DNA from: Armatimonadota bacterium
GTDB lineage: Bacteria; Armatimonadota; HRBIN16
Length of the DNA stretch: 64,000 nt
Assembly: GCA_963677485.1 (NCBI GenBank)
Contig: OY781964.1
Span: forward strand, 3,648,001-3,712,000
Direction: 5' to 3'
Shown here: one piece after another, positions 1 through 64,000 of the stretch
How the letters are laid out: each line of letters opens with the position of its first letter
Position numbering within the stretch: position 1 is the first letter of the stretch
The notes under the pieces: generated by a model
Database searches by the model: none
What the model was told of the DNA's origin: nothing
Seen by the model: the letters and a program-made list of their open reading frames with translations, nothing else
Position numbers and translations under genes: made by a program

Positions 1-87
1 TAACCCCTTTCACGATGTGTTGAAGACCGGTACCCATGATTTGGATACCGGCCAACTGCTATATGACGCTTCAGAACCGGTCTGACG

Positions 88-1917
88 TCACTTTATAATG
101 TATTTTCGTCGGGCTTTATCTATACCTTGATCACGCTTGCTTTCGTCAAGGTGCCACATGCCACCCCGCTGATAGAAAGCAGGAAACGCGCTGAGAACCG
201 AAGCCACACGGCGTCGGGTGGTTTGTCGAATCACATTGACTTCCGCTAACACACCTGCGAACTCTAAACCGCGGCGGTTATCTGTGAGTACCTTGCAGAT
301 GACATCGAAGGTCGCTTCGCCATGGATGTTGGCTGCGTAGCTGTATAGCGCTTCCACCCTGTTCTGAGATAAGTGTACCCGCGAATCAATCGCATCAGTC
401 CAATTCAAGCGGTATACACCAGTTGTCTCGGTTTTGCTTATCTCAAAGGTGGCACCACTTGGTGCCTCACGCTGCATGTAGAATTCAAACAAGCCATACA
501 GCAATCGTGTGGTGTGATTGAGGTAGATGTCATACCACTTTTCGGTCTGGCCATCGATGAAGGTCAGGAGCTGTTTCTGTGGCCCGCCGGCAAAGAAGCC
601 TTTCGGAATCTGGCAAAGCGGGAAGGTACCCAGCTCTTTGTGCCTCATTTTAAGCACACAACTGATGGTGGTGGGTTCAGGGACGATGATGTATTCGTCG
701 TTCTCTTCATCCAGCACGTCCAGCACGACCGGGTCCATGATGTCACTTTTCAGTGTTCCAAGGAATCCTTCGTCTTTCAGATCGACCTCAAGCTCTTCGC
801 CGCTGTCTTCATCATAAAAATGAACGACAGGGAAGGTGAGGCTATCTGGGATGGAGTCCGTGTAGACTGGGAAGATAGTCTCTGGAGCAAATCGAGAACC
901 ACCGACCCATAACACACCATCGGAGGCTTGCAGCACTCGGCACACCGTCTTTATATCTTGTTTATAGGTGCTGTCGATTGAGGTGCGCTCATACAGATTG
1001 GTGACAATCTCTGATGCGTCTACCACGCTGCCTTGCTGATTGATATAGGCAATGATGGTTCCTACACCCTCTTCGCTCAAAGCGAGTGGCTCAGCCATCT
1101 GTTCTGCCATTTGGGCATTCACGGCATCCATCTCTGGTTTCAGCGAATCAATCCAGCTTGCTGCCAGCTCGTTAGATGCCAGGTGAGGCACGCTCACATC
1201 ACAACCGGGCTCAAAAGCCGGTATAACCACGGCACCCTGGATGCTCATCAGATGCTCAAAACAGGCGAGGCTGTTAAACGCCTTCGGGTCGTGGCGCCAG
1301 TTCAGGTAAGCCAGTGTGCGTACAGAAACAGGTCCTTCTGCGGCATCAAGCAGTGCCAGAACCGACTCATCGGTGCCATCGTAGCGTATCTTTGCTTTTT
1401 TGCTGCGCATCTTTTCGGCCGCGGCATAGTCGACGAAGTTGGTAAATGCCATATCTTCATCGGTGCCATCTTGATCGACTTGAAACAGCCAGTCTTTAAT
1501 GCCTACACGCCCATCAGATGTGTGGAAGTAGTAGTTACCGATCAGCCTTTGCATACTCTCTGCCAGTATATCTGCGGGGCGCTGATATACTTTCGCCATC
1601 GGAATGATCACGGCATTTAGTCGCACTGGCTGTCCGCAGAACTGCAGCAGATGGTCGAGAAGGTAGGTCATCGGGCGGCTTGAATCCTCAAACCCTATAG
1701 ATAAACCCCATTTTCGATCAGACTGCACAAATAACTGACTGTTTGATACCAGTGTGTAGCGGATGACAGTCATGTCCGACCCCGGCACATGAAATCTCGC
1801 CGCGATATCTTTAAGAGCGGCTGGTTCGCCGAGGTTCAGCAGGGTGCTGACCATAGCGGCGCGCAGATATCCCTTGGCAAAATCGCCGGTGGATACCTGA
1901 GTTGCCTTTGTACTCAT
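88..1917 (-). CDS. Hypothetical protein with several winged-helix-like segments
   Basis: 609-aa ORF with GGAGG RBS. Recurring 'L..LL...G.P.....I......R..L....F.....W.L' segments resemble HARE-HTH/RNAP delta-type wHTH domains (inference). Confidence 0.6.
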   Translation of the reverse strand: MSTKATQVSTGDFAKGYLRAAMVSTLLNLGEPAALKDIAARFHVPGSDMTVIRYTLVSNSQLFVQSDRKWGLSIGFEDSSRPMTYLLDHLLQFCGQPVRLNAVIIPMAKVYQRPADILAESMQRLIGNYYFHTSDGRVGIKDWLFQVDQDGTDEDMAFTNFVDYAAAEKMRSKKAKIRYDGTDESVLALLDAAEGPVSVRTLAYLNWRHDPKAFNSLACFEHLMSIQGAVVIPAFEPGCDVSVPHLASNELAASWIDSLKPEMDAVNAQMAEQMAEPLALSEEGVGTIIAYINQQGSVVDASEIVTNLYERTSIDSTYKQDIKTVCRVLQASDGVLWVGGSRFAPETIFPVYTDSIPDSLTFPVVHFYDEDSGEELEVDLKDEGFLGTLKSDIMDPVVLDVLDEENDEYIIVPEPTTISCVLKMRHKELGTFPLCQIPKGFFAGGPQKQLLTFIDGQTEKWYDIYLNHTTRLLYGLFEFYMQREAPSGATFEISKTETTGVYRLNWTDAIDSRVHLSQNRVEALYSYAANIHGEATFDVICKVLTDNRRGLEFAGVLAEVNVIRQTTRRRVASVLSAFPAFYQRGGMWHLDESKRDQGIDKARRKYIIK

Positions 1918-1980
1918 TGCACTACCTCCAGAATTTTATATTCCATTACCGGTTACGCGTTGAACCGGATGATTTCCAAT

Positions 1981-3318
1981 TTAAGGCGACGATATAATCT
2001 GCGCTTGCAGATCGTAACTGTCGGCACCGGTGATAATCACATCCACGAACTCACCGGGCACAAGATCGCGTGCTGTTACGTATACAGAACCATCAATTTC
2101 CGGTGCATCTCTAAAGCTGCGCCCCTGAAATAACCTCGGTTTTCCTTGAACACGCTGTTCAATCAAAACCTGCATAGACCGTCCGATCCATGCGTGATTT
2201 CGCTGATAACTGGTCAGCCGCTGCTGCCTCATTAGCTTATCATACCGATGCATGGCCACTTTGGCAGGAATCTGGTTATCAAGAGCCGCTGCCGGCGTCC
2301 CTTCTTCTGCAGAATAGACGAAGGCCCCCAGTCTATCGAACTGAGCCTCCTCACAGAATGCCAGTAAAGCATCGAACTGGGCATCGGTTTCGCCAGGAAA
2401 TCCCACTATCATCGAAGTGCGTAGTGCCAAATCCGGGTTGGCCTCTCTCAGCCGCTTCAATAGCTCCAGAGTTGGCAGCTTGCTATGGCTGCGTTTCATC
2501 AACCGCAACAGCTCATCTTCGCTGTGTTGCAGCGGCATATCGATGTAGGGCACTATCCCAGGAAGTGTGGTCAGTGCTGTCACCAATCGGTCGTCCAACC
2601 GGGTGGGGTAGGCATACATCACTCGTATCCATGGGAAGCTGTCCATCGCACTCAGTTCACCGAGTAGTTCTGGCAGCATCGACTGTCCTGAGATGTCCAA
2701 CCCATACTGCGTAGTATCCTGAGCGATCACTACCAGCTCTTTCACACCGAGTGAGGCCAGGTTCTCGGCCTCAGCCATCACACGAGCCATCGGCTTACTG
2801 ATGTGCCTTCCCCGAAAGCTGGGTATGGTGCAAAAACTGCATCGGTGGTCACAACCCTCAGATATTTTCAGGTATGCACTCCAGTTTGGTGCCGAGAGCG
2901 TGCGGTCGGAAACCTCTGCCCACTGGTGTGAGGGGGCCGGTGGGACGGCGTCACCAATGGTGCCCGCTATCGCTTGCTGCATGACCTGTTCGATCTGTGC
3001 CATTTGACCGACACCGCACACCGCGTCTACCTGCACTAATCCGTTAAGTGACTTTGCACCTAGCCTTTGCGACAGGCATCCTGCCGCGATCAGCTTACCG
3101 CCAGTGCGTGCGAGCGTCTGCTTCAGTTGCTTCAGCGTAGCAAGTGATTCATCCTGCGCTGATTTAATGAAGCCGCAGGTGTTTACAATCACGACATCAG
3201 CGTGCGCAGGGTCTCCTGAAATGTCGTGACCGGCGCGCCTGAGCACACCGGCCATCTCTTCGGCATCCACAGTGTTCTTGGGACAGCCCAGGTTTACGAT
3301 GGCAACTCGATAACCCAA
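1981..3318 (-). CDS. rimO: Ribosomal protein S12 methylthiotransferase RimO
   Basis: LGCPKNTVD N-terminus, NTCGFI, radical SAM CDHRCSFC, DAPEIDG before the TRAM domain; GGAGG RBS before TTG. Confidence 0.93.
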   Translation of the reverse strand: MGYRVAIVNLGCPKNTVDAEEMAGVLRRAGHDISGDPAHADVVIVNTCGFIKSAQDESLATLKQLKQTLARTGGKLIAAGCLSQRLGAKSLNGLVQVDAVCGVGQMAQIEQVMQQAIAGTIGDAVPPAPSHQWAEVSDRTLSAPNWSAYLKISEGCDHRCSFCTIPSFRGRHISKPMARVMAEAENLASLGVKELVVIAQDTTQYGLDISGQSMLPELLGELSAMDSFPWIRVMYAYPTRLDDRLVTALTTLPGIVPYIDMPLQHSEDELLRLMKRSHSKLPTLELLKRLREANPDLALRTSMIVGFPGETDAQFDALLAFCEEAQFDRLGAFVYSAEEGTPAAALDNQIPAKVAMHRYDKLMRQQRLTSYQRNHAWIGRSMQVLIEQRVQGKPRLFQGRSFRDAPEIDGSVYVTARDLVPGEFVDVIITGADSYDLQAQIISSP

Positions 3319-3430
3319 TACGACCTCCCATACAGATAAAATGAGTCACTATTCAGTATTATAGCTGAGGGAGTTGGTAGCGTCAAAGTAACCGGTTGTA
3401 TAAACCGACAGAAAAACCAGATTCTAGCTC

Positions 3431-3474
3431 CAAAATACACACGGATCGGCCTGCACAGCCGATCCGTGTGTATT
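3431..3474 (-). terminator. Intrinsic terminator downstream of nrfA
   Basis: Perfect 17-bp inverted repeat aatacacacggatcggc/gccgatccgtgtgtatt, ending in a T run on the minus strand. Confidence 0.7.
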
Positions 3475-3504
3475 CGGTATAGAAACTGTAGAACGGGTCC
3501 TCTG

Positions 3505-4836
3505 CTATTTCTTCAGGAATGCGACCTTCAACCGTGCCTGCTGAGCGAGGTCAATAGCACTGGCCAGCACACGGGCACTCTCCTGCGGAGCGTGGATTCC
3601 CATGCCGTTGTTCGCAGCGGCGTAATCCCAACGCATTTGAGCGCGGCGGATCAGGTCACGGGCAGGCTGCAGTTGAGTATCGTTGTATCCGGCTTTCATC
3701 GCTGCCCCGACCTCTTCGTGTGCCGAAACCAGAGCGTCTTCTGCCCGGATCAGCATTTCATGCTGACGGTCTTGAATCTGGTAGACACGCTGGATGGTTT
3801 CCTCTTTGGTCCAGTGGTGACAGACCATGCAGGAGTTCTCCACATTTTTCAGTGGGCTTTGCACGTGGTGATCGGAGAATTTCACGCCGCCTTCACTGCG
3901 GTAGGGCATATGGCAGTCAGCACAAGCGACACCGCGCTGAGCGTGGATGCCGTTTTGGAACATCTCATAGTCAGGGTGCTGCATTTTGATCATCTTGGTT
4001 CCACTGATCTTATGAACCCAGTCCACATGCTTCACATCATCGGTGTAGTATTTTTCGATGTTGTCAATATTAGTGCCGCGCTTCCATGGGAAGGTCAAGT
4101 AGGTTCCCTTTTTGGTGTCACCAGGCTGTTTCGCGAAATAATACTCCACATGGCATTGAGCACACACCAGTGAGCGCATCTCTTGCAGACTGGCTTTGTC
4201 CACATCTTTACCCATCGCTTTGAAGGCCTCACGCAGTGCTGGGCGGGTGATGGTCAGATTCATGGTCTTTCTGTCGTGGCAATCTGCACAGCCGATAGGG
4301 TGTTGGACCTGCTTGTTGATGTCCTCAAAATGGGACTGATAGAACTTTCCTATGCCCATCTGGCTCATCAGGATAGGCACTTCAGGGCTTTTGCAGGTCA
4401 TACAGGTGCCGGGCTGCGGTGTTCCGCCTCGCTTTGGATCGCGTCTGGCGGTGCTTCGAACATCTTCCAGAGCATGCATATGACCTCGGGGCTGGTTATA
4501 CTCGATGGAGAAGGGGTAGCCTGCCCAAAGTATCTTCAAACGCGGGTCATTTTTCAAATAGCTGACCTTATTCGGGCCACAGTATTTGGTCTGAGTCCCG
4601 CCCTCGATGGTCTTTTGCCAAGTGCCATACTCTCTGGGGAAGTTGCGTCCCCACACGGCACTGTCTGAGGTGTTTGGCGGGATGGGGGTCATCAACTGTG
4701 GAACCATAGCGGCTTCCTGCCGACGTTCCACAATGGAGGTCACCAGCATTCCTAATACGAATGTCACCACCATAGCTACGCTAAATAACGCCCATCCCTT
4801 CCATGAGTTGGGTGCCGGTTTTTGATTATTGCTCAT
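3505..4836 (-). CDS. nrfA: Ammonia-forming cytochrome c nitrite reductase catalytic subunit (cytochrome c552)
   Basis: Active-site CMTCK (CxxCK) plus four CxxCH motifs, CAQCHVEYY and KMQHPDYE; N-terminal TM helix. Start moved to MSNNQK after a GGAGG RBS. Confidence 0.95.
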   Translation of the reverse strand: MSNNQKPAPNSWKGWALFSVAMVVTFVLGMLVTSIVERRQEAAMVPQLMTPIPPNTSDSAVWGRNFPREYGTWQKTIEGGTQTKYCGPNKVSYLKNDPRLKILWAGYPFSIEYNQPRGHMHALEDVRSTARRDPKRGGTPQPGTCMTCKSPEVPILMSQMGIGKFYQSHFEDINKQVQHPIGCADCHDRKTMNLTITRPALREAFKAMGKDVDKASLQEMRSLVCAQCHVEYYFAKQPGDTKKGTYLTFPWKRGTNIDNIEKYYTDDVKHVDWVHKISGTKMIKMQHPDYEMFQNGIHAQRGVACADCHMPYRSEGGVKFSDHHVQSPLKNVENSCMVCHHWTKEETIQRVYQIQDRQHEMLIRAEDALVSAHEEVGAAMKAGYNDTQLQPARDLIRRAQMRWDYAAANNGMGIHAPQESARVLASAIDLAQQARLKVAFLKK

Positions 4837-4867
4837 CTTTACAGAGCCTCCTGCAGGCAATCTGGAT

Positions 4868-5443
4868 TTAGTCACGGTGTTTAAACGGGTTTGTTAAAAT
4901 GGAAGGCAGTTTCGGAGCAGATACATTCGGTGCTGAAGCCAGGCTATGCACATCGCCGTGAGGCACAGAACGGTGACAGTCGTTGCAGTTCCGCTGCCCA
5001 GGCTGTAGTGAAGGGATATTGGACACTAACAAGCCGTGACATCGCTGACAGTTTTCCTGGATGACACCTACCGATGCGGGATGTGCCCTAATCACTTGTG
5101 GTTCAAGACGTAACGCGAACATCGCCGAATGGCGGGAACCGTCTTTAGCCTTGAACGCGTATTTACGAATGATGGAGTTGTGGGGAACATGACAGTCATT
5201 ACATACTGTGACTGATCTGTGGCTGCCTCGCTGCCAGGTAGCGTATTCGGGCACCATGATGTGGCAGTTAATACACGTGCGGCTGTCCTCGCCCAGGTAA
5301 CTGTGTGCTTCAGACACCCGAAATGCCAGTAAACCGAGACCTACCATGACACCAAGAACAGCGTAGCACGGCATACGCCATGCTGAAGGTACGAACGCCA
5401 AAGTCAGAATCTGACCTAACATGCGTGTGATCCATGATGCCAC
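4868..5443 (-). CDS. nrfH: Tetraheme cytochrome c nitrite reductase small subunit
   Basis: Four CxxCH motifs (CINCH, CNDCH, CQRCH, CNDCH) and a TM anchor; directly upstream of nrfA. Start is GTG 5443 or ATG 5422. Confidence 0.92.
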   Translation of the reverse strand: MASWITRMLGQILTLAFVPSAWRMPCYAVLGVMVGLGLLAFRVSEAHSYLGEDSRTCINCHIMVPEYATWQRGSHRSVTVCNDCHVPHNSIIRKYAFKAKDGSRHSAMFALRLEPQVIRAHPASVGVIQENCQRCHGLLVSNIPSLQPGQRNCNDCHRSVPHGDVHSLASAPNVSAPKLPSILTNPFKHRD

Positions 5444-5707
5444 TATACATACCTCTGTGTGATGTGATAGTAGTATACCTGATGATTTTACTGGTATATA
5501 GATTATTGTGGCGAAAATGCTGTTTGTTTTCAAATACTGAAGTTGGCTTACCATGCAGGCACCATAGTATACGTAGTGGATCGTTGTTATATATAGGTGC
5601 TCTGGGTGAAGTGATCTGCTGCTATCCGGTTTCCTTTCGTGCTGTAGTCTGCCATAATATATATGGAGTGCAGCTAGCTCTACAAGTTTAGGAGAACCAA
5701 TCCGCCC

Positions 5708-6772
5708 ATGCTAACCACCATCACCTTTATTCTGATGCTCGGTGTCCTGGTCGTCGCTCACGAATTCGGGCATTTCATTGTAGCGAAGTTGTGCAAAATG
5801 AAGGTCGAAGAGTTCGCGGTTGGAATGGGGCCGCGCGTCGTGCGGCTGGGCAAGAGAGCCGAAACCGAATACAACATCAGAGCGTTCCCTATCGGCGGGT
5901 TTGTGAAAATCACAGGTATGGAAGCCGACCCCAGCGCGGAGCCGGTGGCGGGCGAGTTTTACTCGCGGCCGTTATGGCAGCGTGCGCTGGTGGTGCTGGC
6001 TGGTCCGGTGATGAGCCTGTTGCTGGGATATGTGATCTTCTGCGGAATGGGAATGACCGTGGGTGTGGAGAATCCTGACCGCCCACTGAACCAGGTTTAC
6101 TATGTGCAGCCTAAAACCGAGGCCGAGCGCATGGGCTTGAAGTCTGGTGACACGATCGCAAAGATCAATGATGTCAAAGTGACGACAGGCAACCAGATGA
6201 TGAAGATCATCCATGACAGCCCAGGCCAACGCATCAAACTGGTGGTCACATCCCAGGATGGCGATGAGAGATCGCTGTATGGCACGCCAAAGCCGACGCC
6301 TGTTGCCGCCGCCGATCAGGTAGATGGCCGGAAGGTTCGCGGGCTGCTTGGTTTCGTGCCGAAGTTTGAGACCCAGCGCCTAGGTGTGGTTGGATCGATT
6401 GTCAACGGAACACTGGTCACTAAATACATGCTTCTGGAGATACCGAAGGCTGTGTTCAGCTCGAAGGTCAAGGACAACATCGGCGGGCCGGTGGCAATAG
6501 TCAACATCACCAACAGTGCCAGCAAGCAGGGGCCAGCCGCCGTATTAGCACTCACAGCCTCGTTGAGCGTGACCCTTGGCTTTTTCAACCTTCTGCCGAT
6601 ACCCGTGCTTGACGGTGGACATCTGTTGCTGTTCTTTGTGGAGTTCCTGCGCAGGGGCAAGAGGCTGAGTGCCAAACTGCAGAACGCGGTGCAGACCGTG
6701 GGACTTGCTCTGCTGTTGACCCTCTTTGTGCTGGTGACCGTGAACGACCTATCGAAGCTATTCACCCATTAG
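5708..6772 (+). CDS. rseP: RIP metalloprotease RseP (M50) with PDZ domain
   Basis: HEFGH zinc motif, PIGGFV, AGPVMS, NLLPIPVLDGGH. Confidence 0.93.
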   Translation: MLTTITFILMLGVLVVAHEFGHFIVAKLCKMKVEEFAVGMGPRVVRLGKRAETEYNIRAFPIGGFVKITGMEADPSAEPVAGEFYSRPLWQRALVVLAGPVMSLLLGYVIFCGMGMTVGVENPDRPLNQVYYVQPKTEAERMGLKSGDTIAKINDVKVTTGNQMMKIIHDSPGQRIKLVVTSQDGDERSLYGTPKPTPVAAADQVDGRKVRGLLGFVPKFETQRLGVVGSIVNGTLVTKYMLLEIPKAVFSSKVKDNIGGPVAIVNITNSASKQGPAAVLALTASLSVTLGFFNLLPIPVLDGGHLLLFFVEFLRRGKRLSAKLQNAVQTVGLALLLTLFVLVTVNDLSKLFTH

Positions 6773-6791
6773 TTTGAGTGTGAACACAGAC

Positions 6792-7256
6792 ATGCAGCCC
6801 ATAGTACGGCATGCCCACACTGGCGATGTGGTGGCCATGCAGCAGCTTATCAATGGCTTTGCCTCGAAAGATGAGATGCTGAGCCGCAGCCTGTCGCAGC
6901 TTTACGAAAACCTGCGCGACTTCTTCGTTGTGGAGTTCGACAACGAGATATGCGGCTGCGCGGCCTTGCACGTGACCTGGAAGGACCTGGCTGAGGTGAA
7001 AAGCCTGGCTGTCGCCCAGTCTGCACAGGGCAAGGGATATGGCCGGATGCTGGTGCAGCGGTGCCTGCAGGAAGCCAAGGTTGTGCGTGTTGATAAGGTG
7101 TTTGCGCTGACATACAAGCCGGAGTTTTTCGTGAAGCTGGGATTTCGCATCTGCGACCGTGCGGAGCTTCCGCGCAAAGTATGGACAGAGTGCGTGCATT
7201 GCCCGAAATTCTATGACTGCCACGAAATCGCTGTGATCACAGAGGTGCCTTCATGA
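6792..7256 (+). CDS. GNAT N-acetyltransferase, short ArgA-like (amino-acid N-acetyltransferase)
   Basis: LYENLRDF, AEVKSLAV, QGKGYG acetyl-CoA motif, LPRKVWTECVHC. Start uncertain (6774-6792). Confidence 0.8.
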   Translation: MQPIVRHAHTGDVVAMQQLINGFASKDEMLSRSLSQLYENLRDFFVVEFDNEICGCAALHVTWKDLAEVKSLAVAQSAQGKGYGRMLVQRCLQEAKVVRVDKVFALTYKPEFFVKLGFRICDRAELPRKVWTECVHCPKFYDCHEIAVITEVPS

Positions 7257-7834
7257 CCCCCAGGTTTATTAGCCTCGAGGGCATAGAGGGCTCTGGTAAA
7301 AGCAGTCTGGCTAAGGCGATCGCTCAGGGATTAGCGGACAGGCAGGTGGGGTGCTGGTTGACAGCCGAGCCGTATGATAAAGCCATCCGAAGTATATTAC
7401 TGGACGGTCGTAAACTGAACGCCGAAGCGGAACTGTTGCTGTTCCTGGCTGATAGAGCGGCCCACCGTGATGAGATACAGGCGCACCTGCAGCAAGGCGA
7501 TTGGGTTGTCTGCGACCGCTACCTCGACAGTACCAATGTGTATCAGGGCTACGCGCGCGGCTTTGAACTGGCCGTAGTGAAGAGCATGAACGCATTCGCA
7601 GCGGCTGATTTGATTCCTGAAGTGACATTGCTGCTTGATTTGCCTGTTGATATCGGCCTTTCACGCCAGGTGGAGCTGAACCGAATAGGGGCTGAGAAGC
7701 TGGCGTTCCATCAGATGGTTCGGGATGGCTTCCTGGCAGAGGCGACACTCAGTCCGTCGCGTTTTAAAATCATTGATGCCACACAGCCAATAGATACCGT
7801 GTTGATGCAAGCTCTTGGATATCTAGGGTTGTAG
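7253..7834 (+). CDS. tmk: Thymidylate kinase
   Basis: EGIEGSGKS P-loop, ELLLFLADRAAH, CDRYLDST..YQG; canonical bacterial Tmk. Confidence 0.92.
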   Translation: MTPRFISLEGIEGSGKSSLAKAIAQGLADRQVGCWLTAEPYDKAIRSILLDGRKLNAEAELLLFLADRAAHRDEIQAHLQQGDWVVCDRYLDSTNVYQGYARGFELAVVKSMNAFAAADLIPEVTLLLDLPVDIGLSRQVELNRIGAEKLAFHQMVRDGFLAEATLSPSRFKIIDATQPIDTVLMQALGYLGL

Positions 7835-7844
7835 ATTGTAACGA

Positions 7845-8025
7845 ACTTGGTTGGCTATGTCCGGGGCGGTCTGTCAGTACGCCTGCGGAGGCCACTGTCT
7901 ATAGACCGCGCCGGTCTTTTTCCTGACACAAATCTTTCAGGGCTATCCGCCAGACCGGCGCGGTCTCGAGCCTTCTGCAGCCGCTAGCCTACGCACAGAC
8001 CGCCCCGGACAGTGGCCATACAAGT
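7845..8025 (+). ncRNA. Candidate structured ncRNA (~181-nt rod-like hairpin, 6S-like size) or foldback element
   Basis: Nested stems 7858-7874/7995-8011 (17 bp perfect), 7883-7892/7970-7980, 7903-7917/7952-7966 (15 bp perfect) and 7922-7926/7937-7941. Mismatches read as G-U pairs on the + strand. Confidence 0.45.
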
Positions 8026-8292
8026 CGGTGTGTCGCAAGAGCAGTAAGATGGATCGTCTCGTGCGTATCTCCGCCTCTTTTACAGCATCGTAAGGTGCTT
8101 CCTTAACCATGCATATCTCCGTTAATCGACCGTATATGGTGGAAACCTGCTTGTGTGGTGGTCTGTTATTACCACAGATTCTTATCAATATGAAAAAAAG
8201 ACACCTACAACTTGCGTTATGACGAATGCCTTAACGGTATAATAATAGTACAATTGTGACCGTGCTATACTGCTTCTTTGGAGGTCTCCAGG

Positions 8293-8610
8293 ATGGGACG
8301 CGACATTACGCATATTTTCCGAATCGATACTATACAACCAAACCCAGTCACTCGCCTAGAGCTGCATTTGCCTCAAAGTGCTTTATCAAAGTGGGCAGCC
8401 GCGATTGCGAATGTGCTGGAATCAGATCCCCCTTCTGTCGATCGTGCTGTATTCTTTGATAATTTACCGGGATTGGGACGGGTTCACCACCTTGTGAAGC
8501 GTCGTACTCCAGAAAACACCATCGAATATCTTGTTGATGGGGTGCCCGTACAGGAGAGCAGCTTGCGCGGTGTACGCTATCAGCTTTTTCAGAAGGCGGT
8601 TCACCGCTAG
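8293..8610 (+). CDS. Hypothetical protein
   Basis: 105-aa ORF with GGAGG RBS (8280-8284) and an upstream TATAAT (8238-8243). Confidence 0.6.
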   Translation: MGRDITHIFRIDTIQPNPVTRLELHLPQSALSKWAAAIANVLESDPPSVDRAVFFDNLPGLGRVHHLVKRRTPENTIEYLVDGVPVQESSLRGVRYQLFQKAVHR

Positions 8611-8847
8611 ACGTCCTTCTTGTTTAAAGCCTTCGATGGTGGAACCTCTTATGCCAGCCTGTCATTGCATACAGTTGTCATAGAGAGTTCCTGTTCATTT
8701 TGCCAGTATTACGATCAATGCGGTTCGTAATCATCAGTTTTTCGCGTATGCTATTATTAGTAAAGAAATGTATCCATTGTGCCTCTATGGGTAAGGTGGG
8801 TATGTCAAACTGTGGACTGCCGCCATCACGGCACTTAGGAGGCTCCT

Positions 8848-10896
8848 TTGCTGCGTATAACCTCACTCTTCACTGGAATTGCGATAATTGCCCCAATGAT
8901 CTCTTGTGGGCATGTGATCGCTTCACCGAAATCAGATATTTCCAATATCGCTCCATCTATCGCTAAAGCGATTGGAGCGGTTCGTCCGGCGTTAGTGCGT
9001 ATTGTAGTGGTCTCCAGGGAACCTTCTCAGGGCAGAGAGGTAAAGTCGATGGCATCGGGCAGCGGCGCGATAATCTCTGCCGATGGCTATGTTGTGACCA
9101 ATCACCATGTAGTCGAAGGTGCGACATACATCACTTGCACGCTGACAGACCGGACCGAAGTCGAAGCGAAATTGATAGGTACTGACCCTTTAGCTGATAT
9201 CGCCGTCGTTAAACTCAAGGCGCGGAAGGCTCCATATCCATTTGCCACTTGGGGCAACAGCGATAAAGTCAAAGTGGGAGATCAAGTCTATGCCATGGGT
9301 TCGCCTCTGGCCATCAGCCAGTCTGTCACGCGAGGTATCATCAGCAACTCCGAGATGATATTGCCCAAATTGATGGGCGATAGCCTGACTTTGTCTGGTG
9401 AGGATGTCGGTAGCTATGTGCGTTGGCTGGGGCACGATGCCTTGATTCTTCCCGGCAACAGCGGAGGACCGTTGGTTGATAATAACGGCACCATTATTGG
9501 CATCAACGAGATCAGCATAGGACTGAAGGGAGCGATCCCCAGTAACATCGCCCGGATGGTAGCCGCACAGCTGATTAAGGATGGACGGGTCAGCCGAGGC
9601 AGCATCGGTATCACATTTCAACCGCTTCTGCGTGATTCAGGGATTATGCAGGGAGCCCTCGTGAGTGCTGTGAGGGCTGACAGTCCTGCAGCCAAAGCCG
9701 GTATTTTACCCGGTGATGTCGTGACGCAGATCTCCGGCCAGAAGGTGACGGCACAGTTCGATGAGGACATCCCCATCATCAACCAACACGTGGCGGCCCT
9801 AAAACCTGGCAGTGTGGTGCCGGTTGATATTCTCAGAGCTGGCAAAAACCAGCAGCTAAAGGTGAACGTGATCCAGCGTCCCAGTGCTGATCCCGGCTTT
9901 AGGGCACTCAGCCTTTTGGGTGTGACGGTACAGGATATCACTGCATCCGTGATGAAAGACTACGACCTGAAATCCAAAAACGGCGTGGTCATCACCGGTG
10001 TCTTACCCAGCGGAGCGGCAGGAAGTGCTCGGCCGGCCCTGCGTCAAGGTGATGTGATCACAAGCCTGGATGGAAAGCCCGTGACCAGTGTTGCCGTTTT
10101 GGAGACGCTCTCTGCAGAGATCGTCAAGGCCAAAGGTGTTGGCGTCGCCAGCCTGGTGGAATACACAAATGACGAGAAACGGCAGATTACGGTAGTCAAA
10201 CTCGGCGAAGAGAATAACACATCTGTGGGCGAGGAGACACCGAAAGCATGGCTTGGTGTGGAGACACAGGTGCTGACTCGCCAACTGGCCGATGCACTAA
10301 AGCTGTCGGGCAAGAGCGGTGTGCGTGTGACCCGTGTCTACAAAGGCACGACCGCGGAGACGGCTGGCCTGAAAGTGGGCGATGTGCTCATGAAAATGGA
10401 TGGTCGGACGGTCAATGCACGCCAGGTGGGAGATGAGAATATCTTCCCGAGCATGGTAAGGCAGATGGATATCGACTCCGATACTAGTATCGAGTTAGTG
10501 CGGGGTGAGGAGACCAAGACAGTCAGCGTGAAGTTGCAGTTGGCACCAAAGTCCTCAAACGAATACCCCACTCTGCGTGATGATATTCTGGAGATTGTGG
10601 TGCGCGACATCACGGGTATGGAGCGCATTGAGTCTGAAAACAAACAGGGCGAAGGCGTGAGAGTGATTTCCGTGACCCAGGGCGGATGGGCCAGCCTGGC
10701 TGGGTTACAAGCGGATGACATCATATCCAAAGTGGATGGTCAGCCGGTGAAAAACCTGAAGAGCTTTGAGGCGACGATGCAGCAACTGAAGTCAAAGAAA
10801 CCGGCATCAGTCGTGCTGTTTGTAGTCAGAGAGTCAGAAACGCTGTATGTTGAGTTGCGCCCAACCTGGCCAGTGGCCGTATCGGGGGGTAAGTAA
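8848..10896 (+). CDS. DegP/HtrA-like serine protease with about 4 PDZ domains
   Basis: Signal peptide; catalytic triad motifs TNHHVV, DIAVVK and GNSGGP; repeated PDZ GD(V/I)I motifs; AGGAGG RBS. Confidence 0.9.
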   Translation: MLRITSLFTGIAIIAPMISCGHVIASPKSDISNIAPSIAKAIGAVRPALVRIVVVSREPSQGREVKSMASGSGAIISADGYVVTNHHVVEGATYITCTLTDRTEVEAKLIGTDPLADIAVVKLKARKAPYPFATWGNSDKVKVGDQVYAMGSPLAISQSVTRGIISNSEMILPKLMGDSLTLSGEDVGSYVRWLGHDALILPGNSGGPLVDNNGTIIGINEISIGLKGAIPSNIARMVAAQLIKDGRVSRGSIGITFQPLLRDSGIMQGALVSAVRADSPAAKAGILPGDVVTQISGQKVTAQFDEDIPIINQHVAALKPGSVVPVDILRAGKNQQLKVNVIQRPSADPGFRALSLLGVTVQDITASVMKDYDLKSKNGVVITGVLPSGAAGSARPALRQGDVITSLDGKPVTSVAVLETLSAEIVKAKGVGVASLVEYTNDEKRQITVVKLGEENNTSVGEETPKAWLGVETQVLTRQLADALKLSGKSGVRVTRVYKGTTAETAGLKVGDVLMKMDGRTVNARQVGDENIFPSMVRQMDIDSDTSIELVRGEETKTVSVKLQLAPKSSNEYPTLRDDILEIVVRDITGMERIESENKQGEGVRVISVTQGGWASLAGLQADDIISKVDGQPVKNLKSFEATMQQLKSKKPASVVLFVVRESETLYVELRPTWPVAVSGGK

Positions 10897-11660
10897 TGGG
10901 CAATAAGTGGTTACTATCGGCAGTGACGGTGTTGTGTTTCGGTGCTATTGGCTTGGCGCAAGCTCAGGAACTCACCGTGGCGCAATCGACCAGGCAATTG
11001 GTGGGCTCAAAGAGTGCTGCGATTGTTCGGATAGAGTCCGTGCTTGAATACTCCTATGAAGAAGATCAGAGCACCACACAACAAGAGAACAACGAAGGGG
11101 CCGCTACGATCGTCGACTCTACTGGTCTGGCACTGGTGAATTACGAACTGATTGCGTACAACCGTATTGATGACGACATGGGGCCAAAAAGTGTCAAACT
11201 GGTATCCGCTTCACTGAAGTTTCCCGACGGCACTGAGGTTCCTGTAGAGGTGGTAGCCAAAGACGCTGAACTTGGGTTGGCGCTTGTGCGGCCCAAAACA
11301 CCGCTCGCTAAGCCGTCAGCCACGATCACACTTGATACGAGCATTCCTGTGGCAGTCGGTGATGTGTTACTCACGGTGAGCCGAATGGACGCCTCCGTGA
11401 AATATGCCGTTAATGTACTGCGTATGACCGTGTGCAGCGTGTTTGAAAATCCTCGACCGCAATGTGTGTTCGACGAGGGTTCGGACGATGCTTTGCCTGT
11501 ATTTACCCAAAAAGGCGAGTGCGTGGGCATGACCACAGGGATCGCCACAAGCGGTTCGGTGAATCCAAACATGATGAACGGGATGCATGCGGCTTCTGAG
11601 ATCGTGAAGTTCTTGAACAAAGCCAAATCGGCCTCGGTGAAGATTGGAGATACCTTATGA
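10896..11660 (+). CDS. Secreted trypsin-fold protein lacking the catalytic triad
   Basis: Signal peptide; GAATIVDSTG, DGTEVPVEVVAKD..LGLALV, PVF..KGECVG scaffold; no His/Asp/Ser motifs; overlaps the DegP stop. Confidence 0.7.
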   Translation: MGNKWLLSAVTVLCFGAIGLAQAQELTVAQSTRQLVGSKSAAIVRIESVLEYSYEEDQSTTQQENNEGAATIVDSTGLALVNYELIAYNRIDDDMGPKSVKLVSASLKFPDGTEVPVEVVAKDAELGLALVRPKTPLAKPSATITLDTSIPVAVGDVLLTVSRMDASVKYAVNVLRMTVCSVFENPRPQCVFDEGSDDALPVFTQKGECVGMTTGIATSGSVNPNMMNGMHAASEIVKFLNKAKSASVKIGDTL

Positions 11661-12430
11661 AACGACTACTCGCAGTGATGACGATCCTATCTGTGGCTAC
11701 CAGCCAGCTTATGGCCACCCCCGCGGAGCGCAAAGCCATCATTAGTAACTACGCAAATTCGGTTGTCTACATCGAAGTCACCATGGAAGCGTCAATTGCC
11801 ATCGAAGGCAGCAGCGACAAGAGTGAACAGGTTGAAGACGCCACGGGTATCGTTGTGGATAAGTCTGGGTTAATCATGGTTCCTTTGGTCATCATCAGCC
11901 CTAATGATGCACTGAAGCAGGTCATGGATGGGATGGGGGATGGCAGCGCGGAATCCAAGAAGGCCATGGACTCCTACCGCATCGAGATTAAGAAGATTGT
12001 GGTGAAGCTGCCTGATGGCACCGAGCTGCCCGCCACTGTCGTGTTGAAAGACACTCAGAGTGAGCTTGCCTTCATCAAGACCAGTTCGGCTCTTCCTGCT
12101 GATATCAAGGCGATGGTGGTCCCCGCAAGCGTATCTGTCGACCTGGGAGACGACCTTCTGTGCGTGAGCCGTCTCGGCAGTGTCAGTAAGTATGCTCCTC
12201 GTGTAAGCGGGATGTACATCGCCGCGAAACTGACGGAGCCCAAACTGCGGTACGTGCTGGAGAGCAACTTCAACATCGCCGGGATTCCCGCCTTTACAAC
12301 GGACGGGCAGTGGGCCGGTGTGGTGCTGCCAAAACTAGGCAGCAGGTTTGATAAAGGCTACATGCAGCTAATACCGATTAGCGAGGTCGTACCGCTGCTT
12401 AAAAAGGCTCAAGCCGCTCCTGCCAAGTAG
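11657..12430 (+). CDS. Secreted trypsin-fold protein lacking the catalytic triad (paralog)
   Basis: Signal peptide; ATGIVVDKSG, DGTELPATVVLKD..SELAFI, PAFTTDGQWAG; ATGA overlap with the previous gene. Confidence 0.7.
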   Translation: MKRLLAVMTILSVATSQLMATPAERKAIISNYANSVVYIEVTMEASIAIEGSSDKSEQVEDATGIVVDKSGLIMVPLVIISPNDALKQVMDGMGDGSAESKKAMDSYRIEIKKIVVKLPDGTELPATVVLKDTQSELAFIKTSSALPADIKAMVVPASVSVDLGDDLLCVSRLGSVSKYAPRVSGMYIAAKLTEPKLRYVLESNFNIAGIPAFTTDGQWAGVVLPKLGSRFDKGYMQLIPISEVVPLLKKAQAAPAK

Positions 12431-12457
12431 CTTGCCCGATTAATCGCGAATGACCTT

Positions 12458-12499
12458 AAGGCCTCCTTCCTCCTCTAACGGGCTGGAAGGAGGCCTTTT
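12458..12499 (+). terminator. Intrinsic terminator
   Basis: aaggcctccttcc...ggaaggaggcctt followed by a T run. Confidence 0.75.
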
Positions 12500-12688
12500 C
12501 GTCATTCCCATACCGCCTGATCACCGCATGATGATTTACGCACACCGACTTCCCCCGAGTAGCACCCGAAGTACCCTGGTATGTACACCTGCATGGGAAT
12601 CACTTATGCCGATGTATATAGATAACCGTAGCTTGTTTCAGTTATACTTCATAAGATACGCCATCCTATTACAGGGGTCATTAGTCTC

Positions 12689-15600
12689 ATGAGGTATATT
12701 ATGCTCTGTCTACTGGCATCATTAGCAACCGGCAGTATGGCCGCAACAGCGGCTTCCGCTCCGCATCCGCAGCTTCGCTACCATCCCGAGGGCGAGGCGA
12801 TCGTGACCACGAATGGTGGTGGTGACTATAACCGGCCGCTATACTGCAACAAGGCCTGGCCGGTCGTGTATGCGGGCGATCGTCCGCGGCTGGTCGGCCT
12901 GGACTGGAATGGCGTATTTGGCCATCTAGACATCGCCTTGGTGCGACAGGGGATTTCTGTCTGGCTGTATGATTTTGATACCATCACCTCGCGCTATCTG
13001 CCAGGTAGAATGCAGTGGCAGCTCTCTGACAGCCGATTCAAAGGCCTGGAGATCAAGCTAGAGGCGACTACGCTGGCCAGCGGGGTCGGGTTCACCGTGC
13101 AGCTTAGCAGCAAAGGTGCTCAGCCACAGGACAAACTGTTATGGCACTATGGCGGCTATCTCATCGGCTGGGGTCTGGATGGACAAACACAGATCAAAGC
13201 ATCCACTGACGATGCGACCACACCCTACATTACGACTCACAATAAGAGCGGCTTTGACGTGCACTTAGTCGATCCTGGCAAATACACCGACAACCCACCA
13301 CCACTGCGCATCGTCGGCCAGTTCAGTGAGCTGGCTGAGGCCAGACTTGTGAGCTCCTCTCGTCCTGCTGATCCGGGTCAGATGCTAGCGGCAGAGCCAC
13401 AACCCAATGACAAAGGCGTGTGTGTGGTGACCAGGATGGCTGATGCGAAGACCATCAGTTTGGCCGTGTACGTAGACAGCATCACTGACAGGCCATACTC
13501 GATATACAACACCTGGCAGGGATCGAAGCATCTGACACCAGAGAAGCTCGATCCGTCAGTGCGGAAGTTTGACGAGAAGATCGGTCAGTCTCCATCCAAG
13601 ACGTTTACCGATGCCTGGAAGCACGCCACGCAAATTGGTCGCGCGGTGGCGGTGCAGAGCCCAGACCCGTATCTAGATGCCCAAGCAAGTGCTGCCTGTT
13701 CTGCCGTGTATGGGCTGTATGTGTCGCCGGTGTTCACACACGGCGGATCGCAATGGCGTTGCCAGATGCCTGGTTGGCGGATGCTGGACGGTGCCACGGC
13801 TTACGGCTGGCACCAGTTGGTGAAAGATGAAGCCAAATATTACATCGACACTATCATCAAGGCCTCACCCTTCACCACGCCTAAGGCAAATGCGGCAGGC
13901 ACGGAGGAGGCGTCCGATTCGCGCTACTACGGCAAAGGGCGAATAGGCATCGATCAGGGCAACTATAACTTCCAGGTTCAGTTCTTTGAAGAGCTCATAC
14001 GGTCATGGCGGCATACCGGCGATAAGCAGCTAGAGGCAATGCTGCTGCCCGCGCTGGAGCTGCATTTGGAACGGGCCAAAGAGTGCTTTGACCCCGATGA
14101 CGACGGTCTGTATGAAAGCTACATAAACACCTGGCCAACCGATTCGTTTGGATATAACGGTGGGGGATCAGTTGAAGAGAGCGCCTACTGCTACTATATG
14201 CATACCGCTGCTGCCGAGATGTGCCTTCACAAGAAGGACCAGGTAGGAGCTGCCCGGCATACCGCACAGGCCAAGAAGATATATAAGGCACTGCATGACA
14301 TCCTGTGGCTGAAGCGTAAGGGCTATTTCGCCTCGTATATCGAACAAGGTGGGCACCAGCGTGTCCACGACGATGCCTGGCTATACAGCGAGTTCCTGCC
14401 CATCGACTTGGGCATGACCACCCCTGCCGAATCGATCCGCACGCTGCACTATACCGAGTGGGGATTAGAGCGCATTGGGTTGCCATACGGCGGTGAACTC
14501 TGCGAGACCTCAAACTGGGTGCCATCAATATGGAGTGTGAGAGAACTGTATGGTGGCGACATCTACCATCTGGCGCTCTGCTATTTCCGTATGGGGCAGA
14601 GTGACGCCGGATGGAAGCTGTTGAAAGGTGCCCTCACGGAGAGCGGATTTGGTGACGTGAAGCCAAAGGCTGCATATGACGGTCGGACAAACATGCTCTC
14701 GCCAGGGGGTTTGAGCCATCCATCTGGTAGTATTGACTTTAGCGATGTGTCCAGTATGTTCTGCCGATCGATGGTTGAAGGCATGTTTGGGTATCACCCC
14801 GACTACCCAAATGGACTGGTGCATGTCCAGCCGTCGTTGCCAACCGGATGGGATAAGGCCAGTATCCATACGCCAGATTATCAACTGAGCTTCCACCGCA
14901 CGGGGATGGTGGATAGCTACCATATTGGAGTTCGTACAGCAGCGGAATTAGTGTTGAGGTTGCCTGTGTATGGCAAGCGGCTGCTGAGCGTGACCGTGAA
15001 CGGAACAGTGGCTGAGGCCGACCTGCAGCCGTGGTACGGATATGGCATGGCGATGATCCGTGTTCCGAAGTGTGCGAAGGTGGATGTCCAACTGACGGTG
15101 AGCCAGCGTCAGCTTCCTCAAGCGGAGGAGAAGCTGGAGTTCGTGGTGGGTCAGAAGCTCGCGCTGCGGGCTGACGGCCCCATCCAAAAGGTCGATGACG
15201 CCCAAGGCTGCCTGTTATCACACACGGTTCGAAACAACAGCGTCTACGCAGAGTGTTCCCAGATAGCGGGGCACTACGCAGTGATGGCGCTTATCAAAAC
15301 AAAAGTTCCATACTGGAAAATCTGGAAGATAGAGATCAAGAATCCTGAGGAGTTGCGGCTGGCGGCGCTTAAGAATCTGCGGAGTGTTGAATCGGGTGCC
15401 ACCTGGAAGGGTGTCGACATTGCACCTGTGGCCAACGGTGACATCCGCACGATTTACAAGCAGGATTACGCATCGCCTCGTCCGGCTACCTGCAGTGTGC
15501 GACTGGCTCGCGATGGGTATCAGGCCTGGACGATGGCCATATGGGGCATGGTTCCGCCATACATTGGTCTGGAAAACGCGTCGACTGTGCCATCAGCCCC

Positions 15601-16690
15601 GCCCAGCAGCTGGGTGGCTAAAGACCCCAATGCGTTTGGGTATCGTGATGAGCTGACCATCGATGCCTGGCTGATGCCAGAGACGATGCCGGATATGGGC
15701 GGGCGTATTGTCGACCGTGCGATACCTGGCACATACGATGGCTTCCTGCTCGACAGCTACCCAGGCAACAGCCTACGACTGTTAACCTCCAACGGCATGT
15801 TGAGTGCCCCGAATGTGTTGACACCCGGAGTGCCGGTGCGTGTGACGGCGGTATACAGTGCCAGTAAACGTGTTGCGAAGCTCTACAAGAACGGTAAACT
15901 CATTGCCAGCAGAGACGATGGGTCTTTCCCAGCCCTTTCCGTGGCCAAACAGGCGTTGTATCTTGGATCTGATGCCTCAGGTGGTAACCGCTTCAAGGGT
16001 GATATCCAGAGGGTGGTGCTTTACCCCCGGGCGTTGAGTGATGCCGAAGTGGCGGCAGATGACGGCACCTGGAAGCCTGCGCTGCAAGCAGATGCCGAAT
16101 GGCTTCTGCAGAACAAGGCCGATGCCGAACTGAGGCCTGTGGTGGGCACTCAGGCCATGCTAAGGCGTGGTGAACAGGTCACCGGTGAGCTGGGCAGTCT
16201 GCTGCATGGCGGCCAGCTTGTCACACCGCAGGGGGTTCCGTTCATCGCACCATCACCAGACCACAACACGGCTTTTGTATCACTATGGGATAACTGGCCT
16301 GACCAACTAGGTTTACCGGTGGGCCAAAGTGCCGATGCGGTGTGGCTGCTGATCGCTGGTTCCACACAGCCGCTGCAGGGGCGTATTGCCAACTCAGTGG
16401 TTCATTTCCTCTATGCCGATGGGGTTGAGGAGCGGCTTGAGCTGGTTCCACCGCTCAACTTCCGCAACATCTGCCGATGGGGCGGATCGGACTACAACCA
16501 GGAGCGCGATGGGTATGCTCTGGGTGATAACCCTCCATTGATGGTGAACCTGGGCACCAATTGCCGTGCGATGCTTTATGGCTGGCGTCTGCGCAAGGGC
16601 GTGAAGCTGCAGCAGGTCAGGCTGGAGGCATTGTCTCAGGAGGTCGTGGTCGGGCTGATGGGCGTAAGTCTGATGAACCCCGGGGAGTAA
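12689..16690 (+). CDS. DUF4450-like secreted glycoside hydrolase ((alpha/alpha)6 barrel) with inserted LamG domain
   Basis: LRYHPEG, YNRPLY, GDRP, FDPDDDGLYESY, TPQGVPF, SLWDNWP motifs as recalled for DUF4450 proteins; LamG-like TIDAW...KLYKNG...FKGDIQRVVLYPRALS. Confidence 0.7.
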   Translation: MRYIMLCLLASLATGSMAATAASAPHPQLRYHPEGEAIVTTNGGGDYNRPLYCNKAWPVVYAGDRPRLVGLDWNGVFGHLDIALVRQGISVWLYDFDTITSRYLPGRMQWQLSDSRFKGLEIKLEATTLASGVGFTVQLSSKGAQPQDKLLWHYGGYLIGWGLDGQTQIKASTDDATTPYITTHNKSGFDVHLVDPGKYTDNPPPLRIVGQFSELAEARLVSSSRPADPGQMLAAEPQPNDKGVCVVTRMADAKTISLAVYVDSITDRPYSIYNTWQGSKHLTPEKLDPSVRKFDEKIGQSPSKTFTDAWKHATQIGRAVAVQSPDPYLDAQASAACSAVYGLYVSPVFTHGGSQWRCQMPGWRMLDGATAYGWHQLVKDEAKYYIDTIIKASPFTTPKANAAGTEEASDSRYYGKGRIGIDQGNYNFQVQFFEELIRSWRHTGDKQLEAMLLPALELHLERAKECFDPDDDGLYESYINTWPTDSFGYNGGGSVEESAYCYYMHTAAAEMCLHKKDQVGAARHTAQAKKIYKALHDILWLKRKGYFASYIEQGGHQRVHDDAWLYSEFLPIDLGMTTPAESIRTLHYTEWGLERIGLPYGGELCETSNWVPSIWSVRELYGGDIYHLALCYFRMGQSDAGWKLLKGALTESGFGDVKPKAAYDGRTNMLSPGGLSHPSGSIDFSDVSSMFCRSMVEGMFGYHPDYPNGLVHVQPSLPTGWDKASIHTPDYQLSFHRTGMVDSYHIGVRTAAELVLRLPVYGKRLLSVTVNGTVAEADLQPWYGYGMAMIRVPKCAKVDVQLTVSQRQLPQAEEKLEFVVGQKLALRADGPIQKVDDAQGCLLSHTVRNNSVYAECSQIAGHYAVMALIKTKVPYWKIWKIEIKNPEELRLAALKNLRSVESGATWKGVDIAPVANGDIRTIYKQDYASPRPATCSVRLARDGYQAWTMAIWGMVPPYIGLENASTVPSAPPSSWVAKDPNAFGYRDELTIDAWLMPETMPDMGGRIVDRAIPGTYDGFLLDSYPGNSLRLLTSNGMLSAPNVLTPGVPVRVTAVYSASKRVAKLYKNGKLIASRDDGSFPALSVAKQALYLGSDASGGNRFKGDIQRVVLYPRALSDAEVAADDGTWKPALQADAEWLLQNKADAELRPVVGTQAMLRRGEQVTGELGSLLHGGQLVTPQGVPFIAPSPDHNTAFVSLWDNWPDQLGLPVGQSADAVWLLIAGSTQPLQGRIANSVVHFLYADGVEERLELVPPLNFRNICRWGGSDYNQERDGYALGDNPPLMVNLGTNCRAMLYGWRLRKGVKLQQVRLEALSQEVVVGLMGVSLMNPGE

Positions 16691-16722
16691 CTAGGGGTTC
16701 TGACTGTCTTGTCGCATGGATG

Positions 16723-16750
16723 GTAGGGGTAACCCCCTGTGGTTACCCCT
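16723..16750 (+). repeat. GTAG-type REP palindrome
   Basis: gtaggggtaaccccctgtggttacccct between convergent genes. Confidence 0.7.
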
Positions 16751-16792
16751 GCTATTCGGCGGCCGCTTGTTATCTCTGTGTTTCGACAGCCT

Positions 16793-17737
16793 CTACAGTT
16801 CCAAGCGCCCGAAATTGCGCAGGTAGAGCATGTTGTTCACAGCTTGTGAGCCTCGCCACCAGTTACGGCTGATGGCCCACTCTGCAGGGTAGTCAGCCCA
16901 CTGCCAATTGATGTCCCACACACCCTCTTTGGGGAGTGTCATCTCGATAAATTCGCACTCATACTTCGCCAGCTCTGCGATACATGGGTAATACGGGCTG
17001 TCAGGTGTATTCGCGAACCGTGATGGTCGGCAAACATAGTCACTTATCCATGCTTTTGTGTTGGTGCTGACTTGATTGCTTACCAATGCCGTGATTTGCC
17101 CCCTGAAGGCTTCCATAAGGACGATACCTTCGACACCGGCTGTCTCGATGTCATCCAGCAACCGTAGGTAACATGCGGATGTGTGGTCATCGTTCATCGA
17201 CTCATCAGCTAACAGTTTGTTGACCGCGGCCTTGGCAATCTCTTCGCACTTCGTCCAGACATTTGATCCTCTGCGAGCATACCGCAAGCCGAAACCGGCA
17301 AGTGCAGCTGTGGGGTTGTAGTCCACCGCTTTAGGTTCTCTTGCAGGTTCAGAAGAAGCCGAATAACCCCACCACGGAGCATGAGGGTAGTCGTTGTTAG
17401 TGGGCACGGAACCAGACCAGATGCGTCCATCGAAATCAACCCCACTCTCCATCCATCTGAGGATGCCCTGTATGATCGGATGGTCTGCCGGAATATCACG
17501 CAGTTCATGGATCACTTCAGTGGCTGACCATGTCTGGATTGGGGAGGAGTGCGGATTCCAGCAATCTGGCTCAAGGGCGTGCCCGAAGCCTCCATCTGGG
17601 TTTTGGTAGGCCGATAGCGCACTCAGCACATCGTCAGTAGCGCCATCTTCTAAATTATACCGCCAGCGGGCTAGATCAAGCGGTCGGGCGTTGCGATACA
17701 TCCAACACCTGACTTGGTGAAAATCCTGTGAGTTCAT
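16793..17737 (-). CDS. Conserved hypothetical protein with a prenyltransferase/squalene cyclase-like repeat
   Basis: NARPLDLARW, YQNPDGGFGHALEPD, PHAPWW. Confidence 0.7.
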   Translation of the reverse strand: MNSQDFHQVRCWMYRNARPLDLARWRYNLEDGATDDVLSALSAYQNPDGGFGHALEPDCWNPHSSPIQTWSATEVIHELRDIPADHPIIQGILRWMESGVDFDGRIWSGSVPTNNDYPHAPWWGYSASSEPAREPKAVDYNPTAALAGFGLRYARRGSNVWTKCEEIAKAAVNKLLADESMNDDHTSACYLRLLDDIETAGVEGIVLMEAFRGQITALVSNQVSTNTKAWISDYVCRPSRFANTPDSPYYPCIAELAKYECEFIEMTLPKEGVWDINWQWADYPAEWAISRNWWRGSQAVNNMLYLRNFGRLEL

Positions 17738-18200
17738 GGTGTAATCATCTCGTGTGCAGGCTGACACCAATCGACGCGTGTTAGCCGTATTTATACTAGA
17801 TGTAATATAACATAAAAATATATGCTATTAGTACTGGTATCTATACGTCTTGTATGGCGCAGTGTGCGATGCAGTTTCAGTAGGCGATCCAACCACAAGC
17901 CCAGAAAACAGTAAAGAAGTGCCTCGATGGGTGGTTGCTGTCAGTGACCCACAGAAGCACTTCTTGTATGGATCTATGCGGCTCATCAGATTGATCCGCA
18001 ATAAGGGACGAATTAAGATTACCTCATATTGCAGATAAAATGCCATGATCACAGATGATATTTTCGGTATTTTGCGGATTTGTGTGCGAAATATCTGTCA
18101 TTTACTAGTAATATTGCTATGACGCGGTTGATAACGACTTATTCCCGATCTGTGACTCATTACGAAACAATGGCGTTTCCTTGTGACGAAATGCGAAGAC

Positions 18201-18229
18201 GTGACAGTATCCTGTTCGTGTGGTACAAT
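18201..18229 (+). promoter_or_regulatory. Sigma70 promoter of tRNA-Pro
   Basis: GTGACA-17 bp-TACAAT with an extended -10 TG. Confidence 0.65.
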
Positions 18230-18241
18230 GGTGAAGGCAAT

Positions 18242-18318
18242 CGGGGTGTGGCGCAGTTTGGTAGCGCGCACGGTTCGGGACCGTGAGGTCGCCGGTTCGA
18301 GTCCGGCCACCCCGACCA
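18242..18318 (+). tRNA. tRNA-Pro (CGG)
   Basis: Cloverleaf with anticodon arm cacgg-ttCGGga-ccgtg, GGTTCGA T-loop and encoded CCA. Confidence 0.97.
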
Positions 18319-18474
18319 CTTTTCTGTCTCCCGACTTATCGCCCTATAAGACATATATGATGAGTAGGACGAGTAAGGTAATCGGCACGCCCTCCCATTC
18401 TCCTAATCTTCTGTCTCCCCTCAAAGGCATATTGGCGTTATAATAGCTGTATGGTCAACGAGCAGGGGGATCCT

Positions 18475-19437
18475 ATGCAGATAGCACTACTGGCACCTCA
18501 ACACAAGTTTCTTTCTGTGTTTCACAGTTCGCATATCGCAAGGTTGCAACAGCTTGGTACGTATGTTGACGCTGTTTTTATTATGAGCGCAGATGATGTA
18601 CTGCCTAAGCTTGCCGGTGTGCAAGCGGTGGTGAGCACGTGGGGCATGCCCTGCCTCGATGAGAAGATGCTAGCGGCGATGCCGAGGCTTGAGGCGGTTT
18701 TCTATGCTGCAGGTTCCGTGAAGGGCTTTTACACAGCGGAAGCGGCCAGTCGCGGCGTCGTGGTGAGCAGTGCCGCACCTGTGAATGCTATTCCAGTCGC
18801 CAACTACACTCTGGGTGCGATCTTGCTCAGTCAGAAGCGATTTTTTCAGCAAGTTGGCAAGCCATACAGCGTGGCAGTACCTGGCTTGTATCACCCTGTG
18901 GTGGGCATTATAGGGGCGAGTCTGGTTGGGCGTGCGCTTATTGAACTCTTACGGCCGTTTGAGTGCCGTATTCTTCTTTACGACCCTACGATTAGTGAAG
19001 CAGATGCCTCAACGATGCAGGTAGAGCTTGTGGATCTTCCGCGGTTGATGTCACTAAGCGACATCGTCTCGCTACATGCACCGAATCTACCCCAACTTAA
19101 GCATATGATCAATGAACCTCTTCTTGCGCTGATGCGTGACGGCAGCACATTCATCAACACCGCTCGTGGTGCTCTTGTCGATGAGGCTGCTTTGATCAAA
19201 CACCTCGCGTTGGGGCGTATCTATGCGGTGCTGGACGTGAGCGATCCGGAACCGCCTCCATCTGGTCACGCCTTCTACGCGCTGCCCAATGTGACCTACA
19301 CGCCCCATATCGCCGGATCAATGGGCGATGAGTGCTATGCCATGGCGGACTTCGCGCTGGACGAGTTGCAGCGATATATCAACGGCAGCAGGTTGAGGAA
19401 CAAGGTGGATTATGACACATTATCGCGGCTGGCCTGA
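18475..19437 (+). CDS. D-isomer-specific 2-hydroxyacid dehydrogenase
   Basis: YAAGSVK, GIIGASLVG, FINTARG, LDVSDPEP, TPHIAG. Alternative start 18451. Confidence 0.88.
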   Translation: MQIALLAPQHKFLSVFHSSHIARLQQLGTYVDAVFIMSADDVLPKLAGVQAVVSTWGMPCLDEKMLAAMPRLEAVFYAAGSVKGFYTAEAASRGVVVSSAAPVNAIPVANYTLGAILLSQKRFFQQVGKPYSVAVPGLYHPVVGIIGASLVGRALIELLRPFECRILLYDPTISEADASTMQVELVDLPRLMSLSDIVSLHAPNLPQLKHMINEPLLALMRDGSTFINTARGALVDEAALIKHLALGRIYAVLDVSDPEPPPSGHAFYALPNVTYTPHIAGSMGDECYAMADFALDELQRYINGSRLRNKVDYDTLSRLA

Positions 19438-19605
19438 TGATGGTGCTGCTAATTTCGTATGCGTGCGCGAGTGCGGTGTCAGAAATGGGTTCATTTCATA
19501 CCCGTAAAACAATCGTATCAGGTCAACGATGATGCGGTCTGACCCTTGATTCCGTCGGGTACAATTGATGTACATGAGGTCGAATGACAGAGTGAAGAAG
19601 TTATC

Positions 19606-19938
19606 ATGAACCTAACTATATCGATGCAGGACGATGTCACAGTCGTACATATCGCGGCCGACCACCTTGATGTGCTCAACGTGGTGGACTTTAAGTCGGA
19701 GATTGCCAAGGTGACTCTCGGCCACAAGAAGGTGGTCATAGATTGTGGGCAAATTCGTATGATCGATAGTTCGGGCCTCGGGGCGATTATGTATTGTGTT
19801 CAGACCTTGAACGCACATGGAAGCGAACTGAAACTGGCGGCGTTGAGCAAGGGTGTTTCCTCGTTGTTCGAGCTGGTGCGTATGCATCGAATGGTTGACA
19901 TCTATAGCACCGTGGATGAGGCCATTGAAGCCTTTTAG
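19606..19938 (+). CDS. STAS-domain anti-sigma factor antagonist
   Basis: 110 aa with the IDSSGLG phosphorylation motif. Confidence 0.88.
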   Translation: MNLTISMQDDVTVVHIAADHLDVLNVVDFKSEIAKVTLGHKKVVIDCGQIRMIDSSGLGAIMYCVQTLNAHGSELKLAALSKGVSSLFELVRMHRMVDIYSTVDEAIEAF

Positions 19939-20058
19939 TGCTTGCGCAAATGTAGCCTTCTAATTCCAGATCAGCCGATAAAAACATCAGTGCATGTGTT
20001 TGATAATCCAAGACAAGATGAAAGCATCGCCGTGATAGAACAGGCTCACCGATTTATT

Positions 20059-20532
20059 CTAGATCACACCGTTTTGGCCAATACGCTCGTCCGTAAAGAA
20101 GTTATCTTGAAGCACCGATGGCTGGGAAACCTCCAGGACGAGCGCAGCACCGATCCCGGTAAAGGAATGAGCGACACCTGGCGGCATCACCAGAACCGCT
20201 CCCTGTTCCATGATTAGATCCTTCTCGTCGGTTCTCATACGTATGCTGCCTTTGACCACGAAGAAGGTCTCATGCTTCATCTTGTGGAAGTGGTGGGGGC
20301 AGGTCTGGCCATCAAAAACAAACAGATATTTACCGCAATAGCCGTGCTCCGTCTCATTGGCGATCCAGAACTCCGTCTCACCCATGGTGTAGAAGTCATT
20401 CAGACCAAAATGCAGGCAGATGGGATCAACAGCAGGCATTGTGAGTGCCCAATCAGCGATCTGCTTGCCGATTGCGGTCAGAGCCTCAGTTCGGCTTGTT
20501 CCCTGTAACTCGATGTCGTCGTATTTACCCAT
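20059..20532 (-). CDS. D-lyxose/D-mannose isomerase family cupin
   Basis: YCGKYL, QTCPHHFHKMKHETF, HSF, EVS...DNFF. Confidence 0.78.
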   Translation of the reverse strand: MGKYDDIELQGTSRTEALTAIGKQIADWALTMPAVDPICLHFGLNDFYTMGETEFWIANETEHGYCGKYLFVFDGQTCPHHFHKMKHETFFVVKGSIRMRTDEKDLIMEQGAVLVMPPGVAHSFTGIGAALVLEVSQPSVLQDNFFTDERIGQNGVI

Positions 20533-20675
20533 GTCTGCTCCTTGGTGTTATGCTGTGGGCATATGATAGCCTGTCTGTTCAGGCCTGTCAAGGTGTTGCT
20601 GGCCAGATGGTGTCATTTTGCGTGACGCAATGCACCTGCTTTTCTGCTTGACCGCCTTCGTGCTACACTAAAACA

Positions 20676-21680
20676 GTGAAGATATCTACCAACATACGCC
20701 GCGGCAGCCTCGTTGCGGTCTTTTTAACCAGCATCTGTGCAGCCATAGTCGCAGGGCTTTGCTTCGGTGCTGATCCCTTGTCGCTAAAACAAATCTGGTT
20801 CGCACTGACGCATATCCACAGCAACTCGCCGGATGCCGTGGTGATCTGGCAACTACGCCTGCCGCGCGTGATTTTAGCCGGACTGGTGGGTGCGCTGCTG
20901 GGCATGGCTGGCGCGGCTCTTCAAGGTCTACTGCGTAACGACTTGGCTGATCCGTATACCATCGGCGTCTCTAGCGGAGCGGCTGTGGGGGCTGCTGGCG
21001 TGGTGCTGCTGGGGTTGGAATCTGCGCTATTTGGTTATTCTGTGCCTCTCGCAGCGTTCGTGACCGGCCTGTTGGCGGCTGTGATTGTGTTCGCCAGTGC
21101 CCGCAGGCAAGGGTTGCTGGATGTGAACAACTTTTTACTGGCAGGCATTGTGGTCGGTTCATTCTTGTGGGCCATGGTCACGCTGTTCATGAGTTTGGCT
21201 CAAGCGGACACCGCCCGCATCCTCTTCTGGTTGATGGGCAGTTTTGCCGATGCCGATTGGAGCCGAGTACGCCTTCTTCTGCCATTCGTGTTATTAGGTT
21301 TGGTTGGATTACGGGCTATCGCCTTCGCGCTGAACGGGTTTGCGCTGGGTGAGGAGAGTGCCTGGCATCTCGGCTTTGATGTTGAGAAGACGAAAAAGGC
21401 AGCCTCCTTACTCGCAACACTCTGCACGGCCGCTGCGGTCTCAGTCAGCGGAATCATTGGCTTCGTGGGTCTGATGGCACCTCATATCGCCCGAAGGCTG
21501 TTTGGGGCGGATCACCGGATATTGGTGTTCACAGCCTCCGGTGTAGGGGCCGTATTATTGATGTGCGCGGACACTCTAGCACGCACCCTGGCAAGGCCTG
21601 CCGAGGTGCCCGTGGGTGTGATCACAGCGCTCATCGGATCGCCAATGTTTATATTTTTGCTTAGGAGGCGTTCAGAATGA
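20676..21680 (+). CDS. FecCD/BtuC-family ABC transporter permease
   Basis: RLPRV, LRNDLADPYTIGVSSGA, GIIGFVGLMAPH, EVPVGVITALIG. Confidence 0.9.
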   Translation: MKISTNIRRGSLVAVFLTSICAAIVAGLCFGADPLSLKQIWFALTHIHSNSPDAVVIWQLRLPRVILAGLVGALLGMAGAALQGLLRNDLADPYTIGVSSGAAVGAAGVVLLGLESALFGYSVPLAAFVTGLLAAVIVFASARRQGLLDVNNFLLAGIVVGSFLWAMVTLFMSLAQADTARILFWLMGSFADADWSRVRLLLPFVLLGLVGLRAIAFALNGFALGEESAWHLGFDVEKTKKAASLLATLCTAAAVSVSGIIGFVGLMAPHIARRLFGADHRILVFTASGVGAVLLMCADTLARTLARPAEVPVGVITALIGSPMFIFLLRRRSE

Positions 21681-22546
21681 TCGTAGGTTTTATCGGTCTA
21701 GGAACGATGGGTTACCCGATGGCTGGGCACATATCAGGCAAGTATCGAACTCTGGTCTGGAACCGCACGGCGCAGGTCTCCTTGAATCACGCGGAGCAAT
21801 ATGGAACTCAAGCCGTCGCTGAGCTCTCCGAGCTAGCTCCATGCGACGTGATCTGCAGTTGCCTGCCGGTTAGTGTGGATGTCCATTCGGTTGTTAAGGC
21901 GATGGTTGGTAATCTGAAACCATCAGGATACTGGATAGATTTCACCAGCGGCGATCCTGGTGAGTGCCGCCAAACGGCTGATCTGTTGCGAAAAAACGGC
22001 TGGAGTTACCTTGATGCCCCCGTGTCGGGCGGACTGGCGGGGGCACAAAAGGGCAGCCTGACCGTGATGGCAGGGGCTGATGCGGACGATCTGGAGGCCA
22101 TGCGAGGGGTGATTGATTGTGTGTCCTCCAAGATCGTTCACGTGGGCGGAGTGGGGGCTGGTCATGCGGTCAAGGCCGCGAACAACGCTCTGCTAGCCAT
22201 GCATCTGCTGGCCGCCTCTGAGGTGTTGCTGATGCTGCGTAAGAATGGGGTTGATCCTGCTGTTGCGCTGGAGGCGATCAATGCCGGAACCGGCCGATCG
22301 GCTGTGACACAGCACTACATCTCCGAAAAGGTGTTGAACCGCAGCTTCCCGCTAACCTTCAAGCTGGGGCTGCTGGACAAGGACGTGCGAATCGCAGCAA
22401 CAAGCTGCAGTCAAGCCGGGCTCGCGGCACCCATGATCTCACTTACCTCTCAGATATTTGCTGCAGCCAAGATGGTTGTAGGGGCTGATGTCGACTACAC
22501 CGAAGTCGTGAAACTACTCGAAAGTTGGACAGACGTTACCGTATGA
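21677..22546 (+). CDS. Beta-hydroxyacid dehydrogenase (3-hydroxyisobutyrate/6PGD family)
   Basis: GFIGLGTMG, DAPVSGG, catalytic K in VKAANN. Confidence 0.88.
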   Translation: MIVGFIGLGTMGYPMAGHISGKYRTLVWNRTAQVSLNHAEQYGTQAVAELSELAPCDVICSCLPVSVDVHSVVKAMVGNLKPSGYWIDFTSGDPGECRQTADLLRKNGWSYLDAPVSGGLAGAQKGSLTVMAGADADDLEAMRGVIDCVSSKIVHVGGVGAGHAVKAANNALLAMHLLAASEVLLMLRKNGVDPAVALEAINAGTGRSAVTQHYISEKVLNRSFPLTFKLGLLDKDVRIAATSCSQAGLAAPMISLTSQIFAAAKMVVGADVDYTEVVKLLESWTDVTV

Positions 22547-23880
22547 ATTCCACAATGAAATGCAAGATATACACCTGGGGCTGCCAGATGAACGAAGAGG
22601 ACAGCGAGCAGATGGCGTTGCTGATGCAGCAGATCGGCTGTCAGATTACCGATGATCTAGACGAAGCCGAAGTGGTGCTGTTAAATACATGCAGTGTGCG
22701 CAAAAAACCAGAAGATAAGGTCTTTAGCCTGCTAGGGTGGCTGAAGGATTGGAAGGTAGAGCATCCAAGTGGTGTCATCGGTGTGTGCGGCTGCATGGCA
22801 CAGATACGCTCTGAAGAGATATTCAAACGGGCACCTCACGTAAACTTTGTGACCGGTACCGCGCATATCTCGGAGCTTCCCCATCTTGTATTGACGGCTC
22901 AACGGCAGAGCGGCCACAATATGGCAATCTCACTTCCTGTGAAGAGTTCTGAGGCACTCAACTACCTGCCCAGTAGGGTGGTCCATCGCCCCGCGCAACT
23001 GCGCGCATATGTGCCCATCATGTATGGCTGCGACAACTTCTGCACGTTCTGCGTGGTACCTCTGACCCGCGGGCGGGAACGCAGCCGTTCGGTTGACGAG
23101 GTGATGGAGGAAGTGCGCTCACTGGCGCAGCACGGCACCAAGGAGGTGACGTTGCTGGGTCAGACCGTGAACAGCTACGGCAAGCGGATGCAGGGTGAAC
23201 ATACGAGCTTTGTGCAGCTACTGCGTCTGGTAAGTGAAGTTGAGGGGATTGAACGGATTCGGTTTACTTCACCCTATCCCACAGATTTTTCAGACGAGCT
23301 CATTGATGCGATTGCGGAGCTGCCCAAGCTGTGTGAGTGGGTCCATTTACCCTTGCAGGCTGGTGATTCCGACCTGCTACGCGATATGAAACGGCATTAT
23401 GATATGGAGCTGTTTGAGACTATTGTCGGTAAGCTGCGCAGCCGTGTTCAAGGAATCGCGATCACTACAGACCTGATGATCGGGCACCCGGGTGAGACTG
23501 ACCAGCAGTTCAGGAACACTATCGAAGCTGTGAAACGCATCCGGTTTGACAACGCCTTCATGTTCGCCTATAGCCCGCGACCAGGCACCAAAGCCGCTGA
23601 GCGAGAGGATCAGATACCGAGGGAGCTGAAGCAGGCCCGTCTTGCCGAGTTGATCGCCGTGCAGAATAGCGTCACCTGCGAGATCAATAAACAGCAGGCT
23701 GGGCAGGTATATGAACTGCTGGTAGATGGAGCGGCTCACAAAAATCCCGCCCAACAGACCGGACTGACTCGGCAAAGCAAGACCGTCAACTTCGCCTCTG
23801 AGCATGATCTAGCTGGTCAGATCGTGCGCATCCGCGCCATCTCCGGCCACATGTGGGGTTTTCTCGGCGAGGTGGTGTAG
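22543..23880 (+). CDS. miaB: tRNA-2-methylthio-N6-dimethylallyladenosine synthase MiaB
   Basis: TWGCQMNEEDSE, NTCSVR, CDNFCTFC, YSPRPGT, TRAM domain. Confidence 0.95.
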   Translation: MNSTMKCKIYTWGCQMNEEDSEQMALLMQQIGCQITDDLDEAEVVLLNTCSVRKKPEDKVFSLLGWLKDWKVEHPSGVIGVCGCMAQIRSEEIFKRAPHVNFVTGTAHISELPHLVLTAQRQSGHNMAISLPVKSSEALNYLPSRVVHRPAQLRAYVPIMYGCDNFCTFCVVPLTRGRERSRSVDEVMEEVRSLAQHGTKEVTLLGQTVNSYGKRMQGEHTSFVQLLRLVSEVEGIERIRFTSPYPTDFSDELIDAIAELPKLCEWVHLPLQAGDSDLLRDMKRHYDMELFETIVGKLRSRVQGIAITTDLMIGHPGETDQQFRNTIEAVKRIRFDNAFMFAYSPRPGTKAAEREDQIPRELKQARLAELIAVQNSVTCEINKQQAGQVYELLVDGAAHKNPAQQTGLTRQSKTVNFASEHDLAGQIVRIRAISGHMWGFLGEVV

Positions 23881-23890
23881 AGGCCTCCCC

Positions 23891-23918
23891 CCGGGAACGC
23901 CAATCTCCTGATTGGCCT
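23891..23918 (-). repeat. REP-like palindrome (gccaatc.ggagattggc class)
   Basis: ccgggaacgccaatctcctgattggcct; same class as copies at 28867, 37193 and 43464. Confidence 0.7.
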
Positions 23919-24087
23919 CTCCCGAGATTGCCGCTGTTTCGTGGTTTCATCTTGATTGCTGGCTAATCCTAAGCAAATCGTAACACCACGCAGGAATACG
24001 GGGTGGTGGTGGTGAACAACCAATCATAAGGTGTTAGCATCTGTGTTGAACACCCCATTAGCTTTGAATAGCATAAGGTGAGCCTAC

Positions 24088-26826
24088 ATGAGTTCCTTCC
24101 TTTCTGTTTTGCTTGCGGTAGTCGTTCTAGCGTACCCTCTCTCTACCTGCCGCGCGGATGCGCCTCGCGAGATGAAGTCGTTCCCGTTTGCTGAGGGCAA
24201 AAAGCTGGAATGGGTGACGAATGATGGCGTGACGTCGACCAAAGTAGTCGGCAGCCAGTTGCATTTGCGCACGACAGCCAGTGATCCGCTGATGATAAGC
24301 CCGGAGTTCTCAGTTCCGGCTGATTCACGCCAGTATGTAGAGATCACTATGCAGAGCAGTGCGGACGGCACGCCTCAGCTCTACTACACCAACACGAAGA
24401 ACGAGCCATACGGTGGAATCCGCGGCGAATGGTGCAAGCAGTTCAACGTAAAGAAGGGCGGCATGAGGGTTTATCGTGTCTTCCCGTTCTGGGGTGGACT
24501 GGGTAAGATCATACGCCTTCGACTTGACCCGCCGGATTCGTCTGACATCATCATCAAGAGTATCCGAATCATGCAGTTGCCAGATGGCGAGGCCAGCTCC
24601 CGAGTGTGGCAAGCGAAACAGGCCTCCACATGGAACTTGCTTGGTGAAACTAAGGCGAAGCCCTCGGGTCTGAGCACCAGCGGTGAGCTGCTGATGATCT
24701 CGCCGAAGCTGGATTGCCCCACCGCGAAGGTTCCATGGATATCGCTGATGGCGAAGTCCACTGGGGCCTCGCAGGCCGTCGTGCAGTGGATATCAGATGA
24801 CTGGAAAGAGCCACGCGGTCAGGTCATCGCACTCAAGGCAGACGGCGCCTGGCACTCGTACAACATCTCAACTGAGCCGCTCTCAGACTGGACCGGAACC
24901 CTTCGGATGTTGACCATGGAGGTCACATCGCCTGTTGGCAAACCCACCGAAATCAGCCTGTTTGGTGCCAGCGAGAAACCGCTGGGCATGGCCGAACTGA
25001 GTGCCCCGCAGTTCATGCTGGAGCAGAACTTCGTGAGGGTGGGGCAACCCGCTTCTCTGATGGCTAACATCACAAACTCGGGTGGGACAAGCACAAAACC
25101 TCTCAAACTAAGCATCCGCTGGAGCAGCAAACTTCCGCCTCAGCTTGAACCCGGTCAAGCCAAGGTGAAGGTGGGGGCTGTGAAGTCGGTACCGAGCATC
25201 GCCCCTGGCGATAGTGTTGATATCAACTGGGCATTGGATACACAGAGGGCTGGCTGGGTGAAAGCTGAGCTCATGGCCGAAGGGGTGATAAGCCCAATAG
25301 CCACCAGTGTGATGCAGATTCAACCTGTGAAGCCCGATCTACCGCAGGGTCAGATCCCACCGGTGATGGCTCCGAAGAGCGATTATGATGTGGGAGTGTA
25401 TTACTTCCCCGGCTGGTGGAACTACAGCCGCTGGGCGGTGCTGGACGCCTACCCCGAGCGGACACCTTTGCTGGGATACTACCGTGAAGGCGAACCCGCA
25501 GTGGCTGACTGGCACATCAAATGGATGGCAGAGCATGGCATCAACTTCATGATCTACGACTGGTACTGGTCAGAGGGTGGCCGTTCGCTGGAGCATGCGC
25601 TGCACAACGGCTTTTTCAACGCTGGCCTGCGGAACCAGATGAAGTTTTGCCTGCTGTGGGCCAACCACAACGCCCCTGGCACCTCATCTGAACAAGACTT
25701 CAAAAATGTGACCCAATACTGGCTGGACAACTATTTCCTGCGCCCCGAGTACTACAAGATCGACGGCAAGCCGGTGGTGGTGATTTTTGCGCCCTCACGC
25801 ATATGGGATGACATGGGAGTTGTCGCTGGTAAGCGTGCATTCGACAATGCCCGTCAGATGGCCAAAGACAGGGGGCTTCCTGGGATTTACTTCGTGGCTT
25901 GTGCCTACCCTGATCAGGGCGGCATTAATATGATCGAACAACAGGGCTATGACGCCATCAGTGGTTATAACTACCCTGGTGCGGGCACGAATGGTCAGAC
26001 CGTCGCCCCTTATGATTTGAATATCAAGGGCTACGAAGGTTTCTGGAAGTCTATCGCGAAGATGAGCTCGTTACGTTATATCCCCGTCACCGACCCAGGC
26101 TGGGACAGCCGTCCGTGGGGTGGCCCAAGCGCGATGAGACGCACCGATAAGGCCCCCTGGAAGTTCGAGCAGATGCTGCAGCTTTCGAAACAATTTGTGG
26201 ATACGGAACATGCCAAGAATCAACGCAAGGTTGTATTTGTAGAGGCCTGGAATGAACTGGGTGAGGGCGACTTCATTGAGCCCCATCGAGAATGGGGCTT
26301 TGGATATCTGGACGCCATCCGTCGTGTCTTCACGCCTAACGCCGGTCCGCACATCGACATCGTGCCGGAGGATGTGGGCATGGGGCCATACAGCCTGCCA
26401 AGGCCTGTACCTGCCACGAGCTGGGATTTCAGTGACCCTGAGCATCCGGGATGGGATCCGCTATATAACGTCTCAGATTTCAAGGTGACCGCTGGCAAGA
26501 TGTCGGGTATCGCCGCCAACTTTGACCCCAGTTTCACGAGTCAAACACTAGATTTGAAAGCTAGTAAGGTTAAGGCGATCGTCATCAAAATGCGGGTCAG
26601 TGCAGGTAAAGGGGCTCAGCTGTTTTGGTTAGCACCAGGGGCAGGTACTTCAGAGGCTGCCAGCATGAGTTTCGAACTGATCCCTGGTAACGAGACGCAG
26701 ACCTATCGGCTGGATCTGAGTGGTAACCCTCGATGGAAGGGCCAAATTGCGGGGTTCCGCTTTGATCCAACAGACGAGCCTAAGGCCAGCTTCGAGATCG
26801 AGTCAATCAAGCTTGAAATGAAGTAG
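24088..26826 (+). CDS. Secreted GH99-like/WbsX-family glycoside hydrolase with CARDB-like and repeated CBM-like modules
   Basis: GVYYFPGW, PLLGYY, YDWYW, FCLLWANH, GWDSRPW, EAWNELGEG..IEP. Confidence 0.8.
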   Translation: MSSFLSVLLAVVVLAYPLSTCRADAPREMKSFPFAEGKKLEWVTNDGVTSTKVVGSQLHLRTTASDPLMISPEFSVPADSRQYVEITMQSSADGTPQLYYTNTKNEPYGGIRGEWCKQFNVKKGGMRVYRVFPFWGGLGKIIRLRLDPPDSSDIIIKSIRIMQLPDGEASSRVWQAKQASTWNLLGETKAKPSGLSTSGELLMISPKLDCPTAKVPWISLMAKSTGASQAVVQWISDDWKEPRGQVIALKADGAWHSYNISTEPLSDWTGTLRMLTMEVTSPVGKPTEISLFGASEKPLGMAELSAPQFMLEQNFVRVGQPASLMANITNSGGTSTKPLKLSIRWSSKLPPQLEPGQAKVKVGAVKSVPSIAPGDSVDINWALDTQRAGWVKAELMAEGVISPIATSVMQIQPVKPDLPQGQIPPVMAPKSDYDVGVYYFPGWWNYSRWAVLDAYPERTPLLGYYREGEPAVADWHIKWMAEHGINFMIYDWYWSEGGRSLEHALHNGFFNAGLRNQMKFCLLWANHNAPGTSSEQDFKNVTQYWLDNYFLRPEYYKIDGKPVVVIFAPSRIWDDMGVVAGKRAFDNARQMAKDRGLPGIYFVACAYPDQGGINMIEQQGYDAISGYNYPGAGTNGQTVAPYDLNIKGYEGFWKSIAKMSSLRYIPVTDPGWDSRPWGGPSAMRRTDKAPWKFEQMLQLSKQFVDTEHAKNQRKVVFVEAWNELGEGDFIEPHREWGFGYLDAIRRVFTPNAGPHIDIVPEDVGMGPYSLPRPVPATSWDFSDPEHPGWDPLYNVSDFKVTAGKMSGIAANFDPSFTSQTLDLKASKVKAIVIKMRVSAGKGAQLFWLAPGAGTSEAASMSFELIPGNETQTYRLDLSGNPRWKGQIAGFRFDPTDEPKASFEIESIKLEMK

Positions 26827-26860
26827 TTTACGGTTTCAATTATACACATGGCGGTGGCTC

Positions 26861-27583
26861 ATGGCACTTAAGCGGTTGAAGACAGACTATAAGTCGATAG
26901 GTATCAAACCTTGGGCAAACTTCATCGTTCGGGCACTGTGGGCCACCGTGCTCACGCTATACAATCGCCTTCACGTATCTGGACGGTTGCAGGTGGCTGG
27001 TGGTCCCGTGATCATTGCACCGAACCACACCAGTTATCTGGATCCACCCGTCATTTCGGCGGCGGCTTTTCATAGAACCGTGGCTTATCTCGGCAAAGAT
27101 GGGCTTTTTCGGGTGCCGGTCTTCAACACCTTTATATGGAGGTTGGGGTGTATCCCAGTACACCAACATGGAGCCGATCATCAGGCGGTCAAGCTCTCTG
27201 TGGAGATGTTGAGGCGCGGGTTTGCCCTCTGCCTTTTCCCGGAGGGGCACCGCAGTTCAGATGGTGAACTCCAGCCATTGCTAAAGGGTGTGGCTCTGAT
27301 CGCCAAAAAGTCTGGAGCTCCAGTCATCCCTACTGCCATACTAGGTACCCACCGCGCACTGCCTGCGGGCAGCGTAATATACCTTCCTCATCAAATACAG
27401 GTAGCATTTGGAGAGCCAATATACTATCATCAATTTGCTGAGGGTTATGCAGGACATGATGATATACTTGACGCATTTACTCAGTCGATCGAAAACGGCA
27501 TCAGAGAGCAATTAGTCTGGCTTGAAACAGGCCAGACCCACCGCAAAAAGCACGTTTCACCAGAGCAATCCCCAATGGGGTAG
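26861..27583 (+). CDS. plsC: 1-acyl-sn-glycerol-3-phosphate acyltransferase
   Basis: NHTSYLD (HX4D) and FPEGHRS motifs. Confidence 0.85.
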   Translation: MALKRLKTDYKSIGIKPWANFIVRALWATVLTLYNRLHVSGRLQVAGGPVIIAPNHTSYLDPPVISAAAFHRTVAYLGKDGLFRVPVFNTFIWRLGCIPVHQHGADHQAVKLSVEMLRRGFALCLFPEGHRSSDGELQPLLKGVALIAKKSGAPVIPTAILGTHRALPAGSVIYLPHQIQVAFGEPIYYHQFAEGYAGHDDILDAFTQSIENGIREQLVWLETGQTHRKKHVSPEQSPMG

Positions 27584-27609
27584 CAACAAATCAATAAGAG
27601 GTAAATATC

Positions 27610-28689
27610 TTGGACCATCTTTTGAATACCGCCGTCAAACCAGACTGGGAAAGCCTGATGAAGGCTCTTCGGGGTGAACCAACCGAGCGGGTACACCATA
27701 TCGAGCTTTACAACGACGGCGAAATTGATCTGGCCGTGTGCCAGCGATACGGGCTTCTGGACGATCTCAACCAGAATGACCCGGACTTCTATATGCAGAT
27801 GCATCTGAAGGTCAAGCGCTTCCTTGGCTATGACTACATACGCATGGGGCTCGAAGGTGCTGAAATCCAACTGAACTGGCATCACACCGAAGATACCGGC
27901 GGACGGGCGGCTGGCCGTAACTACATTGACGAGCATGTAGGGCCCATCACCAACTGGGAACAGTTTGAAGCCTACCCCTGGCCGGATGTAGACAAGGCCA
28001 CCAGTCACGGTCTGGAGTGGTTGGAGAAGAACCTGCCGGACGACATGTGCGTGATTGGCAGCGGAGGGTTCGGCCACTTCATGGAGTGGGTGAGCTGGCT
28101 GATGGGCTACGAAACTCTGTGCTATGCGCTTTTCGAAGACCGCGAACTGGTTCAAGCGATTGCGGATAAGGTGTGTGAACACAACCGGAAGGTGCTGGAG
28201 CGTATCCTGCAGTTCCCACGTGTGAAGATCACTTGGGGCAGCGATGACCTTGGCTATAAGGGCGGCACGCTGATACGGCCATCTGATCTGCGGGAGTTTA
28301 TTTTCCCTCCCCACAAGTTGATGGCGAGGATGTCGCATGATGCTGGTATGCCATATTTATTCCATAGCTGCGGAAAACTGACCGAAGTGTATGCAGACCT
28401 AATCAACGATGTGAAGATCGACGCCAAACACAGCTTCGAAGATACCATCGAGACGGTTCAAGATTTCCAGGCGGAATGGGGCGACAAAGTAGCCACTCTG
28501 GGTGGCATCGACATGGACTTCCTGTGCCGCAGCACTCCAGATCAAATCCGGGCCAGGGTACGCAAGACACTGGATGACTGCTGGGCAAAAGGCGGGTATC
28601 TGCTGGGTAGCGGTAACAGCGTGGCAAACTATGTGCCCGTAGAGAACTACCTGACCATGCTTGACGAGGGGCGAAAGTATACCTTGTAG
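27610..28689 (+). CDS. Uroporphyrinogen decarboxylase (URO-D)-like family protein
   Basis: YPWPD, SDDLGYK, FHSCG, GGIDMD, GSGNSV; TTG start with GAGG RBS. Confidence 0.8.
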   Translation: MDHLLNTAVKPDWESLMKALRGEPTERVHHIELYNDGEIDLAVCQRYGLLDDLNQNDPDFYMQMHLKVKRFLGYDYIRMGLEGAEIQLNWHHTEDTGGRAAGRNYIDEHVGPITNWEQFEAYPWPDVDKATSHGLEWLEKNLPDDMCVIGSGGFGHFMEWVSWLMGYETLCYALFEDRELVQAIADKVCEHNRKVLERILQFPRVKITWGSDDLGYKGGTLIRPSDLREFIFPPHKLMARMSHDAGMPYLFHSCGKLTEVYADLINDVKIDAKHSFEDTIETVQDFQAEWGDKVATLGGIDMDFLCRSTPDQIRARVRKTLDDCWAKGGYLLGSGNSVANYVPVENYLTMLDEGRKYTL

Positions 28690-28706
28690 ACCGGATGTCT
28701 CCAACC

Positions 28707-28893
28707 GTAGGGATGGGCATTGTGGTCAATCGATATCGAGTTATCGTTTGTATGGGCGGTTCGCGAACCGCCCTTCTATCAGGTGCCACGATCTTGCGTG
28801 ACCGCCCGTGCATGTCTGAACCACGGATTACGCGGATGGAACGGATGACACAGATGGTGAGGCCATGCCCATCGGGAGATTAGCGTGCCCAGG
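28707..28893 (+). repeat. Mosaic REP-like cluster
   Basis: gggcggttcgcgaaccgccc palindrome (28750-28774), tgtctgaaccacggattacgcggat unit (28813-28846), atcgggagattagcgtgccc unit (28867-28893). Confidence 0.75.
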
Positions 28894-28933
28894 GGCCTGG
28901 CGACCAGGGTTATAGGACAAGGAGGAAATCATC

Positions 28934-29452
28934 ATGGAAACAATGGATACCTACGAAGCGATCATCTCACGCCGAAGCGTCCGTGACTTCACCTCGCAGG
29001 TGGTGCCAGGCGATCTGGTGGAGATGCTGTTGAGAGCCGCAATGAGGGCGCCATCGGCCGGTAATGAACAAGCGTGGCAGTTCATCGTTGTGAAAGACCG
29101 CGAGCTGCTTAATGCTGTCCCTAGTTTCAGTCCGTATGCGGCGATGTGCCTGACGGCTCCGATGGCCATAGTCGTCTGCGGGGACACCTCACTCGAAAAG
29201 TTTCATGGGTTTTGGATTCAAGACTGTTGCGCTGCCATTGAGAACTTACTTCTGGCGGCCCATGCTTCGGGCTTAGGCGCCGTCTGGACCGCACTCTACC
29301 CAGATGAAGCACGTGTGGAGGGAGCCCGAACGCTGTTCGGCATCCCCGACCATATCATCCCTCTAGCTATTGTACCGGTGGGATATCCAAAACATCAGCC
29401 ATTCCCTTCGCAAACATACCTCCCTGAACGGGTTCATCACGACAGATATTAG
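28934..29452 (+). CDS. Nitroreductase family protein
   Basis: RRSVRDF, APSAGNEQAW, GLGAVW; AGGAGG RBS. Confidence 0.9.
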   Translation: METMDTYEAIISRRSVRDFTSQVVPGDLVEMLLRAAMRAPSAGNEQAWQFIVVKDRELLNAVPSFSPYAAMCLTAPMAIVVCGDTSLEKFHGFWIQDCCAAIENLLLAAHASGLGAVWTALYPDEARVEGARTLFGIPDHIIPLAIVPVGYPKHQPFPSQTYLPERVHHDRY

Positions 29453-29509
29453 CTCGCCCTGCCTCAGCGTGGAGACGGGGAGTTCCGAAATTGCCGCATG
29501 AGGGTGTTT

Positions 29510-29543
29510 TGTTAACGGAATGTTAACTTGTGGTTGGTATAAC
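29510..29543 (+). promoter_or_regulatory. Pho-box-like direct repeat plus -10 element
   Basis: TGTTAAC-ggaa-TGTTAAC (11-bp period) ending 10 bp upstream of the TATAAC hexamer (TG-extended). Confidence 0.55.
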
Positions 29544-29607
29544 GAAACACTACCCGTGATCGTACGGGTATAAATAGTATGAACACCATACCAATTGAGG
29601 TGGCACA

Positions 29608-30306
29608 TTGCTGAAACCGAACACCTATCCGGGTAAGTTGATCATCGTTGAAGGTATAGACGGCAGCGGGAAATCAACCCAGATCGATCTGCTGTGCAAA
29701 TGGCTGAAAAGCCAGGGCCGCGCCGTCTACTTTAGCGAATGGAACTCCTCTCCGCTGGTGAAAGACACCACGCGGCTTGGGAAAAAGAAGAAGCTCTTTA
29801 CCCCTACGACCTTTAGCCTGCTCCAATGCACCGACTTTGCAGAACGATGGCAAAATCACATTCTGCCCCTACTCAAAGCAGGTGCCGTGGTGATGGCTGA
29901 CCGATACGCTTTTACTGCATTTGCGCGCGATACGGCACGCGGGGTTGACCCTGAGTGGGTTCGGAAGGTCTACTCCTTTGCCGTCCAGCCTGATATCGCC
30001 TTTTATTTCCGTGTTCCCCTTGATGTGGCCGTCGGCCGAATTCTGGGAGCTCGGGCAAGCATCAAATACTACGAAGCGGGTATGGATATAGGCCTGTCTG
30101 ATGACATCGTGGAGAGCTTCAAACTCTTCCAGGGGCGGATCATGGGAGCCTACGACAGCATGGTTGAGGAGTTTGGCCTGACTGTGGTCGACGGCACGCT
30201 GTCCATCAAAGAACAGCAGGACCAGGTGCGTGATATCTTCAACAAGACACTGGGAGACTGGCAGGGTCTGAGTGTACCTGCGATTTCGGCAGGGGGTGCA
30301 TTATGA
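29608..30306 (+). CDS. Thymidylate-kinase-fold protein (putative PPK3-like polyphosphate kinase, catalytic subunit)
   Basis: EGIDGSGKST P-loop, DRY, YYEAGMD. Lies in a CHAD/ppx operon, and a canonical tmk is already present at 7253. Confidence 0.75.
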   Translation: MLKPNTYPGKLIIVEGIDGSGKSTQIDLLCKWLKSQGRAVYFSEWNSSPLVKDTTRLGKKKKLFTPTTFSLLQCTDFAERWQNHILPLLKAGAVVMADRYAFTAFARDTARGVDPEWVRKVYSFAVQPDIAFYFRVPLDVAVGRILGARASIKYYEAGMDIGLSDDIVESFKLFQGRIMGAYDSMVEEFGLTVVDGTLSIKEQQDQVRDIFNKTLGDWQGLSVPAISAGGAL

Positions 30307-30989
30307 CAAAGTCGATATATTACGGTGCGGGGATGCCATATCTGGACATCACCGAGCTGAGCGGCAAGCTCATCGTCATCGAAGGGCCGGATGGAGTGGG
30401 GCGTAGCACCCAGGTGGGGCTGCTCCGACAGCAGCTTGAGGAGCGTGGATATGGCGTGATCGACACCGCTATGAGCCGATCGGCACTTACCCAGGCAGGC
30501 ATCGAACAGGCAAAGCAAGGCAATCTGGTACCCCCACTAGCTTTAAGCCTTTTCTATGCGGCTGACTTTGCTGACCGGTTGGAGAACCAGATCATCCCGG
30601 CTTTAAAGGCAGGATTTTGTGTGCTTGCTGACCGCTATTTCTACTCCATTGCAGCGCGTAACATCGTGCGTGGGGCCCAATCTGACTACAGCCTCGATGT
30701 CTACGGCTTCGCACTAAAGCCAGATGTGGTGTTTTATCTGCGTACCGATGTGGAGACGCTGGTGGCTCGGCAGATATACGGTCGCGGGTTGAACTACTGG
30801 GAGTCTGGCATGGACTTAAATTTGGCGGGCGATCTGTATGATAGCTTTAAGGCGTACCAGCAACTCATGCTGGAGCAGTTCGACATTATGACGGCGAAAT
30901 ACGGGTTTGAGACGATTGATGCTACACATGATGCCGGAACTGTCAATTCTGAGATCATGGCCAAACTTGACTTAATACTGGAGGGGTAG
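30303..30989 (+). CDS. Thymidylate-kinase-fold protein with Walker A K->R (putative PPK3-like partner subunit)
   Basis: EGPDGVGRST, DRY, YWESGMD; ATGA-coupled paralog of the upstream gene. Confidence 0.75.
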   Translation: MTKSIYYGAGMPYLDITELSGKLIVIEGPDGVGRSTQVGLLRQQLEERGYGVIDTAMSRSALTQAGIEQAKQGNLVPPLALSLFYAADFADRLENQIIPALKAGFCVLADRYFYSIAARNIVRGAQSDYSLDVYGFALKPDVVFYLRTDVETLVARQIYGRGLNYWESGMDLNLAGDLYDSFKAYQQLMLEQFDIMTAKYGFETIDATHDAGTVNSEIMAKLDLILEG

Positions 30990-30993
30990 TTTC

Positions 30994-32019
30994 ATGGCGA
31001 TAGACGATGGCTTCCGGCTTTTTGCATCTGAGTGCCTGCTGAAGCGGCTCCAGGCCTTGATGGCCGAACTGGAAGGTGTAAAGAGCAGCGAAGACATCGA
31101 ATACATCCACCGTATGAGGGTGGCCAGCCGCCGTATGCGTTCGGCGCTCAAGGTGTTCGACCCCATGCTGAGTGCCAAACAGCGCAAGCGATGGGCCGCC
31201 GGTATCGGAGATATCACGCGCGCGCTGGGCACCGCCCGCGATTCGGATGTGCAGATCGATGCATTAGAGAAACTCGCAGCGGTCATCACAGATACTGCCG
31301 CCCAGCCCGGCATCGAACGGCTGGAGCTTCGGCTGCGTCAGAGGCGGCGGAAACTTCAGGCGGGTGTCGTAGAAGCCATCACCAATTACGAAGCGAGCGG
31401 ACTGGCGGAAGAGATCAGCGACACGATGCGTCGTTGCCTGGTGGAGTGTCGGCTTCGCGATGTGGAGGCGGTGTCTCCGTGCCTGTTGATGAAAGGGCTT
31501 ACGGAGATATCACTGCGACTTGAGGAGCTGTTAAGCTGGTCAAGCCTGATCGTAAAGCCAGAGAACGTAAGCGAGCTTCACGCGATGAGGATCGCCGCCA
31601 AGCGGTTACGATACACGCTAGAGCTTTTCACGCCAGTGCTGCCAGGAGACGGGAAAGCGCGCCTGGAGCTGGTGAAGGATATTCAGGAACGGCTGGGCGA
31701 CATCCACGACTGCGATGTGTGGCTTGAGCTTCTACCCAGGTTTCTGGACGAGGAACGCCGCGCTACCATGGATTACTACGGGGATACCCGCGGTATGAAG
31801 AACCTTGCGCAGGGCATCAAGATGCTGGGTGACAACAGACGTCAGCATCGTGAGGAGCTCTACGCTGATTTCATGTCAAAGTGGGCCGATTTGGATAAGA
31901 TGCAAACCTGGCCGAGTTTGCGTGCAGAGCTACGTGCCATTGCTTTAACCACCAAACATCCCGCATCACACTCATCCGAACACGCCGAGTCAGACGATGC
32001 GGATAGCCATAATAGCTGA
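30994..32019 (+). CDS. CHAD domain (polyphosphate-binding) protein
   Basis: IHRMRVASRRMRS, LHAMRIAAKRLRY, QERLGDIHDCDV. Confidence 0.9.
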   Translation: MAIDDGFRLFASECLLKRLQALMAELEGVKSSEDIEYIHRMRVASRRMRSALKVFDPMLSAKQRKRWAAGIGDITRALGTARDSDVQIDALEKLAAVITDTAAQPGIERLELRLRQRRRKLQAGVVEAITNYEASGLAEEISDTMRRCLVECRLRDVEAVSPCLLMKGLTEISLRLEELLSWSSLIVKPENVSELHAMRIAAKRLRYTLELFTPVLPGDGKARLELVKDIQERLGDIHDCDVWLELLPRFLDEERRATMDYYGDTRGMKNLAQGIKMLGDNRRQHREELYADFMSKWADLDKMQTWPSLRAELRAIALTTKHPASHSSEHAESDDADSHNS

Positions 32020-32725
32020 TATCCATGGCAACCTGCCAGCCTTGCAAGCAGTCCTCAAGGATGTAGAGGAGGCAGGTGTGGAGCAGGTGTGGAACCTGGG
32101 CGACAACGTGGGGTACGGTCCATATCCCAATGAGGTTGTTGAGCAATTGCAGCAGATCGGTGCGATTAATGTGCTGGGGAACTACGACAAGAAAGCATTT
32201 ACCATGCAGGATCGTCCTAAGAGTTGGCGTGCCCGTAAAGACCCCATAAAACTGCGGCTTCTTGAACTCGCCGCAGAACAGACCTCACCCGAATACCAGC
32301 AGTGGAGCCTCAGACAGCCCGAAATCATCACCCAGCAAATGGACCAGCGCTGGGTGTTGATGACACACTGCAGTCCTCGCTCCCAAAAACAGGCGATCAC
32401 GCCTCAGACACCGAACGCGGAGTTGAAGGCAATATCCACAGGCATCGAAGCGGCCCTGATCGTGATGGGCCATTCTCACCAGACGATGTGGCGGCAATTA
32501 GCCGGGATTAGCTGGGCCAACCCTGGCAGTGTGGGCCGACAACATGACGGCGACCCTCGGGCACGATACGCCTTGCTGGATATGGGGCCAAAGAGTCTTC
32601 GCTTTTATCCGAAAATTGTGGAATATGATATTGATGCACTGTGCAAGCGGTGTAAGGAGCTGGGCTATCCCAAGCCTGTGCTTCAAGTATTTACTCTCGG
32701 AAGAGGGTTGGAATGGATAGTGTAA
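31997..32725 (+). CDS. Calcineurin-like metallophosphoesterase (YfcE-like)
   Basis: DIHGN, GDNVGYG, GNYD, GHSH, NPGSVG. Confidence 0.9.
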   Translation: MRIAIIADIHGNLPALQAVLKDVEEAGVEQVWNLGDNVGYGPYPNEVVEQLQQIGAINVLGNYDKKAFTMQDRPKSWRARKDPIKLRLLELAAEQTSPEYQQWSLRQPEIITQQMDQRWVLMTHCSPRSQKQAITPQTPNAELKAISTGIEAALIVMGHSHQTMWRQLAGISWANPGSVGRQHDGDPRARYALLDMGPKSLRFYPKIVEYDIDALCKRCKELGYPKPVLQVFTLGRGLEWIV

Positions 32726-34108
32726 ATGGCAACCAACATAAGGCAATTGAAGTTCGGAATATCCAGTGTTCGAGGTGTTGTGGGCGAGGCTTTAACCCCT
32801 GAACTTGCTGTGAACCTGAGCTGCGCTCTGGGTGCCTGGGCTGATGGCGGAAAAGTCATCGTCGCCCGAGACACCAGGCGTAGTTCCCAAATGCTCTACA
32901 ATGCAGTCACCTGCGGACTGATCTCCAGTGGCTGTGAAGTGATCGACATCGGCATCACCACTACTCCGCTGGCGAGTTGGAGTGTGCGTGACCAGAAAGC
33001 AGCGGCTGGCGTGTGTATCACCGGCAGCCACAATGACGCCCGTTGGAACGCGTTGAAGTTCCTGGACGCTGATGGCGCATTGATGAACTCCGCCAAGAGC
33101 GAAGAGCTGCTTGACATTTACCACGCGGCAGCGTTCTTAAACACCCGCTGGGACGGTCTGAAACCGGTCAGCACGTGCGAAGGCGTGCCCGATGGCTACA
33201 TCGATAACCTGCTGAGCCTGGTGGATGCAGAGGCGATATCCAAGCGAAAGTTCCGCGTCGCAGTGGATTTCTGCAACGGCGCGGCCATTGAGCCGTTCAA
33301 AAAGCTGTTCGAGAAGATCAACGCTACCTTACTTCCTCTCAATGACCAGCCAACGGGTGAATTTGCCCACATGCCCACACCGACTCCGGTGAACATGCGT
33401 CAGTTGGCCGCTTTGATGCCGCACCTCAACGCCGACTTGGGTGCTGTGGTGAACATCGATGGCGACCGATGTGCGTTTCTCACGGAATCTGGGCAGGCCC
33501 TCTCTGAGGAATACACGCTGCCGATGGCTGTGATGGGGCTGATCGGGAATCGGCCCGGCGGGGTGGTGACCAACCTGAGTTCCTCCAGCATGATCGATGC
33601 TGTGGTCAAACAGTCTGGTGGTCGCGTGGTGCGCACATCGGTGGGTGAGGCCTCGGTTATCAGCGCGGCCGTGACTCGCGGAATGCGCTTGGCAGGAGAG
33701 GGCAGCGGCACCATCGCAGCACCACCGGAAGTGAACAGTTTTGACGCCATACTGGCACTGCTGAGTGTTCTGGAGCAGTTAGCTTTGGGAAATGTGAGCA
33801 TGAGCCAACTGGCTTCATCGCTTCCCGTCTCGCATATGTGCAAGGGGCAGGTGGAGATGCCGCCCACCAGCAGCTACCAACTGCTGGACCTTCTGAGGAA
33901 ATACTACGAAGATGAGCAGCCAAGTATGCAGGATGGTATCCGGGTGGAGTGGCCAGATAAGTGGCTGCATATCCGGGCCAGCAACACTGAACCGCTGCTT
34001 AGAATGATCTGCGAGGCTGACACGCTCGAGAAAGCTCAACAGCTTTACTCTGAGACGATGAGCCTTGTGAACCGCTTCGCTGCCTCTGGAGGAGTAAGAC
34101 ATGCCTAA
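32726..34108 (+). CDS. Alpha-D-phosphohexomutase family protein, degenerate metal loop
   Basis: ITGSHND phosphoserine loop, NIDGDR (Asn for the first Asp), GEGSG, RASNTEP. Confidence 0.85.
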   Translation: MATNIRQLKFGISSVRGVVGEALTPELAVNLSCALGAWADGGKVIVARDTRRSSQMLYNAVTCGLISSGCEVIDIGITTTPLASWSVRDQKAAAGVCITGSHNDARWNALKFLDADGALMNSAKSEELLDIYHAAAFLNTRWDGLKPVSTCEGVPDGYIDNLLSLVDAEAISKRKFRVAVDFCNGAAIEPFKKLFEKINATLLPLNDQPTGEFAHMPTPTPVNMRQLAALMPHLNADLGAVVNIDGDRCAFLTESGQALSEEYTLPMAVMGLIGNRPGGVVTNLSSSSMIDAVVKQSGGRVVRTSVGEASVISAAVTRGMRLAGEGSGTIAAPPEVNSFDAILALLSVLEQLALGNVSMSQLASSLPVSHMCKGQVEMPPTSSYQLLDLLRKYYEDEQPSMQDGIRVEWPDKWLHIRASNTEPLLRMICEADTLEKAQQLYSETMSLVNRFAASGGVRHA

Positions 34109-35462
34109 ACCATCATCTTTGAAAATCGGAGTATCGGGTGTCCGCGGAATTGTAGGTGAAAGCCTCTCTCCGCAACTGGTCACCACTTTTGCCGCTGCGT
34201 TCGGATGCCATACCGGCCGAGGACCCATCCTGGTAGGCACCGACAGCCGTCCCAGCCGTGAAATGGTGAAGCGCGGTGTCATCGCCGGACTGCTGAGTGT
34301 GGGCTGCCAGCCCATCGACCTTGGCGTATTGCCCGTACCGGCCCTGCAGCACCATATTCGCCAGGTGAAGGCGCTGGGGGGCATCTGTGTGACCGCCAGC
34401 CATAACCCTGTGGAGTGGAACGCGTTGAAGTTCTTTGCCGAGGACGGCATTCTGCTGAGGCCGAACCAGGCTGCAGAGCTGACCGACCTTTACCATCAGG
34501 GTGTGTTCCCCAGAGTGCCTGCGAACGAGATCGCGGAGCTGTTATACGACGACACCGCTATCCTGAAGCATTGCGAATCTGTGCTCAGCCATGTGGATGT
34601 GGAGGCGATACGGGCGAAACACTTCCGCGTGGTATGCGACTGCTGCAACGGAGCCGCCAGCATCGCCACCCCCATGTTCTTAAAAATGCTGGGCTGCGAT
34701 GTGGTAGCGATTAATGACAACATTGACCTGCCGTTCCCGCATAACCCGGAACCTGTGCCTGAGAACCTTGGGCAGATTTGCGATGCCGTGAAGAAATACG
34801 GTGGCGAGGTGGGCTTTGTTCAGGACGCCGATGCGGACCGATTGGCATTAGTCAATGAGTTCGGCAATCCGGTGGGCGAGGAGTATACGCTGGCGTTGGG
34901 CATTTTGCATATAGCCGGCCGATCACAAAATCCTGTGGTGGTGAACATCAGCAGCAGTCGCTTAAGCGAAGACGCCGCAGCACTCTGCGGAGTGCCGATG
35001 GTTTATGCCAAAGTGGGCGAAGTGAACGTGGTGCAGAAGATGCTGGAGCTGGGTGCCATCGTGGGTGGCGAAGGCAACGGTGGTCTGATCGTGCCCGCCA
35101 TCAACCCTTGCCGTGACTCCTTCGTGGGGATGGCATTGATGCTGGAGGCACTGGCCATGAGCGGTTTGAGCATGAGCGAATATGCCAACAAGCTGCCGCA
35201 TTACGCTCTGGCTCGCCGCAAGATCGGCATTCCTGCTCGGTTGATACAACCTGCTCTGGCGAAGCTTCAGGAACACTACGCTGGTCAGACGATGAATTTC
35301 ATCGATGGTCTGAAAATACTGTGGCCGGATGCTTGGCTGCAGGCCCGCGGCAGCAACACTGAGCCTATCATGAGGGTCATCGCGGAGGCTCCCACTCAAC
35401 AAAAGGCCGATGAGCTGGCTGACGGCGGTTTACGTGTGATTGCGGAGATGCAGAATGGCTGA
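34101..35462 (+). CDS. Alpha-D-phosphohexomutase (PGM/PMM/GlmM-like)
   Basis: TASHNP, DADADR, GEGNGG, RGSNTEP. Confidence 0.88.
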   Translation: MPKPSSLKIGVSGVRGIVGESLSPQLVTTFAAAFGCHTGRGPILVGTDSRPSREMVKRGVIAGLLSVGCQPIDLGVLPVPALQHHIRQVKALGGICVTASHNPVEWNALKFFAEDGILLRPNQAAELTDLYHQGVFPRVPANEIAELLYDDTAILKHCESVLSHVDVEAIRAKHFRVVCDCCNGAASIATPMFLKMLGCDVVAINDNIDLPFPHNPEPVPENLGQICDAVKKYGGEVGFVQDADADRLALVNEFGNPVGEEYTLALGILHIAGRSQNPVVVNISSSRLSEDAAALCGVPMVYAKVGEVNVVQKMLELGAIVGGEGNGGLIVPAINPCRDSFVGMALMLEALAMSGLSMSEYANKLPHYALARRKIGIPARLIQPALAKLQEHYAGQTMNFIDGLKILWPDAWLQARGSNTEPIMRVIAEAPTQQKADELADGGLRVIAEMQNG

Positions 35463-37050
35463 GAACTCGTCTCCGGACTTCGGCCGTGTAGTGAGCTTCA
35501 TGGATGTGGGCACCAACTCAGCCCGACTGCTGATGGTGCGCATCAATCCGAACCACTCCTATACCGTGCTGACCTCACAAAAGGAGGTTGTGCGGCTGGG
35601 TGAGGGGGAGTTCAGTGACGACGAAGTGTTACAACCGGAGGCGATGCAGCGCGCTTTGGATGTGCTTAGCCGATTCTCTGCTTTGGCTAAGCACTACCAG
35701 GCAACGGAAGTGATCGCAGTGGCGACATCCGCCACCCGTGAAGCGAATAACCAAGCGGACTTCCTGAAGATGCTGATGAAGGAGTGCAACCTTGAGCTTC
35801 GGGTCATCAGCGGAAAAGAGGAGGCTCGCCTGGTCTACCTGGGAGTCTCCAGCGGAGTCGATCTTGCAGATACCAAAGCGATGTTTATCGACATCGGAGG
35901 CGGTTCCACGGAGCTGGCGTATGGCGGCCAGCACCAATATGATTACCTTGACATGTTCAAGCTGGGTGCCATACGGCTGACGCAGCTCTATTTCCTGCCG
36001 GGTGAGCCGGAACCAGTGGCTCCATCGCGGTATGCGCTGATTAAGAACTATGTGCGTAACACGGCGATTCGTGCCATCAACCGGCTGAGGGAAGAAGACA
36101 CCAGCATCTGCTACGGTTCGTCCGGCACCATCATGAACATTGGCGAAATGATCATGCAACGGTCCGAGAAGCGCAGGCTGGTGCGGGATGATGTGGTCAG
36201 CCTGGAGCAGATCAAGGAGCTGGCGGCGCATCTCTGCTCACTTTCGCTGGAGGACCGGCGCAAGGTGCCGGGCATGAACCCGGAACGGGCGGATATCATC
36301 GTATCGGGCATCGCCGTGCTGGAAACATTGTTGACCGAAATCGGTGTGAAGCAGATATGCATCAGCGAACGCAGCCTGCGAGACGGCCTGCTGGTGGACT
36401 ACCTGGGCCGTATGGGCATCGGTGCTTACGCGGAGCAGATGAGCACCCGCGAACGCAGCGTGCTGCAGTTGGCTCGGAGTTGCCACTTTGATGAGCACCA
36501 TGCCAACACCGTGGCTGCGTTGTCGGATCAGATGTTTGAAGGGCTGCGGGAGTGCCGGCTTCTTACTCTTGGCGAGGAGGAGCGTGAGCTGCTTCATTAT
36601 GCCTGCCTGCTGCACGACATCGGCACCTTCCTGAGCTACACCAACCACGACCAGCATAGCTATTACCTCGTGAAGAACACCGATATGCTGGGCTTCGACC
36701 AAAAGGAGCTGGAGATGATGGCGGTGGTGTCGATGTTCCACCGAAAAAGCTGGCCCAAGAGGAGCTGCCCGGAGCTGGCTGAGTTTGATGATGAACGGCT
36801 GGCTTGCGTGCGCCAGTTAGCGGTGATTTTACGGATTGCGGAGAGCCTGGACCGCACCCATATGGACGTGGTGAAGCAGGTGCGCATTGAGCCGATTGAC
36901 AAGAAGCGGGTGGCTCTTATGGCCCGCGCTGAGGGCGATTGCCAACTGGAAGCCTGGGGCACCAGTAACCATGTGAACAGCTTCCGCAAGGCCTTCGGCC
37001 GCAGCGTGGAGCTTCGCATCGAGCAGGTGGACGCCCCCAGCGCATCGTAG
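35455..37050 (+). CDS. ppx: Exopolyphosphatase Ppx/GppA with HD domain
   Basis: DVGTNS, ATSATREA, ISGKEEA, DIGGGSTE, LHDIG. Confidence 0.9.
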   Translation: MAENSSPDFGRVVSFMDVGTNSARLLMVRINPNHSYTVLTSQKEVVRLGEGEFSDDEVLQPEAMQRALDVLSRFSALAKHYQATEVIAVATSATREANNQADFLKMLMKECNLELRVISGKEEARLVYLGVSSGVDLADTKAMFIDIGGGSTELAYGGQHQYDYLDMFKLGAIRLTQLYFLPGEPEPVAPSRYALIKNYVRNTAIRAINRLREEDTSICYGSSGTIMNIGEMIMQRSEKRRLVRDDVVSLEQIKELAAHLCSLSLEDRRKVPGMNPERADIIVSGIAVLETLLTEIGVKQICISERSLRDGLLVDYLGRMGIGAYAEQMSTRERSVLQLARSCHFDEHHANTVAALSDQMFEGLRECRLLTLGEEERELLHYACLLHDIGTFLSYTNHDQHSYYLVKNTDMLGFDQKELEMMAVVSMFHRKSWPKRSCPELAEFDDERLACVRQLAVILRIAESLDRTHMDVVKQVRIEPIDKKRVALMARAEGDCQLEAWGTSNHVNSFRKAFGRSVELRIEQVDAPSAS

Positions 37051-37253
37051 GTGCTTCGCGTACGGTGCCCTGACCGGATTCCTAGACGCGGATAGGGGAT
37101 TGTCTGAACCGAGGGTTACGCGGATAGAGCGGATGGGGGATTATCTGAACCACGGATTACACGGATTGAACGGATAGGTTCGGATGGGAGCGAGGCCAAT
37201 CGGGTGATTGGCGTGCAGGGTCTGTCGTGTAAGGGCGGTTCGCGAACCGCCCT
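37047..37253 (+). repeat. Mosaic REP-like cluster
   Basis: Two tctgaacc..ggattac.cggat units (37101, 37142), gccaatcgggtgattggc (37193) and gggcggttcgcgaaccgccc (37229); homologous to 43281-43493. Confidence 0.75.
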
Positions 37254-37327
37254 TCTTGCATGCGACATGGCCATTTGTGCCTCATTATGTCAACCGCTCC
37301 GAATCGTCATCAACTGTAACCTTCCGG

Positions 37328-37388
37328 GCACCCACGGAGTGGGTAAGATTCATTACAGCCAGGGGTGAGCGCAGCGATACCCCTGGAA
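37328..37388 (+). repeat. Dispersed repeat (copy 1 of 2)
   Basis: gcacccacggagtgggta...ttacagccag.ggtgagcg.agcgatacccctggaa, near-identical to 63907-63967. Confidence 0.75.
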
Positions 37389-37573
37389 TACGTCGAAATA
37401 TCCTTACCCTCGAATGAGGGTCGTTTCATCCATAATCTCCCCAGCCTTGACTTGCCACGTTGGAAAGGGTATAACCAAATCGGAGCGTCACACGACATAT
37501 GTGTCCGCTGCACATAATTACTGAAAGCAGCCAATGGAGCCTTCTGGGCAAATAACACACAAGGATACACCCG

Positions 37574-38317
37574 ATGAATCAACAAGAACCGCACACACCA
37601 GCGCGTTGGGAATCATGGCGATCACGCTTTGAAATCCTACTTGCCCACATACCAGAGCAGTTTTTTTTGAGAGTATGTGAAATCTGGAAAATGCAGTTCC
37701 GGGTCCATGACGAAGTGTTTGAGGCGGTTTGCGATGGCCACTTTAGAACCAATGAACCATTACTGAGTTTTTCGTTTTCGGGACATTGGTGTGTTGACGG
37801 TGATAACACTATGCTTGATGATGTTATCGACATTAACTGTATTCACAGTGAGTCGTTCACTAGCGACATTGATATTGCCACGATGGGGCCAAACTCGCTC
37901 AATCGCGAACACCGTTATGACTGTGTCTGGGGTTGGCGTAGAATGCGACTTGATGAAGTATGGCAGGATGAGGTTGATCAGATATGGGACCGATCGGCGC
38001 AGTTGTTGAGTCAGATGCCATATTTAGCCGTTCGGTCACTGAGCAGTCCACTCAGCTTTTGTTATGCTGATGTGGTGTCGCACAAAGTCGATCATCTGTA
38101 TGATGATGAATTGGCAAGCAAATTCAACTGTCCAACATTTCACGCTCAGTGGGAGCTCGTTGGCACAGATGCAGACCACGCGGTTGTGGTGAGAATCACC
38201 AGCTTTGCCCTTATAGGTGCGAACTGGGGTGATGATCCACTGTTAGTTCAGCGTAGTGCAGAGCTCCCATGCACTCGGGGAGTGCATGGGAAGACAAATA
38301 TTGTCAGTAGAGTGTAA
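37574..38317 (+). CDS. Hypothetical protein
   Basis: 247-aa ORF with AAGGA RBS; appears more AT-rich than its neighbours. Confidence 0.55.
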   Translation: MNQQEPHTPARWESWRSRFEILLAHIPEQFFLRVCEIWKMQFRVHDEVFEAVCDGHFRTNEPLLSFSFSGHWCVDGDNTMLDDVIDINCIHSESFTSDIDIATMGPNSLNREHRYDCVWGWRRMRLDEVWQDEVDQIWDRSAQLLSQMPYLAVRSLSSPLSFCYADVVSHKVDHLYDDELASKFNCPTFHAQWELVGTDADHAVVVRITSFALIGANWGDDPLLVQRSAELPCTRGVHGKTNIVSRV

Positions 38318-38419
38318 GTGGCAGATATGCGGTCATGATGCACTGGAGTCCTCCTGACCAACTGTTATAAACGTCATTACAGCATCTTGGTCGGAACGAA
38401 TGGATGGGGTTAAATCATT

Positions 38420-38938
38420 TTGAAGCTAAACAAAGTCGTCATGCTGGCAGTGTTGGTTGTTGCTGCATCTGCGATATTCAACCCATTGATGGAGATGTTC
38501 CGGAATAAACATACTCACATCTATCTTCCTGGAGGCTATGAACTATATTCCCTTCATGGAATCAGAATGTCGTGGAGACCTTCTTCGGAAGAATTGAAGT
38601 TGGTGGCTAACAATTCGGACATAGAATTTCCAGATAAGAGAACGATAGGTCCAAATATCGATGGATATCGTGCTTACAAAAATGTCATAACCGGCCACAT
38701 CAGACCTTTTATCGGCGAACCAACCCAGGAGATCGAGTTTTCTCCTTCCGTAGAAAAACGGACAGGGTATTTTATCGTAGAAATCGACACCAAGAAGGTG
38801 TACGGTGGGTTGGGCAAGCGAGATTGGATCAGGATGCTCAAAACATATGGAATTGATAAGGAACCTGCATTACGCAGGTTTTCCTGGCGAGATCAGAACT
38901 CAAGGCTTACTATTCCTCAAGCTGAAGAACCAAAATAG
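38420..38938 (+). CDS. Hypothetical exported/membrane-anchored protein (DUF3997-like)
   Basis: N-terminal hydrophobic helix; LPGGYEL...IGPNIDGY...YFIV....KKVYGGL pattern. Confidence 0.55.
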   Translation: MKLNKVVMLAVLVVAASAIFNPLMEMFRNKHTHIYLPGGYELYSLHGIRMSWRPSSEELKLVANNSDIEFPDKRTIGPNIDGYRAYKNVITGHIRPFIGEPTQEIEFSPSVEKRTGYFIVEIDTKKVYGGLGKRDWIRMLKTYGIDKEPALRRFSWRDQNSRLTIPQAEEPK

Positions 38939-39098
38939 TAGCTATCTGCTGAGCTGGACAGACGGCACTGACATGCTGATGACCCACTAATTTACAAAAC
39001 CCCTCTTTCATCACCACCTCTCAGTGCATCCTTCCGCTATCTGCGATACACTTAAATCTAGTGTCAATACTAACAGACGGACAGGAATACAACTCCCC

Positions 39099-40295
39099 AT
39101 GAAATTCGATTGGATAGATGGTGCTGTGACCGCTCCCAAGGGCTTTTCGGCCTGCGGAGTGCGCTGCGGCTTGAAACAGGCTGGTCCCGACCTGGCCCTT
39201 ATATATAGTGAACGAGCCGATACCACCGTGGCCGGCGTGTTCACGCAGAATCAAGCGTGCGCCGCCAGCGTGCGCTTCAGCCAACTGGTGGTGGAGGGCG
39301 GCAAAGCCCAGGCGATCGTGGCGAATGCAGGCAACGCGAACGCCTTGACCGGTGAGCAGGGCTTTGTGGCCAACGCGGCCATGGCGCAGCGAGCCGCAGA
39401 GCTCCTTGGGATTAGCCCTCGGGCGGTGATCACCGCCAGTACCGGCGTCACCGGACAGTTGCTGCCGCTGGAGAAAATCCAGGCGGGGCTTGCACTCGCC
39501 GTACCCGAGCTAAGTGAAGAAGGCGGAGCGGACGCGGCGGAAGCAATCCGCACCACAGACACTTACGCCAAGCGCGAAGCGATTGTGATGCATCTGCCCG
39601 AAGGTGATGTGCGACTGGGAGCGATCTGCAAGGGATCCGGGATGATCGCGCCGAATATGGCTACGATGCTTTGCTTCATCACCACAGATGCCATCATCAC
39701 GGCCTCGCGGCTGCAGCAGTGCCTGCGCGATGCGGTGGAGCGCAGCTTCAACTGCGTGACGGTGGACGCGGACACCAGCACGAACGACATGCTGGTGGTG
39801 TTGGCCAATGGCGCGAGCGGTGTGGACGTGAACCGCTACATGAACGAGTTCCAACTGGCGCTTGAGGCTCTCTGCGTGAAGCTGGCCCGGCAGATGGCTG
39901 CCGACGGTGAAGGCGCTACCAAGCTGGTGGAGATCGTGGTGCAGGGTGCCAGAACATACTCAGAGGCGCGTGTGGTGGGCAAGACCATCGGCGAGTCGAT
40001 GCTGGTGAAGACGGCACTGTTCGGCAACGATCCCAACTGGGGGCGAATCCTGGCGGCCGCGGGTCGCAGCGGAGTGGAGCTTGATATCGACCGGGTGGCG
40101 ATCTCCATGGCGGGTACGCCGGTGTGTGCTTACGGTCAGCCGGTGCCCTTTGATGCCCCTGCGGTGAGTGACGCCATGAAGGCCAAGGAGCTGCCCATCG
40201 TGGTAGAGCTTGGGCTGGGCACGGAGAGCTGCACCGTGTGGACATGTGACCTTAGCTACGAGTATGTTCGAATCAACGCGGAATACCATACCTAA
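39099..40295 (+). CDS. argJ: Glutamate N-acetyltransferase/ornithine acetyltransferase ArgJ
   Basis: KGSGMIAPNMATML autocleavage motif, DTSTND, DGEGATK, DPNWGRI, YVRINAEYHT. Confidence 0.96.
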   Translation: MKFDWIDGAVTAPKGFSACGVRCGLKQAGPDLALIYSERADTTVAGVFTQNQACAASVRFSQLVVEGGKAQAIVANAGNANALTGEQGFVANAAMAQRAAELLGISPRAVITASTGVTGQLLPLEKIQAGLALAVPELSEEGGADAAEAIRTTDTYAKREAIVMHLPEGDVRLGAICKGSGMIAPNMATMLCFITTDAIITASRLQQCLRDAVERSFNCVTVDADTSTNDMLVVLANGASGVDVNRYMNEFQLALEALCVKLARQMAADGEGATKLVEIVVQGARTYSEARVVGKTIGESMLVKTALFGNDPNWGRILAAAGRSGVELDIDRVAISMAGTPVCAYGQPVPFDAPAVSDAMKAKELPIVVELGLGTESCTVWTCDLSYEYVRINAEYHT

Positions 40296-40330
40296 AATTT
40301 CTGAGTAAACCCATAGGGAGGCTGTTATCT

Positions 40331-41245
40331 ATGAATGTAACCACAGTTGAGTATGCAGGCTGGAAAAACTGTCTGCGGGTTGAGAACGGCGAGGTCGAAC
40401 TGATCATCACCACGGATGTGGGCCCGCGAATCATCCACTTTGGCTTCATTGGCGGCGCCAATGAGTTTGTGGTATTCGAGGACTCGAAGGGCAAAACCGG
40501 CGGTGACGAGTGGCGTGGCTACGGCGGTCACCGTCTGTGGCATGCTCCGGAGGAGAACCCGCGAACCTACTCATCGGATAACTCGCCGGTGGAGTGGAAG
40601 CTGGAAGACAACATGCTGCACATCAAGCAGCCTGTGGAGGCCTCGACGGGCATTCGCAAAGAGATGCTGATCTCGCTGGACGAGAAGCAGAACAAGGTGG
40701 TGGTGGGGCATCTTCTCACGAACACCAATTTGTGGGCCATCGAGCTGGCCCCCTGGGCGCTGTCTATGATGGCTCCCGGCGGCACCTGCATCCTTCCTCA
40801 GGAAGAGTTCGCACCGCAGCCTGAGTCGCTGCTGCCCGCCCGTCCGTTGGTGATGTGGACATACACCAACTTCAGCGATCCGCGCTGGACGCTGGGACCG
40901 AAATACATGCGTCTACGCCAGGATGTGAACCGCAGTGACCCCCAAAAGGCTGGCATCTTGAACACCAAGGGCTGGGCAGGATATAACAACGGCGACCGGC
41001 TGTTCATCAAGAGCTTCCCCTATATCGCCGATGAGACTTATCCCGACTGGGGATGCAACTGCGAGACCTTCACCAACGAGGCCATGCTGGAAGTGGAGAG
41101 CGTGGGCGGTACGGTGAAACTTCAACCCGGCCAGACGGAATTCCACCCGGAGACATGGTGGCTGTTCAAGGGCTTCAAGGCGCCTGAGAGCGACGACCAG
41201 CTTGAGGCCGCGCTTAAACCGCTGCTGGAGAAGGTGCTCGGGTAG
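40331..41245 (+). CDS. Conserved hypothetical protein (galactose mutarotase-like fold, DUF4380-like)
   Basis: DVGPRII, YGGHRLWHAPE, YPDWGCNCE; GGGAGG RBS. Confidence 0.65.
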   Translation: MNVTTVEYAGWKNCLRVENGEVELIITTDVGPRIIHFGFIGGANEFVVFEDSKGKTGGDEWRGYGGHRLWHAPEENPRTYSSDNSPVEWKLEDNMLHIKQPVEASTGIRKEMLISLDEKQNKVVVGHLLTNTNLWAIELAPWALSMMAPGGTCILPQEEFAPQPESLLPARPLVMWTYTNFSDPRWTLGPKYMRLRQDVNRSDPQKAGILNTKGWAGYNNGDRLFIKSFPYIADETYPDWGCNCETFTNEAMLEVESVGGTVKLQPGQTEFHPETWWLFKGFKAPESDDQLEAALKPLLEKVLG

Positions 41246-41267
41246 ATCCGCGCCAAGCATGAAGAAG

Positions 41268-41291
41268 AGGGCATCCTTCGGGATGCCCTTT
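41268..41291 (+). terminator. Hairpin with UUCG tetraloop (probable terminator)
   Basis: agggcatcc-ttcg-ggatgccct followed by a short T run. Confidence 0.55.
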
Positions 41292-41341
41292 ATCGCATAT
41301 ATTGTGGAACATCGTCGATGAATCGATCAGGAGGATACCGG

Positions 41342-43273
41342 ATGAGCGGATGGAGTATTGATATCGCGTGTGACGGGCGAATTACGCTGGCGCATTCCAA
41401 CGGAAGCAAGCTTACGGGCTTGTTACCAAGTGTGACGGTGGCAGGTCAGTGCCACCAACCGGACAGTTTATGGAGTTATGACATCTGGGAGGGCGGAGTC
41501 ACCTACACCCTGCCGGGAGTGATGACACTAAAAACTAGTATCGATATCATTTGTGAAGAATGGCTATCGATTGATACCACCGTAGCCAATACAAGTGCAG
41601 ACCCGCTGCCGCTTGACACCGTTACGGTGTTGTCAGGCCAGTTCCAGGCGCCTGTGCGCTGGGTGCTGCAGAACGGGAATGACATGTGCGGAGACAACGC
41701 GCTGGTGGCCATTCGTGACACGAACTACAGCCGCTCTATGATCGGCTTCACGGATGCCGAGGGCGATTGCGCGATGGTGTTGGGTTTCGTGGAGCTGGGT
41801 GAGGCGTTCAATGAACTCACAACCAAAGGTGTGGATGGACAGCTCTCTGCGATCACCTGCTCTGTGCTGCGGGAGGGCGTCGCGCTGGAACCATCGGAAA
41901 GCCTGACCGTCAGCCCATTGACAATCGGTGCGGGTGAGTCTCTGCGCGGGCTGCTTGCCGAATATACTGAAGCTGTCGCAGAGGGAATGGGTGCCCGAAT
42001 TCCTGACGATATCATGACGGGCTGGTGCAGTTGGTATTACTATTACGGTACCGAGTGCGAAACCGAAGTGATGGAGAACGCGAAGCTGCTGAGCGAGGCG
42101 CCATTTGCCGATGAACTGAAAGTCATTCAGATAGATGATGGCTGGACCTACCCCTCACCGGAGATCGGCCGCGACTGGGGTGACTGGCAGGCGGGATACA
42201 AGTTCCCCAACGGGATGAAGCACACCGCAGATGCTTTGAAGTCGCTGGGCCTGCAGCCGGGACTGTGGCTGGCTCCGTTCAGCGTGATGCCCACCAGTAA
42301 CTTCTACAAGGAACACCCAGACTGGCTGGTTCAAGACCCTGTCAAAGACGAACCCATCATGGCATGGGGCTGTTACGGGATGGACCTGACCAACCCTCGC
42401 ACGCTGGAGTACATCCGGGACACCTTTGTGCGGGTGTTCGACGAGTGGGGATTTGAGTATATCAAGATCGACTTCCTGGTGCATGGCATCATGCCTGGCA
42501 GACGCTATGACCCCAGCCAGACCACCGCACAGGCCTTCCGAACGGCCATGCAGGTGATCCGTGATGTGGCTGGCGACCGGTTCATCTTGAATTGCGGCAG
42601 TCCGATGGGCCCATCGGTGGGCATCGCGGACGCGATGCGGATCGGCTACGACGTGTCCAGCCGTTGGAGCATCCCCATGAATGTCGATGGCTGGCCGAAT
42701 GGCAACTGCGCGGTCAAACCGGCTGCTGTGGCTACCATCTGGCGGCACTGGATGCACAACGCGTGGTGGCAGAACGACCCCGACTGCCTGCAGGTGCGTA
42801 CGCATGGCAGCCCCGGCGAAATCGCCGTGTTCGCCAAGGAGTGGGAAGGTAAGTTCGATGGTAACCCTCCGTATGGCTTGAACGACGAGGAGGCTGGCTG
42901 CTGGCTGCGAATGATCTGGTTTACCGGCGGACTTGTGATGCTCAGCGAGCATCTGGCCGACCTTGAGCCAGAGCGATATGAGCTGCTGCAGAAGCTCTTC
43001 CCGTTGAACAAACGCCCCACCGGCTGGGCCGATTACTACCCCTGCCCGGATGTGGTGGTGATGAAGAGCCTGGACGATGACAATGTGATGGTGGGCGTGT
43101 TCAACATGGGTGACACCCCTGTGCAGTTGACCGTGCCAGCAGATAAACTGGGCCTGTCAGATGAGTGGCACCTCACGGAGTGGCTTGACAATGAGGAGAT
43201 CGCGGGATCGGGCGCGCAGGTTGTGTTCCCCGAGCTGCCCGCCCACGGCGGCCGCATCTGGTTTGCCGGATAA
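41342..43273 (+). CDS. Alpha-galactosidase, GH36 family
   Basis: GWCSWYYY, IQIDDGW, GLWLAPF, YIKIDFL, MRIGYD, WQNDPD; AGGAGG RBS. Confidence 0.88.
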   Translation: MSGWSIDIACDGRITLAHSNGSKLTGLLPSVTVAGQCHQPDSLWSYDIWEGGVTYTLPGVMTLKTSIDIICEEWLSIDTTVANTSADPLPLDTVTVLSGQFQAPVRWVLQNGNDMCGDNALVAIRDTNYSRSMIGFTDAEGDCAMVLGFVELGEAFNELTTKGVDGQLSAITCSVLREGVALEPSESLTVSPLTIGAGESLRGLLAEYTEAVAEGMGARIPDDIMTGWCSWYYYYGTECETEVMENAKLLSEAPFADELKVIQIDDGWTYPSPEIGRDWGDWQAGYKFPNGMKHTADALKSLGLQPGLWLAPFSVMPTSNFYKEHPDWLVQDPVKDEPIMAWGCYGMDLTNPRTLEYIRDTFVRVFDEWGFEYIKIDFLVHGIMPGRRYDPSQTTAQAFRTAMQVIRDVAGDRFILNCGSPMGPSVGIADAMRIGYDVSSRWSIPMNVDGWPNGNCAVKPAAVATIWRHWMHNAWWQNDPDCLQVRTHGSPGEIAVFAKEWEGKFDGNPPYGLNDEEAGCWLRMIWFTGGLVMLSEHLADLEPERYELLQKLFPLNKRPTGWADYYPCPDVVVMKSLDDDNVMVGVFNMGDTPVQLTVPADKLGLSDEWHLTEWLDNEEIAGSGAQVVFPELPAHGGRIWFAG

Positions 43274-43280
43274 CGCAATC

Positions 43281-43493
43281 GTAGGGGCATAGCGTGCGGT
43301 GCCCTGCCCGGGTTCCTAACCGCGGATCGACGCGGATGAACACGGATGGGATGTGTCACGCGAAGGCGCAAGGGGGCATCCCGCTATTCGTGATCGGTCC
43401 GATGACCGGAATGTCTGAACCACGGATTACGCGGATGGCACGGATAGGCTCGGATATGGAGGGAGGCCAATCGGGAGATTGGCGTGCCCAGGG
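43281..43493 (+). repeat. Mosaic REP-like cluster
   Basis: gtaggggcat...gccct; aaccgcggat...cggat units; tgtctgaaccacggattacgcggat (43412); gccaatcgggagattggcgtgccc (43466). Confidence 0.75.
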
Positions 43494-43536
43494 AGGCCGA
43501 AACGCCACAATTGATACAAACAAAGGCAGGATGGAA

Positions 43537-46170
43537 ATGACCAAATACAAAATGCACGTGATCTCGCACACTCACTGGGACAGGGAGTGGTATTACACCT
43601 TCCAGCAGTTTCGGCTGCGGCTGGTAGACCTGGTCGACCATCTGCTGGAAATACTAGACACCGACCCCGAGTTCAAGTATTTCAACTTGGACGGTCAGAC
43701 CATCGTGCTGGAGGACTACCTTGCGATCCGTCCGCAAAACGAGGGTAAGCTCAGAAAATACATTCAGGAAGGCCGGATCCTAGTCGGCCCTTGGTACCAG
43801 TTGAATGACGAAAATCTGGTGAGCGGGGAGTCGACCGTCCGTAGTCTACTGATAGGCCATCGGATCGCCGCCGACTTTGGTGGTGTGATGAAGCTGGGTT
43901 ACCTTCCGGACCAGTTTGGCAACATCTCGCAGATGCCGCAGATATTCCGGGGGTTTGGCATCGATGGAGTGATCTTCGGCCGTGGCCGGCAGATCGCATC
44001 GGCTGATGACAAGATGGAGGCGGTCTGGGTATCACCCGACGGCTCAGAGGTGATCTCATCGCTGATGGCTCACTGGTACAACAACGCCCAGAGGTTCCCA
44101 AACCCCACATTGGCCGCCCTAGCCTACACGGAGCGTATCCGTAACGCTATGGCGCCGATTGCCGCGACACCTTATCTGCTGCTGATGAACGGCGTGGACC
44201 ACCTGGAAGCGCAGCCCGACCTGGGCGATATCCTGCCGCGACTGTCGAAAGTGCTGAAAGATGACGAGATCATCCACTCCACCATGCCGGCCTACATGGA
44301 TGATGTCAAGCACTACATCAAGACACATAACATCGCCCTGCAGCGCGTCCAAGGTGAGCTGCGTGAAGACCGGGGCGGCAGCGTTCTGGCCGGCACACTT
44401 TCGAGCCGGATGTATCTCAAGCAGGCCAACAACCGCTCCGAAACCTGGCTGGAGCGGTATGCGGAGCCGCTGTCGGCATTCTCAATGGCGGTGGGTGGCG
44501 AGTACCATGCCGATATGCTGCGATATGCATGGAAGCTGCTGATGCAAAATCACCCTCATGACTCCATCTGCGGCTGCAGCCTGGATCAGGTTCATGATGA
44601 GATGATGCCGCGCTTTCTGCAGGTCGACCAGATCGCCGATGAGTTGAGCCAGAGGAGCCTGTCGTGTATCGCGTCGCAGATCAACACCGAAGCGGAAAGC
44701 CTGGTGGTGTTCAATACACTGGCTTGGACACGCACCGACAAAGTTGTGGCTCAGATCGACATCCGGCTTGGTGATTTGAGCCGAGGTACCCCGGAAATCG
44801 ACAAGTCACGTGATGTCCATGCCTTTGAGCTATTTGATAGTGATGGCCAGAGCGTGCCCTTCAAACTGCTGCGTAACCAGGTGACCGCCAGGCAGATCAC
44901 CGACCCGCATGAACTACCGATGGCTGTGATGGTGCGGGCGTTTGAGATCGAGTTTATAGCCGCTGAAGTGCCGTCCTGTGGATACAAGAGCTATTCAATC
45001 AAGCCGACACGCCGGTGGCCGGTGGCAAGCCAGAATGCATTCGCGTTCAGCTTTGAGGACAACAGCATCTCCAACGGGTTGTTGACCATCCGCCCCTCCC
45101 ATGGCGGCATCGCAATATACGATGAGAGCGCCTCTTCTGACGATGAGCTCTTCTTTGATGCGTTGGGGATGATTGAAGACGGCGGAGACGTGGGTGATGA
45201 GTATAATTATGTCAATCCGCTGAACGACCGTTTGGTGCTTGACAGCGGCGAGGGCACCATCTCGCTGGTAGACAACAGCCCCGCCTCTATGAGTATCGTG
45301 CGCGATTCCGTCTTGAAGCTGCCGAAGACATCCAATAGCCAGAAGCGAGCTTCGGAGACCGTCGATTGCGCGGTGCGGACCACCTACACGCTCGCCGCAG
45401 GGGCTACTCGGGTGGATGTGGTCACCACTATTGAGAACATGGCTGAGGATCATAGACTGCGTGTGGTGTTCCCGACCGGCGTGGCCAGCGACGTGGCCTA
45501 TGCTGAGATGCCATATGATGTGGTTGCCCGGTCTATCCATGTGCCGGAGGACTGGCATGGAGCATCGAGCTTCTTCCCTCAGCGTCACTGGGTTGACGTG
45601 AATGACGGCGTCCGCGGCTTGACGATCATCAACAAGGGGCTTCCAGAGTATGAAATCTATGACCTCGGCACCAACAGCATCGCTTTGACGCTGCTTCGAT
45701 GTGTTGGTAAGCTCAGCGGCACAGGGGACACCCCCACCGCCATCCCAACGCCAGGTGCGCAGTGCAAGGGCAACAATCGCTTCGAGTATGCGATCTACCC
45801 TCATGCCGGAACATGGCAGCAAGCGCAGGTTTGGCGGCAAGCCCATGCTCACAACGTGCCTATGGCGAGCGTCCAGACGGCTGCACACAGCGGAACACTG
45901 TCCGCATCGCTCAGCTTTATTGAGGTGAGTGAGACAGGGATGGTTGTCACCGCGATCAAGAAGGCGGAAGACAACGGGGCTACTGTGATCAGGCTGTTCA
46001 ACATCCTGGACGAACCGGTCAGCAATGCCAGAGTGCGGCTGCATGGCGCTTCAAAGGCCGCACTGGTAGACCTCAATGAGTGCCATTTGCATGAGCTGGC
46101 GGTCGATGATGGCGGCTGGGTGTCGGTTGATGCCGGTCCGAAGCAGATTGTGAGCATCGCGTTCGAATAG
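43537..46170 (+). CDS. Alpha-mannosidase, GH38 (MngB-like)
   Basis: HTHWDREWY, LDGQ, PDQFG, NGVDH, HPHDSICGCS. The ORF's N-terminal extension is repeat DNA, so the start was trimmed. Confidence 0.92.
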   Translation: MTKYKMHVISHTHWDREWYYTFQQFRLRLVDLVDHLLEILDTDPEFKYFNLDGQTIVLEDYLAIRPQNEGKLRKYIQEGRILVGPWYQLNDENLVSGESTVRSLLIGHRIAADFGGVMKLGYLPDQFGNISQMPQIFRGFGIDGVIFGRGRQIASADDKMEAVWVSPDGSEVISSLMAHWYNNAQRFPNPTLAALAYTERIRNAMAPIAATPYLLLMNGVDHLEAQPDLGDILPRLSKVLKDDEIIHSTMPAYMDDVKHYIKTHNIALQRVQGELREDRGGSVLAGTLSSRMYLKQANNRSETWLERYAEPLSAFSMAVGGEYHADMLRYAWKLLMQNHPHDSICGCSLDQVHDEMMPRFLQVDQIADELSQRSLSCIASQINTEAESLVVFNTLAWTRTDKVVAQIDIRLGDLSRGTPEIDKSRDVHAFELFDSDGQSVPFKLLRNQVTARQITDPHELPMAVMVRAFEIEFIAAEVPSCGYKSYSIKPTRRWPVASQNAFAFSFEDNSISNGLLTIRPSHGGIAIYDESASSDDELFFDALGMIEDGGDVGDEYNYVNPLNDRLVLDSGEGTISLVDNSPASMSIVRDSVLKLPKTSNSQKRASETVDCAVRTTYTLAAGATRVDVVTTIENMAEDHRLRVVFPTGVASDVAYAEMPYDVVARSIHVPEDWHGASSFFPQRHWVDVNDGVRGLTIINKGLPEYEIYDLGTNSIALTLLRCVGKLSGTGDTPTAIPTPGAQCKGNNRFEYAIYPHAGTWQQAQVWRQAHAHNVPMASVQTAAHSGTLSASLSFIEVSETGMVVTAIKKAEDNGATVIRLFNILDEPVSNARVRLHGASKAALVDLNECHLHELAVDDGGWVSVDAGPKQIVSIAFE

Positions 46171-46383
46171 CTGGGAAGGAGTTAGGAGTGTAGGAGGGAA
46201 GGAGACAAGGTATTGGCATCCGACATGTCCTACTCGTCTTACTCGTCTGACATATCCTACTGGTATGGGAGGGCAGCCAGCCCGCTCACACAGGACTGTC
46301 AAGGATAACATCACAGATTGGTTACTATCAGCCAGAAAATGAGGCGTAATGAGGTAATCTATAAGTGACCGAACCCGGTAAGA

Positions 46384-47397
46384 ATGGTGGTATCTCCCTT
46401 GGACAATGAAAATCTTGTGCCTGTAAATGGCCGGTTGCGACGGCTTCGCCGCAACGAAAATCTGCGGCGGATGGTTCGCGAGACCCACGTCAGGATTGAT
46501 GATCTGGTCTATCCTGTGTTTGTGGTGGAGGGCGAAAACCAGAAGCAGCCCATCGAATCAATGCCTGGGCAGTATCGTTGGAGCGTTGACCGCTTGCCAG
46601 AGCTGCTGTCACAAGTGACCAAGGCGGGCATACCCGCTGTATTGCTGTTCGGAATACCTATTCACACTACGCCCACCGGAAAAGGTTGTTTGGATGCGAA
46701 AGGCCCAGTGCCGATGGCGATACACGCTATCCAACAATGGCATCCAGATTTAGTTGTCATCACGGATGTGTGTGTTTGTGCCTACACGGATCATGGGCAT
46801 TGTGGCGTTCTTGATGGTAACCAGATAGACAACGACGCATCGGTCGAGTTGCTTGCGGAGATGGCGCTCATCCACGCGCAGGCGGGAGCTGATGTGGTGG
46901 CTCCCAGTGCCATGATGGATGGACAGATTGCGGCGATACGCCACCGTCTCGACAGTCATGACTTTTTGAACGTCAGCGTGATGGCGTATGCCGCGAAGTT
47001 TGCCAGTGCTTTTTATGGACCCTTCCGCGAGGCGGCGCATTCGGCACCGGCTTTTGGCGATCGTCGCAGTTACCAGATGGATCCCCCTAATGCGCGAGAA
47101 GCGGAGCTGGAGCTTCGTCAGGATGAGTCCGAAGGGGCTGACTGGCTGATGGTGAAACCTGGGCTGGCTTATCTTGATCTGGTGGCGATGGCACGCCGTG
47201 TCACGCAACACCCTGTTGTTGTCTACAACGTCAGCGGCGAATATGCCATGGTGAAGGCGGCTGCTCAGAATGGCTGGATTGATGAACGAAAAGTTGTGAT
47301 GGAGACGATGGTCGCTTTCAAGCGCGCTGGTGCCGATGTCATCATTACATACCATGCCCTGGATGTTGCCAGATGGCTGAAAGGTGAAGAAGAATGA
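46384..47397 (+). CDS. hemB: Porphobilinogen synthase (ALA dehydratase)
   Basis: RLRRLR, CVCAYTDHGHC Zn site, APSAMMDG, YGPFREA, MVKPG, YNVSGEY. Confidence 0.96.
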   Translation: MVVSPLDNENLVPVNGRLRRLRRNENLRRMVRETHVRIDDLVYPVFVVEGENQKQPIESMPGQYRWSVDRLPELLSQVTKAGIPAVLLFGIPIHTTPTGKGCLDAKGPVPMAIHAIQQWHPDLVVITDVCVCAYTDHGHCGVLDGNQIDNDASVELLAEMALIHAQAGADVVAPSAMMDGQIAAIRHRLDSHDFLNVSVMAYAAKFASAFYGPFREAAHSAPAFGDRRSYQMDPPNAREAELELRQDESEGADWLMVKPGLAYLDLVAMARRVTQHPVVVYNVSGEYAMVKAAAQNGWIDERKVVMETMVAFKRAGADVIITYHALDVARWLKGEEE

Positions 47398-48455
47398 GAC
47401 CCCCACACGGAGCTTTTGACCCCACCGAACGGCCAATGATGCTGTATTGGGAATTGACTCGCGCCTGCGAGCTTTCGTGCCGGCACTGCCGCGCAGAGGC
47501 ACAGAAGTCACGGCATCCTGATGAGTTGAGCACCGAAGAGGGTCTGCAGCTCATCAAACAGATCGGGCAGTTTGGTGACCCCTTGCCGCACGTGGTCATC
47601 ACTGGCGGCGATCCGTTGAAGCGGCCCGATCTGTGGGTGTTCATCGACGCTCTGATAGAGCAGGGGATCAGCACCGCCATCACACCCAGCGGAACTTATG
47701 CCATCAACCCTGAGGTAGTGTCGCAGTTCAGGCAGCACGGCATCTGGATGGTCAGTATGAGTATTGATGGCAGCAACCCGGAGCGGCATGATGGCATCCG
47801 ACAGGTGCCTGGCAGCTTCGCACAGACGGTTCAGGCGTGTGAATGGTGCCGTGAGCAGGGACTGCCCATGCAGATGAACACCCTGGTTTGCCAGCAGACC
47901 CTGGATGACCTCCCCATGATCTATGAGCTCATGAAGCAGTTTGGTGCCGCTCGGTGGAGCCTGTTCTTCTTGATTCAAGTAGGGCGTGGTAAGGGTTTGG
48001 AAGAGATCACACCCGCGCAGGCGGAACAGCTCATGCACACTCTGTATGGATGGGCCAAGGAAGGTCCGATGGTCATCAAGACCACAGAGGCACCCTTCTA
48101 CCGGCGGGTGGCTTTGCAAAGTGACCTTCAGAACGAATCGGCTGCAGTGAAGGGCTCCATCAACCGAGGGATGGGCATTCGTGATGGCTGCGGTGTGATG
48201 TTCATTTCGCATCTGGGTGAAGTTTTCCCCAGTGGATTCGTGCCTGTGGTGGCGGGGAATGTGCGCGACAAGAGCCCTGTTGATATCTATCGCGAAGCCG
48301 ATCTGTTCCAAAGACTACGCGACATGAACAACCTGAAGGGTAAATGCGGCCGGTGCTCATATAAGCACCAATGCGGCGGCAGCCGTGCCCGGGCGTTGGC
48401 ATATACAGGCGACGTGCTTGAGAGTGATCCGCTTTGCCCCTATCAGCCGGAGTAA
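47394..48455 (+). CDS. Radical SAM/SPASM protein, NirJ/AhbD-related (TIGR04053-like)
   Basis: WELTRACELSCRHCRA, TGGDP, FPSGF, CGRC...CGGSRARA...DPLC; coupled to hemB. Confidence 0.8.
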   Translation: MRPPHGAFDPTERPMMLYWELTRACELSCRHCRAEAQKSRHPDELSTEEGLQLIKQIGQFGDPLPHVVITGGDPLKRPDLWVFIDALIEQGISTAITPSGTYAINPEVVSQFRQHGIWMVSMSIDGSNPERHDGIRQVPGSFAQTVQACEWCREQGLPMQMNTLVCQQTLDDLPMIYELMKQFGAARWSLFFLIQVGRGKGLEEITPAQAEQLMHTLYGWAKEGPMVIKTTEAPFYRRVALQSDLQNESAAVKGSINRGMGIRDGCGVMFISHLGEVFPSGFVPVVAGNVRDKSPVDIYREADLFQRLRDMNNLKGKCGRCSYKHQCGGSRARALAYTGDVLESDPLCPYQPE

Positions 48456-48458
48456 ATC

Positions 48459-49136
48459 ATGTGCGGTAGATTCACCATGTACGTGAATGATGAGGTGCTG
48501 AAGAGCCTGTATGAACTGACAGACCTGCCCACCATCATGCCCAGGTATAACATCGCCCCAGTGCAGCCAGTAGGGGTCGTGCGAGCTAACCGCGACAGGC
48601 ATGTGCGCGAGTTCCTGTATACGGTCTGGGGACTGATACCCGCATTTGCCAAACAAGCCGACTTTCGGCACGCCTCCATTAATGCCCGAGCGGAGACGGT
48701 GATGGAAAAGGCCAGCTTCCGCAGCAGCTTCCGGCACCATCGCTGTCTGGTCCCCGCTAGTGGATTCTACGAATGGCAGGGGAAACAGCCATACCATTTC
48801 ACGATGGCCGATGGGTCCCCCATGAGCCTCGGAGGGATCACCGCCACATGGTGCAGTGATGATGGGAGTATCCTGGAGACCTGTGCAATCATCACCACAC
48901 AGGCCAATGAACTGATGGCTCCCATACATGACCGAATGCCGGTGATCATTCAGCCAGAACACTTCGAACGCTGGCTTGACCCTGAGATGCAACTACCGAG
49001 GCTGGTGAGCGACTTGCTGGCACCCGTGCCCGCGGAAATGCTTTGTAAACAAGCTGCGAACCCGCTAGTCAACAGTGTGAAGTATGAGGGTGCCGATTTA
49101 CTGGCTCCTGCCCCTATCCAAGGTAGCCTGTTTTAA
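48459..49136 (+). CDS. SOS response-associated peptidase (SRAP/YedK) abasic-site protein
   Basis: MCGRF N-terminus, RYNIAP, INARAET, GFYEW, HDRMP. Confidence 0.92.
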   Translation: MCGRFTMYVNDEVLKSLYELTDLPTIMPRYNIAPVQPVGVVRANRDRHVREFLYTVWGLIPAFAKQADFRHASINARAETVMEKASFRSSFRHHRCLVPASGFYEWQGKQPYHFTMADGSPMSLGGITATWCSDDGSILETCAIITTQANELMAPIHDRMPVIIQPEHFERWLDPEMQLPRLVSDLLAPVPAEMLCKQAANPLVNSVKYEGADLLAPAPIQGSLF

Positions 49137-49262
49137 GCCGATTTCCGTCGATTTCACCGAATTCATGATAAAACGCTTATGAATCGTGACACGAGTGGGT
49201 ATGATTAAGCCATGGTGTCTGTTTTTTAGCGATTACCACACATGAATCGGAGGATCGTACCA

Positions 49263-50795
49263 ATGCTGGTGAAGGTGTTGTCCGGCACAGTACATGGCAT
49301 GGTGCCGTATACCATTGAGGTGGAAGTCAATCTGGGCGCAGGGGTGATCGATTGGTTGATCGTGGGATTGCCAGATCGTGCTGTTCAGGAATCCTGTACC
49401 CGCGTGATGCAAGCCATCCGTAATAGTCAGCTTCATATGCCCCCTCGGCGTGTCATCGTCAACCTCGCTCCTGCCGATCTCCGCAAAGAAGGCCCTGCTT
49501 TTGACCTGCCTATCGCACTTGGCGTGCTGGCTTCCTCTGGGCAGTTGCGCGTGGATATGCTGGAGGAGAGCATCATCATGGGTGAGCTCAGCCTGGACGG
49601 CAGTCTGCGCAGTGTCAGCGGAGTGCTGCCCGTAGCCATTCACGCCCGTGAGAAGGGGATGAAGCGGTTGATCGTTCCGCTGGCGAACGCTCAGGAAGCC
49701 GCGGTGGTGGGCAACATCCAGATTATCCCTGTAGAGCGCATCGAGCATGTGGTCGAATTCCTGAATGGTGGGAATAACATCGAGCCGATGCAGCTAGATC
49801 CCGAGGAAGTGCTGCAGATGGAGAGCCATGAGGAGCTCGATTTTGCAGATGTGAAGGGACAGATGCAGGTCAAGCGGGCTCTTGAGGTGGCTGCCGCCGG
49901 CGGGCATAATGTGCTGATGATCGGCCCTCCCGGCAGCGGTAAAACTATGCTGGCCCGACGCTTCCCCGGCATCCTGCCGCGCATGACCGTTCAAGAGGCG
50001 ATTGACACCACCAAGATATACAGCGTCGCGGGGCTGCTTCAAGCGCACAGTGGTCTGGTGTCACGCCGACCATTCCGATCACCGCACCATACCAGCTCCA
50101 ACGCCGCGCTTGTGGGGGGCGGCACCATCCCACGGCCAGGCGAGGTCAGCTTGGCCCACAACGGGGTACTATTCCTTGATGAGCTGCCGGAGTTTAAGCG
50201 TGATGTTCTTGAGGTGTTGCGGCAACCACTGGAAGACGGCATTGTGAGCATCGCCCGCGTCCAGGCCAGTCTGGAGTTCCCAGCCCGCTTTATGCTGGTG
50301 GCGGCGATGAATCCCTGCCCATGCGGCTATTTTGGTGACACGACGCGTGCGTGCAATTGTGGCGAATACGCGATACGGCGGTATCAACAGCGGATATCAG
50401 GACCCTTACTCGACCGGATTGACATTCATGTTGAGGTGCCACGGTTGACTCAGGATGACCTTCTGGGCGGCAAGCAGGGCGAATCATCTTCTGCCATCCG
50501 CAACCGTGTTTTGGCGGCGAGGGATAAGCAGCTGCAGCGGATGAGTGCGTCTGGAGTAACTTGCAATGCGCACATGAGTACCAAACAGACCAAGGAGTTC
50601 TGTGTGCTCAGCGATGATGTGAAGGCGATGCTGCGCCATATTGCGAACAGTATGGGCATCAGCGGTCGGGCCTTCGACCGCATCATACGGCTGGGGCGCA
50701 CCATCGCGGATTTGGCAGATTCCGATGACATCACCGTGGCACACATAGCGGAAGCGGTGCAATATCGAAGCCTGGATCGTAAAATTTGGTATTAA
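49263..50795 (+). CDS. comM: YifB/ComM Mg-chelatase-like AAA+ ATPase
   Basis: VGLPDRAVQE, NLAPADLRKEG, GPPGSGKTM, FLDELPEF, NPCPCGY; GGAGG RBS before 49263. Confidence 0.9.
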   Translation: MLVKVLSGTVHGMVPYTIEVEVNLGAGVIDWLIVGLPDRAVQESCTRVMQAIRNSQLHMPPRRVIVNLAPADLRKEGPAFDLPIALGVLASSGQLRVDMLEESIIMGELSLDGSLRSVSGVLPVAIHAREKGMKRLIVPLANAQEAAVVGNIQIIPVERIEHVVEFLNGGNNIEPMQLDPEEVLQMESHEELDFADVKGQMQVKRALEVAAAGGHNVLMIGPPGSGKTMLARRFPGILPRMTVQEAIDTTKIYSVAGLLQAHSGLVSRRPFRSPHHTSSNAALVGGGTIPRPGEVSLAHNGVLFLDELPEFKRDVLEVLRQPLEDGIVSIARVQASLEFPARFMLVAAMNPCPCGYFGDTTRACNCGEYAIRRYQQRISGPLLDRIDIHVEVPRLTQDDLLGGKQGESSSAIRNRVLAARDKQLQRMSASGVTCNAHMSTKQTKEFCVLSDDVKAMLRHIANSMGISGRAFDRIIRLGRTIADLADSDDITVAHIAEAVQYRSLDRKIWY

Positions 50796-51158
50796 CAACC
50801 ACGCAGTTTGCACGAAATTACCAGTAAACACCATGAAAATTTTATCCGCATTGACGGCAATGCTTGAATTATTGTAACTATTGCGCTACATTGGTATTTG
50901 CGATCATCCCAGAATGTATATCTATAAGGCTGTATATCTGTATGTAAGATAGGAAGACCTTCATAGAAAACAATACATTTTAGGAAAGCAACCGGGAGTT
51001 CCGACTGTTCTAGCGTCAGGATTGCCCTGCGGCAGTAACGTGGACAAAATGTTTCTGCAGCATCTACAGTTTCTGTGTCGTTGATTTATAACTGACCACT
51101 GGTTTGCAGGCTGTGTGTCTGCTCATCAGTCTCATAGAATTACTTAGGAGGCTATCAT

Positions 51159-51764
51159 ATGCGCAACGCAAAATGGTCGGAAGACAGCATTATCACTACT
51201 TTGATCCAACTCAATAAAGAGGGTGTTGATCTGTCCTATTCCGGAGTGACCAAAACGCACCTGGCTCTTCTAAGGGCGGCGATGCGTCGTTTTGGTAGCT
51301 GGCGTGCTGCCGTAGAGGCTGCCCGTATCCCATATGGCGGTGTTCGGAAATATCGTGACTGGTCCAGAGAGCGTATCATCGCCAGAATTCAAGAACTGCA
51401 CGATCAAGGCGCCGACCTAAGCTGGGGCAATATCAGCGTGAATGTCGATCCTCAACTGGCCGCTGCCTCGACTAAACCGAAACACTTCGGCAGTTGGCGT
51501 GAAGCCGTAGAGGCTGCAGGAATTAACTATGATTCGGTCCGTCGTTACACAGAGTGGTCCGAAGAACTCATCATTGGCCGTTTGAAGAGGCTTCACGCGG
51601 ATGGACATCCGTTGAATGCCCGGGCGATCGAGCTGATTGATATGCCGCTGGTGACCGCCGCCCGCCGCCGGTTTGAGAGCTGGGAAAAAGCGCTGTATGC
51701 GGCTGGTATAGATGGCAAACGCTACATCCTGCGGCGCCCATCGCGAAAGCATCGTACCGAATAG
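51159..51764 (+). CDS. Protein of three ~62-65-aa repeats (homing-endonuclease-associated-repeat-like)
   Basis: WS...II..(L/I)..L...G..L ... F(G/E)SW..A..AA.I occurs three times; AGGAGG RBS. Confidence 0.7.
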   Translation: MRNAKWSEDSIITTLIQLNKEGVDLSYSGVTKTHLALLRAAMRRFGSWRAAVEAARIPYGGVRKYRDWSRERIIARIQELHDQGADLSWGNISVNVDPQLAAASTKPKHFGSWREAVEAAGINYDSVRRYTEWSEELIIGRLKRLHADGHPLNARAIELIDMPLVTAARRRFESWEKALYAAGIDGKRYILRRPSRKHRTE

Positions 51765-51884
51765 CGGGAACCGGCTCTACCATGGGGTTGGTATATATAA
51801 TCGTAGACGGAAATATGATCCGCAGGTAAGCTGCGGCTGTGCGGTGATACGCGGGGTCTAGAACCCCCAAAAGGGAGGCCCCTC

Positions 51885-52163
51885 ATGCTTCGATACAATA
51901 ACCGAACAATCATCTACGCCGTTGTGGTGCTGCAGGTTGTGTTGATAATGTATGCCTACCAGTATGGGCTCAGCAGGAGCGTCAAGCCGGCGTCTGTGAA
52001 CATGATCGAACTCAGCCAGCCAGCCGATAAGTTAGGTTCCACAAGATGGCTCGCCATTGCAGATCCAAATCAGAAGACGGTGAGCATCGTGACGGTAGAA
52101 GTTGGGATACCATCCTCCGCTCGAGTAGAGGCGATCAAACCTTATGACAGGCTAGAAAAGTAG
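51885..52163 (+). CDS. Small membrane-anchored hypothetical protein
   Basis: 92 aa with an N-terminal hydrophobic helix; GGGAGG RBS. Confidence 0.6.
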   Translation: MLRYNNRTIIYAVVVLQVVLIMYAYQYGLSRSVKPASVNMIELSQPADKLGSTRWLAIADPNQKTVSIVTVEVGIPSSARVEAIKPYDRLEK

Positions 52164-52201
52164 TCTCATTAGGTTAGTTTTAGATGATGCCGTTGGACAC
52201 C

Positions 52202-52230
52202 TTGACAGTTTCCCGAGGCTGAGATATAAT
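52202..52230 (+). promoter_or_regulatory. Consensus sigma70 promoter of tRNA-Asn
   Basis: TTGACA-17 bp-TATAAT. Confidence 0.85.
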
Positions 52231-52241
52231 TCTTTTGGTGA

Positions 52242-52317
52242 TCCCCGATAGCTCAATTGGCAGAGCGGCTGGCTGTTAACCAGTAGGTTCCCGGTTCGAG
52301 TCCAGGTCGGGGAGCCA
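52242..52317 (+). tRNA. tRNA-Asn (GTT)
   Basis: Acceptor stem tccccga/tcgggga (U1-A72), anticodon loop ctGTTaa, encoded CCA. Confidence 0.96.
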
Positions 52318-52349
52318 ATTTATTCAAATACATCCGTTTATACCTCTCT

Positions 52350-52379
52350 AATCCCTCCAGCGATGCTGGCGGGATTTTT
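52350..52379 (+). terminator. Intrinsic terminator after tRNA-Asn
   Basis: aatccc.ccagc-gat-gctgg.gggatt followed by a T run. Confidence 0.7.
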
Positions 52380-52496
52380 GCTTTTTAGGATATATCAATG
52401 AGCGAGCAGTATAGACAGCACTCTGAGGCGAGAACAAGAGGGGCGGAATCTGCCCGTCCCTGGCGGAACGGGCAGCCGATCGTGGGGTATCCCTAT

Positions 52497-55082
52497 CTAG
52501 TCGTCGTCATCTTCAGCATCACCACTGAATGACAGGTTCAGCGCTTTCAGACCTTTACCGTGAGCTCCGGCATAACTAGTGGGGTATGCGGTATCTACGC
52601 CTTTCACGGAATGCCAGATGATGCGGTTGAGGGTGTCGTCATCTATTTTGTCCGGTAGATCCCATCGCATACTGAGTGTTTGTTTTGCCATTTGAAGCTG
52701 CGGACCAGACAACTGTGACAATTTGGGGTTCATTTGCTCCAGCGGAATGATGCTGGGCAGGCAGGTGTATGGCCGATTATCCGGCGTATTGGTGAAGCAC
52801 TCTTTCATTACTGGCGCACTGGCATCCAACTGATTCATTGGAGGTAGGCCCAACATCAGCTCCATGGTATGCAGCACCGATGTCTGGTTGTAGAATTCAC
52901 TTACCACGGCGTTTCGACGGGTGTAGGGGCTGGCGACCAGGCAAATGGAGCGATGACCGTCTACGTGGTCGAACCCGTTCTGCGGATCATCTTCTATGAC
53001 GAAGATGCATGTTGTCGACCAGAACTTGCTTTTGGAGATCGCCTCGACGATTTGGCCGAGAGCATAATCATTGGCCGCGAGATAACCCTCCGGAGAGGGG
53101 ACACCTGGAGCTGTACCGCTTGTATGGTCATTCGGGAGATAGATCGTCACGAAATCAGGCCAGGTGCCTTTCCTCTCATACTTTTTGAATTCACGCAGGA
53201 ACGATTCGGTACGCGCCATGTCAGGGATCGCCAGGTTCCAGCCTGGAAAGTCCGGGCAACTGTAACGCGACAGCTCGTTCACGTAGTATTTTGATCCCAG
53301 TTTTACGCTGCTTGCATTATGCATATAGACATTTTGAATGTCCGAATAAGATGCTGTTTTAGGTTCGACCGTCCCTACGCCCATTTCGCCATAGTTGCGG
53401 AAGGAGAGGTTGTGCAGTAACACGTTATCCCAGATGAAACCCGATGATGCGAACCCCATGGGATCATCACCAGAGTAGGGATAGCTGCGATGCCATCCGC
53501 CGGCCTCTTTTTCGATATAGTCGGTGGTATAGCCCTGAGTGACCCATTGGTGGCCATCTGCGGAGACCACACCGTTGCAGTAGAAGTTGTCGAGCAGCAC
53601 GAACTGATCAGCCAGGGCGTGATGGTTGGGTGTGACGTTGCTGCCAAATGTACACAGGCTGGGATCATTGTTCCCGCGAGGCATATCACCGAAAATCTGA
53701 TCATATGTGCGATTTTCCTTGATGATGTAGACGACATGCTCGATGGTCGAAGGTTCACCCACTCTGTCAGGCACCGGAACGGGCCTTTTGCCGATCTGCG
53801 CCTTTTCGAGGGCCCTTAGTGCCTGCGGAATCTGTGCATCTGACTTCACCTGGGCTGTGTATTTCTTCAGCATTTTGGCGTCGGGCAGTGCCGCCTTGTT
53901 GATTGAGCCCATGGTCCAGTAGACGGAGTAGCCATTGACGTCCGGTTTCTTATCGCGTGAACCGATGCCCTTCACATTGACGACAAACAGGTTCTTCCCG
54001 TCAGTGGCGACCGCGCCAGGATACCAGCCGGTTGGGATAAATCCGTTGATCTTAGCCTTCTTGTGGCGTGCGTCGGCAAGAGTGATGTCGGCGATGGCGT
54101 TATTCCCACCATTGGCGACGTAAAGCCTGCTTCCGTCTTTGCTGAGTACAAGCGCGTTGGGCGCACTGCCAAACGGGAGCGAAGCCACGGGACGAACCAG
54201 GATATCATCGGTCACCTTCAGGCTGAGAGTGTCAATCACACTGATGGTGTCTAAATTCGCATTGGTGACATAGAGCGTCTTGCCATCCAGTCCCAGAACA
54301 AGCCCAGATGGGTGAAGCCCCGTGACCACTTGCGAGCTCTCCTTCAGTTCCTTGATGTCGATGACAGAGACCGTGCCGCTATTGGCGATCCCGCGCTCAT
54401 CGACCAGCGTGTCTGTGCCAGAGGATACGGCGGTCCGTTCACCGCTTTTCGCCCGTCGGCCACCCCAGTTGGTCACATACGCGGTTTGGCCATCCCTGGA
54501 CAACACCACATCGTAGGGTGCCACACCGACGGGGATCTCGGCCAGCAGCTTGCCTTGGAGCAGGTCGACCACGGCGAGTGAATTGCTCCTCGACAGGCAG
54601 ACATACGCAAGCTTGTCATCGTCTGAAATGGCGATACCGCAGGCCACCGGCTCCCCCTTAATTGAGGGTTGAGGCAATACTATACCCCGCTTCCAGGATA
54701 TCTTTCCATTAGGCAAAACCGCCGCCTGTAGGATCTTGTTTTGAGTGGTGACATACAGCTTACGTCCATCTTTGCTCAGCGCGATACCGTGTAGAGACGC
54801 GGTGCCGCTTTCGTAAGCAAGGGTGGCCTGGCTCTTGAGGCTGGCAGCATCTATGACGGCCACAGCACTGGTGTTCTTCACGTAGATCAGCCGGCCATCA
54901 TGCGAGAGCACCATGTCGACAGGCCGCCCTGCGATCTCCAACACCTGGCCCGCAGGCCGGATCAGTTGCTTGGTAGGCACCACATAGCCTCCATCGGCCA
55001 CCTTGCCCAACAAAACAGGGGCTTTGGCGAAAGCGATGGCGGGTAACATTACGGTAACCAAGGTAACCCAACCGGATTTCAT
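52497..55082 (-). CDS. Secreted YncE-type beta-propeller + phosphoesterase (alkaline-phosphatase-like) protein
   Basis: YVTN repeats; YIIKENRTYD, SADGHQW, LPNDHT, EDDPQNGFDHVDGHRS. Confidence 0.88.
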   Translation of the reverse strand: MKSGWVTLVTVMLPAIAFAKAPVLLGKVADGGYVVPTKQLIRPAGQVLEIAGRPVDMVLSHDGRLIYVKNTSAVAVIDAASLKSQATLAYESGTASLHGIALSKDGRKLYVTTQNKILQAAVLPNGKISWKRGIVLPQPSIKGEPVACGIAISDDDKLAYVCLSRSNSLAVVDLLQGKLLAEIPVGVAPYDVVLSRDGQTAYVTNWGGRRAKSGERTAVSSGTDTLVDERGIANSGTVSVIDIKELKESSQVVTGLHPSGLVLGLDGKTLYVTNANLDTISVIDTLSLKVTDDILVRPVASLPFGSAPNALVLSKDGSRLYVANGGNNAIADITLADARHKKAKINGFIPTGWYPGAVATDGKNLFVVNVKGIGSRDKKPDVNGYSVYWTMGSINKAALPDAKMLKKYTAQVKSDAQIPQALRALEKAQIGKRPVPVPDRVGEPSTIEHVVYIIKENRTYDQIFGDMPRGNNDPSLCTFGSNVTPNHHALADQFVLLDNFYCNGVVSADGHQWVTQGYTTDYIEKEAGGWHRSYPYSGDDPMGFASSGFIWDNVLLHNLSFRNYGEMGVGTVEPKTASYSDIQNVYMHNASSVKLGSKYYVNELSRYSCPDFPGWNLAIPDMARTESFLREFKKYERKGTWPDFVTIYLPNDHTSGTAPGVPSPEGYLAANDYALGQIVEAISKSKFWSTTCIFVIEDDPQNGFDHVDGHRSICLVASPYTRRNAVVSEFYNQTSVLHTMELMLGLPPMNQLDASAPVMKECFTNTPDNRPYTCLPSIIPLEQMNPKLSQLSGPQLQMAKQTLSMRWDLPDKIDDDTLNRIIWHSVKGVDTAYPTSYAGAHGKGLKALNLSFSGDAEDDDD

Positions 55083-55397
55083 CAGTACACTCCATCTAAA
55101 CAGGCCTTTACATCAAGGCTATCAGTTTCGAATCGCGTCAGCATGACGCTGCCCGCAGAACTACTCGTATTTAACCCCCTATATGTACGGTGTCATGCAA
55201 ATGCACGTCATTTTAGAACGCAGCCATATTCAGGCATGGATCACAACCTGTATCTGTCCATGGACAGCTCCGTCGAAATGGGTTTGAACCCTGGATGATG
55301 AACTGGTATATTGTGCATAAGCTCAACAACACCGCATCGACAGCCGACCATGCGAGCGGCATCAACTGCTGTGGCGCGTGAGCAAGGAGGCGATAAA

Positions 55398-55844
55398 GTG
55401 ATAGAGTTTGATGCGACGATCGTCAGGCTGCCAGGTAAGATCGCGTGGCCGGTTTTCTACATCCCGGATTCCTTCGCGGAGGCCTTGGGCACCAAGAACC
55501 GCATCAATGTGCTGGCAGTGGTGGACGGCGCCGAGTTTCGCGGCACGCTGCTGCCCAGCAGTAACGGGCATTACCTGGTCTACAGCCAGGCCATACGCAA
55601 GCACTGCGGTAAAGAGATCGGTGAGAGCCTGTGCGTATCGCTGGAAGTCGATGACCAGCCACGCGAGCTGGAACTGCCCGAGGATGTGGTCGCGGCGTTA
55701 GATGGCACGGAAGCCGCGATGGAGAAGTTTGTGTTGCTTCCTTACTATATACGGCGTGATGAGATCAACAAGATCAACGACGCCAAGACGCAGCCTACGC
55801 GGGAGAAGCGCGTCAAGGCGTTGTTGGACAGACTGCTGGGGTAG
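55398..55844 (+). CDS. DUF1905 + YdeI/OmpD-associated domain protein
   Basis: AAGGAGG RBS before GTG; FRGTLLP, R.LELPED, INDAKTQPTREKR. Confidence 0.8.
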   Translation: MIEFDATIVRLPGKIAWPVFYIPDSFAEALGTKNRINVLAVVDGAEFRGTLLPSSNGHYLVYSQAIRKHCGKEIGESLCVSLEVDDQPRELELPEDVVAALDGTEAAMEKFVLLPYYIRRDEINKINDAKTQPTREKRVKALLDRLLG

Positions 55845-55938
55845 GATGGGGAGTGACGCATAGTAGCGTATAGCTCAGAAAATCGTGTCATAATAACTGA
55901 TGAAAGAGAACGCAGCGAACCGATGAAAGGGAAACAAC

Positions 55939-56616
55939 ATGGAGCTCACTACAAAGCTTGAGAACGATGATGTACTGTTTGTGATCAGCGATTATCCACT
56001 CGAATATCAAGCTGTGTTTCAAGAAGCTTACTATGAACTGGTGGATGGTGCTTATGTCAAACGGTTCTCGAAGGATCTCCCAAATATGTCGAGGATCCGG
56101 CGGAATTGGGAAAGCAACGCCGAAGCGATGTTTGCACAAATGGGCCACTTCGCGGTGGTAGATTGGGAGGCGGTGTTAATGCAACTCATTCCCATTCTAG
56201 ATGACAACCGAATTGATTGGTGGCTGACAGGTAGTTGTGCCACATGCGTGTATGGTTTGCCCTTCAAGCCGCACGACATTGATCTGATGTTGACATCGAA
56301 GGACATCGATCTCGTGAACGAGCTGTTCGCAGATTATTTAATCGAACCGATCAGCAGCACCAATGGCTGGGTGGTTGACTATTTCGGCGTGTTATACATG
56401 GGAGCGAGAGTAGACTTAGCGTTTGATCCGGTAAGCATTGTGGACGACCCAGAACCAGCCGATTTTGGGCCATATGCCATGGCGAACCTTCAAGAGGTTT
56501 GCTGGAATGGGCACAATGTCAAAGTCCCGCCGCTAGAGCTGCAGCTTCAGGTGAACAAGAGGCGTGACCGTTTAGACAGAGCTGAAGCGATTTCGCAGTT
56601 CATCGACAGTCGGTGA
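55939..56616 (+). CDS. Putative nucleotidyltransferase-fold protein
   Basis: WWLTGS...PHDIDL (GS + DxD) motif. Confidence 0.6.
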   Translation: MELTTKLENDDVLFVISDYPLEYQAVFQEAYYELVDGAYVKRFSKDLPNMSRIRRNWESNAEAMFAQMGHFAVVDWEAVLMQLIPILDDNRIDWWLTGSCATCVYGLPFKPHDIDLMLTSKDIDLVNELFADYLIEPISSTNGWVVDYFGVLYMGARVDLAFDPVSIVDDPEPADFGPYAMANLQEVCWNGHNVKVPPLELQLQVNKRRDRLDRAEAISQFIDSR

Positions 56617-56624
56617 TTGGCTTA

Positions 56625-57302
56625 CTACAACCGCAGCCAGGGTGAACGGTTGGGGTCGCTGCGCCAGACGGTATACGAGTAGACCGACAGGAAGAGCACC
56701 AGAGCCACACCCCCGATAAGGATCAGCCTGAGCAGCACGGTGGATTCCAGCAGAATGGCTCCCAACAGCATCACCAGACCGTAGATAATGGTCAGCTGAC
56801 CGCCCAGCCGGTGGGTTTTGCTCCACGAGAGCTCGCTGGCGAGGGTCCAGGGCGTCCGGATGCCCGAGACGCGATTCATGCGCAGCTTAGGGAAGTAGTT
56901 GCCAATCACGATGAGCAGCAATCCAAAAGTGCCCCACATCACCACACCGACATCGATCTTCCGACCAAGCGCATTGCCAATCCCCACAGCCTGCAGCACG
57001 ACCATCGGCGTGAGCGCGGCAATCCACATGATGGTCTTGACCGATGTGAGGTTCTGAAGTTTGGCCAAAATCATGAAGACCCCAATCATGATGAGTGTGC
57101 CGATTGGAAGCCCCAGCAGCGCGGTCGCCTTGTCTGAATAGGCGTCGGGTTGCCCCTGAAGGTTCGTGTGGGTGACCATCTGCTGCCCATCGGGGATCAT
57201 GACCCATCCCACTGCGGTGATGATCAGCATAATGGCTAGAATACAACCGCTTGCGATTAGCAGTGGCCGGATACTGGATGCCGAGTTCTCTTCCATTGCC
57301 AT
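56625..57302 (-). CDS. sdpI: SdpI-family immunity membrane protein (DUF1648 + SdpI)
   Basis: H.NLQGQPD, GNYFPK..N...GIRTPWTL.SE..W.KTHRLGG. Confidence 0.85.
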   Translation of the reverse strand: MAMEENSASSIRPLLIASGCILAIMLIITAVGWVMIPDGQQMVTHTNLQGQPDAYSDKATALLGLPIGTLIMIGVFMILAKLQNLTSVKTIMWIAALTPMVVLQAVGIGNALGRKIDVGVVMWGTFGLLLIVIGNYFPKLRMNRVSGIRTPWTLASELSWSKTHRLGGQLTIIYGLVMLLGAILLESTVLLRLILIGGVALVLFLSVYSYTVWRSDPNRSPWLRL

Positions 57303-57325
57303 GTCCTCCAAGACTGGGTAACCGA

Positions 57326-57664
57326 TTATGACGGCTCTGAACGGGGGTTCATCACGCTTTTACCTGATGCCATCCGTTTGATCGCTTTGTTGAGGCCATC
57401 TTCTTTCAAGAGGCCGAAGCTGTCCAGCAGACTCACCATTGCATCCTCCAGCACGGAGGCATTCAGATGGTAGGTGATGGTAGTTTGAACCTTGTCACCG
57501 TAGATCAAGTCGGCCTCTTTCAAGATCGCGAAATGCCGAGAGAGGGTGGGCTTGGTGATCTCGAAATGCTCGGATATCTCACCCGCTGTCATGTCGCGTT
57601 CGCGCAGCATCTGCAGGATTTTGCGCCTGGTGGGGTCTGAAAGGGCCTTATACACATTAGCCAT
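57326..57664 (-). CDS. sdpR: ArsR-family autorepressor SdpR
   Basis: KALSDPTRRKILQML..DMTAGEI..HF.ITKPTLSRHF..LKEADL; directly upstream of sdpI. Confidence 0.85.
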   Translation of the reverse strand: MANVYKALSDPTRRKILQMLRERDMTAGEISEHFEITKPTLSRHFAILKEADLIYGDKVQTTITYHLNASVLEDAMVSLLDSFGLLKEDGLNKAIKRMASGKSVMNPRSEPS

Positions 57665-57679
57665 GACTCACCTGTTTGC

Positions 57680-57727
57680 TATTTCGTCTAACATCTAAAT
57701 ATACCTGTGGCGATTTTGGTTTGTCAA
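57680..57727 (-). promoter_or_regulatory. sdpR promoter with overlapping inverted-repeat operator
   Basis: Minus strand TTGACA-18 bp-TATATT, overlapped by TATTTAG-N8-CGAAATA (57680-57701). Confidence 0.6.
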
Positions 57728-57823
57728 GTGGTTTTGAGGAGTTGGTGAATATTCCTATATGTGATCCAGCAGGCGACGGTAAATAATCTGAAGCGAAAGC
57801 GTCGGAGCACAGGGTTTGAGGGT

Positions 57824-57848
57824 GATAGGCGCGAAAAACGCGCCTATC
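57824..57848 (-). terminator. Hairpin downstream of the CMD gene
   Basis: gataggcgcg-aaaaa-cgcgcctatc, a perfect 10-bp stem; no clear U tract. Confidence 0.45.
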
Positions 57849-57861
57849 GGTATGGTTCTAG

Positions 57862-59627
<1,766 letters not shown>

Positions 59628-59763
59628 CTATGCCAGCATTTAGTTTCTTGAGTGGTTATGAACACCCAGGCTCCACCCACTCTCCGAGCTTGGGGATGCT
59701 GTCAACTAACCGACAGCATCTATTTCGTTCTTGCTCATTACTGCATGCGGTATGCCATTCTAA

Positions 59764-60285
59764 TCACACATCGAGCCAGTAGGCGATGTCGTTCTCGGCA
59801 CTTTTCACGCTACCACCAACGATGGCCAGTCCTTCTTTGACAATCGCGTCGTGACAGGCCTTTTTGATGTCACTCACACTATGCCCCAATCCACTGCCTT
59901 CGTGGGTGCATAACGGATAGATAGCTTTGCCGGAAAAACTGAACTTTTCAAGGAATGTCCAAACCGGCATCGGCATGGTACCCCACCAGTTGGGATAACA
60001 TAAAATGATATGATCATAGGCTTCGATGCTGTCTGGAAGGCTACGCAACTCCGGCCTTGCGTGTACACGTAACTCCTCCTTTACCTCCTTGGTGCAGGCG
60101 GTGTAGTCATCGGAATACGTCCTGACAGGGATGATCTGGTATAACTCTCCGCCGGTCAGTTTTTCAACCATACCTGCCGCGACTTCCGTGTTTCCTACCT
60201 CTAGGTTGACGATTCGGCCATCGACATAGTTATTACCACGCCTGGAGAAAAAGACGATCAGGGTTCTACCCTTCATTGGAGTCAT
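59764..60285 (-). CDS. Flavodoxin (Flavodoxin_4 type)
   Basis: FFSRRG...GNT, YPNWWGTMP, CTHEGSGLG. Confidence 0.9.
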   Translation of the reverse strand: MTPMKGRTLIVFFSRRGNNYVDGRIVNLEVGNTEVAAGMVEKLTGGELYQIIPVRTYSDDYTACTKEVKEELRVHARPELRSLPDSIEAYDHIILCYPNWWGTMPMPVWTFLEKFSFSGKAIYPLCTHEGSGLGHSVSDIKKACHDAIVKEGLAIVGGSVKSAENDIAYWLDV

Positions 60286-60289
60286 CTGC

Positions 60290-61270
60290 TTATATCCTGA
60301 CCAGTTGGTAGTCTGGGCTGCCCATCTTCAACTCTTTCATATACGTAAGTTGACGCAGGCCGCTTCTTGTCTCAATACGTTCTTTAAGGTCGTGAAGTTC
60401 CGCTTCGGGCAGACTGTATACCATGTCGATGGAAGCCTGCTCCACCGCCAGGATGTCTGTCGATGCTAGAATACCCAGGTTACGGGCTTTGACGGGAGCG
60501 GCTGAGATTCCTGCACAGTCGCAGTCCACAGACATATTTCGCAACACATTGATGTACACGATCTTCTTACCGAAATGATCTATGGTCGCTTTTGCCGACT
60601 CGACCATGTTTTCTTGAACGCCTTCGCCCTGCAGCCAGTTCTCGTAGTGCTCATCATCCTGCGCAGCGTGAACCATCTTCTTGCCAACTGGCCCGTCAAC
60701 ACAGCCGATAGCGATGTTCTTCATTGATCCGCCATATCCACCCATGGCGTGTCCTTTAAAGTGTGTGAGTACTACCATCGAATCATACTTGAGCATGTTT
60801 ACTCCCACCGACATCTTCGTAAAGTGCTTGCCGTTAATCACGGGGATCATCACCGCGCCGTGTTCGTCCATGATGTCCACCGGGCAGAAATCCCAACCGT
60901 TGGTTTTAAGAGTTACGCGATGGTCCGTAGTATTCTGCCTCTTGCCTTTATACAAGGTGTTTGTTTCAACAAGGTTGCTGTTGGGTATCTGCTGCTGCAG
61001 GGCCATCACCATGTTGCGCGGTAGAATGTTGGGGCCGTGGGGTTCTCCTGTGTGTATCTTGATGGCCGTCTTGCCTGTTATTCCACGGCTGACTTTGGCA
61101 TATATTCGTAGTAATCCATGTTCGCCGATGTCGTTGGTGAAATAGACCTGCGGCCTCTTTGACATCGCGTATGGGGGGGCGTCGAGAGCTTTGGTTCCGG
61201 AAGTGGCTATCGCCGCCAACAATGTTGCAGATGCTTTTAGAAAGTCGCCCCGAGAGATATTTTGATCCAT
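60290..61270 (-). CDS. DUF362 domain Fe-S protein with Tat-like signal
   Basis: KIHTGE, HFKGH..GGYGGSMKN, SVDCDC; N-terminal SRGDFLK; AAGGA RBS. Confidence 0.8.
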   Translation of the reverse strand: MDQNISRGDFLKASATLLAAIATSGTKALDAPPYAMSKRPQVYFTNDIGEHGLLRIYAKVSRGITGKTAIKIHTGEPHGPNILPRNMVMALQQQIPNSNLVETNTLYKGKRQNTTDHRVTLKTNGWDFCPVDIMDEHGAVMIPVINGKHFTKMSVGVNMLKYDSMVVLTHFKGHAMGGYGGSMKNIAIGCVDGPVGKKMVHAAQDDEHYENWLQGEGVQENMVESAKATIDHFGKKIVYINVLRNMSVDCDCAGISAAPVKARNLGILASTDILAVEQASIDMVYSLPEAELHDLKERIETRSGLRQLTYMKELKMGSPDYQLVRI

Positions 61271-61426
61271 GTATTCTATCCTTTCATTACGAATTATGTC
61301 TGCATTTGGTGGGCCTTCGTAGTGATCTATATATATGTTAAGACAGCACCATGCCACTTACAATACACAATACTCCTAATTTCTTGCCTAAAACTACATG
61401 AAGTAACATTAATAGGCGATATGCTG

Positions 61427-61455
61427 TTGACAACACCTCTAGAGGTTAGTACCAT
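61427..61455 (+). promoter_or_regulatory. Sigma70 promoter of the AraC regulator
   Basis: TTGACA-17 bp-TACCAT. Confidence 0.6.
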
Positions 61456-61491
61456 ACAATTGTCACGTTATTAGGTGACCTAGTAGGAGGA

Positions 61492-62424
61492 ATGCACTTG
61501 GATCATGACCTTGTCGATAGTAAAGACCGTCGGCTGGCAGAGCTCATAGAGCCGCTCACAACAAATGACGGGTATACCGAATCCTCGCTGAAGGGCGTCA
61601 GATTTCTGCGGTCGACCGTGACCATTCCCAGGCATCCCGTCGTATATGAACCGAGTATTGTGATCATCGCTCAGGGGCACAAGACGGGCTACCTTGGGGA
61701 AAAGGTCTACAGATATGACGCGCGTAACTACCTGGTGTTGTCTGTACCGCTGCCATTCGATTGCGAGACTGTTGGCACCCCAGAGGAGCCGCTGCTGGGC
61801 GTTTCGATCAGTGTGGACGTGGCCACCGTGAGTGAGCTGCTGCTGGATATGGATGACAGTAACTCGATGTCGAGTTCCATACCGCGTGGAATCTACTCCT
61901 CGCACCTCACCGATGAACTGATGGATGCGTTGATACGGCTGCTGGAGTCGTTGGGCAATCCTCTTGATGCGCGCATCCTGGGGCCGCAGATCGTCAGGGA
62001 GATCGTCTACAGGGTGCTGTGTGGCGAACAAGGCGAATCGCTGCGGTCGTTGGCACTCCGGCACAGCCGCTTTAGCCAAATCGCGAAGGTGCTGAAGCGT
62101 ATGGATAGCGAGTATGATTCCGAGTTTGATATCAGCACCCTGGCCAATGAAGCCAATATGAGCGTGTCGTCCTTCCATAGCAACTTCAAAGCGGTCACGG
62201 CTGTGTCACCGCTGCAGTATCTGAAGAGCATCCGGCTGCACAAAGCCAGGATGATGATGGTTCAAGACGGTATCGGGGCCAGCAGCGCCGCTTTCAAGGT
62301 GGGGTATGAAAGTGCGTCGCAGTTCAGCCGCGAGTTCAAACGCTACTTTGGGTGTAACCCGAAGGAAGCCACCGGGAAGATGCTGGCAATTGCGGGAGCT
62401 GCTGGTCAGTCTGCGATAAGCTAG
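61492..62424 (+). CDS. AraC-family regulator (AraC_N/YqhC type)
   Basis: YEPSIVIIAQG.K, SPLQYLKSIRL, VGYESASQFSREFKRYFG; divergent from the AKR/flavodoxin operon. Confidence 0.92.
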   Translation: MHLDHDLVDSKDRRLAELIEPLTTNDGYTESSLKGVRFLRSTVTIPRHPVVYEPSIVIIAQGHKTGYLGEKVYRYDARNYLVLSVPLPFDCETVGTPEEPLLGVSISVDVATVSELLLDMDDSNSMSSSIPRGIYSSHLTDELMDALIRLLESLGNPLDARILGPQIVREIVYRVLCGEQGESLRSLALRHSRFSQIAKVLKRMDSEYDSEFDISTLANEANMSVSSFHSNFKAVTAVSPLQYLKSIRLHKARMMMVQDGIGASSAAFKVGYESASQFSREFKRYFGCNPKEATGKMLAIAGAAGQSAIS

Positions 62425-62533
62425 GTCCGTTCACTGGTGGGAATGATCCATTTGATAAGCTCATCCCATTACCGCATAATGGAATCACGATAACGAGCCG
62501 TTCTGGCGATCGCAACGGAGGATCACAGCAGAT

Positions 62534-63823
62534 ATGGAGATTGAAATGCTACTTCGGACACTCACCATTCTTGTTTGCCTAATGACATTCGCCTGTACCG
62601 CAATAAGGCCTGCGGCCGCTAAACCCGCCGCCAAGTGGAAACTAGGCACGCCGATTGTGACCTACTGGGCCGGGCCGAGTGACTTTATGGAGCTCAACGA
62701 CCGGACCGCTGAACAGCTCAGAGCTGGCGGTTGGAATGTGGGCTGGGCAAAGACACCCGAGGAATTGGATGTGTATCATCGCCACGGTCTACGCGTCATG
62801 CTGAAGGTGGGTACCCCCAATGTGGATGACCCGGCACAAGCAAAAGCGCTTGAAGATATTGTCGTCAAAGTGCGCAACCACCCGGCGCTGTATGCCTATT
62901 ACATCGTAGATGAACCAGGTGCTGGCGCGTTCCCCGCACTGGGTAAATTGGTGGCCTTCCTGCGCAAGTTGGACCCCGCACACCTCGCGTTCATTAATCT
63001 GCTGCCGACCTACGCATCCCCTGAACAGCTTAACGTCACCGATGATGCCGCGGCGAAGGCCAAAGTGGGCATACCATCGAATTTCTCAGGCATCGATACC
63101 GGCAATGGCACGGTACTGCGTTACCAGGAGCACCTGCGGCAGTTCATCACCACCGTCAAGCCTGAGCTGATCAGTTACGACCACTACCACTTCATGAAGA
63201 ACAGCGATGGTCCGCAGTATTTCCTGAACCTGGGGTTGGTCCGGCTCGCGGCGATGAAGGCTGGCATCCCGTTCATGAACATCATCCAGACCTGCGACTC
63301 GCCCGCTGAAGGCTGGCGCGAGCCGGTGGCGAACGAGCTGCGCTGGCTGACTTACACCTCGGTGGCATATGGTGCTCAAGCGATAGCACACTTCCGTTAT
63401 GACCTCGGGTGCTGGAAAGACCCAAAGGAAGCCACGGTACCGCTGCCGCTCTACTGGGCGTTGTCGCAGATCAACCGTGAGTTTGTGGCGATCGCCACGG
63501 AGCTGCAGCCCCTCAAGTCGCTGGGTGCTTTCCATATCGGCAAGATGCCCATCGGTGGAGTTGCCTTGCCCGCTAATGCGGTGTTTGCACCCGATCGGCG
63601 GTCACAGGACTTGGTGCTGGGCACTTTCGGCAAGAGTGCAGATATGCCCACCCATGTGGTAGTGGTGAACCTGGACTACAAGAAGGCGGTCAGCACCACG
63701 CTGCTCGGCCCTGGTGCGATGGAGGTGTTCCATCCCGCTACGAAGGTCTGGACGAAGGGCAGCTCGCGGCTGAAGCTCGACCTTCCGCCCTGCGGCGGAA
63801 TGCTCGTTCGGCTGGCGCGGTAG
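62534..63823 (+). CDS. Secreted putative glycoside hydrolase (clan GH-A-like TIM barrel)
   Basis: Signal peptide; HPALYAYYIVDEP acid/base-like motif, SYDHY. Confidence 0.6.
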   Translation: MEIEMLLRTLTILVCLMTFACTAIRPAAAKPAAKWKLGTPIVTYWAGPSDFMELNDRTAEQLRAGGWNVGWAKTPEELDVYHRHGLRVMLKVGTPNVDDPAQAKALEDIVVKVRNHPALYAYYIVDEPGAGAFPALGKLVAFLRKLDPAHLAFINLLPTYASPEQLNVTDDAAAKAKVGIPSNFSGIDTGNGTVLRYQEHLRQFITTVKPELISYDHYHFMKNSDGPQYFLNLGLVRLAAMKAGIPFMNIIQTCDSPAEGWREPVANELRWLTYTSVAYGAQAIAHFRYDLGCWKDPKEATVPLPLYWALSQINREFVAIATELQPLKSLGAFHIGKMPIGGVALPANAVFAPDRRSQDLVLGTFGKSADMPTHVVVVNLDYKKAVSTTLLGPGAMEVFHPATKVWTKGSSRLKLDLPPCGGMLVRLAR

Positions 63824-63906
63824 GGGGCGAGGGCGGTGTATGGTTGACCGCAACCTGTAAATGGTGATGGCATCAACCCATCGAATTACGCGCTGTGGAA
63901 AATCCA

Positions 63907-63967
63907 GCACCCACGGAGTGGGTAGCAGTCCTTACAGCCAGAGGTGAGCGAAGCGATACCCCTGGAA
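63907..63967 (+). repeat. Dispersed repeat (copy 2 of 2)
   Basis: Near-identical to 37328-37388. Confidence 0.75.
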
Positions 63968-64000
63968 AGCGGTGCATCACATTACCCCGAAGTGGGTCGA

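Follow-up and report, generated by a model that had tools for sequence, protein, structure and literature searches.

A probable PPK3-type polyphosphate kinase operon in an Armatimonadota bacterium

The PPK3 family of polyphosphate (polyP) kinases has been described only in 2024–2026, with archaeal biochemistry, and is already in print (Hofmann et al., JBC 2026, PMC12995831). In Sulfolobus acidocaldarius the PPK3 is a heteromer of Saci_2019 and Saci_2020, whose adjacent genes neighbour ppx and carry dTMP kinase annotations; the operon has the order sixA-ppx-saci_2019-saci_2020-CHAD, and the biochemistry of this prototype is given in sections 4 and 7 of that paper. Its abstract places PPK3 in “a few bacteria”, section 8 and Fig. 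5 predict bacterial operons in which PPX, CHAD and Pst genes accompany it, and the “majority” of PPK3 organisms are stated to lack PPK1 and PPK2. No enzyme assay of any bacterial PPK3 member was found in the literature searched. PPK2 (PF03976) is likewise a P-loop kinase acting on polyP and nucleotides, and two-domain forms with an inactive domain exist, but it belongs to another family, with its sites for nucleotide and polyP interchanged (PMC12995831).

We analysed a 64,000-nt stretch of an Armatimonadota genome (the window), in which seven co-oriented ORFs on the + strand, overlapping or abutting, span 29608–37050. A sequence-only reading of the window had described seven such genes with gaps of 4 nt or less, which the ORF coordinates match exactly and the domains bear out, and had named the S. 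acidocaldarius heteromer next to ppx, which the paper does report. The Pfam/NCBIfam domains are, in order, two Thymidylate_kin (76.2 and 70.9 bits), CHAD, Metallophos_2/YfcE, two four-domain PGM/PMM proteins and Ppx-GppA with domain III. The junctions are −4, +4, −23, 0, −8 and −23 nt, so that no positive gap exceeds 4 nt; the Ppx start may instead be the ATG at 35455, which has GGAG upstream and would make the last junction −8 nt. A promoter and terminator scan of the window gave sites no more numerous than in shuffles, and we therefore infer co-transcription from the gene overlaps.

As in the SaPPK3 operon, adjacent Tmk-fold paralogs stand in the order c, r, CHAD, a ppx gene lies in the unit and a canonical tmk lies elsewhere (PMC12995831). 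The operon differs in having a bacterial host, no SixA, ppx at the far end, an added metallophosphoesterase and two added phosphohexomutases, and its genome also has a PPK2. The locus is a real variant of the already published PPK3 kind and was correctly read as such. The full explanation as a PPK3-type polyP operon in a bacterium, including the roles of the two subunits, we consider likely.

The first gene (29608..30306, +) encodes cK, the putative catalytic PPK3-type subunit, and the second (30303..30989, +) its partner rK. Both have the Tmk fold, and their P-loops read GSGKST and GVGRST, respectively, as had been noted from the letters. The best PDB match of cK is 2plr/5h70, the solved S. 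tokodaii cPPK3 homologue (E 1.1e-59), whereas true Tmk chains reach 9e-14 at best; rK also matches 2plr best (8e-32, against 8e-11 at best for true Tmk chains). In a tree of 80 PPK3-like rows and 30 canonical Tmk the separating branch has an SH-aLRT of 100. Both window paralogs lie on the PPK3-like side, in separate clades with 97% support each; the PPK3-like set takes in P0094, which matches 2plr at 2e-87. The housekeeping tmk outside the operon (7253..7834, +; PF02223, 130.5 bits; TAEP and YQG motifs), already taken for canonical in the sequence-only reading, falls within the 30-row canonical clade. By both PDB matches and tree, then, the two kinases do not cluster with true Tmk, and their earlier assignment as PPK3-like holds.

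The motifs show the same division. Fold, P-loop, DRX motif and dimer interface are common to canonical Tmk and the window kinases, but the latter carry a lid insertion of ∼15 residues (KYYEAGMD in cK, YWESGMD in rK), and in PPK3-like kinases the canonical TrEPgg and YQG motifs, which we take to include residues binding dTMP, are replaced by EWNSS and ARD. The cK P-loop, GIDGSGKST, and D-R-[YF] are each found in 81/81 rows. K22, K59, R80, R99, R107, R111 and R144 of cK are invariant in 78 rows, and of these K59, R80, R107, R111 and R144 are candidates for a polyP cleft. Judged by sequence, cK thus has the make-up of a cPPK3: a Tmk-fold paralog apart from canonical dTMPK, with intact P-loop and DRX arginine and altered dTMP-site motifs. 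As their database annotation has it, both genes could still encode kinases of dTMP or another NMP that simply happen to lie beside polyP genes: Pfam Thymidylate_kin matches both, TIGR00041 gives cK 83.2 bits, just below its cut-off of 83.25, and all named homologues are called dTMP kinase. We regard this as highly improbable, given the canonical tmk already present in the genome, the fully supported split in the tree, the replaced dTMP-site motifs and the synteny with pst-phoU, CHAD and PPX; in addition, Saci_2019 and Saci_2020 are reported to lack dTMP kinase activity (PMC12995831). In the PPK3-type explanation, cK would be a Tmk-derived P-loop kinase that reversibly extends polyP with the ATP gamma-phosphate and, in the other direction, passes polyP phosphate to ADP.

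The partner rK adjoins cK in the same operon with a 4-nt overlap, as expected of an rPPK3, and directly follows cK in 77/77 loci. Natural fusions were also found, of the form c-r (P0001) and c-r-HD (P0009, P0018, P0025 and P0145). A model of the cK-rK complex gave an ipSAE of 0.67, with 0.00 for the best of 3 controls; 58 of 80 solved complexes attain this mark, against 2 of 110 mismatched pairs. Model runs share at least 95% of contacts, with a partner pLDDT of 85 or more. In the model the subunits meet at the surface homologous to that of Tmk dimers; because Tmk dimers are solved, the score may reflect memorised structures. The partner would be obligate and bind cK through Tmk-dimer-type helices and the rK-specific N-terminal motif, an FYGxGxPY-like extension.

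What rK does once bound is a separate matter. In the published regulatory subunit the DRX arginine is replaced (PMC12995831, section 7). In rK, unlike SaPPK3, it is kept: D110-R111-Y112 is invariant in 76 rows and D-R-Y is found in at least 78/81. The change new here is instead in Walker A, where Lys is replaced by Arg in at least 73/81 rows and R34 is at least 90% conserved. Because its DRX arginine is invariant, rK may differ from the archaeal regulatory subunit, or be active. It might then be a second active or nucleotide-sensing kinase rather than an inert regulator, in a two-activity bacterial complex with, for example, different nucleotide substrates or an ATP/ADP sensor. The retention of D110-R111-Y112, the lid arginines and an otherwise intact P-loop, G-x-D-x-V-G-R-[ST]-T (at least 73/81 rows), would suit such a role, and a conserved Lys-to-Arg change instead of motif decay suggests that nucleotide binding is retained. 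However, a Walker-A Lys-to-Arg change usually abolishes phosphoryl transfer, neither the basic residues invariant in cK (K59, R107, R144) nor the WNSS motif recurs unchanged in rK, the r-half P-loop is further decayed in the fused P0001, and Saci_2020 is inactive (PMC12995831). An active rK is therefore unlikely in our view, and by analogy with Saci_2020 we favour a partner that would activate or regulate cK instead of catalysing. How this partner works is the clear biochemical question that the conserved Lys-to-Arg P-loop raises, and the same signature could let annotators stop the naming of these proteins as dTMP kinases.

Relatives are encoded on at least 590 species-level contigs; the 80 loci that were fetched come mostly from Anaerolineae-type Chloroflexota and Bryobacterales. 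The Chloroflexota pairs sit after pstCAB-phoU, with PhoU directly upstream in 44/45 loci and CHAD downstream in 40/46, and PPX is divergently upstream in 11/18 Acidobacteriota loci. Overall a CHAD gene follows rK in 42/66 loci, and the metallophosphoesterase occupies the same position as here in 13/66 and in G041 and G042. The ancestral operon is cK-rK-CHAD-MPE-HD-PPX (MPE, metallophosphoesterase). Gene order is thus conserved beyond this genome, which had been named as a check: besides the c-r core, the full seven-gene order recurs in 2 further species genomes of the window's genus. The predicted bacterial operons of PMC12995831 likewise join a dTMPK paralog pair to PPX, CHAD and Pst genes. 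[quoted passage not shown]

No PPK1 was found in the window's genome, which has one PPK2 as a separate gene (C1:621951); of the suggestion that both might be missing, only the part on PPK1 stands. PPK1 occurs in 0/12 PPK3 genomes against 26/44 others, a contrast that overstates independence because the counted genomes are related. PPK2 is present in 6/8 PPK3 genomes of our phylum sample, unlike what is stated for most PPK3 organisms (PMC12995831), and the lack of both enzymes is a tendency, not strict. The pair is common in bacteria, lies behind pst-phoU in Chloroflexota and occurs only in sampled genomes without PPK1, and may therefore represent the polyP synthase so far missing from many uncultured bacteria, among them lineages of peat and engineered environments.

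The CHAD-domain protein (30994..32019, +; PF05235, 167 bits) is encoded by the sole CHAD gene in the genome. CHAD domains bind polyP granules, and this one may tether the system to them. The MPE (31997..32725, +) is of the YfcE family (Metallophos_2, 80 bits; TIGR00040, 58.6 bits against a cut-off of 56.25), and its PDB matches are 3rqz, 3qfm and, weakly, ApaH. It is a candidate polyP or nucleoside-oligophosphate hydrolase, a role for which yeast Ppn2, a metallophosphatase-superfamily endopolyphosphatase that cuts polyP, gives the precedent (PMC7381174); the two are likened by superfamily and role, and the nearest solved relatives of the MPE are 3rqz, 3qfm and ApaH-like enzymes. The last gene (35440..37050, +) encodes a Ppx/GppA-family exopolyphosphatase with an HD-like domain III (PF02541, 210 bits; PF21447, 107 bits) and is one of the genome's 2 Ppx-GppA genes. 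Its product scores below the NCBIfam equivalog cut-offs and may be either a Ppx or a GppA. Together the MPE and Ppx would hydrolyse polyP or nucleotide by-products.

Between MPE and Ppx lie two archaeal-type phosphohexomutase paralogs with 34% identity, PGM1 (“a”, 32726..34108, +) and PGM2 (“b”, 34101..35462, +), which by sequence belong to the alpha-D-phosphohexomutase superfamily. PGM2 has all superfamily motifs (catalytic Ser loop TASHNP, metal loop DADADR, phosphate-binding loop RGSNTEP; TIGR03990, 466.8 bits against a cut-off of 439) and matches 9du5, 1wqa and 2f7l in the PDB. PGM1 shares the four-domain build and the Ser (TGSHND), with Asn in place of the first metal Asp (NIDGDR). The tandem pair stands in place of the HD gene in the window's genus only (3/3 genomes), where it probably took over the slot that this small HD-domain gene had in the ancestral operon. 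The mutases form a free-standing module of two tandem genes, one canonical and one degenerate, whose insertion here is specific to the genus, and for this reason they are weak evidence for a new pathway. The sequence-only reading had likewise described the operon as extended with sugar-phosphate mutases, for which it knew no polyP pathway.

Some observations would fit a function of the mutases within the polyP system. In each of the genus's 3 species genomes the pair lies inside the operon, with junctions of 0 and −8 nt, and within the class it occurs only there, being absent (E ≤ 1e-60) from G041, G042 and G049. Of the 41 genomes in the phylum sample, adjacent tandem pairs occur in 5/8 with PPK3 and in 1/33 others. 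The pair is not housekeeping, since a true GlmM and three further PGM-family genes are present in the genome. The operon could then tie polyP turnover to the flux of hexose phosphates, as in joint glycogen and polyP mobilisation, or polyP or PPK3 could serve in priming the mutase phosphoserine. Against this, four further PPK3 genomes in the phylum sample carry the pair at a distance from cK or on another contig, any one neighbour family is seen at 2 at most of the 5 loci scanned (one in G029, the others in these four genomes), a close PGM2 homologue is found in 0/5 PPK3 genomes from other phyla, the pair is missing from 65 other loci with enough flank, and the literature searched yielded no polyP pathway using a phosphohexomutase. 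We consider a working role quite unlikely. It is just as doubtful that a single Pho-controlled transcript brings polyP turnover into step with the mobilisation of hexose phosphates (storage glycan), or that PPK3 or polyP charges the mutase phosphoserine, a link between polyP and sugar phosphates not previously described. Unless such coupling is shown, the insertion is a minor lineage-specific curiosity.

Two elements flank the operon. Downstream, a perfect 12+12 nt palindrome, AAGGGCGGTTCG/CGAACCGCCCTT (37231..37254, +), is terminator-like and probably marks the operon end; its T-run is weak and the consensus terminator scan did not call it. Upstream, a Pho-box-like direct repeat, TGTTAAC-GGAA-TGTTAAC with an 11-nt period (29510..29527, +), lies 10 nt before a TATAAC hexamer (29538–29543). 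It is the sole match at 0–1 mismatch in the 5.22 Mb genome, and 14 other sites appear at 2 mismatches, one of them ∼83 nt upstream of pstS. This arrangement is consistent with Pho control of the operon, the unit probably being transcribed from a PhoB-type promoter. The TTAAC/TTAAT cores of the repeat are kept in L005.

The seven co-oriented genes were found as + strand ORFs exactly where the sequence-only reading had placed them, with junction gaps of -4, +4, -23, 0, -8 and -23 nt. With PPX starting instead at ATG 35455, preceded by a GGAG, the last gap becomes -8. According to Pfam and NCBIfam, the operon encodes two Thymidylate_kin proteins, cK (29608–30306, 232 aa) and rK (30303–30989, 228 aa), followed by a CHAD protein, a metallophosphoesterase of the YfcE family (MPE, 31997–32725), two archaeal-type phosphohexomutases of four domains each (PGM1, 32726–34108; PGM2, 34101–35462) and a Ppx/GppA protein of 536 aa with domain III (PPX, 35440–37050). 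The P-loops claimed for the two Tmk-fold paralogs, GSGKST in cK and GVGRST in rK, were both read in the translated ORFs, and the separate canonical tmk expected at 7253 is a third Tmk gene (7253–7834) that falls among 30 canonical Tmk in our tree. Because the genes overlap, we infer that the seven are probably co-transcribed. The cluster is preceded by a 155-nt gap and followed by a perfect 24-nt palindrome (37231–37254). The genes on both flanks are unrelated to the operon: upstream are acyltransferase, URO-D-like and nitroreductase genes, and downstream are two ORFs without Pfam match (37574–38317, 247 aa; 38420–38938, 172 aa; both on the + strand) and then ArgJ. A 41-nt unit in two tandem copies (83% alike, 37088–37169) lies between ppx and the palindrome. 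A consensus promoter and terminator scan was uninformative (5 and 11 sites vs 6.2 and 7.5 in shuffles), and no Rfam family matched within 28800–38000.

The two-subunit archaeal polyphosphate (polyP) kinase named in the sequence-only reading is in print (Hofmann et al., J Biol Chem 2026, PMC12995831). In that paper, Saci_2019 (cPPK3) and Saci_2020 (rPPK3) of Sulfolobus acidocaldarius, which carry dTMP kinase annotations, assemble into an alpha2beta2 polyP kinase encoded in the order sixA-ppx-c-r-CHAD, and the S. tokodaii homologue of cPPK3 is STK_15430 (PDB 5h70). When searched against the PDB, cK matched the STK_15430 chain with an E-value of 1.1e-59 and every true Tmk at 9e-14 or weaker. The best match of rK was the same chain (8e-32; true Tmk 8e-11). 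A tree of 110 rows was built with a quick IQ-TREE run giving SH-aLRT support only. It held 22 of 81 cK and 21 of 81 rK sequences, hand-picked across taxa and 200–300 aa long, 35 of 150 representative protein matches, each half of the P0001 fusion as a separate row, and 30 Tmk from the phylum of the window. The two kinases do stand apart from true Tmk: 80 PPK3-like rows split from the 30 canonical Tmk, which include the housekeeping Tmk of the window, with 100% support. The window's cK lies within the cK clade and its rK within the rK clade, each at 97% support, and the rK clade is nested inside a c-like radiation. P0094, a Sulfolobaceae-type cPPK3 that matches 2plr at 2e-87, falls inside the PPK3-like clade with no finer placement. 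Group-wise alignment showed EWNSS and ARD in cK in place of the canonical TrEPgg and YQG, a lid insertion common to both paralogs, which reads KYYEAGMD in cK and YWESGMD in rK, and an N-terminal FYGxGxPY motif specific to rK. A metagenome scan with P0094 gave one locus only, at 32% identity, and added no archaeal operon or rPPK3. We consider the membership of cK in PPK3 solid. From the structure-chain matches, the tree and synteny, we judge the PPK3-like polyP module to be real and, as far as sequence can tell, correctly interpreted. The family of the kinase pair is already described in PMC12995831, and the literature surveyed, with partial coverage, held no work on the biochemistry of any bacterial PPK3.

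By position and phylogeny rK is the PPK3 partner, and it misses one published feature: according to PMC12995831, rPPK3s have the DRX arginine replaced. Unlike these, the window's rK keeps this arginine and alters the Walker-A lysine instead. D-R-Y is retained in at least 78 of 81 rK rows (2 others are gapped), and D110-R111-Y112 is invariant in a 76-row alignment, in which R34 is conserved at 90% or more. The Walker-A lysine is changed to arginine within G-x-D-x-V-G-R-[ST]-T in at least 73/81 rows, a pattern also seen in many representative clusters; GIDGSGKST is present in all 81 cK rows. The bacterial partners may thus be inactivated differently from the prototype, or else they may not be inert. 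The Lys-to-Arg partner signature is a new element of the present analysis.

Several observations bear on whether the two subunits bind. rK directly follows cK in all 77 loci with at least 800 nt downstream (from the best 80 of at least 590), usually with an overlap of 1–4 nt. Natural c-r fusions exist as P0001, labelled Alicyclobacillaceae, and, joined to an HD/Ppx-GppA_III domain, as P0009, P0018, P0025 and P0145. A model of the cK-rK heteromer scored 0.67 (ipSAE), with the best of three controls at 0.00. Among solved complexes 58 of 80 score this high, as do 2 of 110 mismatched pairs. The runs shared at least 95% of their contacts, and the partner pLDDT was 85 or higher. The modelled interface (cK 48–83 and 111–124; rK 8–13, 62–95 and 129–136) combines the homologous Tmk-dimer surface with the N-terminal motif of rK. 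The model supports predicted cK-rK binding, and since Tmk dimers have already been solved, its pass may partly be carried over from those structures.

A scan of species-representative genomes returned at least 590 stretches encoding a relative. The best 80 (62–92% identity) include 52 from Chloroflexota, 23 from Acidobacteriota, and one each from Poribacteria and Armatimonadota; this breadth of the family in bacteria is new. Neighbour genes were counted by tblastn. Among Chloroflexota loci of the best 80 with enough flank, CHAD is downstream in 40/46, MPE in 12/46, a 207-aa HD-only (Ppx-GppA_III) gene in 18/46 and PPX in 1/46. The Acidobacteriota loci of this set have a divergent PPX upstream in 11/18. 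Within the window's class (18 species genomes, 3 genera), cK occurs in 3/3 genomes of the window's genus, in 2/2 of genus g35 and in 0/13 of genus g2. The gene order is indeed conserved, with cK-rK-CHAD-MPE-PGM1-PGM2-PPX in all three genomes of the window's genus. Both g35 genomes have cK-rK-CHAD-MPE-HD-PPX, as does a Bellilinea locus (L024), and therefore only a single genus has the mutase pair where the HD gene would be. A putative six-gene ancestral core including MPE and the HD gene, and the genus-specific mutase insertion, are new elements.

The mutases were found in 1 of 66 loci from the best 80 (L005, cK identity 92%). PGM2 has canonical motifs (TASHNP, DADADR, RGSNTEP). PGM1, 34% identical to it, keeps the Ser (TGSHND) and has the first metal-binding Asp changed to Asn (NIDGDR). 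Among solved structures, the two match best to archaeal phospho-sugar mutases (9du5, 1wqa, 2f7l) and to a phosphopentomutase (9ix8). Elsewhere the genome encodes a true GlmM (541 bits), two PGM-like genes and an NTP-transferase-PMM fusion. An adjacent tandem of PGM1-type ('a') and PGM2-type ('b') genes is present in 6 of 41 phylum-sample genomes (G000, G001, G011, G017, G027, G029). Within the window's class, G041, G042 and G049 lack the pair at E<=1e-60. As Gly replaces the catalytic Ser in 5 of the 8 'a' copies inspected (TAGHNP or TGGHND), 'a' looks like a degenerate partner, and the tandem looks like a putative enzyme/pseudo-enzyme pair. In the pairs at L128–L133 (G001, G011, G017, G027, G029, G037), the metal loop of 'a' is often altered and 'b' is mostly canonical. 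The tandem occurs in 5/8 PPK3 genomes vs 1/33 non-PPK3 genomes of the phylum sample, a co-occurrence that keeps the idea of polyP-mutase coupling alive. Among phylum-sample pairs outside the window's genus, the tandem was never seen next to PPK3 genes; when the 117 ORFs surrounding five free-standing pairs were scanned with Pfam, no family recurred at more than two loci, and five PPK3 genomes from other phyla had no close PGM2 homologue. The literature surveyed, in part, held no report of a phosphohexomutase-polyP operon link.

The sequence-only reading had raised the absence of ppk1 and ppk2. This held for PPK1 (PF02503), absent from a complete-looking genome (1 contig, 97% completeness), and not for PPK2, of which there is one. 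Across the 41 phylum-sample genomes the PPK3 pair occurs in 8, PPK1 in 19 and PPK2 in 24; the 8 PPK3 genomes have PPK1 in none and PPK2 in six. With the class sample added, PPK1 is found in 0/12 PPK3 genomes vs 26/44 others, a pattern rather than a statistic because the genomes are related. This PPK1/PPK3 complementarity is new. The whole genome has two Ppx-GppA genes and one CHAD gene. The nearest solved relatives of MPE are 3rqz, 3qfm and ApaH-type enzymes. Yeast Ppn2 is a metallophosphatase acting as an endopolyphosphatase, according to PMC7381174, and by analogy MPE might be a polyphosphatase.

The nearest named relatives of the window's kinases, among the matches listed, are Anaerolineaceae, whereas the housekeeping Tmk has its named relatives in Armatimonadota, Fimbriimonadaceae and Chthonomonas. 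One rK match of 97% identity is labelled 'Armatimonadota bacterium'. Armatimonadota is therefore the most likely phylum of the host, and Chloroflexota, to which the kinase relatives had pointed, was rejected. In the 110-row tree both window kinases fall within Anaerolineae-type sequences, and a Chthonomonadales pair (L050) is placed elsewhere. Because phyla interleave in this tree, with SH-aLRT support only, the data suggest that the operon may have been horizontally transferred.

Upstream of cK, TGTTAAC-GGAA-TGTTAAC (29510–29527) is the sole genome match at 0–1 mismatch. Fourteen other sites have 2 mismatches, one of them ~83 nt upstream of pstS; by our own arithmetic, the chance of any of 14 random sites falling in that 150-nt promoter is ~4e-4. 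The degenerate pattern [GC]TTAA[CT]N5[GC]TTAA[CT] has only three distinct genome sites: one in the promoter of cK, one in that of pstS and oriented like this gene, and one at position 156219, rejected as a promoter since it is a terminator hairpin. The pattern is no independent test because it was derived from the cK and pstS sites. The cores of this Pho-box-like repeat are kept in L005. Among the best 80, phoU is directly upstream of cK in 44/45 Chloroflexota loci with enough flank, usually after pstCAB. The pstS-pstC/A-pstB-phoU cluster of the host genome (C1:4424559–4428975 on the genome contig) lies ~750 kb from the operon. The shared repeat, its cores in L005 and the pst-phoU linkage in other lineages suggest possible Pho control, and the Pho-box candidate is a new element. 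A second pstC/A-pstB set is near C1:4278538–4280923. The leader contains a hairpin with a 7-bp stem (TACCCGT...ACGGGTA, 29551–29570), which is placed after the Pho-box-like repeat and before the ribosome-binding site of cK and which the consensus scan called minus-strand terminator-like.

cPPK3-like domains were also seen in other architectures, joined to further modules with a link to phosphate. P0029 is an SPX-kinase-DUF2252 protein from a protist transcriptome (EukProt, Ancoracysta twista), and PPK3-like kinases would on this sequence appear to occur beyond prokaryotes. P0041 and P0089 are MFS transporter-kinase-DUF2252/APH fusions, and P0071 and P0097 are cPPK3-like kinases carrying inorganic pyrophosphatase domains.
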